From NCBI GenBank assembly GCA_038065475.1, contig JBBTQY010000003.1, positions 14,464 to 78,463 of the forward strand: a DNA stretch of 64,000 bases. The letters are read 5' to 3'. The notes beneath the pieces were generated by a model. The model made no database searches. It had not been told where the DNA came from and saw only the letters and a program-made list of their open reading frames with translations. Origin of the DNA: Patescibacteria group bacterium (GTDB taxonomy: Bacteria > Patescibacteriota > Minisyncoccia > Ryanbacterales > GWA2-47-10b). This document shows, piece by piece, positions 1 through 64,000 of the stretch (position 1 is the stretch's first letter; the number at the start of each line of letters is the position of its first letter). The position numbers and the translations under genes are program-made.

Positions 1-992
1 ATAGTAAGCCCCGCAGTTTTGATAGTGAGAAGTGGACCACTCACGTTACCTACTGGTTGCAATGGTACCGGCTGACCTGTACGAGTGTTGGATGCTTGCC
101 AACTATCAAAGTTGGGATTTGCTGAAACATACACCGTTTGATTGTTAGCGAAACTCCCGCTGATATTTCCCTTTACTGTATAAACAGAGTTGCCGGACAA
201 AGATACAAACTCATCAGTAATCGTCACCCTGCCATTCACGGGGTCAACGGGTCCTGCTATCCGCACATTACTTGCATTGTAAATGGAAACGCCCGTGACG
301 TTGTCAGCTATTCCTGGCGCACCAGACACATGAATTGTAAAAACAGATCTTCTCACTGCGACAGAATCTAATCCTTGTACACTGAAGTTAAAAAGACCGA
401 GCGTCGCTTGTTGCACACCTGCAGAAATATTTTGTGGAACTAATCCGCCAGCAGACAGAGTTAACTCAGAGACATCACCACATTGAGTCGCTATCCCATC
501 TCGAGTTTCCTGCAACACCTTCCCATACTCAGGGTCGCCCTGATTTGGATAGGCAACGCCAAACTCACGCTGAAACGCCTGCACTACAGTTGCAGTGCGA
601 TCACCATAGTAGCCAGTCACAAGATCGCTCTTATCAGTAAGTCGATTTAAATTATTCCAATAGGTCGCTGAGTAACGCCCCTTGTATTGCCAAAGAAATT
701 CTTGAAGCGCAGTAACTTCGCCGCGCTCACGTACAATTGGATTATATGAAAGGATGCGATCGGCACTTGTTTTTTTAAGATCTGAGATGATTCGTGGGGA
801 CGGACAAGCAACTGAAGGAGTGGTAAGTTGAGTTTCAAGTGTATTGACAGTATTGAGCGCTGAAATAATTTGCGCCTGCAACATGGTAACCTCATCTACC
901 GAAAGATGAGATGCACTCGCAATTGATCCGAGCGAGAGCATCAACGAAACTGTACCGACAATAAAAAATTGCGGCTTAAAGAAATACTTCAT
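1..992 (-). CDS. Partial (3' end beyond window) secreted protein. Has an N-terminal signal peptide, a putative peptidoglycan-binding-like domain, and a Ser/Thr/Asn-rich beta-rich C-terminal region.
   Basis: I translated the minus strand by hand from the ATG at 992-990, giving MKYFFKPQFFIVGTVSLMLSLGSIASA... followed by a VTALQEFLWQYKG...AFQREFG motif resembling a PG_binding_1 domain. I checked for stops in this frame only over 1-120 and near the start and found none there. The ORF runs off the window edge, so it is absent from the supplied ORF track. Long antisense ORFs on the plus strand (138-371, 434-640) are consistent with a real gene here. Confidence 0.45.
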   Translation of the reverse strand, partial: MKYFFKPQFFIVGTVSLMLSLGSIASASHLSVDEVTMLQAQIISALNTVNTLETQLTTPSVACPSPRIISDLKKTSADRILSYNPIVRERGEVTALQEFLWQYKGRYSATYWNNLNRLTDKSDLVTGYYGDRTATVVQAFQREFGVAYPNQGDPEYGKVLQETRDGIATQCGDVSELTLSAGGLVPQNISAGVQQATLGLFNFSVQGLDSVAVRRSVFTIHVSGAPGIADNVTGVSIYNASNVRIAGPVDPVNGRVTITDEFVSLSGNSVYTVKGNISGSFANNQTVYVSANPNFDSWQASNTRTGQPVPLQPVGNVSGPLLTIKTAGLT

Positions 993-1126
993 GAGTTTGG
1001 AATAAATAATGTGTGATGGGTAAGCAACCAGCGTAAGCGACCAACTTGACGCGCACTTTTTGAGCAGCAAAAAGTATACCTTTATTGTAAAAAAGGCTTT
1101 CTTTTTAGTCGCTTATAATAGAAGAT

Positions 1127-1795
1127 TTACTTGTTGATAACCAAGACAAACTCGCCCTTGATGTTTTTTTCTTTTTCGATGGAATCTCTTATCGAAACAA
1201 TATTCATTCTTAATGTTGTCTCATAAACCTTACTAATTTCTTTTATAAGTACTGCATCAAACATTGATAAACCCATATCAGAAAGCTCTGTTAGCGTCTT
1301 TAAAATCCTGTGCGGAGATTCATAGAGTACTACGGGGTATGGAGAGGCTTTTACCTCTTCAAAAAACGACTTCCTTCCCTTTTTAACTGGAGGAAAGCCA
1401 AGAAAAGTAAATTTATCTTCATGAAGACCTGCGATAGATATTGCCGCAGCAAGTGCTGATGCACCAGGAATTGGTATAATCGTAACTTGCGGCAATTCGC
1501 GCGCAACACGTGATACAAAATGCGCACCTGGATCAGCGATACCGGGAGTACCTGCATCAACCACGTAGGCAATAGACTTTCCCTGCTCAAGCAGATTGAT
1601 TACGCCATTAAACGCGTTGCGTGGTGAATGTTCATGGAGTGCAATGAGCTGTTTATGAATATCGTAGTGTGACAAAAGTTTACGCGTATGGCGCGTATCT
1701 TCGGCAACAATAATATCAACCTCACGCAATACCTCGAGTGCGCGTAAGGTAATATCTTTTAAATTACCAATGGGCGTGGCGACGATATAGAGCAT
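1127..1795 (-). CDS. rsmI: 16S rRNA (cytidine1402-2'-O)-methyltransferase RsmI (tetrapyrrole methylase family)
   Basis: N-terminus MLYIVATPIGNLKDITLRALEVL...IVAEDTR is the classic RsmI signature. Length is 222 aa. Confidence 0.9.
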   Translation of the reverse strand: MLYIVATPIGNLKDITLRALEVLREVDIIVAEDTRHTRKLLSHYDIHKQLIALHEHSPRNAFNGVINLLEQGKSIAYVVDAGTPGIADPGAHFVSRVARELPQVTIIPIPGASALAAAISIAGLHEDKFTFLGFPPVKKGRKSFFEEVKASPYPVVLYESPHRILKTLTELSDMGLSMFDAVLIKEISKVYETTLRMNIVSIRDSIEKEKNIKGEFVLVINK

Positions 1796-1804
1796 GCGCC
1801 CACC

Positions 1805-2254
1805 CTACCATACGCGCGCGCCAATTTGAATATTATGTCGCTCGGCCAACCCGCTATTCACTTCGAGTACACGATCTACCTCGCTCGGTGATGAAACTGT
1901 CGTGAGACCTTCATTGATTGTGGGAAGAACATCGACACCAATCACGACATCACCGCGAATCCAAATAACATCGAGGGGTATCAATGTGTTTTTATTCCAA
2001 AAAGTTTGAAGACTGGAACTCTCAAAAAGAAAAAGCATGCCAGCGTTCTCGGCAAGCTCGCGGCGATGCATAAGACCGCGCGCATGTTCGCTGGACGTGC
2101 GCGCAAGCTCTACAATAAGTTTATTTTCTCCGAGAATAATTTCTTGGGTAGACATCCCTCTTTGCACACGGTCCGTGGACTGATAGATTCCATACCCCGC
2201 GAGAAGAATAAATATACCGATATAAATAAAAAGTGGCTTCTTCATTGCTTTCAA
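1805..2254 (-). CDS. DUF192 (COG1430) domain protein with an N-terminal membrane anchor
   Basis: LFLFESSSLQTFWNKNTLIPLDVIWI is the DUF192 core motif. The N-terminus is hydrophobic. Confidence 0.7.
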   Translation of the reverse strand: MKAMKKPLFIYIGIFILLAGYGIYQSTDRVQRGMSTQEIILGENKLIVELARTSSEHARGLMHRRELAENAGMLFLFESSSLQTFWNKNTLIPLDVIWIRGDVVIGVDVLPTINEGLTTVSSPSEVDRVLEVNSGLAERHNIQIGARVW

Positions 2255-2283
2255 TCTAGCATGAAAAACCCTACAATAGAAAA

Positions 2284-3252
2284 ATGAAACGTGCAGTCCT
2301 TATCACTTTTATCTTTGTGGGAAGTCTTTTTTTGTTTTCAACGCAATCCTCTCACGAAGAAATAATTGAGCAAAAATTAATTGAAGAAATCCCGCCTCCT
2401 CAGCCAGCTACCTCGCTACCTGCAGCGGCTGAGGAAAACAATCCACCGCCTCCTACTGAAGAGCAGGAAGAGTTGCCATCCCCCACCCCTCCGTCACCGA
2501 CACCCGTTACAGAATTGCCGCCTCCACCGCCGCCAAAAAAACCGATTGCGCAATCACAACTTTATACCAAAGGGCTTTCAGCGACGGTAAACTTTCTCTG
2601 CCCCAACTCTGACAATACGTATACTGTAGCGACAGGTGCTATCATCGATGCGCACGGATATATTATCTCAAATGCTCATATCGTAAATAAAAATAATTCT
2701 CAACCACTTTGCACTATTCGCGCTGGATCTCCTGCAGTACCCATCGGCAAAGCGAAACTTGTATTTATACCGCGCGATTATCAGTCTACATTAGACGAAC
2801 AGGCGAAGGCCTATTTGGACATTTCACTTTGGAAGCTAGAGGAGTCACACAATGATTGGCCGCATTGGGATATCAATTTTGACTCACGAGTAAACGAAAA
2901 TGATGAGATTTTAACTCAAAGCTACCCGGCAGAGCTTCTTTCGAGTGAAATTATTTTCAAAAATCTAGGCTTACTTTTCTCTACCGCCATCGTCTCAGAA
3001 AAAGATGAGGCTCTTATCTCTGCACACGCAACAATATCGGCACAGCATGGATCATCGGGCGGTATTCTCATTGATCCTTATACCGGAAAACTGTATGGCA
3101 TTATTTTTGGTATTAGTGCCGATCCAAAGCAGTCGGTTAGCGAACGACTTCTTTATGCCATTACGCCTTCACGCATCAACGCAATCATATGGCAGGAGAC
3201 CAAAAAACAATTCGGGGAGTATCTTGCGACACTCCCCGAACCGGCTTATTAA
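2284..3252 (+). CDS. Secreted trypsin-like (S1/S1C family) serine peptidase with a Pro-rich linker
   Basis: Signal/anchor MKRAVLITFIFVGSLFLFS is followed by a PPPQP/PTPPSP linker. GHIISNAHIV fits the His-region and HGSSGGILID fits the catalytic Ser motif GxSGG of trypsin-like proteases. Confidence 0.7.
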   Translation: MKRAVLITFIFVGSLFLFSTQSSHEEIIEQKLIEEIPPPQPATSLPAAAEENNPPPPTEEQEELPSPTPPSPTPVTELPPPPPPKKPIAQSQLYTKGLSATVNFLCPNSDNTYTVATGAIIDAHGYIISNAHIVNKNNSQPLCTIRAGSPAVPIGKAKLVFIPRDYQSTLDEQAKAYLDISLWKLEESHNDWPHWDINFDSRVNENDEILTQSYPAELLSSEIIFKNLGLLFSTAIVSEKDEALISAHATISAQHGSSGGILIDPYTGKLYGIIFGISADPKQSVSERLLYAITPSRINAIIWQETKKQFGEYLATLPEPAY

Positions 3253-3263
3253 ATTTTATTTAT

Positions 3264-3575
3264 CTATAGCGTTTGAAGGTCTGCGTCGATGTCTTTAAAC
3301 TCGGCATCGAGATTTATATCTTCAGTCCCGTTAAAATCGGCCTCTATGGCTGATGTCGAATCAGCAGCAGGTGCTTGTTGATTTTGCACTTGCGCTGGAG
3401 GAACGTAGACATCACTTGTCTGCCAAAACATCCAATAATAGACGCCTCCCGCTATTGCGAGCACGGCGAGTGCGATAACAACAACGATAAGGCCCGTATG
3501 CGATCCTGCGATTTGCGGCTGCTGTTGTGGCATTTGTGGATTGAGATTCGGCATACTTGGCGTTGGTGAATCCAT
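3264..3575 (-). CDS. Small single-pass membrane protein with a Gln/Pro-rich N-terminus and an acidic C-terminus (hypothetical)
   Basis: One clear TM helix (LIVVVIALAVLAIAGGVYYWMFW). The ORF is 103 aa and tightly packed between flanking genes. Confidence 0.4.
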   Translation of the reverse strand: MDSPTPSMPNLNPQMPQQQPQIAGSHTGLIVVVIALAVLAIAGGVYYWMFWQTSDVYVPPAQVQNQQAPAADSTSAIEADFNGTEDINLDAEFKDIDADLQTL

Positions 3576-3602
3576 AAGAAAAAGATTAGCTAATAATAAT
3601 TA

Positions 3603-4535
3603 TTAAGCTGATGGCGTTGTTGTCGCCGCTGGCGGCGGAGTGACTGGCGGCTCATCGTTGATTCCGGGAATAGCCTTGAGTGCTTCGAGAGCTGTTTTTA
3701 CTGCTTCGCGAGCAGCCTGAATGGCATCACGAATCTTTTTGAGATCATCATGAAGCGTTTTGCGAACGGTGCTTACCGAAGAGCCGAGATTTGCCTCGGT
3801 AGTTATAGTAATCGGATAGGTCTTGCTAGCTGCGTCAGCAACCAATTTCTTTGCCGTATCGATCAATCCACGTGCGGTAGTGACAGCAGCTTCAACCTGT
3901 GCGGCATCTTTACCATTGGCAGCGGCTTTGTCAGCGCGCGTGTCTATTTTGTTTAAAATCTCATCCAGATTTTCAAGAACACGATTGAAGTGTTCGATCA
4001 TTTTGTCATAGACTTCTTCAAAACGCTTATCAAGACGCTCTACAACTAACTTTTTGCGCTCATCTTTAACTATCTTAAGCTTTTCTTTGAGCTTTGCACG
4101 CTCCTGTTCTATCTTTTGCTTGGCCTCTTCTCTATGCTTTTTAGCAAGCTCCATGTGCTCTTTCCACTCTTCACTTCGATCCTCTTGAAACTCTTTGCGG
4201 GCCTCCATAATATCTTCTTGGAGCTCACGACGCTGCTCAGGAGTACTGGTACTCGCGCGAAATTCACGGCGCTTCGCATTGATATCCATGTGAAGATCAA
4301 CACGATCTTTGCGAATGCCCGCCCTTGTATCTACGCGATCAGTCTTAATATCTTTTTGCATCTCACGACGCTCTTCTTGCTTCTTTTCATTAAACTCTTT
4401 TAAAGCTTCCATGCGCTCACGATTGAGCTCTTCGAAGGGGCGTCCTGACGTGGTTGTGCTGGTTTGTGCCAGAGCAAACGAGCCCATAGAGAGGATGCTG
4501 GCGACACTCAAAACGACGATTTTTTTCATAGTCAA
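3603..4535 (-). CDS. Secreted, highly charged coiled-coil protein (hypothetical)
   Basis: Signal peptide MTMKKIVVLSVASILSMGSFALA is followed by about 250 aa of K/E/R-rich heptad-like sequence and a Pro/Thr C-terminal tail. Confidence 0.55.
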   Translation of the reverse strand: MTMKKIVVLSVASILSMGSFALAQTSTTTSGRPFEELNRERMEALKEFNEKKQEERREMQKDIKTDRVDTRAGIRKDRVDLHMDINAKRREFRASTSTPEQRRELQEDIMEARKEFQEDRSEEWKEHMELAKKHREEAKQKIEQERAKLKEKLKIVKDERKKLVVERLDKRFEEVYDKMIEHFNRVLENLDEILNKIDTRADKAAANGKDAAQVEAAVTTARGLIDTAKKLVADAASKTYPITITTEANLGSSVSTVRKTLHDDLKKIRDAIQAAREAVKTALEALKAIPGINDEPPVTPPPAATTTPSA

Positions 4536-4611
4536 AAAATATACCCTAGAATTGACCTGCTAATAATAGATACTCCTATTGTACTCTTGTTTTGAATATC
4601 GAGGGCTGTGA

Positions 4612-4645
4612 ATAATTTTAAAAAGAAAAAGGCCCGCGAACGGGC
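4612..4645 (-). terminator. Rho-independent terminator downstream of the small basic ORF and ABC exporter
   Basis: Hairpin GGCCCG-cgaa-CGGGCC is followed on the minus strand by TTTTTCTTTTTAAAA. Confidence 0.6.
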
Positions 4646-4656
4646 CGCTGGCACAG

Positions 4657-4773
4657 CTAACGCTTGAGCTTCTTGGTTGGCCGCTTCTTTTTCGCCTTTG
4701 ACGCGAGCCTAACCTTGTCACCGCGCTGGTGCCGCTTCGGATTCGGAGTATTGGACGTACCACATCCCTTCAT
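4657..4773 (-). CDS. 38-aa highly basic small protein (ribosomal-protein-like composition; identity not recognised)
   Basis: ATG at 4773 has a strong SD (GAGGGAGGG) 4 nt upstream. Product is MKGCGTSNTPNPKRHQRGDKVRLASKAKKKRPTKKLKR. An intrinsic terminator follows immediately downstream. Confidence 0.45.
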   Translation of the reverse strand: MKGCGTSNTPNPKRHQRGDKVRLASKAKKKRPTKKLKR

Positions 4774-4829
4774 CACGCCCTCCCTCTCGGTACTGTTTAA
4801 GAATACTTTAGAAAAAGTGTCTTCTCTCG

Positions 4830-6599
4830 TCAATCTTCCTCCGGCAAAAAACCGCCCGCTTGGTGCTCCCACAAAGCGGCATAAAGACCCTTTTTCTTGA
4901 CTAGCTGATCATGCGTGCCGTCCTCTACGATCTTTCCCTGATCGAGCACGATCAAACGATCCATCGCGCGAAGCGTCGAGAGGCGGTGCGCGATTGCAAT
5001 AACCGTGCGGCCCTTCATAAGATTGAGTAGTGCTTTTTGTACAGCAACTTCACTCTCACTATCGAGAGAGCTGGTCGCCTCATCAAGTAACAAAATTGGC
5101 GCATCTTTAACAAACACACGAGCAATCGCGACGCGTTGACGCTGACCGCCCGAAAGTTTTACCCCGCGCTCGCCCACCAGCGCCTCATACCCCTGTGGAA
5201 TTGCCCCGATAAATTCATGAGCCTCGGCCTGGCGTGCGGCGCGTTCTACCTCTTCCATGGTTGCATCGTCTTTGCCATACTCGATGTTGTGCCTGATAGA
5301 CCGGTGAAACAACATCGGCTCCTGTGGCACAATAGCGATCGCGCGGCGCAAGCTCTCTTTAGTAATATCAGAAATATTTATTCCATCAATATTAATAGCA
5401 CCACTGTGCAGATCATAATGACGTAGCAATAATTTTACGAGAGTAGACTTGCCCGCGCCCGATCTGCCTACCAAGCCTACCTTTTGTCCCGCAGGGATTA
5501 TAAAGGAAAGCTTTTCAAATACGTGGGCGCCACCGTAATCAAAAGAAATATCATCAAATACAATCTCGCCTTTGCGTATAGCAAGATCCTTTGCGTCAGA
5601 CTTATCAGTAACTGTGTGTTCCAAAATGATATCGGCGAGACTCTCCTCGACTGTACCCCAAGTATCGGCAAAACTATTAAACTTACTGCCAATGAACGTA
5701 AGACGATCTTCCATGAAGACAACAACTGTCAAAATTAAAATAATATCGCCCGGGGTAATACTTCCTAACCGCGCGAGGGCAATCACGCTTAAAATCATGC
5801 CGCCGATGAAAACTGCTTGCAAAAAATTATTTATCGTCAGTACAAACTCACCATACGTCCAGTTACGAAGACCAGTAGCACGCCTATCGATAATAAATTT
5901 CTTAATTCGCTCAAGCTCAAAAGAGTGATGAGTATATTCCTCCACTGCTGCCATATTAGTCAACATATCAACCGTGGCACCACCCAATGCAGTTTCTGCT
6001 TTTTGTGTTGCCGCAGAAATCGGCACACGCTTTCGAGACAACACTATATTGAGAGGCGTGATAACTGTGATCCATGCCAAAAAAATATAAGCGACTGTCG
6101 GGTTCACTCTGAACACGATGACAAAGCCCGCAATCATCGAGACGACAAAACCAAAAAACGACCACAGAAACTGATCAGCAATATCTTTGGCACCATTTGC
6201 TGCATGAATAATTTTACTTGAAAGGGCACCAGCAAAACGATCAGCAAAATATTGATGACTATGACGTGTCACGTAGGAAGTTAGCATGTAGCGACTTGAG
6301 GCGCGTACACCAGTAATCCATCGCATGCCTGTAAGCCCACTCGCTCGGTAAAGTAAATTGGAACCGAACGAAATACCTACGTAAGCAATCACCGCCCAAG
6401 TCAGCTCATCATATGAAGCGCGCGCCGCTGCATCAACGATTGTTTTAAATGCATACGGAATAGCCATGGACGTCACTGACGCCAGCGTAACCATAATAAC
6501 CGCAGCGATCATCCATCCACGATACGGCTGCGACGAGGCCCACAAAAATCGAAGCGGGCTCGTGCTTTTTGGCACATTGTCAGGCCAAAGTGACTGCAT
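4830..6599 (-). CDS. ABC transporter fused permease/ATP-binding protein (MsbA/exporter type)
   Basis: A six-TM N-terminal half is followed by Walker A GRSGAGKST, ABC signature LSGGQRQRVAIAR and Walker B ILLLDEATSSLD. Confidence 0.9.
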   Translation of the reverse strand: MQSLWPDNVPKSTSPLRFLWASSQPYRGWMIAAVIMVTLASVTSMAIPYAFKTIVDAAARASYDELTWAVIAYVGISFGSNLLYRASGLTGMRWITGVRASSRYMLTSYVTRHSHQYFADRFAGALSSKIIHAANGAKDIADQFLWSFFGFVVSMIAGFVIVFRVNPTVAYIFLAWITVITPLNIVLSRKRVPISAATQKAETALGGATVDMLTNMAAVEEYTHHSFELERIKKFIIDRRATGLRNWTYGEFVLTINNFLQAVFIGGMILSVIALARLGSITPGDIILILTVVVFMEDRLTFIGSKFNSFADTWGTVEESLADIILEHTVTDKSDAKDLAIRKGEIVFDDISFDYGGAHVFEKLSFIIPAGQKVGLVGRSGAGKSTLVKLLLRHYDLHSGAINIDGINISDITKESLRRAIAIVPQEPMLFHRSIRHNIEYGKDDATMEEVERAARQAEAHEFIGAIPQGYEALVGERGVKLSGGQRQRVAIARVFVKDAPILLLDEATSSLDSESEVAVQKALLNLMKGRTVIAIAHRLSTLRAMDRLIVLDQGKIVEDGTHDQLVKKKGLYAALWEHQAGGFLPEED

Positions 6600-6636
6600 A
6601 GACAGTCAGTATAGCCGAAAAGGCACCTTTTTGGAA

Positions 6637-6864
6637 TTACGGCCTTTCGGCTCCTATAAACCTAAACCTCGGTACTTTCTTGCCCTCTACCTCAACGTCT
6701 TCTAAAAACATTTTGAGCGGCCGCACCCATAAACTTTGATCGTCATACAATTTTTGATACACAACCAACTCTTCGAGCGTTTCGCTATGCTGTGCTACAC
6801 CAATAACTTTATAGCGCTTGCCTTTATAGTGTTCGTACTCTCCGAGCCTCGCATCATTACTCAT
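6637..6864 (-). CDS. DUF1653 domain protein
   Basis: YEHYKGKRYKVIGVAQHSETLEELVVYQKLY...WVRPLKMF matches the DUF1653 pattern. Confidence 0.65.
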   Translation of the reverse strand: MSNDARLGEYEHYKGKRYKVIGVAQHSETLEELVVYQKLYDDQSLWVRPLKMFLEDVEVEGKKVPRFRFIGAERP

Positions 6865-6884
6865 ATATATTATTTTATGTCTAC

Positions 6885-7376
6885 TTATTCCTCTATAGGA
6901 GTGTACTGATAAGACAATTGGTTATATTCATCAGTGAGGTACTCGCCTATTCCTTCCTCGTGCCAAAGGAGAAAGTAAGTAATACCTACATCGAGCGCCA
7001 AGCGACTACATACCGTACAATACGGTTTACCTGATTTTTTTATCTTTCCGCCCTCATCGACTCTTACAAAATAAAGCTTTGAGTCTTTAATCTTGTCCGG
7101 ATTTCTTTTCAGGGCATCTATGATTGCTCGCCATTCGGCGTGCACGCAACACGTTTGATCATATTTTGGTTTGCCTAGACCAAAAACTTTATCACACATT
7201 CTATATTCTTCTTTATCTAACGGTGGAGCATTGTATCCTTCCCCGATAATTTCTCCTTTTTGTACGATAACTGCTCCGCATTTCGCGCGAAGACATAAAG
7301 CCTTTTTAGCAACCTCTACTGCCCCATTCATCCATTCGATCGCTTTTTGTTCTTGCTGCTCTTTAAGATACTGCAT
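6885..7376 (-). CDS. Cytidine/deoxycytidylate deaminase-family zinc enzyme (dCMP deaminase / ComEB-like)
   Basis: Zinc-ligand motifs CVHAE and PCxxC (PYCTVCSRLA) appear in the canonical order. Confidence 0.75.
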   Translation of the reverse strand: MQYLKEQQEQKAIEWMNGAVEVAKKALCLRAKCGAVIVQKGEIIGEGYNAPPLDKEEYRMCDKVFGLGKPKYDQTCCVHAEWRAIIDALKRNPDKIKDSKLYFVRVDEGGKIKKSGKPYCTVCSRLALDVGITYFLLWHEEGIGEYLTDEYNQLSYQYTPIEE

Positions 7377-7386
7377 TTTCTATAAC

Positions 7387-7539
7387 CTATTTTTTATCAA
7401 ACAAACGAATAACCAATTGGTAACAGTTTTTGCAAATATGAAACTTTTTCACTACCTTTCCCTTTGGTGGGCTTAGTAAAATACCACCAAATTCCTTGAG
7501 TTCTTTTTTGCACTTATCGCATTTTGGTCTGATAGCCAT
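7387..7539 (-). CDS. Possible 50-aa C4 zinc-ribbon small protein (MAIRPKCDKCKKELKEFGG...ICKNCYQLVIRLFDKK)
   Basis: Hand-translated, and too short for the ORF track. Two CxxC pairs are present and no clear SD. Coordinates are approximate to +/-2 nt. Confidence 0.3.
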   Translation of the reverse strand: MAIRPKCDKCKKELKEFGGILLSPPKGKVVKKFHICKNCYQLVIRLFDKK

Positions 7540-7622
7540 ATTGTAATTAACAATATACCGTCTGATATATCAGGGAGCAAATCTAGATAGTACCTTGAGA
7601 ATACGAATTCGCCTACGATAGA

Positions 7623-7649
7623 TTGACTTTTCCATAGATTTATTATAAA
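7623..7649 (+). promoter_or_regulatory. Putative sigma70-like promoter (TTGACT-N15-TATAAA) for the small Cys-rich gene at 7681
   Basis: Read directly from the sequence. The spacer is short (15 nt), so this is tentative. Confidence 0.3.
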
Positions 7650-7680
7650 AAAGATGGAAAGTCGGAAGGAGAAAAGCGCG

Positions 7681-7857
7681 ATGCCAACCCTAACGCCGGA
7701 AGAGCAAAGGGATATGCTCGGGCCAAGGTCATACACGTGTAGCCGTTGTGGCCAAGAGCCGGTCAAGAACTATTGTAGAGAGTGCGACGAGTTCTTCAAT
7801 ACCTGTGGCTGCCCACCAGACGCGCGGGACAACCACAGAGGCCATCGCACCTACTGA
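7681..7857 (+). CDS. 58-aa Cys-rich putative zinc-binding small protein
   Basis: Internal ATG of the 7654 ORF with GGAAGGAG 9 nt upstream. CSRCG...CREC...CGC cysteine pattern. A T-rich tract follows the stop codon. Confidence 0.4.
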   Translation: MPTLTPEEQRDMLGPRSYTCSRCGQEPVKNYCRECDEFFNTCGCPPDARDNHRGHRTY

Positions 7858-7900
7858 CACGCCCAAGGCCAACGCCAAGGGCTATTTTATTTTTTATAAA
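7858..7900 (+). terminator. Weak putative intrinsic terminator after the small Cys-rich gene
   Basis: A short GC stem (GCCC...GGGC) is followed by TATTTTATTTTTTAT. Confidence 0.3.
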
Positions 7901-7910
7901 TCATAGAGAT

Positions 7911-8405
7911 CTATACCTCCCCCGTCTCAAACAGGTCTTTACTGATAATTTTGCTTGTATACTCTTGATCCGATGGTCTATCAAATATAAACTTCCCCCC
8001 AAACTTCTTCCCTTCCAAAAACAAGGGTAGCCAATAACGATCATCCGGCCACATTTGGTCGAAAGGAATCTTTTCTATATCAAACCACTGTGGCTCCATC
8101 TCTTCACTCTCCTTTGGCACCCCCTTCCATGCGATCACTTGAAAAATATGAACTTCTAGTATTTTTGGATCATTTTGAAATTCGAAATCAAGCACCCCCC
8201 GTTCTTCTAACTCGGTGGGCTCAATCCCAGCTTCTTCCCTCACTTCTCTTTTCGCCGATTCCTCAATGGCCTCGCTCAACTCTACCTTGCCACCAAAGCC
8301 ATTCCACCTCCCCTCACCAAATCCTCGTTTTTTCATCCCTAAAAGAATCTGTCCGGTTTTTTCTACAATACACAGCGTGAGAATTTTTCTCTCCTTACTG
8401 TCCAT
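7911..8405 (-). CDS. Nudix hydrolase (MutT/8-oxo-dGTP diphosphatase-like)
   Basis: Nudix box GGKVELSEAIEESAKREVREEAGI. Start placed at the internal ATG (MDSKERKIL), which overlaps the secA stop by about 11 nt. The longer track ORF would overlap secA by about 100 nt. Confidence 0.8.
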   Translation of the reverse strand: MDSKERKILTLCIVEKTGQILLGMKKRGFGEGRWNGFGGKVELSEAIEESAKREVREEAGIEPTELEERGVLDFEFQNDPKILEVHIFQVIAWKGVPKESEEMEPQWFDIEKIPFDQMWPDDRYWLPLFLEGKKFGGKFIFDRPSDQEYTSKIISKDLFETGEV

Positions 8406-10980
8406 GGCACTTCTTAAATTTTTTACCCGACCCACAATAGCAGGGGTCGTTGCGGCCGAGATCTTTGGTGCGTGCATCTTTGACGATGCGGTTGGCAACC
8501 GCGCGCTGTTCGTTGGTCACCATGCGCGTCTCGTGCTGATGGATGTGCGCATCAGAGTTAACCTTAAATATGTTTTCGATAAAAATTGCCGCAAGATTTG
8601 CGTTAAAGGTTTTGAAAAGCTTATGCGCTTCATTTTTATATTCAACAAGCGGATCGCGCTGACCATAGGCACGAAGACCCACTGACGAACGTGTATACTC
8701 CATAACCTCCAGGTGATCGCGCCAGAACATATCAATAATCTGCAAAAAGAGTGCGCGCGCATTCTGCAAAAAAAGCTCGCGATTAGCACTCATACGAAGC
8801 TGATATTCGGCCTCAAGCGCCGAGATAAACCCTTCGGGCAAGTCGAGTGATTCGGGGACGATAAACTCTTCATCGCCCTTGTGAAGTAGTGCCATGAATA
8901 CCTTTTTGGCTTCCTCGGGTGTTTCGTTGGCTTCGTGAACACGGCGCGCAAACTCGGCGATAAGTTCACGCACTTTTGTATCCACCCCGTCGAGAGACGC
9001 GCGGAGCATTTCTCTACGCTGACGATAGACAGCCGTACGCTGCTTGGAAAGCACGTCGTCATATTCGAGCAAGTGCTTGCGTGAGTCAAAATGTAACCCT
9101 TCGATCTTGGTCTGCGCTTGCTCGATAGCGCGCGTTACCATGCCAGCCTCAACCGGCTCGTCTTCAGGGATGCCAAGCTTGCCCATCAACCCTTTAAGAC
9201 GTTCGGGCGCAAAGATGCGTAAAAGATCATCTTCAAATGAAAGAAAGAAACATGATTCGCCCGGATCACCCTGGCGCCCCGCGCGACCTCGCAGCTGATT
9301 ATCAATGCGGCGCGCTTCATGCCGTTCGGTACCAAGCACAAACAAACCACCAAGTGCGCGTACTTTTTCTGCATCAGCCAGCACCGGCGGTGTACCGCCC
9401 AAGATAATATCAACGCCACGACCCGCGATATTGGTTGCGAGTGTCACCGCGCCAAGTTTACCCGCCTGTGCAATAATCTCTGCCTCTCGCTCATGGTTTT
9501 TGGCATTGAGTGCATGATGCGGCACACCCTCGCGCGTCAAAATAGCTGAGAGTATTTCATTTTTCTCGATTGACGCAGTACCAAGCAATACCGGCTGGCC
9601 CGTCTCGTGGCGTTTTTTGATTTCTCGCGCAACCGCCAAAAACTTGCCGTGCTCAGTCTGATAAATACGATCCGGATGATCGCGGCGAACCATGGGCTGA
9701 TGTGTGGGAATAACCGTCACATCAAGGTTATACACTTTCAAAAATTCTTCACGCGAAGTTTCAGCGGTACCCGTCATACCTGAGAGTTTCTCGTACATAC
9801 GAAAATAATTTTGAAACGTAATAGTAGCGAGCGTGCGTGATTCTTTTTGAATCTCAACATTTTCTTTTGCCTCAACTGCCTGATGCAAACCTTCTGACCA
9901 GCGCCGACCCGGCATCATGCGCCCCGTAAATTCGTCGACAATGATAATCTCATTGTTTTTGACCACATAATGGCGATCTTTGATAAAAAGGGCTTGCGCG
10001 CGAAGTGACTGCTCGAGGTGGCGCACGTACCGCACACCCTTTTCTGAATACATATCAGAAATACCCAATATCTTTTCTACTTTGGAAATACCCTCGTCGT
10101 TAACCAATACCGCGCGATGCTTTTCATCAACTGTGTAGTCGACATCACGCGTCAGTTTTGGTGCAATGCCGGAGAAAACGCGATATAAACTCTCTGCTTC
10201 TTCGTCAGGCGCAGAGATAATGAGTGGCGTACGTGCCTCATCAATCAAAATCGAATCTACTTCATCTACCACCGCAAAATAATGCTCGCGCTGGCGCATA
10301 CCATCGAATGACGGCGCAAGATTGTCGCGCAACCAATCAAAACCATATTCGTTGTTCGTGCCATAGGTGATGTCAGCCTCATATGCCTCGCGGCGAGTCG
10401 TCGGGCGTAAAAAGTCATCGACTACTTTGAAACTACCAAGGTCATCGCGCTTTTTATCTTCCGCCGAACCCTGGGCATACGCGGGGTCATATATAAAAGA
10501 AGTATCGTGATTGATACAACCTACTGAAAGTCCAAGAAAATGATAAATCTCTCCCATCCACACCGCATCACGACGAGCAAGATAATCATTTACCGTAACT
10601 ACATGCACGCCCTTACCTAAAAGCGCGTTGAGCGCCGTGGGAAGCGTTGCTACCAAGGTCTTACCTTCACCCGTACGCATCTCAGCAATGGTGCCGCGGT
10701 GAAGTGCAATGCCGCCCAAAAGCTGTACATCAAAATGTCGCTTGCCCGAAGTTCTGCGTGATGCCTCGCGCACCATAGCAAACACGCGCGGCAAAATTTC
10801 ATCTAAATATTCGCGAGAGAGATCTGGGTGAGCGCGCATCTCGGCAATCTCAGCCCTGATGTCTTCATCGGATTTTGCCTTGTACTCGGCTTCCAGCGCA
10901 TTAATCTCTTCAACAATAGGCAAAAAAGCGCGCGCCGCGCGCTCTTTCGAACCACTAAAAAGAGAAGAGAAAACACCCAT
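8395..10980 (-). CDS. secA: Preprotein translocase ATPase SecA
   Basis: 861 aa with the DEAD-like motor, the preprotein cross-linking domain and the C-terminal zinc-binding tail CYCGSGKKFKKCHG. Confidence 0.95.
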   Translation of the reverse strand: MGVFSSLFSGSKERAARAFLPIVEEINALEAEYKAKSDEDIRAEIAEMRAHPDLSREYLDEILPRVFAMVREASRRTSGKRHFDVQLLGGIALHRGTIAEMRTGEGKTLVATLPTALNALLGKGVHVVTVNDYLARRDAVWMGEIYHFLGLSVGCINHDTSFIYDPAYAQGSAEDKKRDDLGSFKVVDDFLRPTTRREAYEADITYGTNNEYGFDWLRDNLAPSFDGMRQREHYFAVVDEVDSILIDEARTPLIISAPDEEAESLYRVFSGIAPKLTRDVDYTVDEKHRAVLVNDEGISKVEKILGISDMYSEKGVRYVRHLEQSLRAQALFIKDRHYVVKNNEIIIVDEFTGRMMPGRRWSEGLHQAVEAKENVEIQKESRTLATITFQNYFRMYEKLSGMTGTAETSREEFLKVYNLDVTVIPTHQPMVRRDHPDRIYQTEHGKFLAVAREIKKRHETGQPVLLGTASIEKNEILSAILTREGVPHHALNAKNHEREAEIIAQAGKLGAVTLATNIAGRGVDIILGGTPPVLADAEKVRALGGLFVLGTERHEARRIDNQLRGRAGRQGDPGESCFFLSFEDDLLRIFAPERLKGLMGKLGIPEDEPVEAGMVTRAIEQAQTKIEGLHFDSRKHLLEYDDVLSKQRTAVYRQRREMLRASLDGVDTKVRELIAEFARRVHEANETPEEAKKVFMALLHKGDEEFIVPESLDLPEGFISALEAEYQLRMSANRELFLQNARALFLQIIDMFWRDHLEVMEYTRSSVGLRAYGQRDPLVEYKNEAHKLFKTFNANLAAIFIENIFKVNSDAHIHQHETRMVTNEQRAVANRIVKDARTKDLGRNDPCYCGSGKKFKKCHGQ

Positions 10981-11024
10981 AAGGTACCCTAGTGTACATC
11001 ACAAAACCCGCTTTTTCAAAGAGT

Positions 11025-11384
11025 CTAAAGTTTTTTAAGAGCTCCCTTGATCTTGCGTGCGGTGCGGATATCTTTGGTTTTTTTCTTGCCTTTAAATGAT
11101 TTTATCTCGCGCAAAAGTTCATTTTCTACGGCATCAATGACCGCATGCGGATCTTCACCCTCCTCCTCTGCGCGAATAAGGTGTTTATCTATCTTAAGAT
11201 TTGCCTCCGCCCACCACACATTGCCTTTGCGATGATGCTTTGATGTACGCGAAAGCTCTATCTCGAGTAAAGCATCAACACTACTGCCTACGAGGCGAGT
11301 TGCGGGCCCGACAATCTTTGCCTCAATATACGCGCGAATCGCGGGAGTAAGCTCTGTCTGTTTACCTTTGATGATTGTTCTCAT
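11025..11384 (-). CDS. hpf: Ribosome hibernation promoting factor (HPF/RaiA, sigma-54 modulation protein family)
   Basis: MRTIIKGKQTELTPAIRAYIEAKI...LEIELS pattern. Length is 119 aa. Confidence 0.85.
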   Translation of the reverse strand: MRTIIKGKQTELTPAIRAYIEAKIVGPATRLVGSSVDALLEIELSRTSKHHRKGNVWWAEANLKIDKHLIRAEEEGEDPHAVIDAVENELLREIKSFKGKKKTKDIRTARKIKGALKKL

Positions 11385-11408
11385 ATGTATAGTATAACGC
11401 TCTCGAGA

Positions 11409-12350
11409 TTAAAAACCGATATATTGAATTTCTTCCTCTAGGTGTAGGTCGAATTTGCGGTGAATATATTCTTTGACGAGGCCTACAAGCATCACCACCT
11501 CCTCTGCTCGCGCATTACCTCGGTTGATCATGTAGTTGCCGTGTTTTTTAGAAATGGACACGCCACCAATTGCACGCCCCTTCAAACCCAAATGATCAAT
11601 AAGAAAACCTGCGGGAATTGTTGGGTGTTGATTGAACTCAGCGAGATGTGGCAAAAGATACAGAAGATGCTTGCGTTGAGCCTCGCCCGTGGGCCATGCG
11701 ACATTTTTAAACATGCAACCCGCCGATGACTCGCCGATATCTTGGCTCTTGGATCGGCCAGCCGTGTAGTGGCGCACCATACGCTGACTGACCTCAGGAT
11801 CGCCTGGGCGCAACGCAAAGGTTGCTGAGAGTACAATAAGATTCGGATGTTTTTTAAACGTGCTTTCGCGATAGGTAAAGTGACAGAAATCATTGTCGTG
11901 CTCAGAAATCTTACCGGTATCGGCATTGAGTACGCGCACCGTATTGAGTACGTCTTTGACCTCGCCACCAAAACAGCCCGCATTACCACGCACCGATCCA
12001 CCTACCGTACCTGGAATACCGATTGCCCATTCAAGGCCTGAGAGGCCGTCTGCTACTGCGCGGGCAACGAGCACCGCGTTGGGAACGCCAGCGCCAGCGG
12101 TCAGCTCATTTTCATTGCGCTCGATGCTGCGCATCTGCATACGGATCACGAGGCCCGGAAAACCGCTATCCGCAACTACGACGTTTGACGCGGCACCCAA
12201 AATGACAAAAGGAACCTTTTGTTTTTTAGCGAATGCAATTGCTTCTTTGATGTCCTCTTCGTTTTTGGCATCAACAAGAAAACGAGCCGGCCCTCCGACT
12301 TTAAAATACGTATATGGTTTCAAGCTTACGCCCTCTTGGATAATTGCCAT
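11409..12350 (-). CDS. murB: UDP-N-acetylenolpyruvoylglucosamine reductase MurB
   Basis: FAD-binding GGPARFLVDAKNEEDIKEAIAFAKKQKVPFVILGAASNVVV and the C-terminal MurB domain. Start set at the internal ATG (MAIIQEG) with a GGGAAGG SD-like sequence upstream. The track start at 12404 is the alternative. Confidence 0.9.
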   Translation of the reverse strand: MAIIQEGVSLKPYTYFKVGGPARFLVDAKNEEDIKEAIAFAKKQKVPFVILGAASNVVVADSGFPGLVIRMQMRSIERNENELTAGAGVPNAVLVARAVADGLSGLEWAIGIPGTVGGSVRGNAGCFGGEVKDVLNTVRVLNADTGKISEHDNDFCHFTYRESTFKKHPNLIVLSATFALRPGDPEVSQRMVRHYTAGRSKSQDIGESSAGCMFKNVAWPTGEAQRKHLLYLLPHLAEFNQHPTIPAGFLIDHLGLKGRAIGGVSISKKHGNYMINRGNARAEEVVMLVGLVKEYIHRKFDLHLEEEIQYIGF

Positions 12351-12442
12351 AGAAAACCGGGCCTTCCCGCCACGCAGGGCTATTGAGGGTTTTACTCCAT
12401 ACATATGTCCTTATGTGAGTGCCAGCTCAACAGCCCTGCCTA

Positions 12443-12472
12443 GCGACAAAGTCGCCGCATCCTCAGTATAAT
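12443..12472 (+). promoter_or_regulatory. Putative promoter (GCGACA-N18-TATAAT) overlapping an inverted repeat GCGAC-aaa-GTCGC
   Basis: Read from sequence in the murB/PGT intergenic region. The -35 is a 4/6 match. Confidence 0.3.
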
Positions 12473-12510
12473 CTATTACGATTATTATGCGAAGAAATAT
12501 ACACAAAAAT

Positions 12511-12538
12511 ACAAAACCCCCGCAAGCGGGGGTTTTGT
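12511..12538. terminator. Intrinsic-terminator-like GC hairpin (CCCCCG-caag-CGGGGG) flanked by an A-run and a T-run. This is a possible attenuator in the leader of the polysaccharide operon.
   Basis: Perfect 6-bp GC stem with a 4-nt loop. TTTTG lies downstream on the plus strand and T-rich sequence downstream on the minus strand. It sits about 45 nt after the putative promoter. Confidence 0.4.
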
Positions 12539-12695
12539 ACGGACATATGCTAGAGCTCCGGCAAGCCGGAAACACAACACATTGTACTATGAGTATAAGG
12601 CACGAAGCATTTTTTGTCAAGTACCTGTCGGCTCAACGCTGTGCGTTAGTAAAGACAAGGCCCTAAATACCCGCTATGATGATAAAAATAGCTAT

Positions 12696-14036
12696 ATGAC
12701 TCTAGGCACCTATCGTACTATCTTGCTTGCAATTGGCGATGTCGCTGTTTTTTGGGCGTCACTCGTTATCACTCTCTTTTTGCGCTATGGTGCAGATCGA
12801 TTTAACGGCAATTTTGCGATCCACATCCTGCCATTCGGCGTCGTATTTGCAGTATGGATTTTAGTTTTCTATATTATCGGGCTCTACGAGGTTCGTATTA
12901 TCGGCAAACCAGAACAACTTTTTAAATATCTAACCTATGCCACGCTTTCGGGCGGCATTATCGCCATTGCTCTTTTCTATTTTGTACCGGCTTTTACGAT
13001 TACACCGCGCATCAATCTAATCCTTGATATTATAATCACATTTGCCCTTATGCTTGGTTGGCGATCACTCTTTGCCTTTGCGGGACGATCGACTGATAAA
13101 ATACGCGTACTCCTCGTTGGTTCTTCACCCGATATCGATGAGCTCGCACGCACCATCGAAGACTATCCTCACCTCGGCTACATCATCAAAGCGCGTTGCC
13201 CTGAAGTTACTCCTCATATCCTAAATCTCGTAAGCGAACATCAAGTCGATATTGTCGTTGCATCAAAAGAGAACCAAACAAACGACACCCTCTTGCAGGC
13301 TCTCTATGAAGCGATTCACCGCGGTATACGATTTGTCGATGTCTCCGTCTTTTATGAAATGATTTTGGGACGCATCCCCGTATCCCTCATCTCTAAAGTT
13401 TGGTTTTTGGAAAATATCGCTGAAGCCGAAAAACTTTTTTTTGAAATCAGCAAGCGCGCAGTCGATATCCTTTTTGCCCTTATTCTTGTGATCCCTACAA
13501 CTATCCTCATGCCGTTTGTAGCGGTTGCTATCCGCCTAAATTCACAAGGCCCAATATTTATCCGCCAAAAGCGTATAGGACGTATGGGCAAATCATTTAC
13601 CCTACTCAAGTACCGCACCATGTTAGCGCTCAGTCCTGACGGATCTGCAGAAACTCGGGGAGCCGAATGGTCTCAAGAGGGTGACAAGCGCATTACTGGT
13701 ATCGGTAAGATTCTTCGCTCAACACGTATCGATGAACTTCCACAGGTTTGGAACATTCTACGCGGAGACCTTTCGTTTATCGGTCCGCGACCTGAACGCC
13801 CTGAGTTTGTCGAGAACCTCCGCAAAGATATCCCCTATTATGATATGCGACACCTCGTGCGCCCGGGTCTCTCTGGCTGGGCACAAATCAACCCGCCTTA
13901 CTACTATGCCTCACACGACGATACGATCCTCAAGCTTCAATACGATTTGTACTACATAAAAAATCGAGACCTGGGCCTCGATCTCTCCATCGCTCTCAAA
14001 ACATTGATGGTTATGCTCTCACGCCAGGGACGCTAA
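12696..14036 (+). CDS. Polyprenyl-phosphate sugar phosphotransferase (bacterial sugar transferase, WbaP/EpsB-like initiating PGT)
   Basis: C-terminal catalytic domain RQKRIGRMGKSFTLLKYRTM...DELPQVWNILRGDLSFIGPRPERP. Start set at the first ATG (MTLGTYRTILL) because the track start at 12582 is a TTG. Confidence 0.85.
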   Translation: MTLGTYRTILLAIGDVAVFWASLVITLFLRYGADRFNGNFAIHILPFGVVFAVWILVFYIIGLYEVRIIGKPEQLFKYLTYATLSGGIIAIALFYFVPAFTITPRINLILDIIITFALMLGWRSLFAFAGRSTDKIRVLLVGSSPDIDELARTIEDYPHLGYIIKARCPEVTPHILNLVSEHQVDIVVASKENQTNDTLLQALYEAIHRGIRFVDVSVFYEMILGRIPVSLISKVWFLENIAEAEKLFFEISKRAVDILFALILVIPTTILMPFVAVAIRLNSQGPIFIRQKRIGRMGKSFTLLKYRTMLALSPDGSAETRGAEWSQEGDKRITGIGKILRSTRIDELPQVWNILRGDLSFIGPRPERPEFVENLRKDIPYYDMRHLVRPGLSGWAQINPPYYYASHDDTILKLQYDLYYIKNRDLGLDLSIALKTLMVMLSRQGR

Positions 14037-16339
14037 CGATCTGGACTTGAAGAGGCGTCATTTAGTAAAGTGCCCAACTCCCCTTGCAACAATGGATTTA
14101 AGTCAAGCGTTTTTTCAGCGTAGAGGCGGGCACTTACCTTGTCGCCTGCCTCTGCAGACGTAAGTGCAATTACGCGATATAGCTCGGGCGACGGTGATGC
14201 CCACCGTGCAAACTCTTTCAAAAAGTGAAGACGCGCGGAAACATTTTTCACATATCGAGACAGTTGGGCAACGCGAGTAATTTCATCTCTACCAAAATTT
14301 GTCATATTGGGGAGTTTAGTATCTTTACGCATGTGCTCATCGAGCATACGTAGAGCCTCGTCCGGTTTATCAGCCAGTAAATACACCGCGAGGGCAACAT
14401 GCATCATCTCTTCCGATTGCGGAGCAAGCGCAAACGCACCACGAATAAGCTCTGCAGCGTCATCGGGGCGATTGCCCATTAAATAAAGTTCTGCAAAGGC
14501 AACATGGTTTTGTATGTACTGAGGAGCAATCGAAAGTGCCTTGCGATAAGCATCCTCTGCTGCACGAAAATCGGCTTCATTGTGTTTTAGGTTAAAGCGT
14601 ACAGCATAAAGACGCCCCAAAAAAAGCTGCCGTTTGGCGCTCTCGGGATAATGCCGCGTCTCATATTCAAACCCACGGATTGCATCATCGAGTAATGCCG
14701 CGGCAAGAACATGACTCTCACGCTCTAACACAACATTCATTACTTCGTTACCAAAGCGCTCGTGAAGCTCGAGTGTGCCGAACGTATCCAGATCCTCAGT
14801 ATAGGCAAGAGTTTTCCGTATCTCACCTAGTGGCGCACCACTACTGAACTCTTGCAGGGCCTGAAGAATACCACGCGCTGCTTGCATCGCAGGTATATTC
14901 ACAAAATATATGATGCTCATGACACTAATACCAACGCAAATCATGAGTATACCGTGCATAGTACTAATAGATTTTGAACGAATGCGCTTTGATTGTTGTA
15001 CGCTCAATAAACTTTGCGTGAGTGAATATAATGCCGCAAACCAAAACAATAATGCGAGATAGGTGCCAATCGTATCAAATACAAATGCGTTTTGTATAAG
15101 ATACGCGACTCCGGTACTAGCGAGGAATAGCGCAAGACGCCAATCAATCTTTTTTTGCTGTATGCCACGCCAAAGCGCAAAAAAAGCAGCGCCAAAAACA
15201 GCAAGATATGAAAAAAATCCTATACTGCCGGTGGCTACTAACCACTCGAGAAACATATTGTGCACACGATCAAACCATGGTTCGTTGCCGTGAAGTTCTG
15301 GATTGTAAAGCCGCGAATAGGGTTCGATAAAATTACCAGGACCCCAGCCTAACAATGGCCGCTCGAGAAACGCGCGCCATCCTATCCCCCAAATAAGTAT
15401 GCGAGGATCATTTTTTAGTGAGCTCGACGAGACGGTAACAAGACGCTCAAGTACCTCGACATGACGTGTCAGTATATTGTTTGGCTGATAAAAAACAAAC
15501 ACTGCCAGCAACACCAACGCGACAAACCCTCCTATAATACTTAACCGCACCCTACGAGAAGATGTTTTCAGTAAAAACCCGACAAGTACGACAAAAACAC
15601 CCGCCACAAAACCAATGAATGCTCCTCTGCTTGCTGCAATAAAAAATATATAGCCTTCGGCCACCAACACGGCGGTATATGCTACGCGAGCCCACACTTC
15701 TCGTGAATAGATAAGAAAGAAGAGTGTAATAAAAAAATGAAAAAGAAGATATTCGGCAAGATAAATTGAATTGCCAAACCATGCGTATGGACGGTATTCG
15801 CCTACAATGGCAACAAGACCGCGAGCCTGTAGCAACGCATAGAACGTCACAACAAGGCTAACAGCTAAAGATCCGTGGAAGAGATAGGCCCAATCACGAG
15901 GCGTACGCAATATATTTGATAACACAACAAATAAAGCTCCGAGATGCAGGTAGGTTACTAGTCCCTCCATGCGCTCGAAATTCGACCAAAAACTCATCGC
16001 GGGATCGGAGCCAAAAATCGTAGCTAAAGTTACGATGATGAGAAACCCGCCAAGAGCAAGGGTTAACGGACTACGCCGAAGCCGATATGCAGGATTAATG
16101 ACTGCAAGTATAAACCATACTCCCGTTATCAATTCGACAATAATGCGAAAAAAGAAATTCTTCCCGGTGATAAACGGGAAAAGCATACTTTGACTTACAA
16201 TCAAAGGGACACATAATAATACGCCTATCCCTATGCGCGCCGCCCATATAAGCGATCGCTCAAGAGTAATCATGTTACGTAGTATGCCATACCTTTCATC
16301 CTTGAGCGATATCGTGCCCATTGTCTGCACGAGTACCAT
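14033..16339 (-). CDS. O-antigen ligase (Wzy_C)-domain polytopic membrane protein fused to C-terminal TPR repeats
   Basis: About 12 TM helices with an AASRGAFIGFVAG ligase-type loop. The C-terminal 300 aa carry repeated TPR-like AxxYxxAL motifs. Confidence 0.75.
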   Translation of the reverse strand: MVLVQTMGTISLKDERYGILRNMITLERSLIWAARIGIGVLLCVPLIVSQSMLFPFITGKNFFFRIIVELITGVWFILAVINPAYRLRRSPLTLALGGFLIIVTLATIFGSDPAMSFWSNFERMEGLVTYLHLGALFVVLSNILRTPRDWAYLFHGSLAVSLVVTFYALLQARGLVAIVGEYRPYAWFGNSIYLAEYLLFHFFITLFFLIYSREVWARVAYTAVLVAEGYIFFIAASRGAFIGFVAGVFVVLVGFLLKTSSRRVRLSIIGGFVALVLLAVFVFYQPNNILTRHVEVLERLVTVSSSSLKNDPRILIWGIGWRAFLERPLLGWGPGNFIEPYSRLYNPELHGNEPWFDRVHNMFLEWLVATGSIGFFSYLAVFGAAFFALWRGIQQKKIDWRLALFLASTGVAYLIQNAFVFDTIGTYLALLFWFAALYSLTQSLLSVQQSKRIRSKSISTMHGILMICVGISVMSIIYFVNIPAMQAARGILQALQEFSSGAPLGEIRKTLAYTEDLDTFGTLELHERFGNEVMNVVLERESHVLAAALLDDAIRGFEYETRHYPESAKRQLFLGRLYAVRFNLKHNEADFRAAEDAYRKALSIAPQYIQNHVAFAELYLMGNRPDDAAELIRGAFALAPQSEEMMHVALAVYLLADKPDEALRMLDEHMRKDTKLPNMTNFGRDEITRVAQLSRYVKNVSARLHFLKEFARWASPSPELYRVIALTSAEAGDKVSARLYAEKTLDLNPLLQGELGTLLNDASSSPDR

Positions 16340-16360
16340 ACAGTATATTGCATAGTATCG

Positions 16361-17788
16361 ATGCCTGATTCACTTATAACAAAACATAGATCCGCTCTTC
16401 TCCTCATTCTGTATCTTGTTGTGCTCTTCAATATTTTTTGGAGTCCCACGGGGTCATTTGTAGGTACACCAAAATATTGGTGGGACGAAAGTTTTGCTAT
16501 TGAGACGGCGCGTACGATACTTGAAATCGGGCGTATCGACGTAACGGTAGCCCCCAACACTCCATCCAATATCGCCGTTGCCCTCAACGCAAACGGCTTC
16601 CCTCTGACACTGCCACTTGCGGGCATTTTCTCGATCTTCGGCATCAGTCTTTTGGTCGCGCGTGTGTATATGATCTTTTGGATTATCGGGGTGCTCGTGA
16701 TGTTGTTTTATACAATAAAAAATTTTTTTGACTGGGAGAGCGCTTGGTGGGGTACACTCCTTGTGGCGACATTTGCTCCATTTTACGCAAACGGAAAAAC
16801 GGTGACCGGCGATATGCCTGGAATATTTTTTTTCCTACTCGGCATTCTTCTCGTAGGCATTCAGAAGAAATATACCTTGGGAGGCGTAGCGTTTGGGCTC
16901 GCGTTTGCCGCAAAAACTTCCCTTTTCCATATGGTATTCCCTGCTATCGCGATTGCCCTTGTGATAACCGAAAGATACGGCGCGTGGAAACCGCTCATCC
17001 GAGTCACTCTCGGATCCAGCGTCGTTGTCGCGGCATGGCTCTTACTTCTCCTGCCTCACCCCTACTCTCTTGCCAATCTTTCTCCTGCTATAGAATTTTA
17101 TAAGCATCCCATCAGCAAAGCCTCTGTCCTACAAGCACTACCGGAGAGTCTTAGTATATTTTTTTCAACCACTATTTTGTATGTCATTCTTTTGACAGTA
17201 ATCACTATAGCTGCATTTTTGCGAAAGCCAGCATTATCAAAAGAAACTCGTATATTTCTGGCGTTTATCGCCTCATATATCCTCTTACAATCAATCGTCT
17301 TTGTACGAAGTCCGGGATGGTACCGGTATCTCCTCGGCGTTGAGATGGTGTTGCTCACCCTTCTCTTCCCCGCACTCATGCGCCTTCGCTCGCGCACCGA
17401 GGTATCAAAAAAAACAATCGCATTGGGACTTACAGTGCTCGTAGCATTTCAATCGGGTCACTATCTTTTCTTTTCAAACATCTTCTCGCGACAAAACCCT
17501 ACACAAGTTTCCAACATCCTCAACGAACTCCTCGTGAAAGAACCTGGAAGCACAATAGGATTTATCGACGCACCAACCGAAGCGGCACTCATCCCCGGTA
17601 ACCGTAAATATCATTATCTCCGTGTAGGAGGCGGCACCTATGCAGGAGTTCACCCGCTCACACTACCCCCAGCACTTCAACCAACCTATATATATACAAC
17701 CAACGCAAAAGCTGCGGCCTCACTCACAGAGTCCTATGAACGTATCACGGCAACCGACGGCGTCACGCTCTATCGAAAAAAACAATAA
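16361..17788 (+). CDS. Polytopic membrane protein, putative GT-C fold glycosyltransferase (ArnT/PMT-like)
   Basis: More than 10 TM helices, with WWDESF in the first extracytoplasmic loop (the DE-type motif of GT-C enzymes). Family assignment is tentative. Confidence 0.5.
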   Translation: MPDSLITKHRSALLLILYLVVLFNIFWSPTGSFVGTPKYWWDESFAIETARTILEIGRIDVTVAPNTPSNIAVALNANGFPLTLPLAGIFSIFGISLLVARVYMIFWIIGVLVMLFYTIKNFFDWESAWWGTLLVATFAPFYANGKTVTGDMPGIFFFLLGILLVGIQKKYTLGGVAFGLAFAAKTSLFHMVFPAIAIALVITERYGAWKPLIRVTLGSSVVVAAWLLLLLPHPYSLANLSPAIEFYKHPISKASVLQALPESLSIFFSTTILYVILLTVITIAAFLRKPALSKETRIFLAFIASYILLQSIVFVRSPGWYRYLLGVEMVLLTLLFPALMRLRSRTEVSKKTIALGLTVLVAFQSGHYLFFSNIFSRQNPTQVSNILNELLVKEPGSTIGFIDAPTEAALIPGNRKYHYLRVGGGTYAGVHPLTLPPALQPTYIYTTNAKAAASLTESYERITATDGVTLYRKKQ

Positions 17789-17789
17789 A

Positions 17790-18359
17790 CTATAGATCCT
17801 TCCGAGCCTCTCCAAATAAATTGAGGCCAAATTGCCAATAGGTCAGCGTCTGGGATGCGGGAGAAAAACCCGCTTTTGTCAGTGCTGCCGAGAGCTCTTT
17901 TTTTGAATAATATCGCTTGTGATCCAAAATCTCATCTTTATTGATAACACCCCACGAGGCAAGCATCTCAAGAAGTGGTTTGTTGCGCCATGTAGGTACT
18001 GTGATCACGACGCGTCCACCTGGTTTTAAAACACGATATACCTCGGAGAGCATCCCTGCCTCATCGCTAAAATGCTCGAGGGCAGCAAGAATGGTAACAA
18101 GATCAACGGTCGCATCCGGCAACGGAACCTTATCATCAAGCTCAAGCGCTTTGAGGGTATAGGCACCCCCCTCTTCTGCGGTAATATATTTATCAAACCC
18201 ATAACCGTGCTTTATTTTCCTTGAAAAATGTTTTAACAAAAACGCCTCTCTCCCGCAGCCGAGATCACAAAGAACACTCCCTTCGCGCACAAAACGTTCG
18301 ATTTTGCGGATACGAAACCTGCGCAACATCTTATCAAACGAGGTCCACTTACTTTCCAT
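17790..18359 (-). CDS. Class I SAM-dependent methyltransferase
   Basis: Motif I VLCDLGCGREAFL and motif LKPGGRVVITVP. Confidence 0.8.
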   Translation of the reverse strand: MESKWTSFDKMLRRFRIRKIERFVREGSVLCDLGCGREAFLLKHFSRKIKHGYGFDKYITAEEGGAYTLKALELDDKVPLPDATVDLVTILAALEHFSDEAGMLSEVYRVLKPGGRVVITVPTWRNKPLLEMLASWGVINKDEILDHKRYYSKKELSAALTKAGFSPASQTLTYWQFGLNLFGEARKDL

Positions 18360-19761
18360 ACCAAGATACTATACTACGGCGCACATGAAAGATGCCAACG
18401 GCAAAAAGCGTAAACATGTACGGCGTCACAGGATAGCGCAAGCGCGCATTGGCGACCGTACCTGTCAGAAAAGCGGTTACAATAACAATAGAGAGAAGAA
18501 AAAGGGCCTCCCAACGGTAATGCGTTTGCTGCCACGTCACGTATAGAGCCCCGTACAACATCACTATACATATACCCATCCATGCCAAAACACCAAACCC
18601 GTATACCGTGAAATTGATGCCCCGAGTATTCCGTAACTCACGAAATATACCCCCCACGCCTTCTGTCAAAAACAATTTGCTTATGTGCGGAGATGATCCC
18701 CATGAGAAACCCATCTTGCGCGCCGTATCGGTAAATCCATCTGTTATAAAAAATGGGATCGTCTTGATAGTATAAAATTTTGCAAAAGACGTAGGATCCT
18801 CACGGATAATGCCGAGTGCAAAATCACGCACAACACTCGATTCTCGCAATGTCATAGTAGAGATAGTAACGCCAGTTTGTACAGCAAGCTTTGCCCGCAA
18901 AATATCTGAAGCCTCTGCATCCGAGATGCGATGCGTATATGCATAAAACAAAGTAGCATCATAAGAAAAAAGTTTGCGCACTGAGACGTCAGAAAGACCG
19001 ATGGTATCAAACACCAATACGTTACGTGCGATCCACGGTGTAAGTGCAACCACACAACAGAGCGCCACTACCACGCCCCTGGCAAATTGTTTTTTAAAAA
19101 ACAAAAACCCTATAACGATGCCGGCAACAATCAACCCAATAGGCCTTATAAGCGCAGCGCATCCTAAAAGCACCCCCACATGCCAAGCAACGCCATCCTT
19201 TTTTAAAACACTATACACTGCCCATACAAGAAAAAAAGTAAACACGCTCTCGCTCAGCACAATATTCGATAAATATATGCCCGAGGGTTCGAGTGCAAAC
19301 ATCAACGCAGCTATTAGGCTAAATTTTTCAGTAACAAAAAATCGCGTAATTCGATATACGAGCACTGCCGAAATGCCCGCAAGGATATTTTGTATAACCG
19401 CGACAGAAAAGAAGGAGCGAAATATAAGCAAACACAATGCGATGAACAAAGGATACCCCGGCGTACGAAATGCATCGGGCGCAAAAGGAGCTGAGTACGA
19501 TAAAGAAAACGTTCCGTGCTCCAAAATATTATTCGCAAGGTGTGCATATCCCATCGAGTCCGTCCCTGCAATTGGCATCTCGGCGCGTCCGGTCGCAGAC
19601 AATGCTATAAGCGCAACAAATACTATCATGCGCGCAAAAAACGCTATGCAAAAAATAATTATCTCTTTTCGCGATACTTGGTGAATGCTCAAATATCTGC
19701 GCAGGCGATCAGCTATAATTTGCATCATCTTTTTTACATACAAAAACAAGGTCATACCCAA
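18349..19761 (-). CDS. ArnT/PMT-family (GT39/GT83-like) GT-C membrane glycosyltransferase
   Basis: GTDSMGYAHLANNILEHGTFS...PGYPLFIALC matches the family's N-terminal DxxY...PxYP loop region. Many TM helices follow. Confidence 0.7.
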   Translation of the reverse strand: MGMTLFLYVKKMMQIIADRLRRYLSIHQVSRKEIIIFCIAFFARMIVFVALIALSATGRAEMPIAGTDSMGYAHLANNILEHGTFSLSYSAPFAPDAFRTPGYPLFIALCLLIFRSFFSVAVIQNILAGISAVLVYRITRFFVTEKFSLIAALMFALEPSGIYLSNIVLSESVFTFFLVWAVYSVLKKDGVAWHVGVLLGCAALIRPIGLIVAGIVIGFLFFKKQFARGVVVALCCVVALTPWIARNVLVFDTIGLSDVSVRKLFSYDATLFYAYTHRISDAEASDILRAKLAVQTGVTISTMTLRESSVVRDFALGIIREDPTSFAKFYTIKTIPFFITDGFTDTARKMGFSWGSSPHISKLFLTEGVGGIFRELRNTRGINFTVYGFGVLAWMGICIVMLYGALYVTWQQTHYRWEALFLLSIVIVTAFLTGTVANARLRYPVTPYMFTLFAVGIFHVRRSIVSWYGK

Positions 19762-20461
19762 AAAATTTCATCCCTGGGATCTTGCAGAGGAACTGATCGA
19801 GTGCAAACATAGTATCACCCCCAAACAAACGGTAGAAAACCTTGGGTATCAAGCCAAACCCATACCACCGCTCGACGGAAAGACCGTGACGACGAGCGAG
19901 CGTATGTGCTGCAAAAACTGTCATCGTATTGAGTTGCCGACCGCGCATGCGATACCACAACTTCGCAAAAATCCGATAATTGAATGCATTGCCGTGAATA
20001 TTAAAAATAAAAATGCCATCCTCCCGCAATTTTGGAACGAGAACTTTAAGTGCAGCATCTCGGAGTACTGGCTGTGCGTTGAGAAAAAATCGGAATGCGG
20101 TAATAACATCAAACTCCTCTCCAGCTAAACTGTCCTCAACGGTGATATCAGCCTCGATAAACTTTGCTTTTTTTGTTTTTTCCTTGGCACGCACAAGCAT
20201 GTCGGACGACATATCAACACCGACCGACTCTTTAAAAGAGTCTTCAAGAAACGCAATGATGCGCCCGGTACCCGTCGCGAAATCTAAATATCGCGTACGA
20301 CGACCCTCCTCTATGCACTTTATCTCTGAGGCTAATATTGCCCGCTCATAACGCCAAAGCCAATCATCATAGGAGTTTTGACGATAGATAACCTCATCAT
20401 ACTGCGTCGTCTTTCGTTCACCGAGATGGGAAAGGCGGTAATCTTTCATACTGTGAGACAT
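19709..20461 (-). CDS. Class I SAM-dependent methyltransferase
   Basis: YLDFATGTGRIIAFL motif I. Overlaps the upstream GT-C gene by about 50 nt. Confidence 0.8.
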   Translation of the reverse strand: MSHSMKDYRLSHLGERKTTQYDEVIYRQNSYDDWLWRYERAILASEIKCIEEGRRTRYLDFATGTGRIIAFLEDSFKESVGVDMSSDMLVRAKEKTKKAKFIEADITVEDSLAGEEFDVITAFRFFLNAQPVLRDAALKVLVPKLREDGIFIFNIHGNAFNYRIFAKLWYRMRGRQLNTMTVFAAHTLARRHGLSVERWYGFGLIPKVFYRLFGGDTMFALDQFLCKIPGMKFFGYDLVFVCKKDDANYS

Positions 20462-20530
20462 AACGTCTCTAGCATACCAAAGAGTTATCGTGCGTGGAAC
20501 AGCTATATGTTTTTATGCTAGCATTGAAAA

Positions 20531-22894
20531 ATGATAAATCGCGTTTTTCGCCGTCGTACCATCCTTATCTTAGGGGTAGGGATTTTTCTCCTTTTTCTAC
20601 TTATATCGATCATGTCACCCAACGCCACTGAAAGATGGCAATCACCAATCTACCAACTCGCAATACATACCTACCGATCGATAGAAAAACTACAGGATAT
20701 GCCGTATTTACCTTATCTTGTCCGCAAAAATAACCTTTCCACATATGATATTGTTATCGATCCGCAAGACATAACTGCTATGAATGCTGGGTTGCCAAAA
20801 GATATGGTGAAGGGTCGCCTCCTTGACGAACATAAAGTGCGCATAAACGCACTTTTTCAAACCACTCAATACGAGAGTAAAGTTAAAATACGTTATCGAG
20901 GACGCGGACCAAATCACTGGAATTCTCTAAAAAAATCCTATCACGTAGATTTTCCAGACGAACAACCGTTCAATAGCTTTGAAAGTATTAAATTTAATAT
21001 TCCTGAGGATCGTGGATATGCAGTGGAACCACTCAACTTTTACCGAGCAGAAAAATTTGGCATGGTCGCGCCACAACCATGGTTTACGAATCTTAAATTA
21101 AACGGACAAGCCATGGGCGTCTATATCGCAATCCCTCACTGGACGACGACTTTAATTGAACACAATAAGCGGCCTGAGACGAGCAACATCTTTGGCATTA
21201 AAGATATATCGCGAGAAGAAACATTAGAACGAAACTTTTTTGACCCCATAAATATTGATTATTGGGAAGATTACACAAAACAGGAGATCCCTCCTGCCGA
21301 TAAAAAAGCGTTGTCGGAGTTTTTATCTTTTGTCACTCATGCATCGGATACAGAATATACTCAACTCCTCCCCATCATGGTCGATATGGACGCTCTCTAC
21401 GGATGGCTTGTCATGAATACACTCGCAGCCTCCACCCATCAAAATCTGCACGTCAACATTATTCTTTTTCGAGATACAAGCACGGGGAAATTTCAGCCCA
21501 TTCCGTGGGACACGCAACTCTACCCCTACGAACCCATGCATCTTGAATCTCATCCGCTAATTGGACGCACGCTCTCGGTACCTGCGTTTCGCAGGGAATA
21601 CTTGCGACGACTTGCTGCATATACTACAAAAGAAAACCTAGCCGATGACCTTGCATTTTACGATGCCCAATGGGAATCAATACGCATTCCACTCTATCAA
21701 GACTTTGCAAAAGCACCGCTCAATACAGAAATACGCGCTTCGCGCATGCGATCGCGCGAACTGATCGAAAAAAACTTTTCTACCGTACAAGAACTATTAG
21801 AAAAAAATCCTGAAGATCTTTTTGTGGGTATGACTGAAAAATATTCCACCGAACCTCTTACCCTCTCCCCTCTTCATGCAGGAGCAACCACACCTATAGA
21901 TGTGTTTATCAAGAGTCACCCACAATTCTATCTTGAGGGACCCGATACGGTCGCGGTAGGGCCAGGAACAATCACAGTCCCATCGACAATCACGATCCCC
22001 CAAAACTATCGACTCGTCATAAAACCAGGGACACGTATTCTCTTGGGCTCTGATGCATCAATTATTTCATTTAAGTACCTTACAGCAATCGGCGCTGCTG
22101 CATCACCTATTCGTGTTGAGGGTATGTCGCAAAAACCATGGGGGTCACTCTTTGTATTAGATTCTCATAGCGGCACGAGCACCATTGCACATGCCCATAT
22201 CACCGGCGGATCCGGATTTCACCAAGACGGTATAACTGCGACGGGCATGGTCGCTCTTCACAACACTAATGCCGCGGTGAGCCACACGATATTTGAGAAC
22301 ACCCATGACGATGACGCACTCAATGTCAAGCATGGCTACGTAGAAATCAATGAAAATACTTTTCGCAATACTTTTGGTGATGCTATCGATCTTGATGCGA
22401 GTCGAGGGTTTGTGCATGACAATGCTTTTGGACATTTTGGCTTTGATGCTCATAAATCTGCGGGGCCAAATGGTGACGGTGTTGATATAAGCTTTAGCAC
22501 AATCGAAATCTCTGGAAATATCATCCGAGCCTGTGGCGATAAAGGAATTAGCGTTGGAGAGCAATCAGCGCCGCACATCATTAACAACCTTATAATGAAG
22601 TGCTCGATCGGCATTGCGGTCAAAGATCTATCAAGTGCCATCGTCAGTAATAATTATCTTATTGAAAATATGACCGGCCTTTCTCTCACCATGAAAAAAC
22701 CTCATTTTGGTGGTGGCGAGGCGACCTTAAAACAAAGCCTTCTCTGGAACAATGGGGAAGATCTTTCGATAGATCCATACTCTATCCTGCATGACGCCGG
22801 AGAAAACATCATAAAATCACGCAATGACAATCTCAAATTGCCATCCGATATACGTCCTCAATTTCAAGCGCCGCTCAGCGAGCTTCTTCGATAG
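20531..22894 (+). CDS. CotH-family (atypical kinase) domain protein with a C-terminal right-handed parallel beta-helix repeat region and an N-terminal membrane anchor
   Basis: KKSYHVDF, LNGQAMGVYIAIPHW and IPWDTQ resemble the CotH HMM core. The C-terminal 250 aa carry repeated NNxI/GIxV beta-helix motifs (NNLIMKCSIGIAVKDLSSAIVSNNYLIEN). Confidence 0.6.
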   Translation: MINRVFRRRTILILGVGIFLLFLLISIMSPNATERWQSPIYQLAIHTYRSIEKLQDMPYLPYLVRKNNLSTYDIVIDPQDITAMNAGLPKDMVKGRLLDEHKVRINALFQTTQYESKVKIRYRGRGPNHWNSLKKSYHVDFPDEQPFNSFESIKFNIPEDRGYAVEPLNFYRAEKFGMVAPQPWFTNLKLNGQAMGVYIAIPHWTTTLIEHNKRPETSNIFGIKDISREETLERNFFDPINIDYWEDYTKQEIPPADKKALSEFLSFVTHASDTEYTQLLPIMVDMDALYGWLVMNTLAASTHQNLHVNIILFRDTSTGKFQPIPWDTQLYPYEPMHLESHPLIGRTLSVPAFRREYLRRLAAYTTKENLADDLAFYDAQWESIRIPLYQDFAKAPLNTEIRASRMRSRELIEKNFSTVQELLEKNPEDLFVGMTEKYSTEPLTLSPLHAGATTPIDVFIKSHPQFYLEGPDTVAVGPGTITVPSTITIPQNYRLVIKPGTRILLGSDASIISFKYLTAIGAAASPIRVEGMSQKPWGSLFVLDSHSGTSTIAHAHITGGSGFHQDGITATGMVALHNTNAAVSHTIFENTHDDDALNVKHGYVEINENTFRNTFGDAIDLDASRGFVHDNAFGHFGFDAHKSAGPNGDGVDISFSTIEISGNIIRACGDKGISVGEQSAPHIINNLIMKCSIGIAVKDLSSAIVSNNYLIENMTGLSLTMKKPHFGGGEATLKQSLLWNNGEDLSIDPYSILHDAGENIIKSRNDNLKLPSDIRPQFQAPLSELLR

Positions 22895-24602
22895 CCCCTC
22901 GATACTCCCAAATCTCAATACGTTCGCGTAAGCTTGATTCGCCGAACGAAGCAACGGGTGCATACTGCTCTTGAACTAAAGTGCGAAATGCTGGGTAGTG
23001 CGAGAAAATATGCCTCTCCATCCGGCCATCAACAATCACGTATCGCGGGGGATCTGATCTAAGCATGTGCAATAATTCATTTGGAGATGGGAATGTGCCG
23101 GTGCGATTATCGGCGTTACCCGCAAAATGAATAGCGTACGACGTAAGATCTGCAACTGTACGACGATCTGCGATCACCACCGGCAAAGGATTTGCTGAAA
23201 AAATCCTCTCTTCCGAAGTCGTATGACTCTCGATAAACAATGCCGTGCTGTTAATTGTTTTTTGTGTCCACCACCAGCCTCCTACTTTGGGATCATAGAA
23301 CCAGGCAAAACTCGTCGCCCAAAATCCAATACCCACACATACATACAGCGTCTTTATCACTTTTGACTCGCGCCTCCAGTCAATGCGCGACAATACATAT
23401 CCGGTACCTAAAGCTATCGCGGGAATAAATTCACGAGGATATCCGGGTGCAAAAAAAGAATATGCCACAAAGAGTCCTGCTATCCATAATAACAACACCT
23501 CTACTCCGAAGTGGTCATGCGTATCCTGTTCGAAAAATTTTAAAATGCGAAACAGCAATCCAAACGCAACAAGGGAAACAATAAAAAGTGATAGAAATAC
23601 TAAGTGTCGAAATGACCCAGACGCGATAATGGTGAGCGTATGCACAACAAACGACCCGATAAAAATCAAAAGTATTCCAAGTACAAGCGCATTACGAATA
23701 CTCCTTGTACGCGCGAAAAACATACGGACCGCAATAACAAGAAACCCGACCAGCCCCACAAATAAAAGACCTCCTTGTATCGCCACGCCTTCAACAAACG
23801 TCAACAGCCAATCGCGAGCAAATAAATACCATGAGAATGTAGTACCGGAAATCTCAGCTTTTGTTGCCTGTACTGAAAATACAACAAAAAGATCGAGCCA
23901 ATACGTAACGGCTCGATCCCAGTGATGAAAAGCTGTGTAAAGAAAAACCGGCAAGAACCCAGCGAGAAATCCAACAACAATCATACTTGCTGATTCAATA
24001 TACCGCCATATATTCGACCGTGCGCGCCAAAAAGTAAGTATGACTAAAAGACCGATGGTCAGTGCCATTGCAAGGATAGATTGCCGCTCGATATACCCTA
24101 CACCAAGTGCAGCACCCGACAATATAAACCACCGCCTGTCACCACGTACTCCACGTATCGCCCCAAAAAGGGCGAGCATTGCCATAAGAATGGTCAATGA
24201 CTCCGTCTTAATAAAATGACTATTCCAAAGCGTATAAGGCACAAGCGCATGTATCAACGCACCCGCAATAACTATTTTGCGCTCAAACAGCTCACGCCCC
24301 AATAAATACAACATTCCCGTGCAAAGCGCCGAAAATAAAAGTACTGGTATGCGAAATATAAATATTGATCTACCGAACAGTACCGCAGAAAGATTGATAA
24401 ACCAAGAAAGAATAGGTGCGCGCGTTGTGTAGTCAGCAATGGGTATTTCTCCACGCCCAATACGCAGTGCGTCTTGAACAAATCTACCTTCATCGCCACC
24501 TACCATAGTAAATGGGAAAACGAGAATCAGTGCGACAAACGCAACAAATGAAAGTAGCAGCGCTACTTGAATATCAGACAAGGCTTGCATACGTCGCATC
24601 AT
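22875..24602 (-). CDS. ArnT/PMT-like GT-C membrane glycosyltransferase
   Basis: Polytopic, with an N-terminal GGDEGRFVQDAL...PIADYTTRAPILSW loop. Start set at the internal ATG (MMRRMQALSDIQVALLL), which abuts the LAB_N stop. Confidence 0.65.
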   Translation of the reverse strand: MMRRMQALSDIQVALLLSFVAFVALILVFPFTMVGGDEGRFVQDALRIGRGEIPIADYTTRAPILSWFINLSAVLFGRSIFIFRIPVLLFSALCTGMLYLLGRELFERKIVIAGALIHALVPYTLWNSHFIKTESLTILMAMLALFGAIRGVRGDRRWFILSGAALGVGYIERQSILAMALTIGLLVILTFWRARSNIWRYIESASMIVVGFLAGFLPVFLYTAFHHWDRAVTYWLDLFVVFSVQATKAEISGTTFSWYLFARDWLLTFVEGVAIQGGLLFVGLVGFLVIAVRMFFARTRSIRNALVLGILLIFIGSFVVHTLTIIASGSFRHLVFLSLFIVSLVAFGLLFRILKFFEQDTHDHFGVEVLLLWIAGLFVAYSFFAPGYPREFIPAIALGTGYVLSRIDWRRESKVIKTLYVCVGIGFWATSFAWFYDPKVGGWWWTQKTINSTALFIESHTTSEERIFSANPLPVVIADRRTVADLTSYAIHFAGNADNRTGTFPSPNELLHMLRSDPPRYVIVDGRMERHIFSHYPAFRTLVQEQYAPVASFGESSLRERIEIWEYRGAIEEAR

Positions 24603-24603
24603 A

Positions 24604-24903
24604 TTATTCTGCGAACGCCCGAACTCCTCGCCGGTGAAGTACAATATTGCGTACATAGATTGAAAACGCAATCACCTGCCCAGCAAAAAAAACTGGATCT
24701 CTTGTATGGAGCGTATAAATAAAAATCATGACACTGCCCATAGCACTCAAGTACCAATACATAATGGGAATCGTACTCCTACCACTTCGCTCCGAATCAA
24801 TCCATTGGATCATGAGCCTCAAAAAAAAGAAAAATTGTCCTAAAAACCCCACGAGAACCCAAGCGTCAATCGTAAATCCTAAAATAGTAAAGGGAGCAAA
24901 CAT
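24604..24903 (-). CDS. Lipid-A-disaccharide synthase N-terminal domain (LAB_N) small membrane protein
   Basis: 99 aa with 3 TM helices. WYLSAMGSVMIFIYTLHTRDPVFFAGQ matches the LAB_N consensus. It sits next to the GT-C and GT2 genes, as is typical. Confidence 0.6.
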   Translation of the reverse strand: MFAPFTILGFTIDAWVLVGFLGQFFFFLRLMIQWIDSERSGRSTIPIMYWYLSAMGSVMIFIYTLHTRDPVFFAGQVIAFSIYVRNIVLHRRGVRAFAE

Positions 24904-24915
24904 GGTCCTATGGTA

Positions 24916-26004
24916 TTATCCTTGGGCTGTTTTCGCAATCGCACTATATACGCGCTGACTCATAGCGTCTTCGCTACAAAGACGCTCGAATAACTTATGC
25001 CCCTCGTGCATCACGTGCTCACGAATATCGGCATGATCGCGTATCCATAAAATTTTTTCTGCTAAAGCATTGGGGTCGTTGATGCGGCAAAAAAATGCAG
25101 TCTCACCATCATGAAAAAAATGCTCGACAACTGACACCTCGGGCGGGCCCGCGGTCAAAAACGGCTGGCCCATAGCGATTGTTTCGAAGGATTTATTGAG
25201 CAGATTCCGCCGCGCCTTTGGCGTATCGCCAAACATTCCGAGACAAAGATCGGCATCTTTACGTTGTGTAATCATTTCCTCATCAGAAAGACGCCTACTG
25301 ATAAGCTCCACATTTGAAAGCTTTAACTCCCGATGAAGCTTCTCAATCACCGAAGACAACTGCCCCTTACCTGCTATACGAAAAATAATATTGGTATCTT
25401 CCAACTGCTTTGCGGCGCGTAAGACGACATCGATCCCATGGACAGGACTTATCTCCCCGCAAAATTCGACGACGAATTTATCTTTATCAGCCGGCAATTT
25501 TTCTTGTACCCGTGGATAAAAAATGGTGCGATCTGCGCACATAGGAATCTCTACAAATCGATCCCGTGGCGTACCAAACGTCTCATGAATTCGGTCAGCG
25601 TGTATTGGATCGTGCACAACGATAACTGTTGATTTAGTATGCGCCTGCCGATCAAGCCACCACACAACGCGACATCGCCACGAACCGTGCATAAAAAGTT
25701 TTCGATCAACACACGCCCCATCATGAAGCTCTGTTTGGAGATCAAAAATGATAGGTTTTTTTGTAAATAAACGCAAAAACGGAACAATCGGATGGCCCAT
25801 CCATCCTACAAAAAATATATCATGCGAATACATCAAAAAAGGTAATCGTAAAAAAATACTGAGAAAACGGAGTGGGAAAGAATTTTGCTTCGATGCCAGC
25901 AGCGTCGTCTGATGCCGCTTCTTAAGAATTCGGTATTTTATGCGATTACTAGGGTAGCTTGGCGATGCGCCGCAGACAAAAAGTATCTTAGGCCTCTCGA
26001 TCAT
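24916..26004 (-). CDS. Glycosyltransferase family 4 (GT-B, glycosyl transferases group 1)
   Basis: C-terminal EFCGEISPVHGIDVVLRAA...GDTPKARRNLLNKSFETIAMGQPFLT (EX7E-type region). Start at the internal ATG (MIERPKILFV). Confidence 0.8.
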   Translation of the reverse strand: MIERPKILFVCGASPSYPSNRIKYRILKKRHQTTLLASKQNSFPLRFLSIFLRLPFLMYSHDIFFVGWMGHPIVPFLRLFTKKPIIFDLQTELHDGACVDRKLFMHGSWRCRVVWWLDRQAHTKSTVIVVHDPIHADRIHETFGTPRDRFVEIPMCADRTIFYPRVQEKLPADKDKFVVEFCGEISPVHGIDVVLRAAKQLEDTNIIFRIAGKGQLSSVIEKLHRELKLSNVELISRRLSDEEMITQRKDADLCLGMFGDTPKARRNLLNKSFETIAMGQPFLTAGPPEVSVVEHFFHDGETAFFCRINDPNALAEKILWIRDHADIREHVMHEGHKLFERLCSEDAMSQRVYSAIAKTAQG

Positions 26005-26908
26005 ATTTAGGCACGGTCGGGTCTGAACGATTGATAATCTCAGCGATAAGCCCCATGAGAATAAACTGGAAACCAATCAATATACATACTGCCGCGAGTA
26101 TCGGGAGTGGCGTGCGGATAAAATGAGTATCTTCAAAAACCTTGAGCCAGAGCGCCCACATGCCTGCTACGGCGCCGAGCAAAAAACTTGCAAAGCCTAC
26201 GGCTCCAAAAAAATGCATGGGACGGCGCGCATATTTATAAAAAAAGTGAAACGCGAGCACATCAAGTAATACCTTAAATGTACGCGAAATGCCGTATTTT
26301 GAAGTACCGAACTTGCGGGACTCAAAAGCAACGGGCATCTCGGCAACGCGTGCACCTTCGCGTTTAGCATATGCCACGATCATGCGATGCATATCACCCG
26401 TAAAATGCAGTCCTTCTAGAATCTCACGACGATATATCTTGAGCGTGCAACCATGATCGTGTAAGTGCACGCGCGTCACCAGCGAGATAAGGCGATTGGC
26501 AATCGCCGACGGAATACGCCGAGTAAATAGTTTTCCCTTCCAACGATCTTTACGCCATCCTGATACGATATCGTACCCTTCATCAAGCTTGGCTAGCAGG
26601 CGCGGAATATCACTCGGGCGGTTCTCGAGATCGCCGTCAAGCGTGATAATAACCTCTCCGCGGGATTCTCGCACGCCAACGCCCAATGCCGCAGTCTGGC
26701 CTGCGTTGCGTTTCAAACGAAGCAACAAAAGAGGCTTTATACCGCGCAATACATCGCTTGTTCCATCTGAAGATCCATCATCGACAAAAATAAGTTCGTA
26801 CGGTTTACCGAGAGCATCGAAAACGGAAATAAGCTCTTTATGCAACAAGGGAGCCGATTCCTTTTCATTATAGAGCGGCACAATAACTGAATACGTAGGT
26901 CGTTCCAT
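25988..26908 (-). CDS. GT2 polyprenyl-phosphate sugar synthase (Dpm1/ArnC/GtrB-like) with C-terminal TM helices
   Basis: YSVIVPLYNEKES...ELIFVDDGSSDGT...LDGDL motifs plus two C-terminal TM helices. Confidence 0.85.
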   Translation of the reverse strand: MERPTYSVIVPLYNEKESAPLLHKELISVFDALGKPYELIFVDDGSSDGTSDVLRGIKPLLLLRLKRNAGQTAALGVGVRESRGEVIITLDGDLENRPSDIPRLLAKLDEGYDIVSGWRKDRWKGKLFTRRIPSAIANRLISLVTRVHLHDHGCTLKIYRREILEGLHFTGDMHRMIVAYAKREGARVAEMPVAFESRKFGTSKYGISRTFKVLLDVLAFHFFYKYARRPMHFFGAVGFASFLLGAVAGMWALWLKVFEDTHFIRTPLPILAAVCILIGFQFILMGLIAEIINRSDPTVPKYDREA

Positions 26909-26929
26909 AATAAAAATTAAACAATATAA

Positions 26930-28246
26930 TCAAGAAAAAATCAAGCTTCCGGAACAAACTGCTTCTACTGCTTCTTTTACGTCAGTATAATGTGGATATT
27001 CTCTCAAGAGTACCTCACGCTCATCTTTGCAACTATATCCCGTCTTGACTCCGACAAATGCTATACCCGCGCGCTCTGCTGTTTTTGCATCGATAGTAGA
27101 ATCGCCAATCAACACACTTCGCGAGAGATCGATATTAAAATCTTTCACTGCCAACTCTATCATACCGATGCCAGGCTTTCGACACTCGCACGATACTTTT
27201 AACCCCTCCACCTCACCTGGGAACCCCTTTTCGGGATAATGCGGACACATATATATCGCATCTAACTTTGCACCTACAGCACCGAGTGTATTTTCAATCT
27301 TTATATTGATCTGCCTCGCTACTACATTAGTGACCAATCCCTTAGCGATCACTGGTTGATTCGTCACTAAAATTGCTAAATACTCCGTATCATTAATACG
27401 GCGTATCGCCTCTACAGCTTCCGGATACACATCACAATCCTCGGGGCGCGTAACACCGCCGATTTCTTTATTGATCACACCATCACGATCGAGAAAAATG
27501 GCGGGGCGCGGATACTCGCTGTTCATGCGAGATATCTTCCCCGCAGCGCAATCTCTCTCTGCTTCGCGCAAACGCTCAGGCGTACCAATATCTTTGAGAT
27601 ATTCAGCGGAATGATATGCGTATATCTCACCGCCATTTGCAAGAATACTTGGAAACACGTTTTTTTCGAGATCGGCAAAACCCTTAACTGGAATATATGA
27701 AAATATTTTTGGGGAAATAATGTATACGGACCCTACACTAAAATTTCCAACGAGCATGCCGGCATCACGGGGACGTGAATACAGCGCGGCAATTTTCCCC
27801 GACATATCCCGCTCAACGAGGTCGCTGTCATGCATATGATCAGTCGGGTGACCCAACACTGTCAGTGTTGCATTAGCGTGTTGTTGGTGCCATTTTTGAA
27901 ATCGTGGAATATTGACATCGAGCATGATATCGCCCGATAACAACAAAAAATCCTCGCGCATCTTATCGTGAAGCGCTCGCAACGCGCCAGCCGTGCCTTG
28001 CGGCTCATCTTCTGTAAGATACGAAATAGAAGCTCCCCACTGCAAACCATCATTACAATACTCGCGTATACTGCTTGCCTGATATCCCAGAAGTAATGTT
28101 ATATCTATAATACCATAACGTTTTAATAACAAAATCTGATGCTCAAGAATTGTTTTTCCTCCAATTAAAACAAGTGATTTTGGAGTATCTCGCGTGAGCT
28201 CCCCGAGACGTGTGCCACGCCCACCAGCTAAAATGACTGCTCTCAT
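26930..28246 (-). CDS. Bifunctional fusion: sugar-1-phosphate nucleotidylyltransferase (HddC-like heptose-1-P guanylyltransferase) joined to a HAD-IIIA D,D-heptose 1,7-bisphosphate phosphatase (GmhB-like)
   Basis: N-terminal MRAVILAGGRGTRLGELT...GTAGAL nucleotidyltransferase signature. C-terminal AIFLDRDGVINKE...CECRKPGIGM is the GmhB signature. Confidence 0.8.
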   Translation of the reverse strand: MRAVILAGGRGTRLGELTRDTPKSLVLIGGKTILEHQILLLKRYGIIDITLLLGYQASSIREYCNDGLQWGASISYLTEDEPQGTAGALRALHDKMREDFLLLSGDIMLDVNIPRFQKWHQQHANATLTVLGHPTDHMHDSDLVERDMSGKIAALYSRPRDAGMLVGNFSVGSVYIISPKIFSYIPVKGFADLEKNVFPSILANGGEIYAYHSAEYLKDIGTPERLREAERDCAAGKISRMNSEYPRPAIFLDRDGVINKEIGGVTRPEDCDVYPEAVEAIRRINDTEYLAILVTNQPVIAKGLVTNVVARQINIKIENTLGAVGAKLDAIYMCPHYPEKGFPGEVEGLKVSCECRKPGIGMIELAVKDFNIDLSRSVLIGDSTIDAKTAERAGIAFVGVKTGYSCKDEREVLLREYPHYTDVKEAVEAVCSGSLIFS

Positions 28247-29253
28247 GCGAGAAACTGTTCTGAATCTGGGTTCATGCTGTAAATAACCGTGCTACCCAAG
28301 TTTTCAAAACGAAAGGGAACGTGCAAATACTGCCCCAACTTTGCGCGAACACGCGATTGATCCTCTGGGCGGACAAACAACAGCATGAACCCTCCCCCGC
28401 CTGCACCCAAAAGCTTCCCTCCGATCGCCCCCGCGCTTTGCGCATCGGCATACATAGTATCAATCGCAGACGTTGAAATCTTTGACGTAAGACTGCGCTT
28501 AACGAGCCAACCTTCATGAAGCAGTTTTCCAAAGTCGTCGATGGATTCTGGGCTACCTTTTAAAATCTCATACGCCTCATCTACCATTGTACGCATACGC
28601 GTGAGCTCTTTTGCTTTTTGTGGTGTTGTCTTTATTTGTTCGGCAGCAATCTCAGAAGCATTGCGCGGATATCCAGTAAAAAATAACATCAATCTTCCGT
28701 GGAAAATACGCATGCTCTCTTGTGAAATATCCACTGGCTCCACCCTCAATTCATCCTGCCCACCAAAGTATATTTTATTCAAACCACCAAATGCTGCAGC
28801 AACTTGATCTTGAGAGCCGACATTTTCCTTGATCATGTTCTGCTCAACATGAATGGCACTGCGAGCTAAAGCATCTTTTGATATTGTCTTACCTTCAAGT
28901 GCATGAAGAGCATTGAGAAATCCAACAGTAAATGCCGAGCTTGATCCGATACCTGACATGCCAGGCACGTCAGTGTTGTGCTGCATCTCGATACCTTGAT
29001 CGAAGGTAAGATGCGCAAGACACTCGCGCACTGATGGATGCTGAATATCAGCGAGAGCATTTACTTCTTCTTGGCGACCGTAGCGAATACGATATTTGCA
29101 GTCAAAAAACGGCGGGAGATATCTCGTCGTAATATAACAATATTTATCAATTGTCGCCGATAACACCGCCCCCCCGTGTTCTCGATACCATATAGGATAA
29201 TCCGTGCCCCCACCGAAAAAGGAGATGCGAAACGGCGTACGCGTAATAACCAT
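28243..29253 (-). CDS. hddA: GHMP-family sugar kinase (D-glycero-alpha-D-manno-heptose 7-phosphate kinase, HddA-like)
   Basis: FFGGGTDYP...PGMSGIGSSSAFTVG is the GHMP motif. True start is the internal ATG at 29253 (MVITRTPF). The longer track ORF is an alternate-frame read-through over the radical-SAM gene. Confidence 0.8.
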   Translation of the reverse strand: MVITRTPFRISFFGGGTDYPIWYREHGGAVLSATIDKYCYITTRYLPPFFDCKYRIRYGRQEEVNALADIQHPSVRECLAHLTFDQGIEMQHNTDVPGMSGIGSSSAFTVGFLNALHALEGKTISKDALARSAIHVEQNMIKENVGSQDQVAAAFGGLNKIYFGGQDELRVEPVDISQESMRIFHGRLMLFFTGYPRNASEIAAEQIKTTPQKAKELTRMRTMVDEAYEILKGSPESIDDFGKLLHEGWLVKRSLTSKISTSAIDTMYADAQSAGAIGGKLLGAGGGGFMLLFVRPEDQSRVRAKLGQYLHVPFRFENLGSTVIYSMNPDSEQFLA

Positions 29254-29285
29254 TGAAGTTACCTTACGCTTTTTAGCGTATTTTT

Positions 29286-29322
29286 TCAATAAAAAATGGG
29301 CCGCGAAATGACTTCGCGGCCC
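29286..29322 (-). terminator. Rho-independent terminator of the radical-SAM gene
   Basis: 10-bp stem GGGCCGCGAA/TTCGCGGCCC 5 nt after the stop codon, followed by ATTTTTTATT on the minus strand. Confidence 0.6.
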
Positions 29323-29326
29323 CGTG

Positions 29327-31300
29327 CTAGTAGTGCCCCTCTCGTTCGAGGTTCGCAGCCGTACCGTAGAGGTAGGCGCCCTTCTTGTTGCCATACCACA
29401 CGACGTGCTGCATCCAGTCTTCCCACGTCGACCATTGTTCCGTGGTGCGATCGATATGGTGCCACACCATACACTCTTTAAGATCCACCGCTTCGGATCC
29501 TTCGAGCATACGGCGCGCCGAATGGTAGACCCCCCACACATTGTAACGAAGTGAGAGATCGACATCTTTGGTCTGAAAAGGAAGTTTGACAAGACTCTGG
29601 TTGAGCAGAACCGCATCCGCAAGAAGTAGTGCGGGAATCGTAACGGAACGCTCCGAGAAGAAACGAGCGAGAAGAGAGCTAGCTTCTTGGTAAAACGCGG
29701 AGAGCTTACCCTCACGCGCGAGCTTGATGAAGACGTACTCGTCCGGCGGCCAGTAGACATTGAGCCACTCTGGTGCCGGACATTGCTCGATATCGCCTCC
29801 TTGGATACGCCGTGCCTTCTCTTGGAAAAAGGCGCGGATCTCCGAGAGAACCGGATATCCTGCGAGCGATCCTTCGGTGAACACCTCGATGAGCTCCCGA
29901 TACGAGACACCCGTCGTCTTTTGAAGAACCACGAGTGGTATCTGAAAAAGCTTGTCGAAGTGAAGAAGTGCGGTCATCCAGGAAAAGACACGCGCCCTGA
30001 CCCAGTCTTCGCGTGGCATCGCGTTAGTTGCGACGACCAAGTCTTCGTACTCACGAATCTGATCCGGCGTCGTATCGATGACGCCATGGTAGATGACAGC
30101 TTCGACTGATACCGACTGAATGCCGAATTGTGCCTGATAGTCAGGATTACCCATCTCAGCATTTGGCAAGATGGAACAGTTGCTGAACTGGATCCGATTG
30201 TGCTGACCCGATTCGATCGCCTCCGATACTCCGGCGACGAACGTTTCGTAGGTCTCTCCCGGCAGCGCGAGAATCAAATCGCTATACGTCTCGATGCCCG
30301 CGGCGGTAAACCGCTTTTGCAGGCGACGAAAATCTTCGAGCGAAATATTCCGACGCTTGATGGATTCGAGCGTGACCGGATCAAGAGATTGGAACGCGAG
30401 CGTCACCCCCTTGTTGAGGCCGGCGTCTGCGAGAATCTTCTGCGCCTGAAAGATGCGCTCTTCTGCGTTCTTCGCGTTCTGTACGGAGAGCGCGTGAGGA
30501 TACCCTAGGCGCGCCTTCACGCTCGCTGCATACCGTGCGATCTCAACATCCCGAGGGAAAATGCCGAAGTTCGCATCGCAGCAAAACATGAACTCGATAC
30601 GATGGGCAGCGACCCACTCGAGCTCGGCGTAGAGGCGACTTTCATCAAACCTAAACACCTTACTCGCAATCGCAGAACCCCAATCGCAAAATGTGCATGC
30701 GAACGGGCATCCGCGATTTGTCTCCCACAGAAACAACCACTGCTCTTCGGGATGTTCAGCCATAAGTTGGCTAAACACGCCGGAGGTGTAGGGAGACGGA
30801 ATGAGTGAAAGATCGGGAATGCGCGGCATGCGCTCGTTTTGCACGTACCGTCCTTCTTCGTCGATGAAGCTCGTCGAAGGAATGTCGTGCCAATCGCGCA
30901 CGGATGCGCGCTCGAGCACGCGTGTGAACACCTGCTCGCCTTCATTGTGACACGCGACATCCACCCATGGATGCGCGCGCAAGAACAACTCTGACCGATC
31001 GGGTACCTGTGGTCCGCCGAAGACGATGATCACGGCGGGGTTTTGCTCTTTGAGCTGTCGCGCGATCTCGAGCGAGATATTTTGATTCCAGACATAGAGA
31101 CTGAAACCTACGATATCCGCGCTACGAAGCGCTTCGAGGGCATCATCAAGCGCGATGCGCTTGTAGAGCGGTGGGAGAAATTCGTACTCATGAGATGCGG
31201 CGAGGTGCTGTTGGGCATACGCCTGCAATATCCCTACGGAGTACGGAAGATAGTTTTGTCCTGAGAAACTGTTGTTGATCTGTACGAGTCCGACTCTCAT
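29327..31300 (-). CDS. Cobalamin(B12)-binding radical SAM enzyme (class B radical SAM) with a C-terminal extension of about 250 aa
   Basis: N-terminal B12-binding region, then the radical SAM cluster motif CPFACTFC (CxxxCxxC). Total length 657 aa. SD AAAGGAGG lies 9 nt upstream of the ATG. GC-rich. Confidence 0.85.
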   Translation of the reverse strand: MRVGLVQINNSFSGQNYLPYSVGILQAYAQQHLAASHEYEFLPPLYKRIALDDALEALRSADIVGFSLYVWNQNISLEIARQLKEQNPAVIIVFGGPQVPDRSELFLRAHPWVDVACHNEGEQVFTRVLERASVRDWHDIPSTSFIDEEGRYVQNERMPRIPDLSLIPSPYTSGVFSQLMAEHPEEQWLFLWETNRGCPFACTFCDWGSAIASKVFRFDESRLYAELEWVAAHRIEFMFCCDANFGIFPRDVEIARYAASVKARLGYPHALSVQNAKNAEERIFQAQKILADAGLNKGVTLAFQSLDPVTLESIKRRNISLEDFRRLQKRFTAAGIETYSDLILALPGETYETFVAGVSEAIESGQHNRIQFSNCSILPNAEMGNPDYQAQFGIQSVSVEAVIYHGVIDTTPDQIREYEDLVVATNAMPREDWVRARVFSWMTALLHFDKLFQIPLVVLQKTTGVSYRELIEVFTEGSLAGYPVLSEIRAFFQEKARRIQGGDIEQCPAPEWLNVYWPPDEYVFIKLAREGKLSAFYQEASSLLARFFSERSVTIPALLLADAVLLNQSLVKLPFQTKDVDLSLRYNVWGVYHSARRMLEGSEAVDLKECMVWHHIDRTTEQWSTWEDWMQHVVWYGNKKGAYLYGTAANLEREGHY

Positions 31301-31342
31301 CAGTACTTTCCTCCTTTCATTTTTTTAAGGTTCGTACTGGTG

Positions 31343-31371
31343 TTCCTGTGTCAATAAACCAATAAAATAGT
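31343..31371 (-). promoter_or_regulatory. Putative sigma70-like promoter TTGACA-N17-TTTATT for the radical-SAM gene
   Basis: Consensus -35 with a 17-nt spacer, about 35 nt upstream of the SD and ATG. It lies between an upstream terminator and the gene. Confidence 0.4.
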
Positions 31372-31390
31372 ATTTTGTCAATATTCCTCA

Positions 31391-31424
31391 AAAAGAAAAG
31401 CAGGGGCCCCGTGAGGAGTCCCTG
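31391..31424 (-). terminator. Putative intrinsic terminator after the methyltransferase gene
   Basis: GC-rich hairpin CAGGG-(GGGGCCCC-containing loop)-CCCTG followed by CTTTTCTTTTT on the minus strand. Confidence 0.35.
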
Positions 31425-31448
31425 ATGTTTGATGGCGTGCCTTTTTTT

Positions 31449-32393
31449 TCATAAAGGCCGCCACACGATGTAGGAGTACGCGTCGTGATAGAGATTGCCG
31501 AAATGCACCCGTTGCACGCGCTCAAGCTCGATACGGCCTTGGCCTTCGAGCTCGCGAAGCCGCGTCAAGTATCCCGACAAATAGTTGCGTTTGCGAGAAA
31601 ACTGCAGCGCGAGCGCATCAGTCACCTGCGTCGGATCGTAAAGCTCCTCGATCCCGTCAACATGCACGAAGCACACGCATGGGTGTTCGAGTACCGACTG
31701 GATGAAGGGTTCGAATGCTCCACCGACTTGCTCGAGTGCATGAAATGCCAAGAGCGCATCGCTCGGCGCATGATCCATACGCACTGATGGAGCGAAAAGA
31801 TCGAAGACATCGCCCCGCACATTCCACCCACATCCTGTACGCATGACCTCGATTATGTCACGCGACGCTTCCGCCCAATCGTACCCGAAGAGTTTCTTTT
31901 CGGGATACATCACGGCGAGCGTCGCGAGATTCATTCCAGAACCGCATCCGAACTCGTGTATTGCCGAGGCGTTGGCGAAATACTTTTCGAACAGCCATCG
32001 GCAAAACACCTGACGCACGTTGAGCTCGAAGAGATTGCTCGCCGGCTCAATGTACTCGCCGAATAGCCGTACAGGCGCCCCAGGCCGATCATAGTACTTC
32101 GGCACGAGAGCACGAATGTTGTAGCCACTCGCCTTGAAGTCGACCAGATTCTCTGACCATCCTTCTTGCCAGCGAGGCTGTCTTCCTCGCCCCGCGGGCG
32201 CGAGACTTGGTGTATCTTCGCCGAGCCTTTCCTGGATCATCGCTATGATTTCAGATTGTCGCGATGCAGAAAGATGAGAGAATCGAAAGTCGGTCAAAAA
32301 AATCATCGCCTGCACTGCGGGCGAGAAATCGTCAACCGTCACCCCGAATAACCGGGCGAAATCACCTATCCTGAGCGTATCCATCTTGCCCAT
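31449..32393 (-). CDS. Class I SAM-dependent methyltransferase (sugar methyltransferase candidate) with an N-terminal extension of about 120 aa
   Basis: Motif I IHEFGCGSGMNL. The start ATG is in a TGATG overlap with the upstream reductase stop, so the two are translationally coupled. GC-rich. Confidence 0.7.
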   Translation of the reverse strand: MGKMDTLRIGDFARLFGVTVDDFSPAVQAMIFLTDFRFSHLSASRQSEIIAMIQERLGEDTPSLAPAGRGRQPRWQEGWSENLVDFKASGYNIRALVPKYYDRPGAPVRLFGEYIEPASNLFELNVRQVFCRWLFEKYFANASAIHEFGCGSGMNLATLAVMYPEKKLFGYDWAEASRDIIEVMRTGCGWNVRGDVFDLFAPSVRMDHAPSDALLAFHALEQVGGAFEPFIQSVLEHPCVCFVHVDGIEELYDPTQVTDALALQFSRKRNYLSGYLTRLRELEGQGRIELERVQRVHFGNLYHDAYSYIVWRPL

Positions 32394-33343
32394 CAGTGAG
32401 CACCTTGCCTTTCTCGATACCACGCGATTGTTTCTCGGAGACCGTCTCGCAAAGAAACCGCGGGACGAAATCCGATCGACTCTGCGCGTGTCGTATCCAT
32501 CACTCGTATCTGATCGCCTTCCGACTGTTCACCATCCCACACAATCGCGGGATCTTCGCCAGCCTCTTGGCAGATGATCGCGAGTAGTTCATAAATTGAA
32601 ACGCCCGTACCGCTACCGAGATTGACCGGATCGACAATACCTCGCTCGGCGACAAGCATCATCCCACGCGCAACATCGCGCGCGTGTACGAAGTCTCGTA
32701 TCTCGGTACCGTCGCCCCTCACCCGAACTGGGAATTCGCGGCTGACAACTTTGCGTACAAATGAAGGAACGACCATCGCCGCGTCTGACTCGAAGTCGTC
32801 GTGCGGGCCGTAGGTATTGGCTGGACGTACGATTGAAATAGCGTCCCAACCGTACTCAATGCGGTATGCCTCCGCCTGAAGCTCCCCCGCGCGCTTTGCG
32901 CACGCAGGAAAACGATCATTGCGTGGAAGTGGCGTGCGCCAGACATCGTCTTCACAGAAGATTGGAGCTGTATCGTACACGCCCAGAGAACTCGTGAAGA
33001 GAAATCCTTCGACGTCGCTCCGGCGCGCCGCTTCCATGAGATTCGTGTTGAACATGAGCTGCGGCACGAGCAGGTGCGCGGGCCGCGCCTTCACGGCTGC
33101 GGGTGAACCTTTCACACACAGCAGATTGAAAACGTACTCCATGCTGCTGCATGCCTGCATGCAGTTACCGAAATCCGTCAGATCGAGCCTTCGAAACTCG
33201 GCATCGGGATGTGCCAACGTCGCATCACCAAGTGACACGATGCGGACATACGCCCCCGCACGAATCAGAAGCTCGACGAGCGGGATACCGATAAGGCCGG
33301 TGCCGCCTGCGACAAGCACGTGCTTGCCTTTGAAATCAAACAT
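32393..33343 (-). CDS. NAD(P)-dependent epimerase/reductase of the GDP-L-fucose synthase (Fcl/WcaG, extended SDR) family
   Basis: Rossmann HVLVAGGTGLIG. PANTYGPHDDFESDAAMVVPSFVRK resembles the Fcl NLYGPHDNF...SHVIPALIRK region. Confidence 0.75.
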   Translation of the reverse strand: MFDFKGKHVLVAGGTGLIGIPLVELLIRAGAYVRIVSLGDATLAHPDAEFRRLDLTDFGNCMQACSSMEYVFNLLCVKGSPAAVKARPAHLLVPQLMFNTNLMEAARRSDVEGFLFTSSLGVYDTAPIFCEDDVWRTPLPRNDRFPACAKRAGELQAEAYRIEYGWDAISIVRPANTYGPHDDFESDAAMVVPSFVRKVVSREFPVRVRGDGTEIRDFVHARDVARGMMLVAERGIVDPVNLGSGTGVSIYELLAIICQEAGEDPAIVWDGEQSEGDQIRVMDTTRAESIGFRPAVSLRDGLRETIAWYRERQGAH

Positions 33344-34312
33344 TCACAACTCCTCTGGGCAAACCTGCTTGTACCAAGCAAGCGTTTGCTCGATACCTTG
33401 ATCGAGAGTGACGCGCGGACTCCACCCGTAGATTTCCCGCGCTTTAGTGATGTCGAAACATACCTTGGTCGGTATGGTGGGTTTTGAACGATCGTACGTC
33501 ACACCAAGAGTCTTCTCTGAAGCCTTGATGATACGCATGACCAGTTCCCCGATCGACACCGCGGTTCCTGCGGCGACATTAACAACGTCGTGCGGAGGAA
33601 GTGACCCTTGCCGAACATGATCGATGACGCTCGAAATGAACGCACACAGATCGCTCACGTAGAGCAGGTCTCGTTCTGGAGATCCGTCTCCCCACACGGA
33701 AAGATCTTCTCCATCCCGTGCGGCCATGATCTTGGCGACTGTCGCGCCAAAAACATGGGAATGTTCGAGATCGAACTTGTCGTGCGGTCCGTACACGTTT
33801 GATGGACGAACTACCGTGTAGCGTGTCCGACCGAGACGTGAATAGAACTCGGCGAGCTTTTCCGCGCAGATCTTCATCCAGCCAACACCGAAGTAGTTGG
33901 GGAAAAAACCATCACGCAGATCTACATCGCCTTCTGCAAACACATGAGCGGCAGTTCGCTGCGGGTATACGACACCCGAGCTCAGAAAGATCACGTGTCC
34001 GACACCCGCGTTGTGCGCCGCTTCAAACAGCAACGTATTGATGATGATGTTGCCTGCGACGTGCATTTCAGGATGATTGATGATGTCGCTCGAACCAGAA
34101 CTTTTTGCCGCGGCATGCACAATGACGTCCGTACCGCGAACAGCGGTGGCAACCTGCTGCCTATCAGTCAGATCAACCCGACGCGTGCCCGAGAGCACAC
34201 GACTGTTTGTCAGACCGACAACATCGATGTCATCACGCCCCTGCAATGCCTCGTGTATGTTGCGCCCGATGAAGCCGGACGCACCCGTAACAAGCACCCG
34301 TAACTTCTCCAT
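33344..34312 (-). CDS. Second Fcl-like NAD(P)-dependent sugar epimerase/reductase (extended SDR)
   Basis: VLVTGASGFIG and RPSNVYGPHDKFDLEHSHVFGATVAKI. Tandem paralog of the downstream gene. SD AAGGAGG lies 7 nt upstream. Confidence 0.75.
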   Translation of the reverse strand: MEKLRVLVTGASGFIGRNIHEALQGRDDIDVVGLTNSRVLSGTRRVDLTDRQQVATAVRGTDVIVHAAAKSSGSSDIINHPEMHVAGNIIINTLLFEAAHNAGVGHVIFLSSGVVYPQRTAAHVFAEGDVDLRDGFFPNYFGVGWMKICAEKLAEFYSRLGRTRYTVVRPSNVYGPHDKFDLEHSHVFGATVAKIMAARDGEDLSVWGDGSPERDLLYVSDLCAFISSVIDHVRQGSLPPHDVVNVAAGTAVSIGELVMRIIKASEKTLGVTYDRSKPTIPTKVCFDITKAREIYGWSPRVTLDQGIEQTLAWYKQVCPEEL

Positions 34313-34344
34313 AAAGCGCCTCCTTTGTCAACGAGCTCATCTTG

Positions 34345-34373
34345 CTTATAGCAAGAAATGAGCCTCCAAACAA
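34345..34373 (-). promoter_or_regulatory. Putative extended -10 promoter (TTGTTT-N17-TGCTATAAG) for the Fcl-like gene pair
   Basis: Read from sequence. The same TTGCTATAAGCA motif recurs upstream of the gene at 39210. Confidence 0.35.
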
Positions 34374-34376
34374 GCA

Positions 34377-35438
34377 CTAAAAGGGGCCTTTGAATTTACG
34401 TTCGTAGCTATAAAAATTTTCTTTCGTAAGATCGGTGGGTGTCAGTTTAAGCTGACGCTCTACCTCTCTAATGATAGTCTCAGCTCCCGGATAGAAAACC
34501 ATCTCGAGTGGGCGCGTGCACGGGCATGGAGTGTCGGCAAAATGAATGCGTCCAACTGGCGCGCGCAATACGCCAAAACATTTTTCCGAGACACGCGCAG
34601 CTATCTCAGCACCAAACCCACAAAATCCCCAATCATAGTCAGCGACAATGCAACGTTTTGTTTTTTGTACGGAACGTACGATTGTTTTTTCATCAAGTGG
34701 CACGAGTGTGCGCGGATCGACAATCTCTATCTCAACGCCACGACGCGCAAGGACTTCTGCCGCTCGGAGCGCTTCGACGTTCATCCACGATGTCGCAACA
34801 ACGGTGATATCTTTGCCACGACGCAGCACATGCGCCTTACCAAACGGCATTGGCTCCTGGCGCGCAGGAACTTTATCAATCGCGTCATAAAGCCACCGAT
34901 GTTCAATAATCAATACTGGATTATCATCACGGATTGCCGTGATGAGTAAACCCTTTGCATCCTCGGGTGTCGTTGGCATCACCACCTTCAACCCTGGAAT
35001 ATGCGCGAAGACAGATTGCATGCTTTTATTGTGCTGGTATGACTGGCCCCATCCCCTACCGATAACCGCGCGAATCACCATCGGCACTTTCATCTGTCCG
35101 CCTGATCCGTAGTGCCAGCTTGAAACCATATTTGAGAGTTGATTCATCGCGAGCAATAAAAAATCGATGCGCATATGTACGTTGATGGGTCGCAACCCCG
35201 CGAGGGCAGATCCGAGACCAAACCCGACGAGCGCCTCCTCACACAGAGGCGTACTAAATGATCGCTTTGCGCCAAACTTTTCAGCCAAACCTGCGGTCGT
35301 ACCAAAAATACCTTTGTGATCGGCAATATCAATACCATAGACAAAAACATTTTTATCTCTCTTCATCTCCTGTACCGTCGCCTCGCAAATCGCGTCCCGA
35401 TAACTCAGCATTTTTGACTGAATATTTTTTTTATCCAT
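34377..35438 (-). CDS. Thiamine-diphosphate-dependent E1 component beta subunit-like (transketolase-like pyrimidine-binding and C-terminal domains)
   Basis: KNVFVYGIDIAD...GIFGTTAGLAEKFG is the E1-beta N-terminal signature. Start ATG lies 2 nt after the alpha-subunit stop. Confidence 0.8.
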   Translation of the reverse strand: MDKKNIQSKMLSYRDAICEATVQEMKRDKNVFVYGIDIADHKGIFGTTAGLAEKFGAKRSFSTPLCEEALVGFGLGSALAGLRPINVHMRIDFLLLAMNQLSNMVSSWHYGSGGQMKVPMVIRAVIGRGWGQSYQHNKSMQSVFAHIPGLKVVMPTTPEDAKGLLITAIRDDNPVLIIEHRWLYDAIDKVPARQEPMPFGKAHVLRRGKDITVVATSWMNVEALRAAEVLARRGVEIEIVDPRTLVPLDEKTIVRSVQKTKRCIVADYDWGFCGFGAEIAARVSEKCFGVLRAPVGRIHFADTPCPCTRPLEMVFYPGAETIIREVERQLKLTPTDLTKENFYSYERKFKGPF

Positions 35439-36393
35439 AGAAAACATCTTGATATAATTCAGCATTGGCGGGAAACGGGGCGCGCTGTGCTTTACGGACA
35501 GCGCCAGCAATAGCCTGCTCAATGTCTTTCTCGATACCTAGGATTTTTGATTCTGAAAGGCCTTGTCGAATCAAACGTGCGCGCTGTAATTTTACCGGAT
35601 CGTGTTTTTCCCATACATCAAATTCCTTGCGCCCCCGATACCCAACATCAAAATCAGTATTGATCCCCACATGCTCCAAGTATCGATAATACTGCGTACT
35701 TAAAAAAACGGGCCTTTTATTTTTCTGTAATAATCGCATCGCTTTTTGTGTCGCTGCATATATCTTTTCTACATCCGTACTTTTTTCCTCAATCACCGTG
35801 CATTCAAATTTGGAAACAATAGCATCGAGTGAGCGGTACCCATGACGTCGTTCTTTTGGATTGTGTACCGCCAAACCATTGTCTTCGTAGACGAAAAGTG
35901 CCGGGATGCCGAGCGCGGCGCTCATATTTAAAGACTCCCAAAAAACACCTTCATCGACAGCACCGTCACCGAAAAAAGTCGCGGCGATAGTTTTTTTCTT
36001 CTTATATATATTGGCAAACGCCGCACCTACCGCAAGTGGTAGAGTACTCGCGACAATAGCGGAAGCTCCGAAAAAACCTGCGGATGGCGCAGAAAGATGC
36101 ATAGAACCCGCCTTTCCTTTCGCATTACCGGTACGCTTTCCGTACAGTTCCGCAAAAAAAGTATCTGCCTCACCGGTGCGCGCGAGATATACCGCGTGAC
36201 TTCTATATGAAGAAAATACTTGAGCATCCTTCCCAAGCGCATGACACACCCCGACCGAAATCGCCTCACCCCCCATAGACATATGCATGGGCGTCTTCAT
36301 GTCGTCCTCAAGATAGTGCGCAATAATAGCCTGTTCAGAAGCCCTGACAAGATAGAGTGCTTTATAGAGTTTAATACTAAGTTCTGATTTCAT
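35431..36393 (-). CDS. Thiamine-diphosphate-dependent E1 component alpha subunit-like (pyruvate/acetoin dehydrogenase E1-alpha family)
   Basis: TPP-binding FFGDGAVDEGVFWESLNMSA plus the YRSHAV...G region. Start at the internal ATG (MKSELSIKLY). Confidence 0.8.
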   Translation of the reverse strand: MKSELSIKLYKALYLVRASEQAIIAHYLEDDMKTPMHMSMGGEAISVGVCHALGKDAQVFSSYRSHAVYLARTGEADTFFAELYGKRTGNAKGKAGSMHLSAPSAGFFGASAIVASTLPLAVGAAFANIYKKKKTIAATFFGDGAVDEGVFWESLNMSAALGIPALFVYEDNGLAVHNPKERRHGYRSLDAIVSKFECTVIEEKSTDVEKIYAATQKAMRLLQKNKRPVFLSTQYYRYLEHVGINTDFDVGYRGRKEFDVWEKHDPVKLQRARLIRQGLSESKILGIEKDIEQAIAGAVRKAQRAPFPANAELYQDVFYG

Positions 36394-36511
36394 AGGTAAA
36401 CGATATCTGTAATCATAGACACTCTGAAGAAAACGTCTACCCCTGAAGCTTGCCAATGCCTTCTTTTCGGTATATCGTGCGACAAACGCATCTTAACATA
36501 CGAGGTCACTC

Positions 36512-37090
36512 ATGCGCATAAAACCGCTCGTTAAAGTTGGAAGGCCAGTCGAACTTACCAAACGCTTCTTCGGAAAAGCGATGGTGAGACAATCCTATCG
36601 ACGCCGCAACAATGGCACGATAGAAGACTACTACTTTTTCGGTCACAGCTCTCAGTGGGCATCCATCGTATTCCCACTCACGCCTACAGACGAAGTGGTC
36701 GCCATCCGGCAGTTCAGGCCTGCGGTCGGCAAAGCGATTCTCGAATTGCCTGGGGGAACCCTGGAGGACGAGGCGACGCCGGAGATAGTGGCGCGCCAAG
36801 AACTCACCGAGGAAACGGGCTACGTAGCGCGAGAACTTCTAGCTCTCACACCGCAACCGATCTTCATTGAGCCCGCAAACACGGCGCTCTCCTACCACCT
36901 CTATCTCGCGACTGGATGTCTACCGACTGGTGAACAAAGCCTTTCGCCTACCGAAGATATAGAGGTCGTGCTCATGCCGCTTCGCACATGGATACAGAAG
37001 ATTCGACGTGGCCATATCCAAGACGGCCGAAGTATCGTGGCGACCTTTCTCGCACTACCCCACCTCAAGGCGTGGGCTGGGCTCGTATGA
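36512..37090 (+). CDS. Nudix hydrolase (nucleoside-diphosphate-sugar/ADP-ribose pyrophosphatase-like)
   Basis: Nudix box GGTLEDEATPEIVARQELTEETGY. Confidence 0.75.
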   Translation: MRIKPLVKVGRPVELTKRFFGKAMVRQSYRRRNNGTIEDYYFFGHSSQWASIVFPLTPTDEVVAIRQFRPAVGKAILELPGGTLEDEATPEIVARQELTEETGYVARELLALTPQPIFIEPANTALSYHLYLATGCLPTGEQSLSPTEDIEVVLMPLRTWIQKIRRGHIQDGRSIVATFLALPHLKAWAGLV

Positions 37091-37102
37091 ATACGAGCCC
37101 TT

Positions 37103-37597
37103 TTATATAGTTTTTTTAATTTTTTCTATAATGCTCGTGGTTGAAATATTTTCAAATTCGGGTGGACACCAACGATCAAGCATGACAAACTGTATCTTAT
37201 GTTTTTTAGCAATCTCTTCCCGATAGGATAGATCGAAGGCATCCTTATTGACGACATACACGTCCGGATGGAGTCCCGCGAACAACGGCTCAAGATAAGC
37301 GTTCAAATTATCTGCAGGCACCGGACCATCGAATAAGACATAATCAACGGGCTTGAGCGAATCAACCATCTTGATACGCACCTCTTCATTCAGTATCGGG
37401 CGGCCGCTCTTATATTTTTTAATATTTTCATCACATCCAACCACGACGACTAAAATATCGCCGTACTTTTTGCACTCATCAAAAAAAAGCGCGTGACCTG
37501 CATGAGTCAAATCAAACACGCCCGAACAAAAAATAATCTTTTTGTTCTTGTGTGTCTCGCGAATATTTGGTAAGTCAGTATATGTGATGCGCGCCAT
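37103..37597 (-). CDS. Cytidylyltransferase-family nucleotidyltransferase (TagD glycerol-3-phosphate cytidylyltransferase / HldE domain II-like)
   Basis: IIFCSGVFDLTHAGHALFFDECKKYGDILVVVVGCDENI (HxGH motif) and a C-terminal ISTTSIIEKIKK that resembles the TagD C-terminus. Start at the internal ATG (MARITYTDL). Confidence 0.75.
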   Translation of the reverse strand: MARITYTDLPNIRETHKNKKIIFCSGVFDLTHAGHALFFDECKKYGDILVVVVGCDENIKKYKSGRPILNEEVRIKMVDSLKPVDYVLFDGPVPADNLNAYLEPLFAGLHPDVYVVNKDAFDLSYREEIAKKHKIQFVMLDRWCPPEFENISTTSIIEKIKKTI

Positions 37598-37684
37598 CGT
37601 GACTGTTATGGTACTGAAAAATATTGCTAACGACAACTTGATAAAAAAATGGGGGGGTGACGCCACCCCCCCTTCCTGCGTACC

Positions 37685-38215
37685 TCATGATTTAACGAAA
37701 GATGCGTCTCCAGTCTGATCTCTCTGCGAGAGAATCGGGTTGGCGATCGGCCACCAGATGCCGAAAGCGGGATCGTTCCATAGAATTGTGAATTGCGCCC
37801 CCGCGCCCTGATAGTAGGTCGACTGCTTGTAGTGGAAGATCGCCTCGCCGCTCATGACCAAGTGTCCATTGCCGAACTTCGGTGGGACGAGCACCTGCAG
37901 TCCATTCGTGTCAGACAGTGTGAACGACTCCCACTGCAGAAACTGCGCGGAATCCGGATCGTTGTTGACCACGACGAGGTAGAACGAACCGTACAGGCAC
38001 GAGATCAACTTCCATGTCTTGTCATCACCGTGAATGCCGCGAAGCACTCCGTGAGACGACCTCGAGATGTCATCTTGCACGAACTCGACGTGCGCGCCGA
38101 GTTGATCGTAGATCTTCCGGTGATAAATCTCGCGGTACCGACCGCGAAAATCTTCGAACGCTTCAGTTTCGAAGCACATCACGCCATCGAGTCTACATGC
38201 GCGTAGCTTGATCAT
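37685..38215 (-). CDS. Cupin-fold nucleotide-sugar 3,5-epimerase (RmlC-like; cf. heptose epimerases DdahB/MlghB)
   Basis: FEDFRGRYREIY...SRSSHGVLRGIHG matches the RmlC active-site region. GC-rich. Confidence 0.75.
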   Translation of the reverse strand: MIKLRACRLDGVMCFETEAFEDFRGRYREIYHRKIYDQLGAHVEFVQDDISRSSHGVLRGIHGDDKTWKLISCLYGSFYLVVVNNDPDSAQFLQWESFTLSDTNGLQVLVPPKFGNGHLVMSGEAIFHYKQSTYYQGAGAQFTILWNDPAFGIWWPIANPILSQRDQTGDASFVKS

Positions 38216-39210
38216 ACGCTCCTCCGGGCATTGGCGTAGTGCTCACGCCAGTAGTTGAGCGTGTCGATGATGGTCTGCTCAAACGGGATCTCCGGCGCCC
38301 ATCCCGTCATCGCCACGAATTTCTCGATGGACGGAATCTGGAGCGTGACATCCGACGGACGTAGGCGCGCGGGATCGACTTCCACACGAATACGTTTTCC
38401 CGTCGAATACGAGAGAAGTCTGTCGAGCATCTCCCGTATCGTCATCGTAACGCTACCGCCGATGTTGTAGACGTCGCCCGGTTTGCACCGCTCGACGAGA
38501 AGCCAGTATGCTCGCACCGCGTCACGCACATCCATCCACGTACGAACGCTGTCGAGATTGCCGACCTTCAACACGGGCTTCTGGACCCCTGCCTCGATGG
38601 CGGCGATCTGCTTTGCAAAACTCGACAGGGCAAACACCTCGCCGCGACGCGGGCCCGTATGCGTGAACATACGAGTACGAATCGTGCGGATCTGCCAGCT
38701 CAGCCAGTATTGCAGAGCGATCATGTCTTCGCCCACCTTGCTCACCGCATAGGGCGAGGCGGGACGAAACGGGTTCTCCTCCTTGATGGGAACCTCGTCT
38801 GACCTCACCTGCCCATAGACTTCAGATGAACTGCAGATGTGGATGATGGGGTCGTACGATCGCGCGTCCTTCTGCTCACGCACTACCTCGAGAAGGTTTG
38901 ATGTCCCGAGGACGTTGGTCGCCAGCGTTGCCCCAGGGGCACGGAAACTGAAATCGACATACGACTGCGCCGCGAGGTGAAAGATCACCCCGGGCGAGTG
39001 GCGCGCCAAGATCGTTCTGAGCGACGAGAGGTCGCTGAGATCTCCATACTCGAGCGTCACGCGATCCAAGATGTGCGCGATGTTGTCCTTGGGAGAGCGC
39101 CAACGCACAAGTCCGACGATCTTGGTGTCGTGGTGGTGCTCGAGAATGTAGTCAGCCAAATGGCTTCCCACAAATCCCGTGATACCGGTTATCAGTACAC
39201 ACTTCTTCAT
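38212..39210 (-). CDS. NAD-dependent nucleotide-sugar 4,6-dehydratase/reductase of the GDP-mannose 4,6-dehydratase/Rmd clade (candidate GDP-heptose 4,6-dehydratase)
   Basis: MKKCVLITGITGFVGSHLADYIL Rossmann region and a YAVSK catalytic region. There is a 4-nt overlap with the epimerase. GC-rich. SD AAGGAGG lies upstream. Confidence 0.8.
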   Translation of the reverse strand: MKKCVLITGITGFVGSHLADYILEHHHDTKIVGLVRWRSPKDNIAHILDRVTLEYGDLSDLSSLRTILARHSPGVIFHLAAQSYVDFSFRAPGATLATNVLGTSNLLEVVREQKDARSYDPIIHICSSSEVYGQVRSDEVPIKEENPFRPASPYAVSKVGEDMIALQYWLSWQIRTIRTRMFTHTGPRRGEVFALSSFAKQIAAIEAGVQKPVLKVGNLDSVRTWMDVRDAVRAYWLLVERCKPGDVYNIGGSVTMTIREMLDRLLSYSTGKRIRVEVDPARLRPSDVTLQIPSIEKFVAMTGWAPEIPFEQTIIDTLNYWREHYANARRSV

Positions 39211-39259
39211 ATGAAAGGCCTCCTTCGCCCTTGTAAATAATTCAACGAACCCCAGCCTG

Positions 39260-39288
39260 CTTATAGCAAAAAGAAGTGTCTTTGTGAA
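39260..39288 (-). promoter_or_regulatory. Putative extended -10 promoter (TTCACA-N17-TGCTATAAG) for the dehydratase/epimerase genes
   Basis: Read from sequence. Shares the TTGCTATAAGCA motif with the promoter at 34345. Confidence 0.35.
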
Positions 39289-39317
39289 GCGTTAGAGAAT
39301 ATGATAATGTCCGATAT

Positions 39318-40574
39318 ATGATGCGCCCGGCACCCATAAAAAAACTTGAACGGTTTCTCAATACTGACACCCTATATCTTGCACGTGGGAGTTTTTGGAT
39401 GTCGCTCGGCAGCATCGTCAACATGGGAGTCGCCCTTCTCTTATCGATAGCGTATGCGCGCTATATACCAAAAGAAGTGTATGGAAGCTACCGATATGTC
39501 TTTTCGGTCTTGGGTGCTGCCGGCATCTTCGCACTGCCTGGCATGGCAGTCATTATTACGCAGTCAGTCGCACGTGGTTTTTCGGGCACCTATCGCCAAG
39601 CGAATAGAATTATTTTTTACGGGTCTATTGGTATTAGTGTCATCAGCGCTGGCGCATCAATATTTTTCTTCCGGCAAGACAATCTGACACTCGCGACAGC
39701 GTTTCTCGCGGGCGCGATCGGTATACCTTTTGTCGAAGGGCTAGGTAATTGGAGAGGGTATTTTGATGGAGTGAAAGCATTCAAGAGAAAAACAATCCTC
39801 AATATAAAAATAAAAATATTCTATGGCATTTCTATGCTCAGTGCTATTTTTTGCATTTGGTTTTTCTATCTTCCACCAATGATCGCAACAGCCTTACTTG
39901 TCAGCGCGTATGTTATCCCTCTCGGCATCGCAAATATTTTTGCCGTACGAACCACGCTTCAAGAAGTCCCGCCAAATGCGCCTATAGAACCGGACTCAAT
40001 ACGATACGGCATGCACCTCTCACTCGGAACAGTACCGACAACTATTGCATCATACATAGATAGCATCATCGTCTATCACTATCTGGGTCCGATCGCACTC
40101 GCAACCTATGCGTTTGCTACCGCAATTCCCGACCAAATCAAAGTTATCTTTATTAACATCGCTAGTACGACGACGCCAAAACTGGCCCAACAAGCATTTA
40201 CCGTCGAGCAAAAACGGGAACTTACTAAAAAACTCTTCCGCGCTTCGATATTTACCACGCTGATTATCCTTGGATATATCATTGTTGCACCACTTATCTA
40301 TATGATTTTTTTTAACCGATACTTAGACGCAATTCCGTACTCACAAGTCTTTGTTATCTCGCTTGCACTGTTTCCATTTGGTATCTTTGGCAATGCGATA
40401 CGCGCAGAGGGCAACATCAAGAAAAATTATATACTTGATAGTACGGTATCGGGCATTCAAATTGTAGCGCTTTTGATGCTCATTCCATGGTACGGCCTTT
40501 GGGGAGCAATCTGGGGGCGTGTCATCGGCAGGTTTGCCAATAACTTCTTCTCTTATGTTCTTTTCCGGTACTAA
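39318..40574 (+). CDS. Wzx-type oligosaccharide/polysaccharide flippase (MOP superfamily)
   Basis: 418 aa with about 12 TM helices. Typical polysaccharide biosynthesis protein N-terminus and composition. Confidence 0.8.
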   Translation: MMRPAPIKKLERFLNTDTLYLARGSFWMSLGSIVNMGVALLLSIAYARYIPKEVYGSYRYVFSVLGAAGIFALPGMAVIITQSVARGFSGTYRQANRIIFYGSIGISVISAGASIFFFRQDNLTLATAFLAGAIGIPFVEGLGNWRGYFDGVKAFKRKTILNIKIKIFYGISMLSAIFCIWFFYLPPMIATALLVSAYVIPLGIANIFAVRTTLQEVPPNAPIEPDSIRYGMHLSLGTVPTTIASYIDSIIVYHYLGPIALATYAFATAIPDQIKVIFINIASTTTPKLAQQAFTVEQKRELTKKLFRASIFTTLIILGYIIVAPLIYMIFFNRYLDAIPYSQVFVISLALFPFGIFGNAIRAEGNIKKNYILDSTVSGIQIVALLMLIPWYGLWGAIWGRVIGRFANNFFSYVLFRY

Positions 40575-40587
40575 AACAAAAACGTGC

Positions 40588-41175
40588 ATGCCACTCGCGC
40601 GACACACAATGTACACGCATATTTTTGATGCGCTTGCACTGCCACTCGATGGGGAAATTCTCGGTATTAGCGGTCTTAAATATTTTGAAGGATCAAAAAA
40701 CTTCACTCCTCAGCGAAAGATTATTGCAAGCACTGCGCGCATCACGCGTGCCGATTATCCAGACGTCAACATTCTTTCGCTCCCCTACACCGACAATATG
40801 TTTGACGTCGTCATCGCCGATCAAGTCATCGAACACATTGAGGGGAACCCTGAACAAGCAATACATGAAATTCATCGCGTCTTAAAACCGGGCGGCATCG
40901 CGATCATAACCTCTGTACTTCTCTACCCAATTCATTGGGGACCAAAAGATCTGTGGCGCTTCACGCCAGATGGCCTTCGACACCTCTGCCGTATCTTTAA
41001 TGATATTCGCGCCGCTGATAGCTGGGGCACCAAATGGATTGTTGCACTCGCCCTCATCTACCCGCGCATTGGTGACTGGCGCGTCACAAAAAAACCCCTC
41101 AATATTGCCTCTTATCTCGCAAACATGAATGACAAAAAATATCCATGGGCGACATGGATAATCGCACGGAAATAA
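40588..41175 (+). CDS. Class I SAM-dependent methyltransferase
   Basis: DVVIADQVIEHI and VLKPGGIAIITS motifs. Start at the internal ATG (MPLARHTMY). Confidence 0.75.
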   Translation: MPLARHTMYTHIFDALALPLDGEILGISGLKYFEGSKNFTPQRKIIASTARITRADYPDVNILSLPYTDNMFDVVIADQVIEHIEGNPEQAIHEIHRVLKPGGIAIITSVLLYPIHWGPKDLWRFTPDGLRHLCRIFNDIRAADSWGTKWIVALALIYPRIGDWRVTKKPLNIASYLANMNDKKYPWATWIIARK

Positions 41176-41179
41176 TTTC

Positions 41180-42307
41180 TTAGGAAAGAATCTTTTCTAC
41201 TACTTCAATCACCTTCGAGACTTCTTTGTCGGTGAGTTTTGAATACAAAGGCAACGTTATCGTACGAGCGCCGATAGACTCTGCGTGTGGGAAATCGCCC
41301 TCACGGTACCCATATTTTTTCCGATAGTATGTCATGAGATGAATAGGGCGATAATTTACCGCCACACCAATACCGTGAGATTCTAACGCATGCAATATCT
41401 CATCGCGACGTGGAGCATCGACAAGCGCCGTAGAAAGATGCCGCGCATGCGTAACTCCCGGATCTGTCTGGAGAAATTCGATACCGGCCTTCTGAAAAGC
41501 ACGCTCGTAACGCTCAGCGATAACCGCGCGACGTTTCCATACTTTGCGAGCGCGAGCAAGCTGGCCAATCAAGAGTGCTGCTTGAATGTTAGTCATGTTA
41601 AACTTCCATCCGAGCACTGGTACATCATAATGCTGATAAAGTTTGCCGTAGCGATCCGCCATAGAGCGCGAAACACCATGGAGGCGCGTCTTTGCGATAT
41701 GATCTGCAATAGACTTATGGCGAGTGACGACTGCACCACCTTCGCCCGAGGTGATGCTCTTGGTCGCATAAAAACTAAAACACGCCGCATCAGATACCAT
41801 GCCGGGGCGAATACCGTCGCGCTCAGCCTCAAGGGCGTGAGCTGCGTCTTCAATAACAAAAAGTTTATGCGCGCGGGCGATACGCGACATTTTTTTCATA
41901 TCCACCATCTGCCCGTACAAATGCACGGGAAGAATGGCTTTTGTTTTTTTTGTTATCGCCTCAGCAATATGGTCAACATTGATATTGCCAGTTCGTGAGT
42001 CGACATCGACGAATACCGGCTTTGCACCAACTTGTTCTATCACGTGAGCAGTCGCTACATACGAGAGTGGCGTAGTGATAACCTCATCTCCTCGACCGAT
42101 ACCATGAGCCTCAAGGGAGAGAAAAAGGGCGCTTGTACAACTCGTAGTCCCGCGAACATGCCCGCCTCGAACCCCCAAAAATGCCGTGAGCTTTTCCTCA
42201 AAGGTACGGACATACGCGCCCGTGGTAAGGACAGGCCCTCGTAATACTTTCTCAACCCGCCCGATATCAGCGCGTTCAATATTATGACGAAAGAAAGGGA
42301 CCTTCAT
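41180..42307 (-). CDS. DegT/DnrJ/EryC1/StrS-family PLP-dependent nucleotide-sugar aminotransferase
   Basis: MKVPFFRHNIERADIGRVEKVLRGPVLTTG is the family N-terminus. Length and the lysine region are typical. Confidence 0.85.
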   Translation of the reverse strand: MKVPFFRHNIERADIGRVEKVLRGPVLTTGAYVRTFEEKLTAFLGVRGGHVRGTTSCTSALFLSLEAHGIGRGDEVITTPLSYVATAHVIEQVGAKPVFVDVDSRTGNINVDHIAEAITKKTKAILPVHLYGQMVDMKKMSRIARAHKLFVIEDAAHALEAERDGIRPGMVSDAACFSFYATKSITSGEGGAVVTRHKSIADHIAKTRLHGVSRSMADRYGKLYQHYDVPVLGWKFNMTNIQAALLIGQLARARKVWKRRAVIAERYERAFQKAGIEFLQTDPGVTHARHLSTALVDAPRRDEILHALESHGIGVAVNYRPIHLMTYYRKKYGYREGDFPHAESIGARTITLPLYSKLTDKEVSKVIEVVEKILS

Positions 42308-42315
42308 GCGCTCGT

Positions 42316-43317
42316 TTAAAACTCTCGTGGAAACAGGTATTCGAACTGGCGAATATTATAGTATTTTGATTCGCCCAAATCATGCTTACCCGATGCAAGC
42401 ACCTCCCATATAGATTTTGCTGCTTGCGTAAAATCACTCTGCGGATGAAATCCGATTTTTTCAAATTTCTCACCAGACACACGATAACTACGCTGTGGTC
42501 CTGTCTTCTCTGCCTTGATAATCAGATCAATATCAAACGAGTCTTTAACAATATGGACGATGTCTTCTGCGATATCTTTTACTAATTTGTTGAAGCCTAT
42601 GACGTTAAAAATGCCGCCGGATACTTTTCCAATTGGTGCTTCGAGCGCAAATAGATATGCGCGCGCAGCATCCTCAATATCCAAAAACGGCCTCCACATC
42701 CACCCGCCCGAATGTAAGATAAGTGTTTTGTTGATATAGGCGTTTTTCAAAAATGTATTGATCGCAAGATCATACCGCATGCGTGGTGAAGACCCAAACA
42801 CCGTCCCCTTGCGAAGCATGACGGGCGCAAAAGTATCTGAACGCTGTCCGAGCAAAAACTGTTCGGCCAAATGTTTTGAGAGCGAATACGGCGCCTTGGG
42901 ATAAATAATCTTTTCCTCGGTGCAAATAGTATCGTCGGGTTGCTCTGAATAATACACCGAGCATGAAGACGCGAAAATAAAACGAGGAACACCCGCCTCA
43001 CGCGCGAGTTCAGCCAGATGACGTGTACCCTCAAAATTTACTGAAAAATTTTGCATGGGATTGTATTCAGCTGTCGGATCATTCGAAAACCCCGCGAGAT
43101 GGATAACCGCGCTGACACCCTCAAACAGAGATTTTGGTGCGCTACGAATATCTCCCTCAATCAGCTCAATATCATTTTTGACTGCCGAAAGCCCTTCATG
43201 ACCAAAATATCCCACATCGATTACGCGCACTTTCCAATCAGAACGCAACAAGAGCGGCACAAGCACACTCCCTATATATCCTGAGCCTCCCGTTACGAGT
43301 ACTGTTCCTTTTGACAT
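42316..43317 (-). CDS. NAD-dependent epimerase/dehydratase (extended SDR) nucleotide-sugar enzyme
   Basis: VLVTGGSGYIGS Rossmann motif and a YSLSK catalytic region. Confidence 0.75.
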   Translation of the reverse strand: MSKGTVLVTGGSGYIGSVLVPLLLRSDWKVRVIDVGYFGHEGLSAVKNDIELIEGDIRSAPKSLFEGVSAVIHLAGFSNDPTAEYNPMQNFSVNFEGTRHLAELAREAGVPRFIFASSCSVYYSEQPDDTICTEEKIIYPKAPYSLSKHLAEQFLLGQRSDTFAPVMLRKGTVFGSSPRMRYDLAINTFLKNAYINKTLILHSGGWMWRPFLDIEDAARAYLFALEAPIGKVSGGIFNVIGFNKLVKDIAEDIVHIVKDSFDIDLIIKAEKTGPQRSYRVSGEKFEKIGFHPQSDFTQAAKSIWEVLASGKHDLGESKYYNIRQFEYLFPREF

Positions 43318-43346
43318 AGCTTCTCTTTATATAACCTTAAAAAACC

Positions 43347-43372
43347 CTAACATGTCAAAGAAAAAACCGGCC
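43347..43372 (-). terminator. Rho-independent terminator after the GNAT gene
   Basis: CCGGC-ttcg-GCCGG hairpin followed by TTTTTTCTTT on the minus strand. Confidence 0.5.
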
Positions 43373-43383
43373 GAAGCCGGTTG

Positions 43384-43833
43384 CTATGCCTTGAGGTACA
43401 GGCGAAGAGCGAAGAAGGGACGATCGGCATCCTTCTTCTTGAAGCCGAGCTTCTCGTAAAGCGTAATCGCCTCAGGATGTCGCGTGGAAACGTCGATGAA
43501 GTCGGCGCCACACTCGCGCGCCTCGCGGATCAAAGCCTCCACGAGCCTTGTGCCGATGCCTTGCCCGCGATACTCGGGATCTACCACCACGTCTTCGATG
43601 ACGAATACGCGCCCGAGAAGTTTTGTGTAAAAGGAAAGAGTTGCCATCCCAATAAGAACCTCGCCATCGTACGCGCCGACCATACGAAATGTAGTACGTG
43701 CCGCCACGAACGCAGCGAAGTGCATGGGGGTAAGCTCTTGGTCAGGGTATAGAAACGCCAGAAGCACCGCGATGCGCTGATAAGCTGCCATCAACCCCCC
43801 GCGACTCCGAATAACTTTTACATCAATATCCAT
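43384..43833 (-). CDS. GNAT-family N-acetyltransferase (candidate amino-sugar N-acetyltransferase, WecD/PseH-like role)
   Basis: VIEDVVVDPEYRGQGIGTRLVE is the acetyl-CoA binding motif A. Start at the ATG with GGAGG 7 nt upstream. GC-rich. Confidence 0.75.
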   Translation of the reverse strand: MDIDVKVIRSRGGLMAAYQRIAVLLAFLYPDQELTPMHFAAFVAARTTFRMVGAYDGEVLIGMATLSFYTKLLGRVFVIEDVVVDPEYRGQGIGTRLVEALIREARECGADFIDVSTRHPEAITLYEKLGFKKKDADRPFFALRLYLKA

Positions 43834-43900
43834 ACGTTGCCTCCAGAAGGCAAAGTACAATCTTTTGGGTAACCAGTCAAGCTGTGCTAGGATTTTCAAT

Positions 43901-44815
43901 ATGCCAAAGGTATCAGTAATCATACCAACCCATAACCGCGCTCACCTCCTTCCTCGCGCACTCGACAGCGTGCTATCGCAAAGCTACAAAGATATGGAGA
44001 TTATTATCGTCGACGATGGGTCGAGTGACGAGACGCCTGCCGTTATCGCTCGCTATACCGACCCACGCATCCGAACCATACGATACGAAACACCACAAGG
44101 AATACCGACGGTACGCAATCGCGGCATGCAAGAGGCTCGCGGCGAATATATCGCATGGCAAGACGATGACGATGAGTGGCTCCCCGGGAAGCTGGAGAAA
44201 CAAGTAGCAAAAATGGAAACGCTCTCTGAAGAATACGGGGTCGTCTATTCAGCGTATTGGCGCATGCGCAAAGATGGAACGCGCGCTTTTTTCCCACCAC
44301 GCTGGGTACAACCCCAAGAAGGTGACCTCTATAAAGTATTTCTGAAAAAAAACTTTTTATGCCTCCAATCAATGCTTATGCGAAAAAAAGTTTTTGAAAC
44401 CGTCGGAGGACTCGATAAACGATTCCCCGTACTTCAAGAATATGATTGGTTCCCAAAAATCGCCGAACGTTTTCAGTTTGCTTATATCCCAGAGCCGCTG
44501 ACGCTTTTGCATCATACGCCAAAATCAAATTCACAAAACAACACTCTTAACGCATTTGCTCGAGAATTATTTATACAAGATAGGTATCCTGACCTTCTAC
44601 GATTCAAATTTCTCGGATACCATTATGGACTCATCGGCGATCTTTATATGGGAGATAAAAAACCATGGCGCGCTGCAACTTTTCTTTGGAAATCAGTACG
44701 GCACGAACCTTTCCGTGCGCGACATTGGGTAAAAGCGCTCTGTGCGTCTTGTGGAATTAATTATTTAAAGCTCAAAATATATCTACCTACAGGCAAAAGG
44801 CGATTTAAAATATGA
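43901..44815 (+). CDS. GT2 (GT-A fold) glycosyltransferase
   Basis: VSVIIPTHNRAHLLPRALDSVLSQSY...IIVDDGSSDET and the DDDDEW (DxD) motif. Confidence 0.8.
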   Translation: MPKVSVIIPTHNRAHLLPRALDSVLSQSYKDMEIIIVDDGSSDETPAVIARYTDPRIRTIRYETPQGIPTVRNRGMQEARGEYIAWQDDDDEWLPGKLEKQVAKMETLSEEYGVVYSAYWRMRKDGTRAFFPPRWVQPQEGDLYKVFLKKNFLCLQSMLMRKKVFETVGGLDKRFPVLQEYDWFPKIAERFQFAYIPEPLTLLHHTPKSNSQNNTLNAFARELFIQDRYPDLLRFKFLGYHYGLIGDLYMGDKKPWRAATFLWKSVRHEPFRARHWVKALCASCGINYLKLKIYLPTGKRRFKI

Positions 44816-45522
44816 AACAAGTTCGATTTGAGTTTAAATATATCCTCCACCCCGCTCAGGTAGTTGAGGCGCGCGATATCATCCACCGATGCATGAACCC
44901 TGATCCATTCGCGCCATCGGGATCCTATACTGTGACGAGTCTTTACTTTGACACGCCCACACTCTCCGATTACTACGAAAAATCGAGTGGGTTTTTAGAT
45001 CGCAAAAAAGTGCGCGCACGAATATATGCGCAAAATCTTGCCCGATCAGATGGAATGATTTGGCTTGAAATAAAACGGAAACATAACGCGATATTTAGAA
45101 AAATACATACGGCAATCACAAAAGCCTCGTGGGATCTTATGATCGAACATCGCTATTCTGAATTACTCAAACTCAATACTAGCGATGAAATTCGTACGTT
45201 TCTCTGGGATCTTATACGCGAAAAACGAACGCCGACATCGTTTATCCGCTACCAGCGCACGCCGTACGTAGGAACTCATGACCCCTCATTTCGCATTACG
45301 CTTGATTCTGACATCGAAACAGCACGTCATGATGACCTGACAGAACCACTCTACACATATCCCGTAAAAAATGTAGGCGCTATCTTGGAAGTTAAATTTT
45401 CTGAAACTCTCCCCCCTTGGTTCGGTCATGTCGTGCGCAATCTTGATTTGACGCGCACCAGTTTCTCCAAGTATGCTAAGTCTATTGAAACGGCATCTTT
45501 GTGGAACCCGCTCCCACGCTAA
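44812..45522 (+). CDS. VTC-domain (CYTH-like, polyphosphate-polymerase-type domain) protein
   Basis: RFEFKYIL...SLYFDTP...RKKVRARIY resembles the bacterial VTC domain N-terminus. It has a 4-nt overlap with the upstream GT2 and is followed by its usual DUF4956 partner. Confidence 0.55.
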   Translation: MKQVRFEFKYILHPAQVVEARDIIHRCMNPDPFAPSGSYTVTSLYFDTPTLSDYYEKSSGFLDRKKVRARIYAQNLARSDGMIWLEIKRKHNAIFRKIHTAITKASWDLMIEHRYSELLKLNTSDEIRTFLWDLIREKRTPTSFIRYQRTPYVGTHDPSFRITLDSDIETARHDDLTEPLYTYPVKNVGAILEVKFSETLPPWFGHVVRNLDLTRTSFSKYAKSIETASLWNPLPR

Positions 45523-45527
45523 ATATT

Positions 45528-46211
45528 ATGGAATCAAACTTTTTAACAAACTTCTATAACCTAACCTCGACGGAACTATCGAGCGCTCTTGTGGTACTCA
45601 ATTTACTTTTGGCATTCGGGCTGGCGACACTGGTCGTGTGGGTGTGGCGCAAAACACATACGGGCCTTTCATACTCGCAATCTTTCGCTATCACCATCGT
45701 CATGATTGCCCCCCTTGCATCAGCGGTCATGATGATCGTTCAAAACAACCTCATCGGAGCATTCGCTCTCCTTGGTGCGTTCTCCCTGATTCGCTTCCGT
45801 ACCATCATGAAAGAGACGCGCGATATTGCGTTTCTCTTCTTTGCTCTCACTATCGGTGTATCCGTAGGTACTGGATACTATGCGCTCGCCTTCATCACTA
45901 CTGCGCTTCTCTCAGGCATCGTTCTCTTACTCTACCGATATCAGTTTGCCTCGTCATCAAAAAATGGCTATCTCGTGACATTCCATGCAGAACGCACATT
46001 TAATACAGCTGCGTTAGATCCCCTTTTTAGCACGGTACTTACATCTTCCGAACTCATTCATGAGAAGATATCAAATGCGGGCATCGAGTATGCGTATACT
46101 ATCATCTTCAAAGAGAAAAAAACGGAAGATCAATTTCTCAAAAAATTAAGTGACGTACAGGGTATTACAGATATCTTCCTTCTCTCTGGGAAAGATACTA
46201 TCGAATACTAA
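45528..46211 (+). CDS. DUF4956-family membrane protein (conserved partner of bacterial VTC-domain proteins)
   Basis: An N-terminal membrane region with 4 TM helices is followed by a soluble domain of about 100 aa. The adjacency to the VTC gene supports the call. Confidence 0.55.
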   Translation: MESNFLTNFYNLTSTELSSALVVLNLLLAFGLATLVVWVWRKTHTGLSYSQSFAITIVMIAPLASAVMMIVQNNLIGAFALLGAFSLIRFRTIMKETRDIAFLFFALTIGVSVGTGYYALAFITTALLSGIVLLLYRYQFASSSKNGYLVTFHAERTFNTAALDPLFSTVLTSSELIHEKISNAGIEYAYTIIFKEKKTEDQFLKKLSDVQGITDIFLLSGKDTIEY

Positions 46212-46813
46212 ACCTTCTGAAGTACAAAAAAATGATGCCGTGGGTTTTCAAGTACACGGTATTCTTTTTTTATCTGAAAACCAGCCGACCTTATACTTCT
46301 CATGATTCGATCTAGTGAGTATCCTCGCATACCAATCTCCCAAGAATGCTCATGATGTAGTGGTTGACGGGGCGAAATAAAACGTAAATTCAATAACTTT
46401 CGAAATCGTGTTATTTTCGGAATAGGCAATTCAAATCGTAAAAATGGAGTTGCGACCGGAAGTGAGATAATAACCAAAGTTTTAGCAACACGATAAAGTT
46501 CGCGAAGAGCTTTCTCTGAATCTTCATACGGCATATGCTCAAGTACCTCACATGCCGTAATACAATCAAAGGAACCATCTGGGAATGGCAACTCTTTGAT
46601 TGAACCTACAACATCTGGATTTCTCGCAGAATCAACGTCGAGAGTTGTTACCGACAAACCATGATGGCGCAGATACAACGCGACAAAACCCGTACCCACA
46701 CCGACCTCGAGAAGTGACGCTGGATGGAGCTTAAAAACCTCATCTATCTGATGCCAATAACTCGCGAAGCGAGCTTTGGAATCATACGCACGCTTAAACT
46801 CGTGACCTTTCAT
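46208..46813 (-). CDS. Class I SAM-dependent methyltransferase
   Basis: LLEVGVGTGFVALYL motif I. Confidence 0.75.
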   Translation of the reverse strand: MKGHEFKRAYDSKARFASYWHQIDEVFKLHPASLLEVGVGTGFVALYLRHHGLSVTTLDVDSARNPDVVGSIKELPFPDGSFDCITACEVLEHMPYEDSEKALRELYRVAKTLVIISLPVATPFLRFELPIPKITRFRKLLNLRFISPRQPLHHEHSWEIGMRGYSLDRIMRSIRSAGFQIKKEYRVLENPRHHFFVLQKV

Positions 46814-48104
46814 ATTTAAACGCTAGAAGTCCTAAAAGAATTAATGGGATCACAATAGGATACCGCAATCTGGCACCAACGCCAAACCCCGTACTCACCA
46901 CCGTTACCGTGATAAAATAACCTACCATGATAATCAAGAAAATTACTTGATGATGATTGACGCCACGTATACCGCGCCAAGCACCCACAACGGCGAGCGC
47001 CGACACAGCAATCCAAAACATACGCCCAAGCCCTATCAATAAAATCTCCCACCATCGAAACTCGCCGAGTGCACCCTTTATTTTCGTTGGCCAATCTTTA
47101 TTGATAAACACAACGGGCGTTAAGTAATTGTGATGTCGCTTTACTTGTTCATCCGCATCTTTTTCCAAGAGGGCTGAATATCCTTCGTTGGTTAACAACG
47201 AGATCGTACTCACGCCGATCGTGGTCGCAAATGCCCTTGGGTACTCAAGTAAAAAGATGCGCGCCGCGCTACCCACGCTCGTGCAACGAGCCTCGAGCTC
47301 CCGGTACTGCGGCAACGCCCATGCCTCCGCCCAATTGCTCGCATCAAGGCGGTATTCTGACGAAAGAACACCTGCAAGGCCCCAACTACAAATGTTGCCG
47401 GAATCATCCGACGTAAGGTCATATGAGCCCCCAACAGCATTGTTACGTAACATCCATGGACTCATAAGTAGCACTGTAACGATAACAAAAATAAATGCAT
47501 GGCGTGGCCTTCGATATACAAACAACAAAAGAAATCCGATGAGCACGACTAAATACACTGGAGCGGGTTTTATATAAAGAGTGGCTACAATAGCTACTAC
47601 CGCAAGCAAAAGTGAACTTGTACTATTTTGATCAAGATACCGAATAAACGCAAAAACAAACAGCGCTAGAAAAAAAACAAAAACCGTCTCTGGTATCAAA
47701 AGAATATGAATGGTCGCCAGAAATGGCTCAAGCGAAAATAGCAGTGCTGCCCCAAGCGCCAAACGACTCGAAGTAAAGCGACTGGCAAGCAAGAAAAGGA
47801 TAAGCGCAGTACCCGCGGCAAGCGCCGCCTGTACTAATGATAACGCTATTGCTCCTACTACCTCGCCACCCGCCCACAAAAATAGCCCGAGCAAAAACGG
47901 ATAGAGCGGCATAAAACGCGTAGATGCAAACCCCTCTCCTCGAAATATTCCCTCGCCCAGGCCACGATAGAGTGATGAATCGCTCCAGAAAAGACGATCG
48001 GCTCCAAAAAGTAAAACAAAAACAAAAACTGCGGCGATCTTGATAATAAAAACCGCCCAGAAGAAATTGCGCGGTTTTGTTATAAAAGATACAAGCCCGT
48101 TCAT
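46794..48104 (-). CDS. ArnT/PMT-like GT-C membrane glycosyltransferase
   Basis: Polytopic, with an N-terminal SDSSLYRGLGEGIFRGEGF...FMPLYPFLLGLF loop of DxxY...PxYP type. Confidence 0.7.
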   Translation of the reverse strand: MNGLVSFITKPRNFFWAVFIIKIAAVFVFVLLFGADRLFWSDSSLYRGLGEGIFRGEGFASTRFMPLYPFLLGLFLWAGGEVVGAIALSLVQAALAAGTALILFLLASRFTSSRLALGAALLFSLEPFLATIHILLIPETVFVFFLALFVFAFIRYLDQNSTSSLLLAVVAIVATLYIKPAPVYLVVLIGFLLLFVYRRPRHAFIFVIVTVLLMSPWMLRNNAVGGSYDLTSDDSGNICSWGLAGVLSSEYRLDASNWAEAWALPQYRELEARCTSVGSAARIFLLEYPRAFATTIGVSTISLLTNEGYSALLEKDADEQVKRHHNYLTPVVFINKDWPTKIKGALGEFRWWEILLIGLGRMFWIAVSALAVVGAWRGIRGVNHHQVIFLIIMVGYFITVTVVSTGFGVGARLRYPIVIPLILLGLLAFKYERSRV

Positions 48105-48107
48105 AGA

Positions 48108-48770
48108 CTACACCTTGGGTGGCGTATTACGCATGCGCACCGACACATAGAGCGAGAGATTGAGTGGCACAAATGACGGTAGAAGAAGTCGCTTCTCGAT
48201 GGTAAATTGCTTACCTAAAAATCCGAGAATATAGTTGTGATCTGATGGATGAATATCTTCGGGATCTTCGCCGACAAGTTTGAAAAAACTATCGGTAATA
48301 ATATTTTTCACCGGGAACGAGATAACAACAAGACCGCCGGGCTTTACGATACGTGCGATCTCGCGAGCAGCGCGCTCAGACTCATGGATATCTTCAAGCG
48401 TGCTTACAATCACACACGCGTCAAACAACGCATCCGCAAACGGCATAGCCATAATATCGCCTGAAATAAGTTCGACGTTGCTAACCTGATACCAATCAAG
48501 CATGCGCTTGACCGCATCAGTCTCTTTGTGAAGATCGAGTGCGGTAACTTTTTTTGCAATTTTGGAAAGTGTGGGCAAGAGAATACCACTTCCGTAGCCA
48601 ATCTCGATAAGATTTTCGAACTGATATGGCTCAAGAAGTTTATAAGTATTCTTAAGACGCTGACGATACACAATGCTCGCCACAGGGTAATAGTGATACA
48701 TTACCGGATCACCCCAATTCGTCTGGGTCATTAAACGCTTTGGTGGAATGATCAATTTTGGTTTTTTCAT
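48108..48770 (-). CDS. Class I SAM-dependent methyltransferase
   Basis: LIEIGYGSGILL motif I and VKPGGLVVISFP. Confidence 0.8.
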   Translation of the reverse strand: MKKPKLIIPPKRLMTQTNWGDPVMYHYYPVASIVYRQRLKNTYKLLEPYQFENLIEIGYGSGILLPTLSKIAKKVTALDLHKETDAVKRMLDWYQVSNVELISGDIMAMPFADALFDACVIVSTLEDIHESERAAREIARIVKPGGLVVISFPVKNIITDSFFKLVGEDPEDIHPSDHNYILGFLGKQFTIEKRLLLPSFVPLNLSLYVSVRMRNTPPKV

Positions 48771-49135
48771 TTAGGTAAAAGAATAAGAATAACACCAAAT
48801 AGAATCGCTGCGATACCTACAACATGTAACGTCGAAAGGGCTTCTTTCAGAAAGATATAGGAAAACGCAGTAATAAGAACAAGCATAACGCCTACTGACA
48901 CCGGATACACGATATTGAGCTGGAGCCGAGAAAGAATAAACACATACAGAAAAAAACTCACCGCATAAAGCACGACCCCGGCAAATAGAAAACCATTTTT
49001 AAATGGCTCAAAAATAATACCGAGAGAGAGCCCCTCGCCCGCGATACGTTTTGCGCCCGTGCGCAGCATGAGCTGCGCCGAGACAGTAAAGATGATATCG
49101 AGCATTAAAAGCGCGTAAATAAGCGGCGAAGCCAT
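48767..49135 (-). CDS. SMR/DMT-type 4-TM small membrane protein, ArnE/ArnF-like (undecaprenyl-phosphate-aminoarabinose flippase subunit family)
   Basis: 122 aa from the internal ATG (MASPLIYALLMLDIIFTVSAQLMLRTG). Four TM helices. Sits in a GT-C/GT2 context. Confidence 0.6.
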   Translation of the reverse strand: MASPLIYALLMLDIIFTVSAQLMLRTGAKRIAGEGLSLGIIFEPFKNGFLFAGVVLYAVSFFLYVFILSRLQLNIVYPVSVGVMLVLITAFSYIFLKEALSTLHVVGIAAILFGVILILLPK

Positions 49136-49264
49136 AGGACAAGGATACCGGAAAAGCACTTTTGCTTCAAGAATAAACACATGCAAAATATTGACAAAAT
49201 AATATATATATGCTATATATTGAACGGGAAATGAGTTCCCCATTGATCCGAAGAGGAGTCAACT

Positions 49265-49987
49265 TTGACAACCAAATTCGAGCTGGCAAGCCCAGTGCGC
49301 GAGATCTTCGCGTATCTCGCCCCCAACTACTTCGATCCGAAGAAGGGTCACTGCAACTGGGGGCACGACGGTCAGCACCTGCTGCGCTGCCTCGCCTCAC
49401 GCAAGGCCTACTGGCCCGCGATCATCAACGACGAGCCCAACTTTGCGGGTGAGGGCAACGATCTCGCCATCGATCTCGGCCTCGCGCTTCACGATCTCGA
49501 CAGATCGAAGGAGCTCCGGGGTCGTACCGACGAGGCCAAAACGCGCCGACGCGACTTCGCTGCCGCTCTCATGCGTCAACACGACATCGACGAGTTCATC
49601 ATCCTGGAGGTCTTCGCCGCTCTCGACACCAAGTTCCTCCAGACCGACGATCCTCAGAAGACCCCGCTTGCCCGCGTCATCGACGACCTCGACAAGGCGG
49701 ACATGGGTGCCGTCGGCCTCTACCGCATGGCGGCAGTGGCCTGCGACCGCAACTACGGCGTGTTCGCCCGCGCACGCGACTTCGACCCGGATGCGCCGGC
49801 GATCGAGGGGGACGACAACCTCGACTCGTACGCCGCCGACATCTGCTTCTGCCTCGAGTGGCGGAACAAGCCCAAGTTCGCGATCGCGACGCCGGCCATC
49901 CGTCGCGCGGTCGAGCACCGTTTCGATTTCATGGAGGCCTCCCTCGCACAGCTCAAGCGCGAGCACGAGGAGCTCGGCCTCATCTAG
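49265..49987 (+). CDS. Hypothetical protein (240 aa), strongly GC-rich and of apparently foreign origin
   Basis: Long ORF with GC-rich third codon positions (GAC/GAG/CTC/GCC). It is followed 19 nt downstream by a strong intrinsic terminator. I recognise no domain. Confidence 0.5.
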   Translation: MTTKFELASPVREIFAYLAPNYFDPKKGHCNWGHDGQHLLRCLASRKAYWPAIINDEPNFAGEGNDLAIDLGLALHDLDRSKELRGRTDEAKTRRRDFAAALMRQHDIDEFIILEVFAALDTKFLQTDDPQKTPLARVIDDLDKADMGAVGLYRMAAVACDRNYGVFARARDFDPDAPAIEGDDNLDSYAADICFCLEWRNKPKFAIATPAIRRAVEHRFDFMEASLAQLKREHEELGLI

Positions 49988-50005
49988 GCGACCAACCGCA
50001 ACGGC

Positions 50006-50046
50006 GGGTAGGACTTCATCAGAAGTCCTACCCGCTTTTCTTTTTA
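50006..50046 (+). terminator. Strong rho-independent terminator (11-bp stem GGGTAGGACTT/AAGTCCTACCC, then GCTTTTCTTTTT)
   Basis: Read directly from the sequence. Confidence 0.7.
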
Positions 50047-50054
50047 TATAAAGA

Positions 50055-50096
50055 TAAATAAAAAATGCCGCGTTCGTACCGTTGTACGAACGCGGC
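50055..50096 (-). terminator. Strong rho-independent terminator for the convergent minus-strand gene (13-bp stem GCCGCGTTCGTAC/GTACGAACGCGGC, then ATTTTTTATTT)
   Basis: Read directly. Together with the previous feature it forms a bidirectional terminator pair. Confidence 0.7.
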
Positions 50097-50118
50097 TTGA
50101 CCTACGAGGATTGCCCCG

Positions 50119-50724
50119 CTAGTTGCTACTCGCTGGAGCCGGAGAACCTGTGTCACCTCCTTCGGCGTACGCTCGCCGAAGATTCCTAATCGTCCTCCAC
50201 TGGAGATGCATCGAGGAAGGCCCCCCGAAGCCCGGAATCAGCCAGTACTTAACGCACTCGAGCTTCTGTGTCCCTGGGTCGTAGACGTGAAGAGAAGGGG
50301 TGGTATCGTCACCCTTCAGCTTACTATGCCTCCAGGTGTGCAGATAGGCATGCCCACGCTCGCAGTAGGTGAAGAGCGGCGTGTCGTAGGAGATGAAATC
50401 GCTCTGGGGAGTGGGCAGCGGGATCAGTGGAATGTCGAAACCATCATGGCCGAGAACCTTCACCCTGAGCTCGTAGACCGGCGACATGCGACTGCCGCAG
50501 ATGAGACAACGGCGCAAGGGACATACGCCCCGATGCTTCGTCCGCCAGAACCACTTCACCTCGAAATTCCGCATGAGTCGTCCCCAGAAGTGCTCCTTGA
50601 GAAACAACTGCTTGAAGCAGAGCTCAGCCATCATCAGGAAACCTGCATACACCCCCTTTTCGAATTCGCTTGCCACACCTGAAGACGAAAGGTGGATACT
50701 CCACTTGTTATCGATTTTTGCCAT
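50119..50724 (-). CDS. Hypothetical Cys/His-rich protein (201 aa), GC-rich
   Basis: True start is the internal ATG (MAKIDNKWSIH) with a GAGAGG SD. It contains CPLRRCLICGS and a cluster of H/C residues (TYCERGHAYLHTWRH). The upstream part of the track ORF is an alternate-frame overlap of the cupin gene. Confidence 0.5.
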   Translation of the reverse strand: MAKIDNKWSIHLSSSGVASEFEKGVYAGFLMMAELCFKQLFLKEHFWGRLMRNFEVKWFWRTKHRGVCPLRRCLICGSRMSPVYELRVKVLGHDGFDIPLIPLPTPQSDFISYDTPLFTYCERGHAYLHTWRHSKLKGDDTTPSLHVYDPGTQKLECVKYWLIPGFGGPSSMHLQWRTIRNLRRAYAEGGDTGSPAPASSN

Positions 50725-50734
50725 ACATCCTCTC

Positions 50735-51106
50735 TTAGTCGACCGCAATCCCCCAATAGAAGATCTTGAAGGGGGCGACGATGACGACCTGGTTGTGAAG
50801 CGCGCCCGGCGGAATGGCGATGAAATCACCCGGCCCGACGCGCACGATCTTGTCGTCCACGTAGTAGTCCGCCTCGCCTTCGAGCACCACGTAGCACTCC
50901 CACATCGTGGAGTGCCTGTGCATCTCGGCTCCGACTGGTCCCTCGGGCAACGTTGCGATCGCGATCTGTGTGACGCCGGGCAAGACATCGCCTCGGCAGA
51001 TCACCTCTTTGATGGTATGCGTACCGTGACTCGTATGCTCCACCGTGCGCTCACTGGCGCGAACGACATAAGCCTTCATTTCCTCTACCCTCACTTTCTG
51101 TATCAA
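50735..51106 (-). CDS. Cupin-domain protein (cupin_2-type metal-binding barrel)
   Basis: HRHSTMWECYVVLEGEADYY...GDFIAIPPGALH is the two-motif cupin signature. GC-rich. Confidence 0.7.
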   Translation of the reverse strand: MIQKVRVEEMKAYVVRASERTVEHTSHGTHTIKEVICRGDVLPGVTQIAIATLPEGPVGAEMHRHSTMWECYVVLEGEADYYVDDKIVRVGPGDFIAIPPGALHNQVVIVAPFKIFYWGIAVD

Positions 51107-51183
51107 GTCCTGCTAATGCATAGCAAGAACAGTTTGCAGGAACACCTGCATTTTTATATCACAAAATATAATATTTGTCTATA

Positions 51184-51639
51184 CTAGCGGATCCCCGCCT
51201 TGCGTAGGAGTTTACGTACATCTTTTTGCGTATGCGACGGGATTTTGGAGAACCACCCAACATCAGTTGATTGCGAGTCAAGAACAGTCTCTTGTCTTGC
51301 GGTTATTAAACGTGCCTCATATACAATACTGATGGTTTGAGACTTGATCCCCCAGCGTGTTTCTGGCGCGTTGAGCGTACCTAAAATGCCACCTAGCTTT
51401 ACATGCAAACCAACTTCTTCGCGCGCCTTGCGTACTGCAGCTCGTTCGGGACTTTCTCCTAAAAATACTCGCCCACCTGGAGTCCACCAAAAACCCTTGT
51501 AAGGCTCATTGGCTCGCTTGTGCAACAGAACCTTTCCCCGATGTACAATCACAACATCAACCGTCAGTATCGGAACAGTGCCGATTATTTTTTTATAAAG
51601 CGCCAATGGTACGTGCTGGCTATTTTTTGATTGCGCCAT
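51184..51639 (-). CDS. Nudix hydrolase (GDP-mannose mannosyl hydrolase/Gmm-like nucleotide-sugar hydrolase)
   Basis: Nudix box GGRVFLGESPERAAVRKAREEVGL. Lies in an operon with gmd. Start at the internal ATG (MAQSKNSQ). Confidence 0.75.
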   Translation of the reverse strand: MAQSKNSQHVPLALYKKIIGTVPILTVDVVIVHRGKVLLHKRANEPYKGFWWTPGGRVFLGESPERAAVRKAREEVGLHVKLGGILGTLNAPETRWGIKSQTISIVYEARLITARQETVLDSQSTDVGWFSKIPSHTQKDVRKLLRKAGIR

Positions 51640-51640
51640 A

Positions 51641-52324
51641 TTATTTTTTCTCCCCTGCCATAAAAATAAACATGCCAAAATATTTAAGTGGCGTACGCTC
51701 GCAGATGCGACTTAACCAGTCAAGATGCGGGATGAGAAAAATAATAGCCTTTCTTTTTTCAGTAATATGAAAATTTGCTTCGCAAAAAAAACGCTCGAGT
51801 TTTCTTTGAGTTACAAAGCGTCGCACCTTGTCATCGAAATAGGTGGCATCTCCTATCCCCAGTCTGCGCAACAACGCACGCAAACGATCATAGATGCGCA
51901 TCGTATCGTTTGCTGATGAAAGCAAAAGTCGTCCACGGGGACGTAATACACGATAAGCTTCACGCATAAAAACCTCGGGATGATCAAGATAATAAACCAT
52001 CTCAGCTCCCACCACTGTATCAAATGATGCGTCAGGGAACGGTAAGTGCTCTGCATCGGCAACCACAGCATCAATGGTGAGTTTTTTCTTTATTTCATCG
52101 ACCATATTAGGCGATATATCTGTCGCGACTACACGACATCCGTGTTCTAAAAATGCCCGTGACATCTCACCCGTACCCGCACCTACTTCGAGGACATCTC
52201 CCTTGGCATATCTGAGAAAAAAATCGCGGCGACGACTAACAGCATACGCGCTTGTCACCGCATCATAACGAGATGCGGCGCTATCAAAAATATGGGCAAA
52301 TTCCTTGTTAGCAGGCTTAGTCAC
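51641..52324 (-). CDS. Class I SAM-dependent methyltransferase
   Basis: VLEVGAGTGEMSRAFL motif I and LRPRGRLLLSS. Confidence 0.8.
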   Translation of the reverse strand: MTKPANKEFAHIFDSAASRYDAVTSAYAVSRRRDFFLRYAKGDVLEVGAGTGEMSRAFLEHGCRVVATDISPNMVDEIKKKLTIDAVVADAEHLPFPDASFDTVVGAEMVYYLDHPEVFMREAYRVLRPRGRLLLSSANDTMRIYDRLRALLRRLGIGDATYFDDKVRRFVTQRKLERFFCEANFHITEKRKAIIFLIPHLDWLSRICERTPLKYFGMFIFMAGEKK

Positions 52325-52988
52325 GATACCGACGCAAAATCATGCGCAAGATTTTGAGTCCATGCCAAAACGCATTGACTTTGGTTTTGCCCGCAAAACG
52401 TGCACGCTCAAACGCTGGGACCTCGGCAAACTTGAGTCCTGCGCGATGCGCTTTTACCACGATTTCTGTACAAAATTCAAAACCCGTCGACGTAAGATGT
52501 AGCTTCTTGAGACCGTCACGTGTAATCGCGGTAAAAAGATAAAGAGAATCCGTGACATTGGTACCATGGATCACGTTGGTCAACCAAGTGAACATGCGAT
52601 TTCCAAACCAGCGGATAATCGTGTCATCTTCACTCTTACCACCTACCGTGTAGCGCGATGCCATCACATACTCATATCCTCGGCGTACCTTCTCAATAAT
52701 CGAAGCAATTTCATGAGGATTGTGCGAGCCATCAGCATCCATCATGATCACCACATCACCTGTGACAATGTCAAATGCCTCAAGAAAGGCGCCACCGTAA
52801 CCCTTACCCTTTTGCATCACTAACTTGTCCTCGGGGCGCAATTCGGCTTTTGCTTCTTCCCACGTCTTATCAGTCGAATGCCCGTCGATGATGACGATTT
52901 CATTGACAATATCGCGGGGCACTTCGCTGATAACTTTACCAATACACCCCTCTTCGTTACGCGTCGGTATAATAAGACTAACCTTCAT
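52317..52988 (-). CDS. GT2 polyprenyl-phosphate sugar synthase (ArnC/GtrB/Dpm1-like)
   Basis: MKVSLIIPTRNEEGCIGKVISEVP...IIDGHSTDKT...MMDADGSH motifs. Confidence 0.85.
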   Translation of the reverse strand: MKVSLIIPTRNEEGCIGKVISEVPRDIVNEIVIIDGHSTDKTWEEAKAELRPEDKLVMQKGKGYGGAFLEAFDIVTGDVVIMMDADGSHNPHEIASIIEKVRRGYEYVMASRYTVGGKSEDDTIIRWFGNRMFTWLTNVIHGTNVTDSLYLFTAITRDGLKKLHLTSTGFEFCTEIVVKAHRAGLKFAEVPAFERARFAGKTKVNAFWHGLKILRMILRRYRD

Positions 52989-53022
52989 AATTTTAGTTCC
53001 TAGACCTAGTCTAATATTGACT

Positions 53023-54117
53023 TTATTTATAAAACATTTTTATTGTATCCGCAACTCTCACAATATCCGCACTAGAGAGCTGCGAAGCAGACGGCAACCA
53101 TAAACCGCGCGCGGCAACTCGCTCTGCTACGGGAAATGATTCTGTACTCCATGCATCGCAATAAATTTTCTGCGTATGAATAGCGGGATATACTCGGCGC
53201 GAACCAATACCGTGAGACTTGAGATGTGCTGCGAGTCCGTCAGGATCGTCTACAAAGACCTCAATAAACCAAGGACTTGTATCATTTGTGTTAGTCGCTA
53301 TCATCGCAACTTGAGAGACATCTTTTAAAAGCTCGCAATATTTCTTCCAAATCTCTTTTTTGCGCCCAACACGCGCGGAAAGTTTTTTCATCTGCTCGAT
53401 ACCAATCACTGCCTGGATATCGGTAAATTTAAAATTCCACCCCCACTCATCATGCAAATCACTGCCACCACCCGTGCGGCCAAAATCTTTGAGTCGGCGC
53501 AACTTGCCTGCGAGCTCATCAGAATCGGTTACCAGCGCCCCCCCCTGCCCCGTGCTAATAATTTTAGGAACACTAAAAGAAAAACTTCCAATCTGGCCAA
53601 ACGTACCAAGGTGCTTACCCGCTTGTCGCGATCCCAGAGCTTGCGCCGCATCTTCAAGTAAAAATAAATTATGCTTGCGGCAAAAATCAACAATCTGCCG
53701 CATATCACCCGCACGACCATTAAACGCCACGTACATCATCGCGCGCGTTTTTGATGTTATTGCTCTTTCTGCTGCATCCAAATCCATACAAAGTGTCTTT
53801 GGATCGATATCAACAAGCACCGGTTCGATGCCGACAAGTTTTGCGGCGTTGGGACTAGCAATCATTGTAAAATCGGGCACCAGGACTTCATTGCCCGCCT
53901 CAAGCCCGAGCGCCAGAAGCGCGAGCGTGAGGCTGATAGTACCATTGGTGGTCATCACACAATATTTAGCGCCCGTAAACTCCGCGATCATACGTTCAAG
54001 CTCTTTGGTGCGCCCAAACTCCATCGCCCACCCGCCTGATTTCATATATTCAAAAACGGCCGTGGCTTCTTCATCGCCAAACCACGGCTCCATTTGAGGA
54101 ATATTTTTTTCGGTCAT
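53023..54117 (-). CDS. DegT/DnrJ/EryC1/StrS-family PLP-dependent nucleotide-sugar aminotransferase (candidate GDP-perosamine synthase type, given the adjacent gmd)
   Basis: EPWFGDEEATAVFEYMKSGGWAM...FTGAKYCVMTTNGTISL is the family N-terminus. The Per-like role is an inference from context. Confidence 0.8.
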   Translation of the reverse strand: MTEKNIPQMEPWFGDEEATAVFEYMKSGGWAMEFGRTKELERMIAEFTGAKYCVMTTNGTISLTLALLALGLEAGNEVLVPDFTMIASPNAAKLVGIEPVLVDIDPKTLCMDLDAAERAITSKTRAMMYVAFNGRAGDMRQIVDFCRKHNLFLLEDAAQALGSRQAGKHLGTFGQIGSFSFSVPKIISTGQGGALVTDSDELAGKLRRLKDFGRTGGGSDLHDEWGWNFKFTDIQAVIGIEQMKKLSARVGRKKEIWKKYCELLKDVSQVAMIATNTNDTSPWFIEVFVDDPDGLAAHLKSHGIGSRRVYPAIHTQKIYCDAWSTESFPVAERVAARGLWLPSASQLSSADIVRVADTIKMFYK

Positions 54118-54119
54118 AT

Positions 54120-54524
54120 TTAAATCAACACCTTATCTTCTACAAAAGGTCCATTTTTCACCTCAATAAACTCTGCATCACGCGTGATGTGGATGCCATA
54201 ACCACCATTGAGTAGGATCAACACGTCGCCTTCCTTGATAGAAGTTGTTTTAAATTTCTTATAGGCACGGCCTTCTTTTACATACAAATCAATGCGTGCC
54301 GAGCCCTTGCGCACAATAAGACATTCTTGCAACGCCTTGGTTATGCGCTTTTTGGGTGCATGCGCATGTGCCTTAAGATACGTTCCCTTAGGGTGTTTGA
54401 GTGTCACCATTTGCAGTGGCTCACTACCAGGCGTTACCGGCTTTGAGCCTTTCTCGATCTTGGTAATCTTTACTGCAACAAGAGTTTTTTTGTGACGAAA
54501 TTCCTCCATGAGTCTAGTATACAC
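54120..54524 (-). CDS. Small cupin-fold protein (WbuC / sugar ketoisomerase-like), 134 aa
   Basis: LKAHAHAPKKRITKALQECLIVRKGSARIDLY...LLNGGYGIHI has a His-rich cupin motif pattern. It is tightly coupled between gmd and the aminotransferase. Confidence 0.45.
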   Translation of the reverse strand: MYTRLMEEFRHKKTLVAVKITKIEKGSKPVTPGSEPLQMVTLKHPKGTYLKAHAHAPKKRITKALQECLIVRKGSARIDLYVKEGRAYKKFKTTSIKEGDVLILLNGGYGIHITRDAEFIEVKNGPFVEDKVLI

Positions 54525-55597
54525 TACACGAGTGGTAGACGTTTTACATCAAATTTTTTACCGAGATGAGCTTCTTGCTCGACAATCTTCAGGTCGCTCT
54601 CAGCCATGATCTTCGCGAGTTCTTTAAATGTCACCTTGGGCTGCCAGTCGAGTACCGTGCGAGCCTTAGTCGGATCACCCAAAAGCAAATCAACCTCTGC
54701 GGGGCGAAAGTGCACCGGATCAATCTCGATAACTGTCTTACCAGTCTTGCGATCAACACCGCGCTCTTCGACTCCTTCTCCTTCCCAGACAATATCCATG
54801 TCATAGTGCTTACCGACTTCTTCAGCAAACTCGCGCACGGTATGTGTCTCGCCCGTTGCCAATACAAAATCATCGGGTTTATCGTGCTGTAAAATTTTCC
54901 AAATACCTTCTACATAATCTTTGGAGTAGCCCCAATCACGTTTTGCGTTTAAATTACCAAGATGAAGTACTGGCTGCAAACCAAGCTTCACGCGCGCGAG
55001 TCCCGTAGTAATTTTACGCGTGACAAAATTGATACCACGACGAGGCGACTCATGGTTGAATAAAATACCATTTGACGCAAAAAGACCGTAGCTCTCACGA
55101 TAAATGCGAGTAGAGTAAAAGGCGAATACTTTTGAAAGGCCGTAGGGCGACTGCGGATTGAAAGGTGTTGTCTCTTTTTGTGGAGTTTCTAATACCTTAC
55201 CAAACATTTCCGATGAACTTGCCTGATAGTATTTGGTAGGAAGTTTGAGATCACGAATTGCCTCCAGAATACGTAGCGGGCCCACGCCCGTTACGTTTGC
55301 CGTGTATTCGGGCACATCAAAACTAATACGCACATGCGACTGCGCGCCAAGATTATAAATCTCATCGGGCTGAATCTTTGAGATAATACGAGCAATATTT
55401 GAAGAATCACCCAAGTCCGCATACGCGGTGATGAAATGCGGATACTTGGGATTATCGTACAAATGATCAATGCGATAGGTATTTGGCGTACTAGCGCGCC
55501 GCTGGAGCCCGTAGACCTGATAGCCCTTCTCAAGCAAAAATTCGGCCAAATAGGAGCCGTCCTGACCGGTAACACCTGTAATGAGGGCTTTTTTCAT
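54524..55597 (-). CDS. gmd: GDP-mannose 4,6-dehydratase
   Basis: [36 protein letters not shown] is the canonical Gmd N-terminus. Length is 357 aa. Confidence 0.9.
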
Positions 55598-55618
55598 AAC
55601 TTGATTACTATACCATTA

Positions 55619-56668
55619 TTAATGATTTTGTGAAGGGTTCTCGACCACCTTTTGAATCTGAGAGACAGCCTCCTCCAAAGAATAACGATCGAGCACAATC
55701 TTTCGGCCATGATCTCCTAAACGAGCGCGCAACTCAGTATCACCTACTAGTCGTTCAAGTGCACTCACCCATTCAGTATCAGTCAACGCAAGAAAACCAC
55801 TTTTCCCATCATCAACGACATACTTCGCCTCACCAATACGCGAAGCGACGACGGGAAGTGCTGAAGCCATGTACTCAATAGCTTTAAGAGCGCACTTCGC
55901 ACGATTAAAATCAGAATCGACAAGCGGCATGACGCCGATATCAAAATGATACTTACCTATCAATGTGCTTGGTGTTTGCGCGTCTTTCCAATCAGCTTCA
56001 TCTATATAGACAACTTCATACCGAACATCCTTAAAGCAATCTTTGAGAGGTTGATAATTCTCTGAGCCAGCGATGACAAGGCGAAACGCTGCATTTCTTT
56101 CCGCGAGTTTATCGAGGGCGGGTTTGAGCACTGTAAAGTTTCCTTGCCGAAAATGTGCCTTCCCCTGCCCTATCCAACCAACCGTGATTGGAGGGGCAAC
56201 GCTCTTTGGCTTCTGGTACATACGTACATCAATACTTGTTGGTACCAATACAACCTGCTGCGCCTTCATACTTCGAGCATAATCAAAAATCTCATGTGAA
56301 CCCGCAAAAACTATATCAGCCATACGCATCAGTGCATGCGTCTTACGTGGCGAATGGATCCACTCAGCGTCATCGAGGTCATAGATAATTTGTTTGCCGT
56401 ATAATATTTTTGCAAGCCACAGCATAAAAGCGACGTCCCACGGAAAAAGAGACTTATGAACAAAAAGAATCTTAATATCTCGAGCACACATACGGCGCCA
56501 TAAGCTCCGTACCATATGTACTCGCGCACGCGAAATATCAGTAAATGCATACGCGATACTATGAATTACCTCGGCGTCGGGAGCTATGCTATCTCGCACC
56601 TGCCATACCCGGAGTCGCGAAGAGGCAGTATCGCGATCTCCTTTCGTTAAGAAAAGGATGGAGTTCAT
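55619..56668 (-). CDS. Glycosyltransferase family 4 (GT-B, group 1)
   Basis: C-terminal FRLVIAGSENYQ...DIGVMPLVDSDFNRAKCALKAIEYMASALPVVAS...VDDGKSGFL shows GT4 topology. Confidence 0.75.
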   Translation of the reverse strand: MNSILFLTKGDRDTASSRLRVWQVRDSIAPDAEVIHSIAYAFTDISRARVHMVRSLWRRMCARDIKILFVHKSLFPWDVAFMLWLAKILYGKQIIYDLDDAEWIHSPRKTHALMRMADIVFAGSHEIFDYARSMKAQQVVLVPTSIDVRMYQKPKSVAPPITVGWIGQGKAHFRQGNFTVLKPALDKLAERNAAFRLVIAGSENYQPLKDCFKDVRYEVVYIDEADWKDAQTPSTLIGKYHFDIGVMPLVDSDFNRAKCALKAIEYMASALPVVASRIGEAKYVVDDGKSGFLALTDTEWVSALERLVGDTELRARLGDHGRKIVLDRYSLEEAVSQIQKVVENPSQNH

Positions 56669-57744
56669 GCGCGCATTACTTTCTCTAAGAGCTCAGAAAT
56701 CTTTTGAGCTCGCGCCTCCCATGTATACTGCAGGGCGGAGGCACGCGCAGCTTTCCCTAATCGAGAGGCTAGCTCCTCATCTTCTACAATACGCAAGACC
56801 GCCTTGGCAAAAAGTTTTCCATCAAGCTTTTGTATAAGAATTCCATTTACTTCATTCTCTATCACTTCATCATTTGCTCCACCAAGCGTAGAGATGATTG
56901 GTTTACCGGCGGCGAGATATTCATATAGTTTAGAAGACACGCTGCCGGGATACACCGTTGAGAGCGGATTCACAAGAATATCGGCAGCACAGAGATACAC
57001 GGGCACCTCTGCAGGCACAATACGCTTAACAATAGTATATCGTCCCTCAAGACCCTCTTTTTTCATTTGTCTGTGTATCGCCTCCTCTTCATTCGCCGTA
57101 GGACCAACAAACACCAAATGAACATTCACACCCCTTAACTCCTGCATCATACTTACCAATACGTCGACTGAATACCACAAAAAACTTCCTGCATACATAA
57201 TGGTCGTCATGCCAGAAGGCACGCCAATACGCAAAAGATCGACGGAAGTATTATATTGCTCGACCGTGATTGCGTTGGTCGGCGCCACTATGTATGGCTG
57301 TCGCACATGATAATACTGCGCAAGCTTCTTTGTTATAAACACAACTCCATTACTTGAACGCACCGCAAAATGCCATAGCGGTAACAAAAATCGCCATTCA
57401 TGACTGCCATGTACCTCGAAAACTATTCTCTTACCTTTTATGAAACGAGCGAAAAGCGCTGGAAATATGAGCCATGGATCTCGAAAATATAAAACATCAT
57501 AATCTGCAGCACGCATAAGGTATAAAAAAGCAGATCGTCGTTTCGGACTTACGTCGAATACCAACGGAGTAGTGATCCCCTTATCAGATAAGATAGATTC
57601 GCGCGTTCGCGGCTCAGCAGCCAACGAGATGACGAGCACTCGCGTGCCTTCTACGCGCGATAAATATTCTGCTGTCTTAAGAATATTGACACTATGCGCT
57701 CGTGAAAGTGATAGTTTCGCCCGAGTAAGAATACGTATGTTCAT
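56665..57744 (-). CDS. Glycosyltransferase family 4 (GT-B, group 1)
   Basis: HLVFVGPTANEE...ADILVNPLSTVYPGSVSSKLYEYLAAGKPIIST...ENEVNGILI is the EX7E region. Confidence 0.8.
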   Translation of the reverse strand: MNIRILTRAKLSLSRAHSVNILKTAEYLSRVEGTRVLVISLAAEPRTRESILSDKGITTPLVFDVSPKRRSAFLYLMRAADYDVLYFRDPWLIFPALFARFIKGKRIVFEVHGSHEWRFLLPLWHFAVRSSNGVVFITKKLAQYYHVRQPYIVAPTNAITVEQYNTSVDLLRIGVPSGMTTIMYAGSFLWYSVDVLVSMMQELRGVNVHLVFVGPTANEEEAIHRQMKKEGLEGRYTIVKRIVPAEVPVYLCAADILVNPLSTVYPGSVSSKLYEYLAAGKPIISTLGGANDEVIENEVNGILIQKLDGKLFAKAVLRIVEDEELASRLGKAARASALQYTWEARAQKISELLEKVMRA

Positions 57745-57749
57745 TAAAT

Positions 57750-59075
57750 TTACAACGCGAGAGCATCCTGCAAGCGGCGCACAATGGCGCCACCGTGAAA
57801 TAATATATCAAGCATAGTAGCGATACCAAGAAGGGCGAGGGCAATTACAACAACTCGCCTGCTTTTTACGTCTTTCTTGTGTGCAATCAAAAAAGCAGCA
57901 GTAATCGCAAGTAAAGGATATAACACAAATCGATAACGGCTCTCAACAATAATGGGTATAACGCTCATCGGCTGCAACACAACTACAGCGCCCAAAAATA
58001 ATATTTTCACCTCACGAAATATGCGAGGTATAAGCATTAGCAAACCCGCTATACCACCTATAAATAGAAGTGCTGTCAAAATACCTGAGGCGACCAAAGT
58101 TAAAAGTCGGTGGATCGGATCGTCAGCAAGATGAATCCAAAAGCCGGTGGGTCGGATCAAGCTGAAATATAGCGCCGCCTTCTTGATTTGTAATACTATA
58201 AATTCTCCGGGTGACTCGAAAAGAAATTTTTTATATTCTCCTCGGGATATACGATCAAGCTCATTCATAGTAACCGTGTTGCGTACATGCTGAATCTCAG
58301 GTGTTTTCTCAAAACCGCCTGCAGCACCTTTATGATTTCCCACCCATAAATCATAACTACCGACGCTCGTGGTCAAAATAAAACGCCCATAGCGCTCAGA
58401 GACGGTATATGACCATGGACCAATAATGCAGATTGTGGCAAGCGCGAGCACAGCAAGGGCTCGCCAATCTCTCCTCCAGCCCAAAAGCAGCAAAACAAAG
58501 CCAAATGCAAGAAGTGCAGTTGGTCGAATCAATATAGCAAAAGGCCATAGCACTGCTGCGAGAATAAGCAGCATGCCTTGCCTGCGATCAAAAAAAGTAA
58601 AGGTTACTAGTAACGCAGCAAGGAAAACAAAAATAAAAAGTGTCTCAGTCAACAATAAACCGCTCACCACAATAAGGTCAGGAGTAAATGCAAACAAAAC
58701 ACTCGCAATCGTAGCTGCCCGCGGCATATCTGGAAACAAACGGCGAACAATGAACCACATGAGTATCACCGATGCACCTCGCAAGAGCGCTTGCAGCACC
58801 CAAACCGTCCATATCTTATGTCCAAAAATCCAATAGACAGCTGCGAGAAAAAATTGATACCCGGGCCCTACCCTAATAAGAGCCCAATCAAGCTCCGGCG
58901 TTAGCACATTACTTGCTTCTTCTATATATCCAAAACCCTGCGCAAGATTCCATCCGATCTTATCGTACGCTGCCGCATCAACACGCGGACGATCATGCCA
59001 ATAAAACGCATACGCCAGAGAGATAAGCGTGGTCGCGGCCGCAAGAACAAGAATATGCCGCGGTATATTTTTCAT
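57750..59075 (-). CDS. ArnT/PMT-like GT-C membrane glycosyltransferase
   Basis: [19 protein letters not shown]...[16 protein letters not shown] is a DxxY...PxY loop. Polytopic. 4-nt overlap with the downstream GT2. Confidence 0.7.
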
Positions 59076-59767
59076 GACCTATCAAAAAGATTGAAATAGA
59101 AGATTGCACCAATCGCCTTAAAGCCGTCACGCCAGGTAATTTTTTTACCTTCACGATAAGTTCGCCCATAGTAGTTAATCGGCACTTCATAGATACGCCA
59201 ACCATTGCGAGCTACACGAGCAACAAGCTCTGGTTCGATGCCAAATCTTTGAGATCTTAGTTTTGGAGCGATGATATCAATAACCTCTTTTTTAAATACC
59301 TTGTATCCTGTCTCCATATCGGAAAGATTAAGGTTCGTAAAAATATTGGAGAGCAATGTGAGCATGGTATTACCAAAGTAATGCCAAAAATAAAATACAC
59401 GCTGGTAATCCCCACGAAAACGAGAACCAAATACCACATCTGCCTTTCCCTCTTGAATCGGCCTTAGGAGCGCAGGGTAATCAGTCGGATCATATTCAAA
59501 ATCAGCATCTTGTATAAGGACAATATCACCCGTCGTCTCCAAAAATCCACGTTTGAGTGCCGCGCCCTTGCCCGCGTTCTTTTCAAGCAAAATGATTTTG
59601 ATATCGCTCATTTCTTTGAGAACGTCGCGCGTGCCATCGGTCGATCCATCATCAACAAGAATAATTTCCTTTTCTATACCGTCGAGCGGTACGGCAAAAA
59701 CGCGCGAGACAACCTCGCGCACCGTCTTTTTTTCATTGTATACCGGAATAACTATCGAGAGTTTCAT
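59072..59767 (-). CDS. GT2 polyprenyl-phosphate sugar synthase (ArnC/Dpm1-like)
   Basis: [20 protein letters not shown]...[17 protein letters not shown]...[11 protein letters not shown] motifs. Confidence 0.85.
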
Positions 59768-59844
59768 GCAACCAAAGAGACTTATATCTTATAACGCTCT
59801 TTATCAGCCTATCGTTTCCTCACTTCTTTCTAGCATAAAAACGC

Positions 59845-60951
59845 TTACTCTGCACCCATCAGCCCTCGCAAAAACAAAACAATACCTTCCGCACGCTTAT
59901 CCCAACTATATCGCTGTACTCGATCCCTTCCCTTTTGCGCGCGGCGAGCGCTCTCTTCGGGATTTGTTAAAACTTTTTTTATAACACGCTCAAATTCTTC
60001 TACACGATAATCTTGAACGAAAAATAATTCTTCGTCTCCTGCAACCTCACGAATTGATGGAAGGTCGGTTGCTACCGTAGGCGTACCTGATGCAAGATAC
60101 TCCATGATTTTAATGGGGGAAAAATATTTTTGCGCGCGCTCGCTATTCTTTTCATACGGTGCAATAAGCACGTCAGCGGCAAACATATACTTATTAATCT
60201 GAAGGACAGAAATAGTGGAAAATCGCCAGAAAAAATCATCTCTCTCTTCTCGCTCTGCACCAAATTCCACAAGTACAGTGCCGGGCAACGTTTTATTAAT
60301 ACGGCCGGATAACTCAGCCAAAAGAGCAGTCCCTTTCCATGCCTGCAGACTGCCCGCGTAAAGAATAATTTTTTTGTCTTCGGGCAAGTTGAGCTCCGCT
60401 CGAACTTCTGCTCGTGTTTTCTCCGGGACCAAAAGTGGATCGAATCCGTTGGGCGCAACTAAAAAACGATTTGCACTAATACCATAAGTGTTTGCGATAG
60501 CTTCTACTTTTGCCTTATTGGTCGAGACAATACCGCGTGCAGAGCGAAACACGCGACTATATATCATGGAAGGCATCTTACCAAGCGAGTGGCATTCAAA
60601 AAAGAAATTGTCTCGAAACCGTGGCGAGAGAAAAGAAAGAAGAAACGCTAGGAGAAGATCGCGAGTATAAAAAATTGTCTCGGGCGGCGCTTCGCGCACG
60701 ATACGGCGAAACGTAAGTGCACGAAAGAAGCTTTGCGGCCAAAGTATACCGAATAATTTTGGTAGCTCTTTTATAGAAAGATCGCCTGTGACGCCATAAC
60801 TCTCCAATACTTTTCTTTTCTTCTCGCCCATGCTTCCTACCCAGAGAGTAGCATCGGCGTGACGCGAAAAGGCCTCCGTCATCTTCATGACCTGGAGGCG
60901 GTTGGCGAGCGTTGAAGGATATGTGAGCGTTGTAAGATACCAGAGTGTCAT
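59845..60951 (-). CDS. Glycosyltransferase family 4 (GT-B, group 1)
   Basis: KKIILYAGSLQAWKG...ADVLIAPYEKNSERAQKYFSPIKIMEYLASGTPTVATD is the EX7E region. Confidence 0.8.
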   Translation of the reverse strand: MTLWYLTTLTYPSTLANRLQVMKMTEAFSRHADATLWVGSMGEKKRKVLESYGVTGDLSIKELPKLFGILWPQSFFRALTFRRIVREAPPETIFYTRDLLLAFLLSFLSPRFRDNFFFECHSLGKMPSMIYSRVFRSARGIVSTNKAKVEAIANTYGISANRFLVAPNGFDPLLVPEKTRAEVRAELNLPEDKKIILYAGSLQAWKGTALLAELSGRINKTLPGTVLVEFGAEREERDDFFWRFSTISVLQINKYMFAADVLIAPYEKNSERAQKYFSPIKIMEYLASGTPTVATDLPSIREVAGDEELFFVQDYRVEEFERVIKKVLTNPEESARRAQKGRDRVQRYSWDKRAEGIVLFLRGLMGAE

Positions 60952-60991
60952 CGTTGAAAATAAAGGCTTTTTTAAGTATTATTATGCTATC

Positions 60992-62422
60992 ATGGATCGT
61001 GAGAAAGTTCATTCACTAGGCTGCAATATCGACGACGATCGCACGCGCGATATTTTGGCGTCTATCACCGCATTGCCGTCGCTTGCGCGCCCCGCCGTCT
61101 GCCTCCCCGACCTTCACTTAAAAGAACGCACGGAAGCCCCCTCTTCGTTTGCGGCTGCCACACGCGACACCATCGTGCCCGAACTTACCGCGCCGTCAGT
61201 CGGCTGTGGCATGGGTGCACTCGTCACCTCGCTCTCGGTCAAAGACATTGACCATACTTTTTTTGAAGCATTTTTTCATGAGCTGCGCGCAAATCTTGGC
61301 CCGCGCTATGGGCACTTCAAAAATATTCTTTTGTGGCTCGGTATTATCGGCCGCCCCCATAAACCCTACGATCTGACCGAAGAAGAATTTGCCGATATTA
61401 TCAAACACGGTGCCCAAGCTGCAGTCGAGCGCTATAACCTACCCTCTGAATTTCTTGACCGTGTTGAATATCGTGGCTCGGTATATTCAAAAGAAGAACA
61501 AGAATCGCTCAATCTCAAAAACATCCTCCCGCGCATTTCATGGCGATCGGGCCGACATGACCTCGGCTACGGTTTTAAGGGAAATCATTTCTTGGAGATT
61601 CAGTATGTCGAGGAAATGATTGATATTAAAACTGCGCGTGATTGGGGTCTGAAAGAAGGATCGATCGTCATCATGTACCATGGTGGAGGAGGTGCGGTCT
61701 CTTATCACATTGGCCGTTACTTTGGTAACCGCAAGAAAAATACGGCAATACAAAAATTTGTACTCTTCTTTTTCAAAGCACTCTTTCATTTTGGCAATCC
61801 GAAAAAATGGAAGTATGCCGCAAAGCGCTTTCGCTACTATTTCCGCCCGAAACCCTTTATGGAAATTCCGCTTGATACGCCTGAGGGTGATCGCCTCTGG
61901 CAAGCGACTAAGGCATCGCTCAACTATAGCTACGGCTTTCGGATGGCGATCGCACGCCGCATCATTGATACGCTCTCAAAAGTATCTCCCAAAAAAGGTG
62001 TGACATCTTCGCTCATTGTCGATTCAACTCACAATGCCATCATGAAAGAAAAAGTAGGCAACGAAGAATTGGTAGTACACCGCCATACCGCAAATCGCGC
62101 ATTTCCTGACAAACCTTTGATTGTCTCAGGATTTAATACCACTAACTCTTATATTGCCGTTGGTCTTCCCAACGCAGAAGAGCATCTTTTTGCATCTGAT
62201 CACGGCGCGGGTATCACTATCAAAAAAATGCAAAATGAAGGTCTCTCGCGCCCTCACCCCAAAAACTTTGTCACCCACATCTACCAGACACGTTCGCCGT
62301 TTAAACGCGTAGTGGAACACATCACCAACGAAGGCATTGATTATGTAATGGAGACGCTCGAACGTGAAGGTATCGCGCGGCCCGTCGCCCGCCTTCGTCC
62401 ATTGGCTGTATTCAAAGGATAA
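60992..62422 (+). CDS. RtcB-family (3'-phosphate RNA ligase-like) protein
   Basis: Putative RtcB-like motifs in order: CLPDLH, VGCGMG (the Cys-containing DIGCG-like loop), GNHFLEIQ, MYHGGGGAVSYH, DSTHNAI, HRHTANRAF, SDHGAG. Start at the ATG 40 bp from the divergent GT4 gene. Confidence 0.6.
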   Translation: MDREKVHSLGCNIDDDRTRDILASITALPSLARPAVCLPDLHLKERTEAPSSFAAATRDTIVPELTAPSVGCGMGALVTSLSVKDIDHTFFEAFFHELRANLGPRYGHFKNILLWLGIIGRPHKPYDLTEEEFADIIKHGAQAAVERYNLPSEFLDRVEYRGSVYSKEEQESLNLKNILPRISWRSGRHDLGYGFKGNHFLEIQYVEEMIDIKTARDWGLKEGSIVIMYHGGGGAVSYHIGRYFGNRKKNTAIQKFVLFFFKALFHFGNPKKWKYAAKRFRYYFRPKPFMEIPLDTPEGDRLWQATKASLNYSYGFRMAIARRIIDTLSKVSPKKGVTSSLIVDSTHNAIMKEKVGNEELVVHRHTANRAFPDKPLIVSGFNTTNSYIAVGLPNAEEHLFASDHGAGITIKKMQNEGLSRPHPKNFVTHIYQTRSPFKRVVEHITNEGIDYVMETLEREGIARPVARLRPLAVFKG

Positions 62423-62429
62423 AAAATAA

Positions 62430-62470
62430 AAAAATGCCCCCACACCGCGGTGATGTGAGGGCACCCGTCA
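62430..62470 (-). terminator. Putative intrinsic terminator after the high-GC orphan gene
   Basis: Imperfect GC hairpin (TGCCC...GGGCA with an inner CAC/GTG pairing) followed on the minus strand by TTTTTTTATTTTTT. Confidence 0.4.
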
Positions 62471-62510
62471 GAGGCATATCGGGTAAAACCTTTTGTTGTA
62501 TCGCCGGAGA

Positions 62511-63083
62511 CTAGGCTGCGAGCCGCGCCGCAAGATCGTCGCCAAGCCAGTCGCGGTCGAGCCAGAAGTGGTATCCGCGCCACCTGCCGTTGAAGCAGAG
62601 ATAACGGACGTACAGGTGGCCATCCAAGCAGCGGTAGATGGTACCCCAAAAAAAGACGGCCTTCCCCTTCTCCTTCCACTCCTCGGGGATGAGGTGCTGG
62701 TTGGCGAGCAGGTAGTCCAACACGTTCGCATTGAGCACGGGTACCGAGGCGAGCTCGCGGCGGAGCTTGTTGCCCTCGATGACCTTGCCGTTCTGCTGGT
62801 TCGGTGAGAGATGAAGCGAGACCTTTGTGGGGTCCCACTCGAACTGGCCGTACCTCCGATGCTCCTCGACCCTCCATCCGTCGGGGATGAATGGGTTCGC
62901 ATCGCAGTCGATGGTGTGGCGGATGGGCGTCACCTCTCCGTGACCACGAATGATGGAGAGCACCTGTGCGAGGATATCGCCCTCGCACATCTTCTTGATG
63001 TCCGCGTTGGTGTAACCAGCGCGGCGGCACGCGAGTTTGAACTCGTTGGCCTGTCCTACATCGAGCATAAGCTCTGCGCTCAC
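62511..63083 (-). CDS. Hypothetical protein (190 aa), strongly GC-rich, lying between two RtcB-like paralogs
   Basis: GTG start with AAAGGAG 6 nt upstream. ATG alternative at 63068. I recognise no domain. The overlapping 327-aa track ORF is an Arg/Pro-rich alternate-frame artefact. Confidence 0.5.
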   Translation of the reverse strand: MSAELMLDVGQANEFKLACRRAGYTNADIKKMCEGDILAQVLSIIRGHGEVTPIRHTIDCDANPFIPDGWRVEEHRRYGQFEWDPTKVSLHLSPNQQNGKVIEGNKLRRELASVPVLNANVLDYLLANQHLIPEEWKEKGKAVFFWGTIYRCLDGHLYVRYLCFNGRWRGYHFWLDRDWLGDDLAARLAA

Positions 63084-63220
63084 AAAGAGCTCCTTTTGTC
63101 TGGCAACAGCGTTCGTCCGAACAATGTTGCGGGTTTATTTCCAGAAATATAATACTATATATATTTTTATATGTCAATGGCAGACGCGGCAATAAAAAAT
63201 CGTTATAATACAATAACTTT

Positions 63221-64000
63221 ATGAATTTCTCTTGCGACAATATTGAACACCCAGAAATTCGCGGCAAGCTCGCGCGTATTTCGCGCGTCGGCAGCATGGC
63301 GCGATCACCTGTGTGTCTCCCCAATATTCACCCCAAGGCTGGCCTTGAATCGCCTCCTCAATTTGTCGCGGCAACCCGCGACACTATCGTACCGCAGCTG
63401 ACGGCACCCGCCATGAACTGCGGTATGAGTGTATTTCGCACCACACTCAAAAAAGAAGATTTCTCGCCCGAATTTCTCAAAGATTTTGCCGCGCGACTCC
63501 GCTCAGGTGTCCTCCCCCGTGAAAGCAGATTCAAAGGATTTTTAGCGTGGCTCGGCACTTATGAGAAACCATCAACCAAATATGATCTTTCGCGTGAAGA
63601 GTTACGCGAGTTCTTTTTAGAGGGCGCGCCTGCCGCCGCACGCAAGTATGGCATAGCGCCTGCCGAACTTGAACACATGGAATACGGCGGTAACATCATC
63701 AGCGAATCCGAGAAAAAAGATATTGATTTGAGTGACCTCGTCCCCCGCTCATCATGGACCAACGGACGCCATGAGATGGGTTATAATTTCGGCGGCAATC
63801 ATTTCTTGGAACTCCACACGGTAGAAAAAATCGACAACCAAGAAATGGCATCCGCTTGGAATATTTCCGAAGGAGATATTTTAATGTTCTACCACGGCGG
63901 TGGGGGTCACGCGACCTATCACCTCGGCCGCTATTTTGGCCGCAGAAAAAAGAACACACCTGCGGAAAAACTCGCACTCTTTTTCTTGAAACTGATGTTC
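63221..64000 (+). CDS. Second RtcB-family paralog, partial (continues beyond the window end)
   Basis: Hand translation gives MNFSCDNIEHPEIRGKLARI...CLPNIH...ATRDTIVPQLTAPAMNCGMS...GGNHFLELH...FYHGGGGHATYHLGRYFGRRKKNT. It is collinear with the 60992 protein at roughly 45-50% identity. TATAAT lies 13 nt upstream. Confidence 0.6.
   Translation, partial: MNFSCDNIEHPEIRGKLARISRVGSMARSPVCLPNIHPKAGLESPPQFVAATRDTIVPQLTAPAMNCGMSVFRTTLKKEDFSPEFLKDFAARLRSGVLPRESRFKGFLAWLGTYEKPSTKYDLSREELREFFLEGAPAAARKYGIAPAELEHMEYGGNIISESEKKDIDLSDLVPRSSWTNGRHEMGYNFGGNHFLELHTVEKIDNQEMASAWNISEGDILMFYHGGGGHATYHLGRYFGRRKKNTPAEKLALFFLKLMF

Follow-up and report, generated by a model that had tools for sequence, protein, structure and literature searches.

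To our knowledge, RtcB has been regarded solely as a nucleic-acid ligase, with roles in RNA repair and in the splicing of tRNA and XBP1/HAC1. A bacterial genome may hold several specialised RtcB paralogues, such as that of the RtcB2–PrfH ribosome-repair module or those of M. xanthus, and these still act on nucleic acids. In bacterial glycan and lipid chemistry, pairs of a cytidylyltransferase and a CDP-alcohol phosphotransferase (IPCT/DIPPS and the CDP-polyol enzymes of teichoic-acid synthesis) convert a phospho-alcohol to an NDP-alcohol and then form a phosphodiester on a hydroxyl. The pairing of an enzyme with a pseudoenzyme paralogue is a general concept.

The window, the whole 64,000-nucleotide stretch of DNA that was analysed, carries two RtcB-like genes, A and B, beside a glycosyltransferase gene. 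We lean toward the view that both belong to a non-canonical clade of the RtcB superfamily that works in lipid-linked or surface glycan biosynthesis and not on RNA.

RtcB-like proteins A and B

The features considered first are:
59845..60951, minus strand: GT4 glycosyltransferase gene, divergent from A (ORF; local GT4 HMM, E 2.8e-116)
60954..60982, plus strand: promoter-like site TTGAAA-17-TATTAT (10/12) in the 40-bp spacer before A, from a consensus scan only
60992..62422, plus strand: RtcB-like A, a member of the 'KES' clade (476-aa ORF, Pfam RtcB match)
63221..64000, plus strand: RtcB-like B, first 260 codons, running past the window end (Pfam RtcB match)

The spacer between A and the divergent GT4 gene is 40 bp, as the preliminary description had it, and the GT4 identity follows from the syntenic gene of a related locus (L001), a Glycos_transf_1/Glyco_trans_1_4 protein. 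The site ahead of A is a candidate promoter, a scan match being no proof of function. The peptides quoted earlier for the two proteins, AATRDTIVPELTAPSVGCGMG and AATRDTIVPQLTAPAMNCGMS, are both found in the window translations. Against Pfam RtcB (PF01139, cut-off 27), the scores are 173 bits for A and 75.7 bits for the B fragment. A falls far under the cut-offs of the NCBIfam RtcB models, and with the PrfH-coupled RtcB2 models the window proteins reach 62.7 bits where TIGR03073 requires 271.8, and 92.7 where NF007153 requires 407; no prfH-like neighbour was found in the loci examined. The AF2 model of A (pLDDT 94.4) has the RtcB fold. Its best 16 Foldseek PDB matches are all RtcB, with 4dwq at E 3e-28 and a TM-score of 0.70, and the fold agrees with those of Pyrococcus horikoshii (Pho) RtcB and human RtcB. 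A thus shares both Pfam family and fold with the canonical RNA ligases (Pho PH1602, E. coli RtcB and human RTCB).

Alignment of A to Pho RtcB (1uc2/4dwr) shows retention of Cys72, Asn198–His199–Phe200, Glu202, His230, His347–Asn348, His404–Gly–Ala–Gly and Lys475. Among these are the metal ligands Cys72, His230 and His347 (Pho Mn1 ligands Cys98, His234 and His329) and His199 (Mn2 ligand His203), together with the nucleophile His404 (E. coli His337) in its HGAG loop; the guanine-pocket residues are likewise common to A and canonical RtcB. The losses are equally specific. Pho Asp95 (E. coli Asp75), an Mn2 ligand (PMC8051266; PMC10630183), is Ser69 in A, and Arg190, Gln194, Arg238, Arg408 and Arg412 are replaced by Ser186, Asp190, Gly234, Ile408 and Lys412. 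Three of these residues, Arg190, Gln194 and Arg238, make contact with the 5'-OH strand through its phosphates (PMC8051266).

We compared 23 proteins of the clade of A, named KES after its conserved Lys44, Glu48 and Ser69, with 45 canonical RtcBs, using Pho numbering. Asp95, Arg190, Arg238, Arg408 and Arg412 are invariant in the canonical set, and Gln194 is present in 44/45. In the KES set, Asp95 is Ser in 22/23 proteins and Arg238 is Gly in 21/23, Arg190 and Gln194 are retained in none and Arg408 persists in three, whereas Cys98, Asn202, His203, Phe204, Glu206, His234, His329 and His404 are found in 23/23. The clade also has PDxHxKxxxE where canonical RtcB has PDxHxGYGxP. A clade profile matches 476 clusters (50% identity) at E<=1e-30, a set that is not divided into KES and canonical RtcB. 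The clade of A keeps the residues for GTP, metal and the nucleophilic His, but Asp95, an Mn2 ligand, is gone, as are the RNA-holding residues. A Ser at the Asp95 position might still allow a two-metal site and ordinary RtcB chemistry.

B departs further from canonical RtcB. Its metal and guanine-pocket residues are retained: the Cys, His203 and His234 ligands (Pho numbering) are present in the fragment and His329 in its orthologues. Asn replaces Asp65 and Ala replaces Asp95. The HN and H..GAG motifs of B are invisible in the window because the gene ends after the HGGGG..YH motif. Full-length B orthologues (465 aa, with an invariant SATPSA) retain HN, and PSA[AG] stands where HGAG would, so that the nucleophilic His is missing. 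Pro–Ser replaces His404–Gly405 in 10/11 sequences grouped as B, the eleventh (L058) being an unrelated aberrant sequence. With Pro in place of the nucleophile, B should not be guanylylatable, which for the window copy follows by orthology; mutation of this His in RtcB abolishes formation of RtcB–GMP and sealing (PMC3458531). The preliminary description, in which both proteins carry the ordered RtcB motif set, is therefore borne out for family membership, for the Cys/His metal ligands and for the nucleophile of A, but not for the HGAG loop in the B orthologues or for Asp95, altered in both copies.

Even so, B is under strong purifying selection (dN/dS 0.05–0.07, about 0.06; 0.03–0.04 for A), which speaks against a pair of standard ligases of which one is a pseudogene, and its DNA is 82% identical to that of the L001 B gene. 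The B sequences form a single clade, the sister group of the Parcubacteria A clade (100/100 NJ bootstrap). It is an old paralogue restricted to Parcubacteria, in agreement with the old duplication proposed earlier. A adjoins B in 9/10 distinct B-bearing loci, with spacers of 0 to 2,270 bp; in one locus (L012), B occurs with no A within 6 kb. Opposite-strand genes lie between A and B in several genomes, so the two are not always co-transcribed and the case for an obligate complex is weaker.

There are several independent His-less lineages, and in one locus (L105) a His-less and a complete RtcB-like gene form another pair, not orthologous to A–B, followed by a CDP-alcohol phosphotransferase (CDP-OH_P_transf) gene. 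The arrangement of a complete copy beside a conserved nucleophile-less copy, recurring in two non-orthologous RtcB-like lineages, resembles, at the level of gene order, enzyme–pseudoenzyme pairs. A difference is that B retains an apparently intact metal site.

Gene neighbourhoods and fusions

Neighbouring genes were counted with local HMMs in 45 canonical, 21 KES-single and 11 A+B loci. Canonical RtcB genes are often adjacent to archease, which is found in 27/45 canonical loci but in 0/21 KES-single and 0/11 A+B loci. A search for the partners archease, RtcA and RtcR, suggested earlier as a check, found none of them in the 32 KES and A+B loci or in the 64-kb window. KES genes lie instead in glycan operons. 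With glycan-gene HMMs that were built from KES loci, so that detection there is favoured, and with KES loci that are phylogenetically non-independent (perhaps five or six lineages), GT4 genes were detected in 1/45 canonical, 10/21 KES-single and 10/11 A+B loci, CDP-OH_P_transf in 0/45, 3/21 and 10/11, a Wzx-type flippase in 0/45, 10/21 and 0/11, and a P-loop kinase-like protein directly upstream in 0/45, 12/21 and 0/11.

The divergent GT4–A arrangement of the window recurs in L011, L013, L014, L015 and L017. In relatives, the pair is followed by a CDP-alcohol phosphotransferase gene, three GT4 genes, a Wzy_C protein and more GT4 genes. The pair had been placed at the edge of a glycan locus; in these genomes the locus continues downstream. 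The CDP-OH_P_transf partners, known from relatives because the gene would lie beyond the window end, score 30.8–37.5 bits against Pfam PF01066 (cut-off 22). They carry the signature D-x2-D-G-x2-A-R...G-x3-D-x3-D except that the last Asp is His in 9/9, and they appear to form a variant of their own.

Glycan genes also surround the RtcB-like genes of more distant lineages. In a Parcubacteria locus (L016), CDP-OH_P_transf is abutted by RtcB within a GT locus. A Thermoflexia operon (L019) comprises a methyltransferase, radical SAM protein, epimerase, GT2, P-loop protein, RtcB, flippase, UbiA and GGR, and a group of high-GC metagenome loci has DegT, GT4, P-loop protein, RtcB, APH kinase and flippase. 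Two fusions were found: (i) P0340 joins a Wzx flippase to an RtcB-like domain and lies in an operon with Bac_transf, Wzy_C, GT4 and CDP-OH_P_transf and (ii) P0315 joins the P-loop protein to an RtcB-like domain. The loss of RNA-binding residues, the conserved glycan gene order and the fusions together indicate a function that is probably other than RNA repair. There is a sizeable, conserved RtcB branch that has shed its RNA contacts and is operonic or fused with polysaccharide machinery.

Possible functions of the pair

The best reading of these observations is that A would be a GTP-dependent phosphate-activating enzyme and B a non-catalytic partner in glycan synthesis. The chemistry is proposed by analogy with canonical RtcB, which proceeds from His–GMP through phosphate-pp-G to a phosphodiester, and gene context is what suggests the substrate. 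A would react with GTP to form a His404–GMP adduct and pass the GMP to a phosphomonoester that is not a nucleic acid, such as a phospho-sugar, phospho-polyol or phospho-lipid-linked glycan. The product would be a GDP-linked, pyrophosphate-activated intermediate, the analogue of RNA-3'pp5'G, and attack on it by a hydroxyl would give a phosphodiester. This final transfer could be carried out by the RtcB-like proteins or by the downstream variant membrane enzyme of the CDP-alcohol phosphotransferase type. B, possibly in contact with A, would be a partner that is not itself guanylylated, serving as a subunit that binds the substrate or acceptor or else catalysing the last transfer step.

The logic would be that of IPCT/DIPPS-type pairs, and in relatives a CDP-OH_P_transf-family membrane protein directly follows the RtcB-like genes. 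Those pairs use a cytidylyltransferase, whereas the KES activator would be RtcB-like, using GTP and a covalent His–GMP, and the KES phosphotransferase is a variant in which the last signature Asp is His. More tentatively, the KES enzymes may define a third and so far undescribed way in which phosphodiester bonds of bacterial surface glycans are made. A kinase would make the phosphomonoester on a sugar, on a polyol or on a repeat unit linked to lipid, and His–GMP would activate it. Beside the Wzx flippase, on the cytoplasmic side of the membrane, the GDP-linked intermediate would then be coupled to a hydroxyl, with the His-less paralogue or the variant CDP-alcohol phosphotransferase performing the final transfer.

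If this chemistry in glycan synthesis is correct, RtcB-type phosphate activation by GMP would extend into glycobiology and RtcB chemistry would reach beyond nucleic acids. Genes of Patescibacteria, Chloroflexota and high-GC metagenome contigs that now carry the automatic label 'tRNA-splicing ligase' would gain a function, and caution would be needed in reading a capacity for RNA repair or intron splicing from such annotations. The hypothesis is directly testable with recombinant protein, and the natural pair of an active and a His-less copy offers a handle on the later steps of the RtcB reaction.

Two ideas had been put forward in the preliminary description, an RNA-repair or anti-toxin module and an RtcB-like enzyme recruited for a different chemistry. 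The evidence favours the second; the first is at odds with the absence of archease, RtcA and RtcR from the 32 loci, the lack of PADLOC matches and the lost RNA contacts. It is nevertheless conceivable, if unlikely, that the two proteins serve RNA ligation or repair. In that case A would be the tRNA- or rRNA-exon or damage-repair ligase of a Patescibacteria cell with a streamlined genome, B would be a degenerate paralogue with a regulatory or RNA-binding role, and the glycan neighbours would reflect inherited synteny without functional significance. The clear Pfam match, the likeness in fold to Pho and human RtcB and the intact nucleotidyl-transfer residues of A, including its His nucleophile, are all compatible with such a role. 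Insertions in rRNA genes are known in Patescibacteria, A could be the only RNA ligase of the cell if the genome has no canonical RtcB, and, since large glycan loci are common among Patescibacteria, part of the adjacency could be inherited synteny. The glycan context recurs, however, with different gene sets in Chloroflexota and other high-GC metagenome loci, and extends to fusions with a flippase and with a P-loop protein. All of the residues shown to hold the 5'-OH RNA strand are lost together with Arg408 and Arg412, at positions invariant or nearly so in the 45 canonical RtcBs, archease is present in 0/32 clade loci as compared with 27/45 canonical ones, and no tRNA or Rfam RNA was found within the 64-kb window.

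A still less probable arrangement is one in which A is a GTP-dependent nucleotidyltransferase for a non-glycan target, for instance guanylylating a protein or a small molecule or regulating the locus, and B is an inactive decoy. Intact His–GMP machinery combined with lost polynucleotide contacts would suit any non-RNA acceptor, and the existence of several independent His-less lineages is consistent with this arrangement. It accounts less well for the tight operon position among glycosyltransferases, flippase and phosphotransferases, for the Wzx fusion, which suggests a membrane-associated, lipid-linked glycan as the substrate, and for the co-occurring kinase-like and CDP-alcohol phosphotransferase-like enzymes, which suit phosphodiester chemistry.

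The gene between A and B

The interval between the two RtcB-like genes contains the following:
62423..63220, no strand assigned: 798-bp cassette (promoter, gene and terminator) lying exactly between the A stop codon and the B start codon
62432..62466, minus strand: intrinsic-terminator-like hairpin ending the 190-aa gene (15 pairs, 7 G-C, T-run tail; TTTTATTTTT)
62511..63083, minus strand: gene for a 190-aa protein of a large Patescibacteria family (GTG start, AAGGAG six bases upstream)
63090-63095, minus strand: Shine–Dalgarno sequence AAGGAG of the 190-aa gene, from sequence inspection
63149..63177, minus strand: promoter-like site TTGACA-17-TATTAT (11/12), candidate driver of the 190-aa gene, from a promoter scan

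The GC-rich minus-strand ORF with an SD-coupled GTG start and its own terminator is as first described. G+C content is 60.7% in the ORF and 54.9% in the cassette, compared with 47.3% in the window, and GC3 is 0.82 in the ORF, compared with 0.49 in copy A. It had been called an orphan, but 1,742 homologues are found at E<=1e-3, mostly at 57–73% identity and in many Patescibacteria lineages. The protein has no match in Pfam, NCBIfam, PHROGs or PADLOC. Its AF2 model (pLDDT 93.4) has three helices in the N-terminal part and an alpha/beta domain at the C terminus; Foldseek gave no match under E 0.1 in PDB or BFVD, and a family profile matched nothing among PDB sequences.

The impression of a foreign gene holds for this site. 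The A proteins of L001 and L010 share 96% and 93% identity with that of the window, and in both of these closely related loci the A stop codon overlaps the B start codon (TAATG) and the 798-bp cassette is absent. When the window is compared with L001 by blastn, 60984-62422 and 63225-64000 align and the cassette stretch has no match. The cassette landed in the A–B junction in the lineage of the window, uncoupling A from B. It was also considered as an insertion sequence or transposon and rejected, having no terminal inverted repeats, no target-site duplication and no transposase match in Pfam, PHROG or NCBIfam. DNA similarity to other copies of the family is confined to the coding sequence.

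It is very improbable that the three genes form one conflict module, with the RtcBs repairing toxin-cut RNA and the 190-aa protein acting as toxin, antitoxin or sensor: RtcB is tied to ribotoxin repair elsewhere (RtcB2–PrfH, for example) and C-terminal-domain relatives of the 190-aa protein, in tandem copies beside a DNA methylase on two viral contigs, hint at a conflict role for that family itself, but the gene is missing from L001, L010 and every other A–B locus examined, its relatives stand alone in unrelated contexts, beside gyrB or leuS, with no RtcB near, the proteins tested had no PADLOC match and both A and B fall far under the cut-offs of the PrfH-linked RtcB models. The 190-aa gene is unrelated cargo and not a functional part of the A–B pair. 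The inserts in the A–B spacer differ among genomes, and this gene is one of several unrelated ones.

Active-site residues of the two RtcB-like proteins

The last 4 kb of the window contains the following genes:

59845–60951, minus strand: GT4 glycosyltransferase gene
60992–62422, plus strand: A, RtcB-family protein of 476 aa, separated from the GT4 gene by a 40-bp spacer
62511–63083, minus strand: X190, a 190-aa ORF between A and B
63221–64000, plus strand: B, RtcB-family reading frame of 260 codons, open at the window end

The peptides quoted for A and B in the preliminary description are correct, and both proteins belong to the RtcB family, matching the Pfam RtcB model with 173 and 75.7 bits, respectively (cut-off 27). 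Their scores fall far under the cut-off of every curated NCBIfam RtcB model. The best matches of A are in Patescibacteria and Parcubacteria, including Candidatus Ryanbacteria. The predicted (AF2) model of A has an RtcB fold (pLDDT 94.4; match to 4dwq with E 3e-28 and TM 0.70). No tRNA or Rfam RNA was found in the 64-kb window.

We aligned A to Pyrococcus horikoshii RtcB, whose residue numbers are used for the active-site positions, and compared these sites across 45 canonical RtcBs and 23 related proteins recovered by scanning metagenomes. Cys98, Asn202, His203, Phe204, Glu206, His234, His329 and the nucleophile His404 are common to A and all of its relatives, so that the GTP, metal and histidine machinery is retained in A. 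The changed sites are invariant or nearly so among the 45 canonical proteins. Asp95, a ligand of Mn2 (PMC8051266, PMC10630183), is replaced by Ser in 22 of the 23 clade proteins. The residues that hold the phosphates of the 5′-OH strand, Arg190, Gln194 and Arg238 (PMC8051266, PMC10630183), are lost: Arg190 and Gln194 are kept in no clade protein, and Arg238 has become Gly in 21/23. Arg408 is retained in 3 and Arg412 in 8 of the 23, and the canonical PDxHxGYGxP motif reads PDxHxKxxxE. The clade has therefore preserved the core for nucleotidyl transfer but lost the known contacts to the polynucleotide. Judged by its sequence, A is not a canonical RtcB. The clade, which we call KES after the conserved Lys44, Glu48 and Ser69 (numbering of A), is monophyletic against canonical RtcB in a neighbor-joining tree (100/100). 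A clade profile collects 476 clusters (50% identity) at E ≤ 1e-30; the best 150 of these are diverse, and nearly all have non-canonical active-site signatures. One comparison locus (L085) encodes a 994-aa canonical RtcB that probably contains an intein.

Copy B has diverged further at the active site. The fragment in the window, its first 260 residues, has Asp65 replaced by Asn and Asp95 by Ala. In full-length orthologues (465–477 aa), His404–Gly405 is replaced by Pro-Ser inside an invariant SATPSA, and the metal and guanine-pocket residues are retained. Substitution of this histidine by Ala in Escherichia coli RtcB abolishes RtcB–GMP formation and sealing (PMC3458531). Both genes are under purifying selection, with dN/dS of 0.03–0.04 for A and 0.05–0.07 for B; the low value for B, together with the invariant SATPSA, rules out a pseudogene. 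The B sequences form a single clade, sister to that of the A proteins of Parcubacteria (100/100), with a branching order that roughly mirrors that of A, which bears out the earlier view of the pair as an old duplication and places that event inside Parcubacteria. Among GTDB species representatives, B is present in only six, five of which have A just upstream; further A+B pairs are present in comparison loci L001, L017, L021 and L023.

Other non-canonical RtcB-like lineages have independently lost the nucleophilic histidine, with Gln, Phe, Tyr or Ala in its place (proteins P0333, P0340, P0342, P0377, P0382 and P0421; loci L044 and L047). Some of them, including the flippase-fused P0340, have Asp for the bridging Cys98. 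Locus L105 has a second, non-orthologous pair, in which the complete copy is preceded by a His-less one (His to Phe) and has a CDP-OH_P_transf gene after it.

Glycan-locus setting and a possible reaction

The preliminary description placed the pair at the edge of a glycan locus, but in relatives it lies inside one. Upstream are genes for a methyltransferase, GT2, DegT aminotransferase, epimerase, two GT4, PMT_2, GT2 and GT4; on the downstream side the locus continues with CDP-OH_P_transf, three GT4 genes, Wzy_C/TPR and additional GT4 genes. Beyond window base 64000, the last part of B and its downstream genes were read from loci L001 and L010. The core order of divergent GT4, A, B and CDP-OH_P_transf persists at only 50–60% protein identity. 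L001 has an extra Methyltransf_21 gene between PMT_2 and GT2 (L001:7297–8046) that is absent from the window (~59076–59100), a further indel in the glycan locus.

Clade members that occur as a single copy are found in similar surroundings. In L016 (Parcubacteria), the RtcB gene abuts CDP-OH_P_transf among glycosyltransferase genes. L019 (Thermoflexia) has a same-strand operon of methyltransferase, radical SAM, epimerase, GT2, P-loop kinase-like protein, RtcB, Wzx-type flippase, UbiA and GGR, and high-GC metagenome loci have DegT, GT4, P-loop protein, RtcB, a 150-aa protein, an APH-family kinase and a flippase. Neighbor counts obtained with local HMMs are listed below; they should be read with the caveats that the glycan HMMs were derived from clade loci and that the 32 clade loci stem from perhaps five or six lineages and are not independent samples.

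Neighbors of RtcB-family genes at canonical loci (n=45), loci with one clade copy (KES single, n=21) and loci with both copies (A+B, n=11)
Archease: canonical 27/45; KES single 0/21; A+B 0/11
GT4: canonical 1/45; KES single 10/21; A+B 10/11
CDP-OH_P_transf: canonical 0/45; KES single 3/21; A+B 10/11
Flippase: canonical 0/45; KES single 10/21; A+B 0/11
P-loop protein: canonical 0/45; KES single 12/21; A+B 0/11

Two gene fusions were also found. In P0340 (996 aa; GCA_036003365.1, DASYSL010000001.1), encoded in an operon with Bac_transf, Wzy_C, GT4 and CDP-OH_P_transf, an RtcB-like domain follows a Wzx flippase; in P0315 (885 aa), such a domain follows a P-loop protein. The CDP-OH_P_transf partners carry a variant signature, LDxVDGExAR-x7-G-x3-D-x3-H, with the last Asp changed to His in all nine examined (L001:12916–13749 and those of L010, L011, L012, L015, L016, L017, L024 and L103). 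In Chloroflexota and high-GC metagenome loci, the gene immediately before the RtcB-like one encodes a 'hypothetical' P-loop protein of ~350 aa (L019:4959–6008; L025:759–1901; P0241–P0299). This family is weakly similar to HPr-kinase/AAA_33, has precomputed matches to PF27840 ScmC and supplies the P-loop part of P0315.

We consider it somewhat more probable than otherwise that A and B act in a glycan pathway. They could instead be ordinary RNA ligases whose glycan neighborhood is inherited synteny, as the fold and core residues would allow, but the loss of the RNA contacts, the absence of archease, and the recurrence of the context together with the fusions make this unlikely. Less likely still is that A acts on another, non-glycan nucleotidyl acceptor, which would leave the flippase fusion unexplained.

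For a role in glycan synthesis, a specific chemistry can be proposed, although with less confidence than the pathway assignment itself. A would form a His–GMP adduct and use it to activate a non-nucleic-acid phosphomonoester, perhaps made by the kinase-like neighbors, to a GDP-linked intermediate. Attack by a hydroxyl on this intermediate would create a phosphodiester in the surface glycan, and the final transfer may be done or assisted by the CDP-alcohol-phosphotransferase-type neighbor or by B. Judging by the Wzx fusion, this would take place on a lipid-linked unit at the cytoplasmic side of the membrane. Literature searches covering Patescibacteria, glycan, flippase, CDP-alcohol and teichoic acid contexts returned no paper tying RtcB to glycan synthesis; the 2016 RNA-repair survey by Burroughs and Aravind lay outside their coverage and may mention the clade. 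A glycan-linked RtcB would come as a surprise to RtcB specialists and is directly testable.

The X190 cassette and the A–B junction

In L001 and L010, whose A proteins are 96% and 93% identical to that of the window, A and B abut, with stop and start overlapping in TAATG. Window bases 62423–63220 have no counterpart in either locus, and X190 therefore lies within a 798-bp promoter–gene–terminator cassette inserted exactly at the A–B junction. The gene starts with GTG, six bases after an AAGGAG, and has a promoter close to consensus (TTGACA-17-TATTAT) and a strong hairpin terminator on its own strand; its earlier portrayal as GC-rich, with an SD-coupled GTG start and its own terminator, is thus accurate (G+C 60.7% against 47.3% for the window; GC3 0.82 against 0.49 for A). 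We do not call the cassette a transposon because no convincing terminal repeats or target duplication could be recognized around it.

X190 had been taken for an orphan, but it has 1,742 homologues, mostly 57–73% identical, that span Magasanikbacteria, Moranbacteria, Liptonbacteria, Paceibacteria and others, and one Patescibacteria MAG at NCBI encodes an identical protein. Elsewhere the family occurs as a lone gene amid housekeeping genes (gyrB; mgsA–leuS), with DNA similarity confined to the coding sequence. X190 is no part of the RtcB pair. The suggestion that A, X190 and B form an RNA-repair or anti-toxin module, or any other conflict or defense module, is very improbable, given that X190 is missing from all other A–B loci examined, that it stands alone elsewhere and that PADLOC gave no match.

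Pfam, NCBIfam and PHROGs likewise gave no match to X190, nor did a profile search of PDB sequences, and Foldseek with the predicted model (pLDDT 93.4) found no structural relative below E 0.1 in PDB or BFVD. A homing-endonuclease-like function, prompted by conserved His75 and Asn118, is a guess. The GyrB gene adjoining one family member holds an intein (L003:628–3699; Intein_splicing domain). Two IMG/VR viral contigs (L101:304–2009; L102:1218–1724) encode 140–168 aa proteins with the X190-family C-terminal domain, one contig with three tandem copies, and each set is directly followed by a gene resembling a DPPY-motif DNA methyltransferase. Among the members compared, which were window 62511–63083 (minus strand), L003:4001–4576 and L006:4001–4591, family G+C was always well above that of the host (61% versus 47% in the window, 59% versus 40% and 56% versus 48% in the other two, with GC3 up to 0.82). 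High G+C across many Patescibacteria classes suggests frequent horizontal movement or a nucleotide-level constraint.

The A–B spacer measures between 0 and about 2,270 bp across genomes and is a hotspot for unrelated insertions (L013:5036–5862, L014:5506–5919, L015:3721–5946 and L021:6431–7590). Among the inserts are genes for a PaaX/Cas2-like regulator, for a small HTH protein and, on the opposite strand, for conserved zinc-ribbon membrane proteins of ~135 aa (MNINYQPESCPQCG...). After the insertion in the window, B lacks a Shine-Dalgarno sequence. A TATAAT box at 63204–63209 lies 11 bases ahead of its ATG, and a weaker promoter-like site is located at 63138–63165. B may now be expressed from the AT-rich cassette end, possibly as a near-leaderless mRNA.
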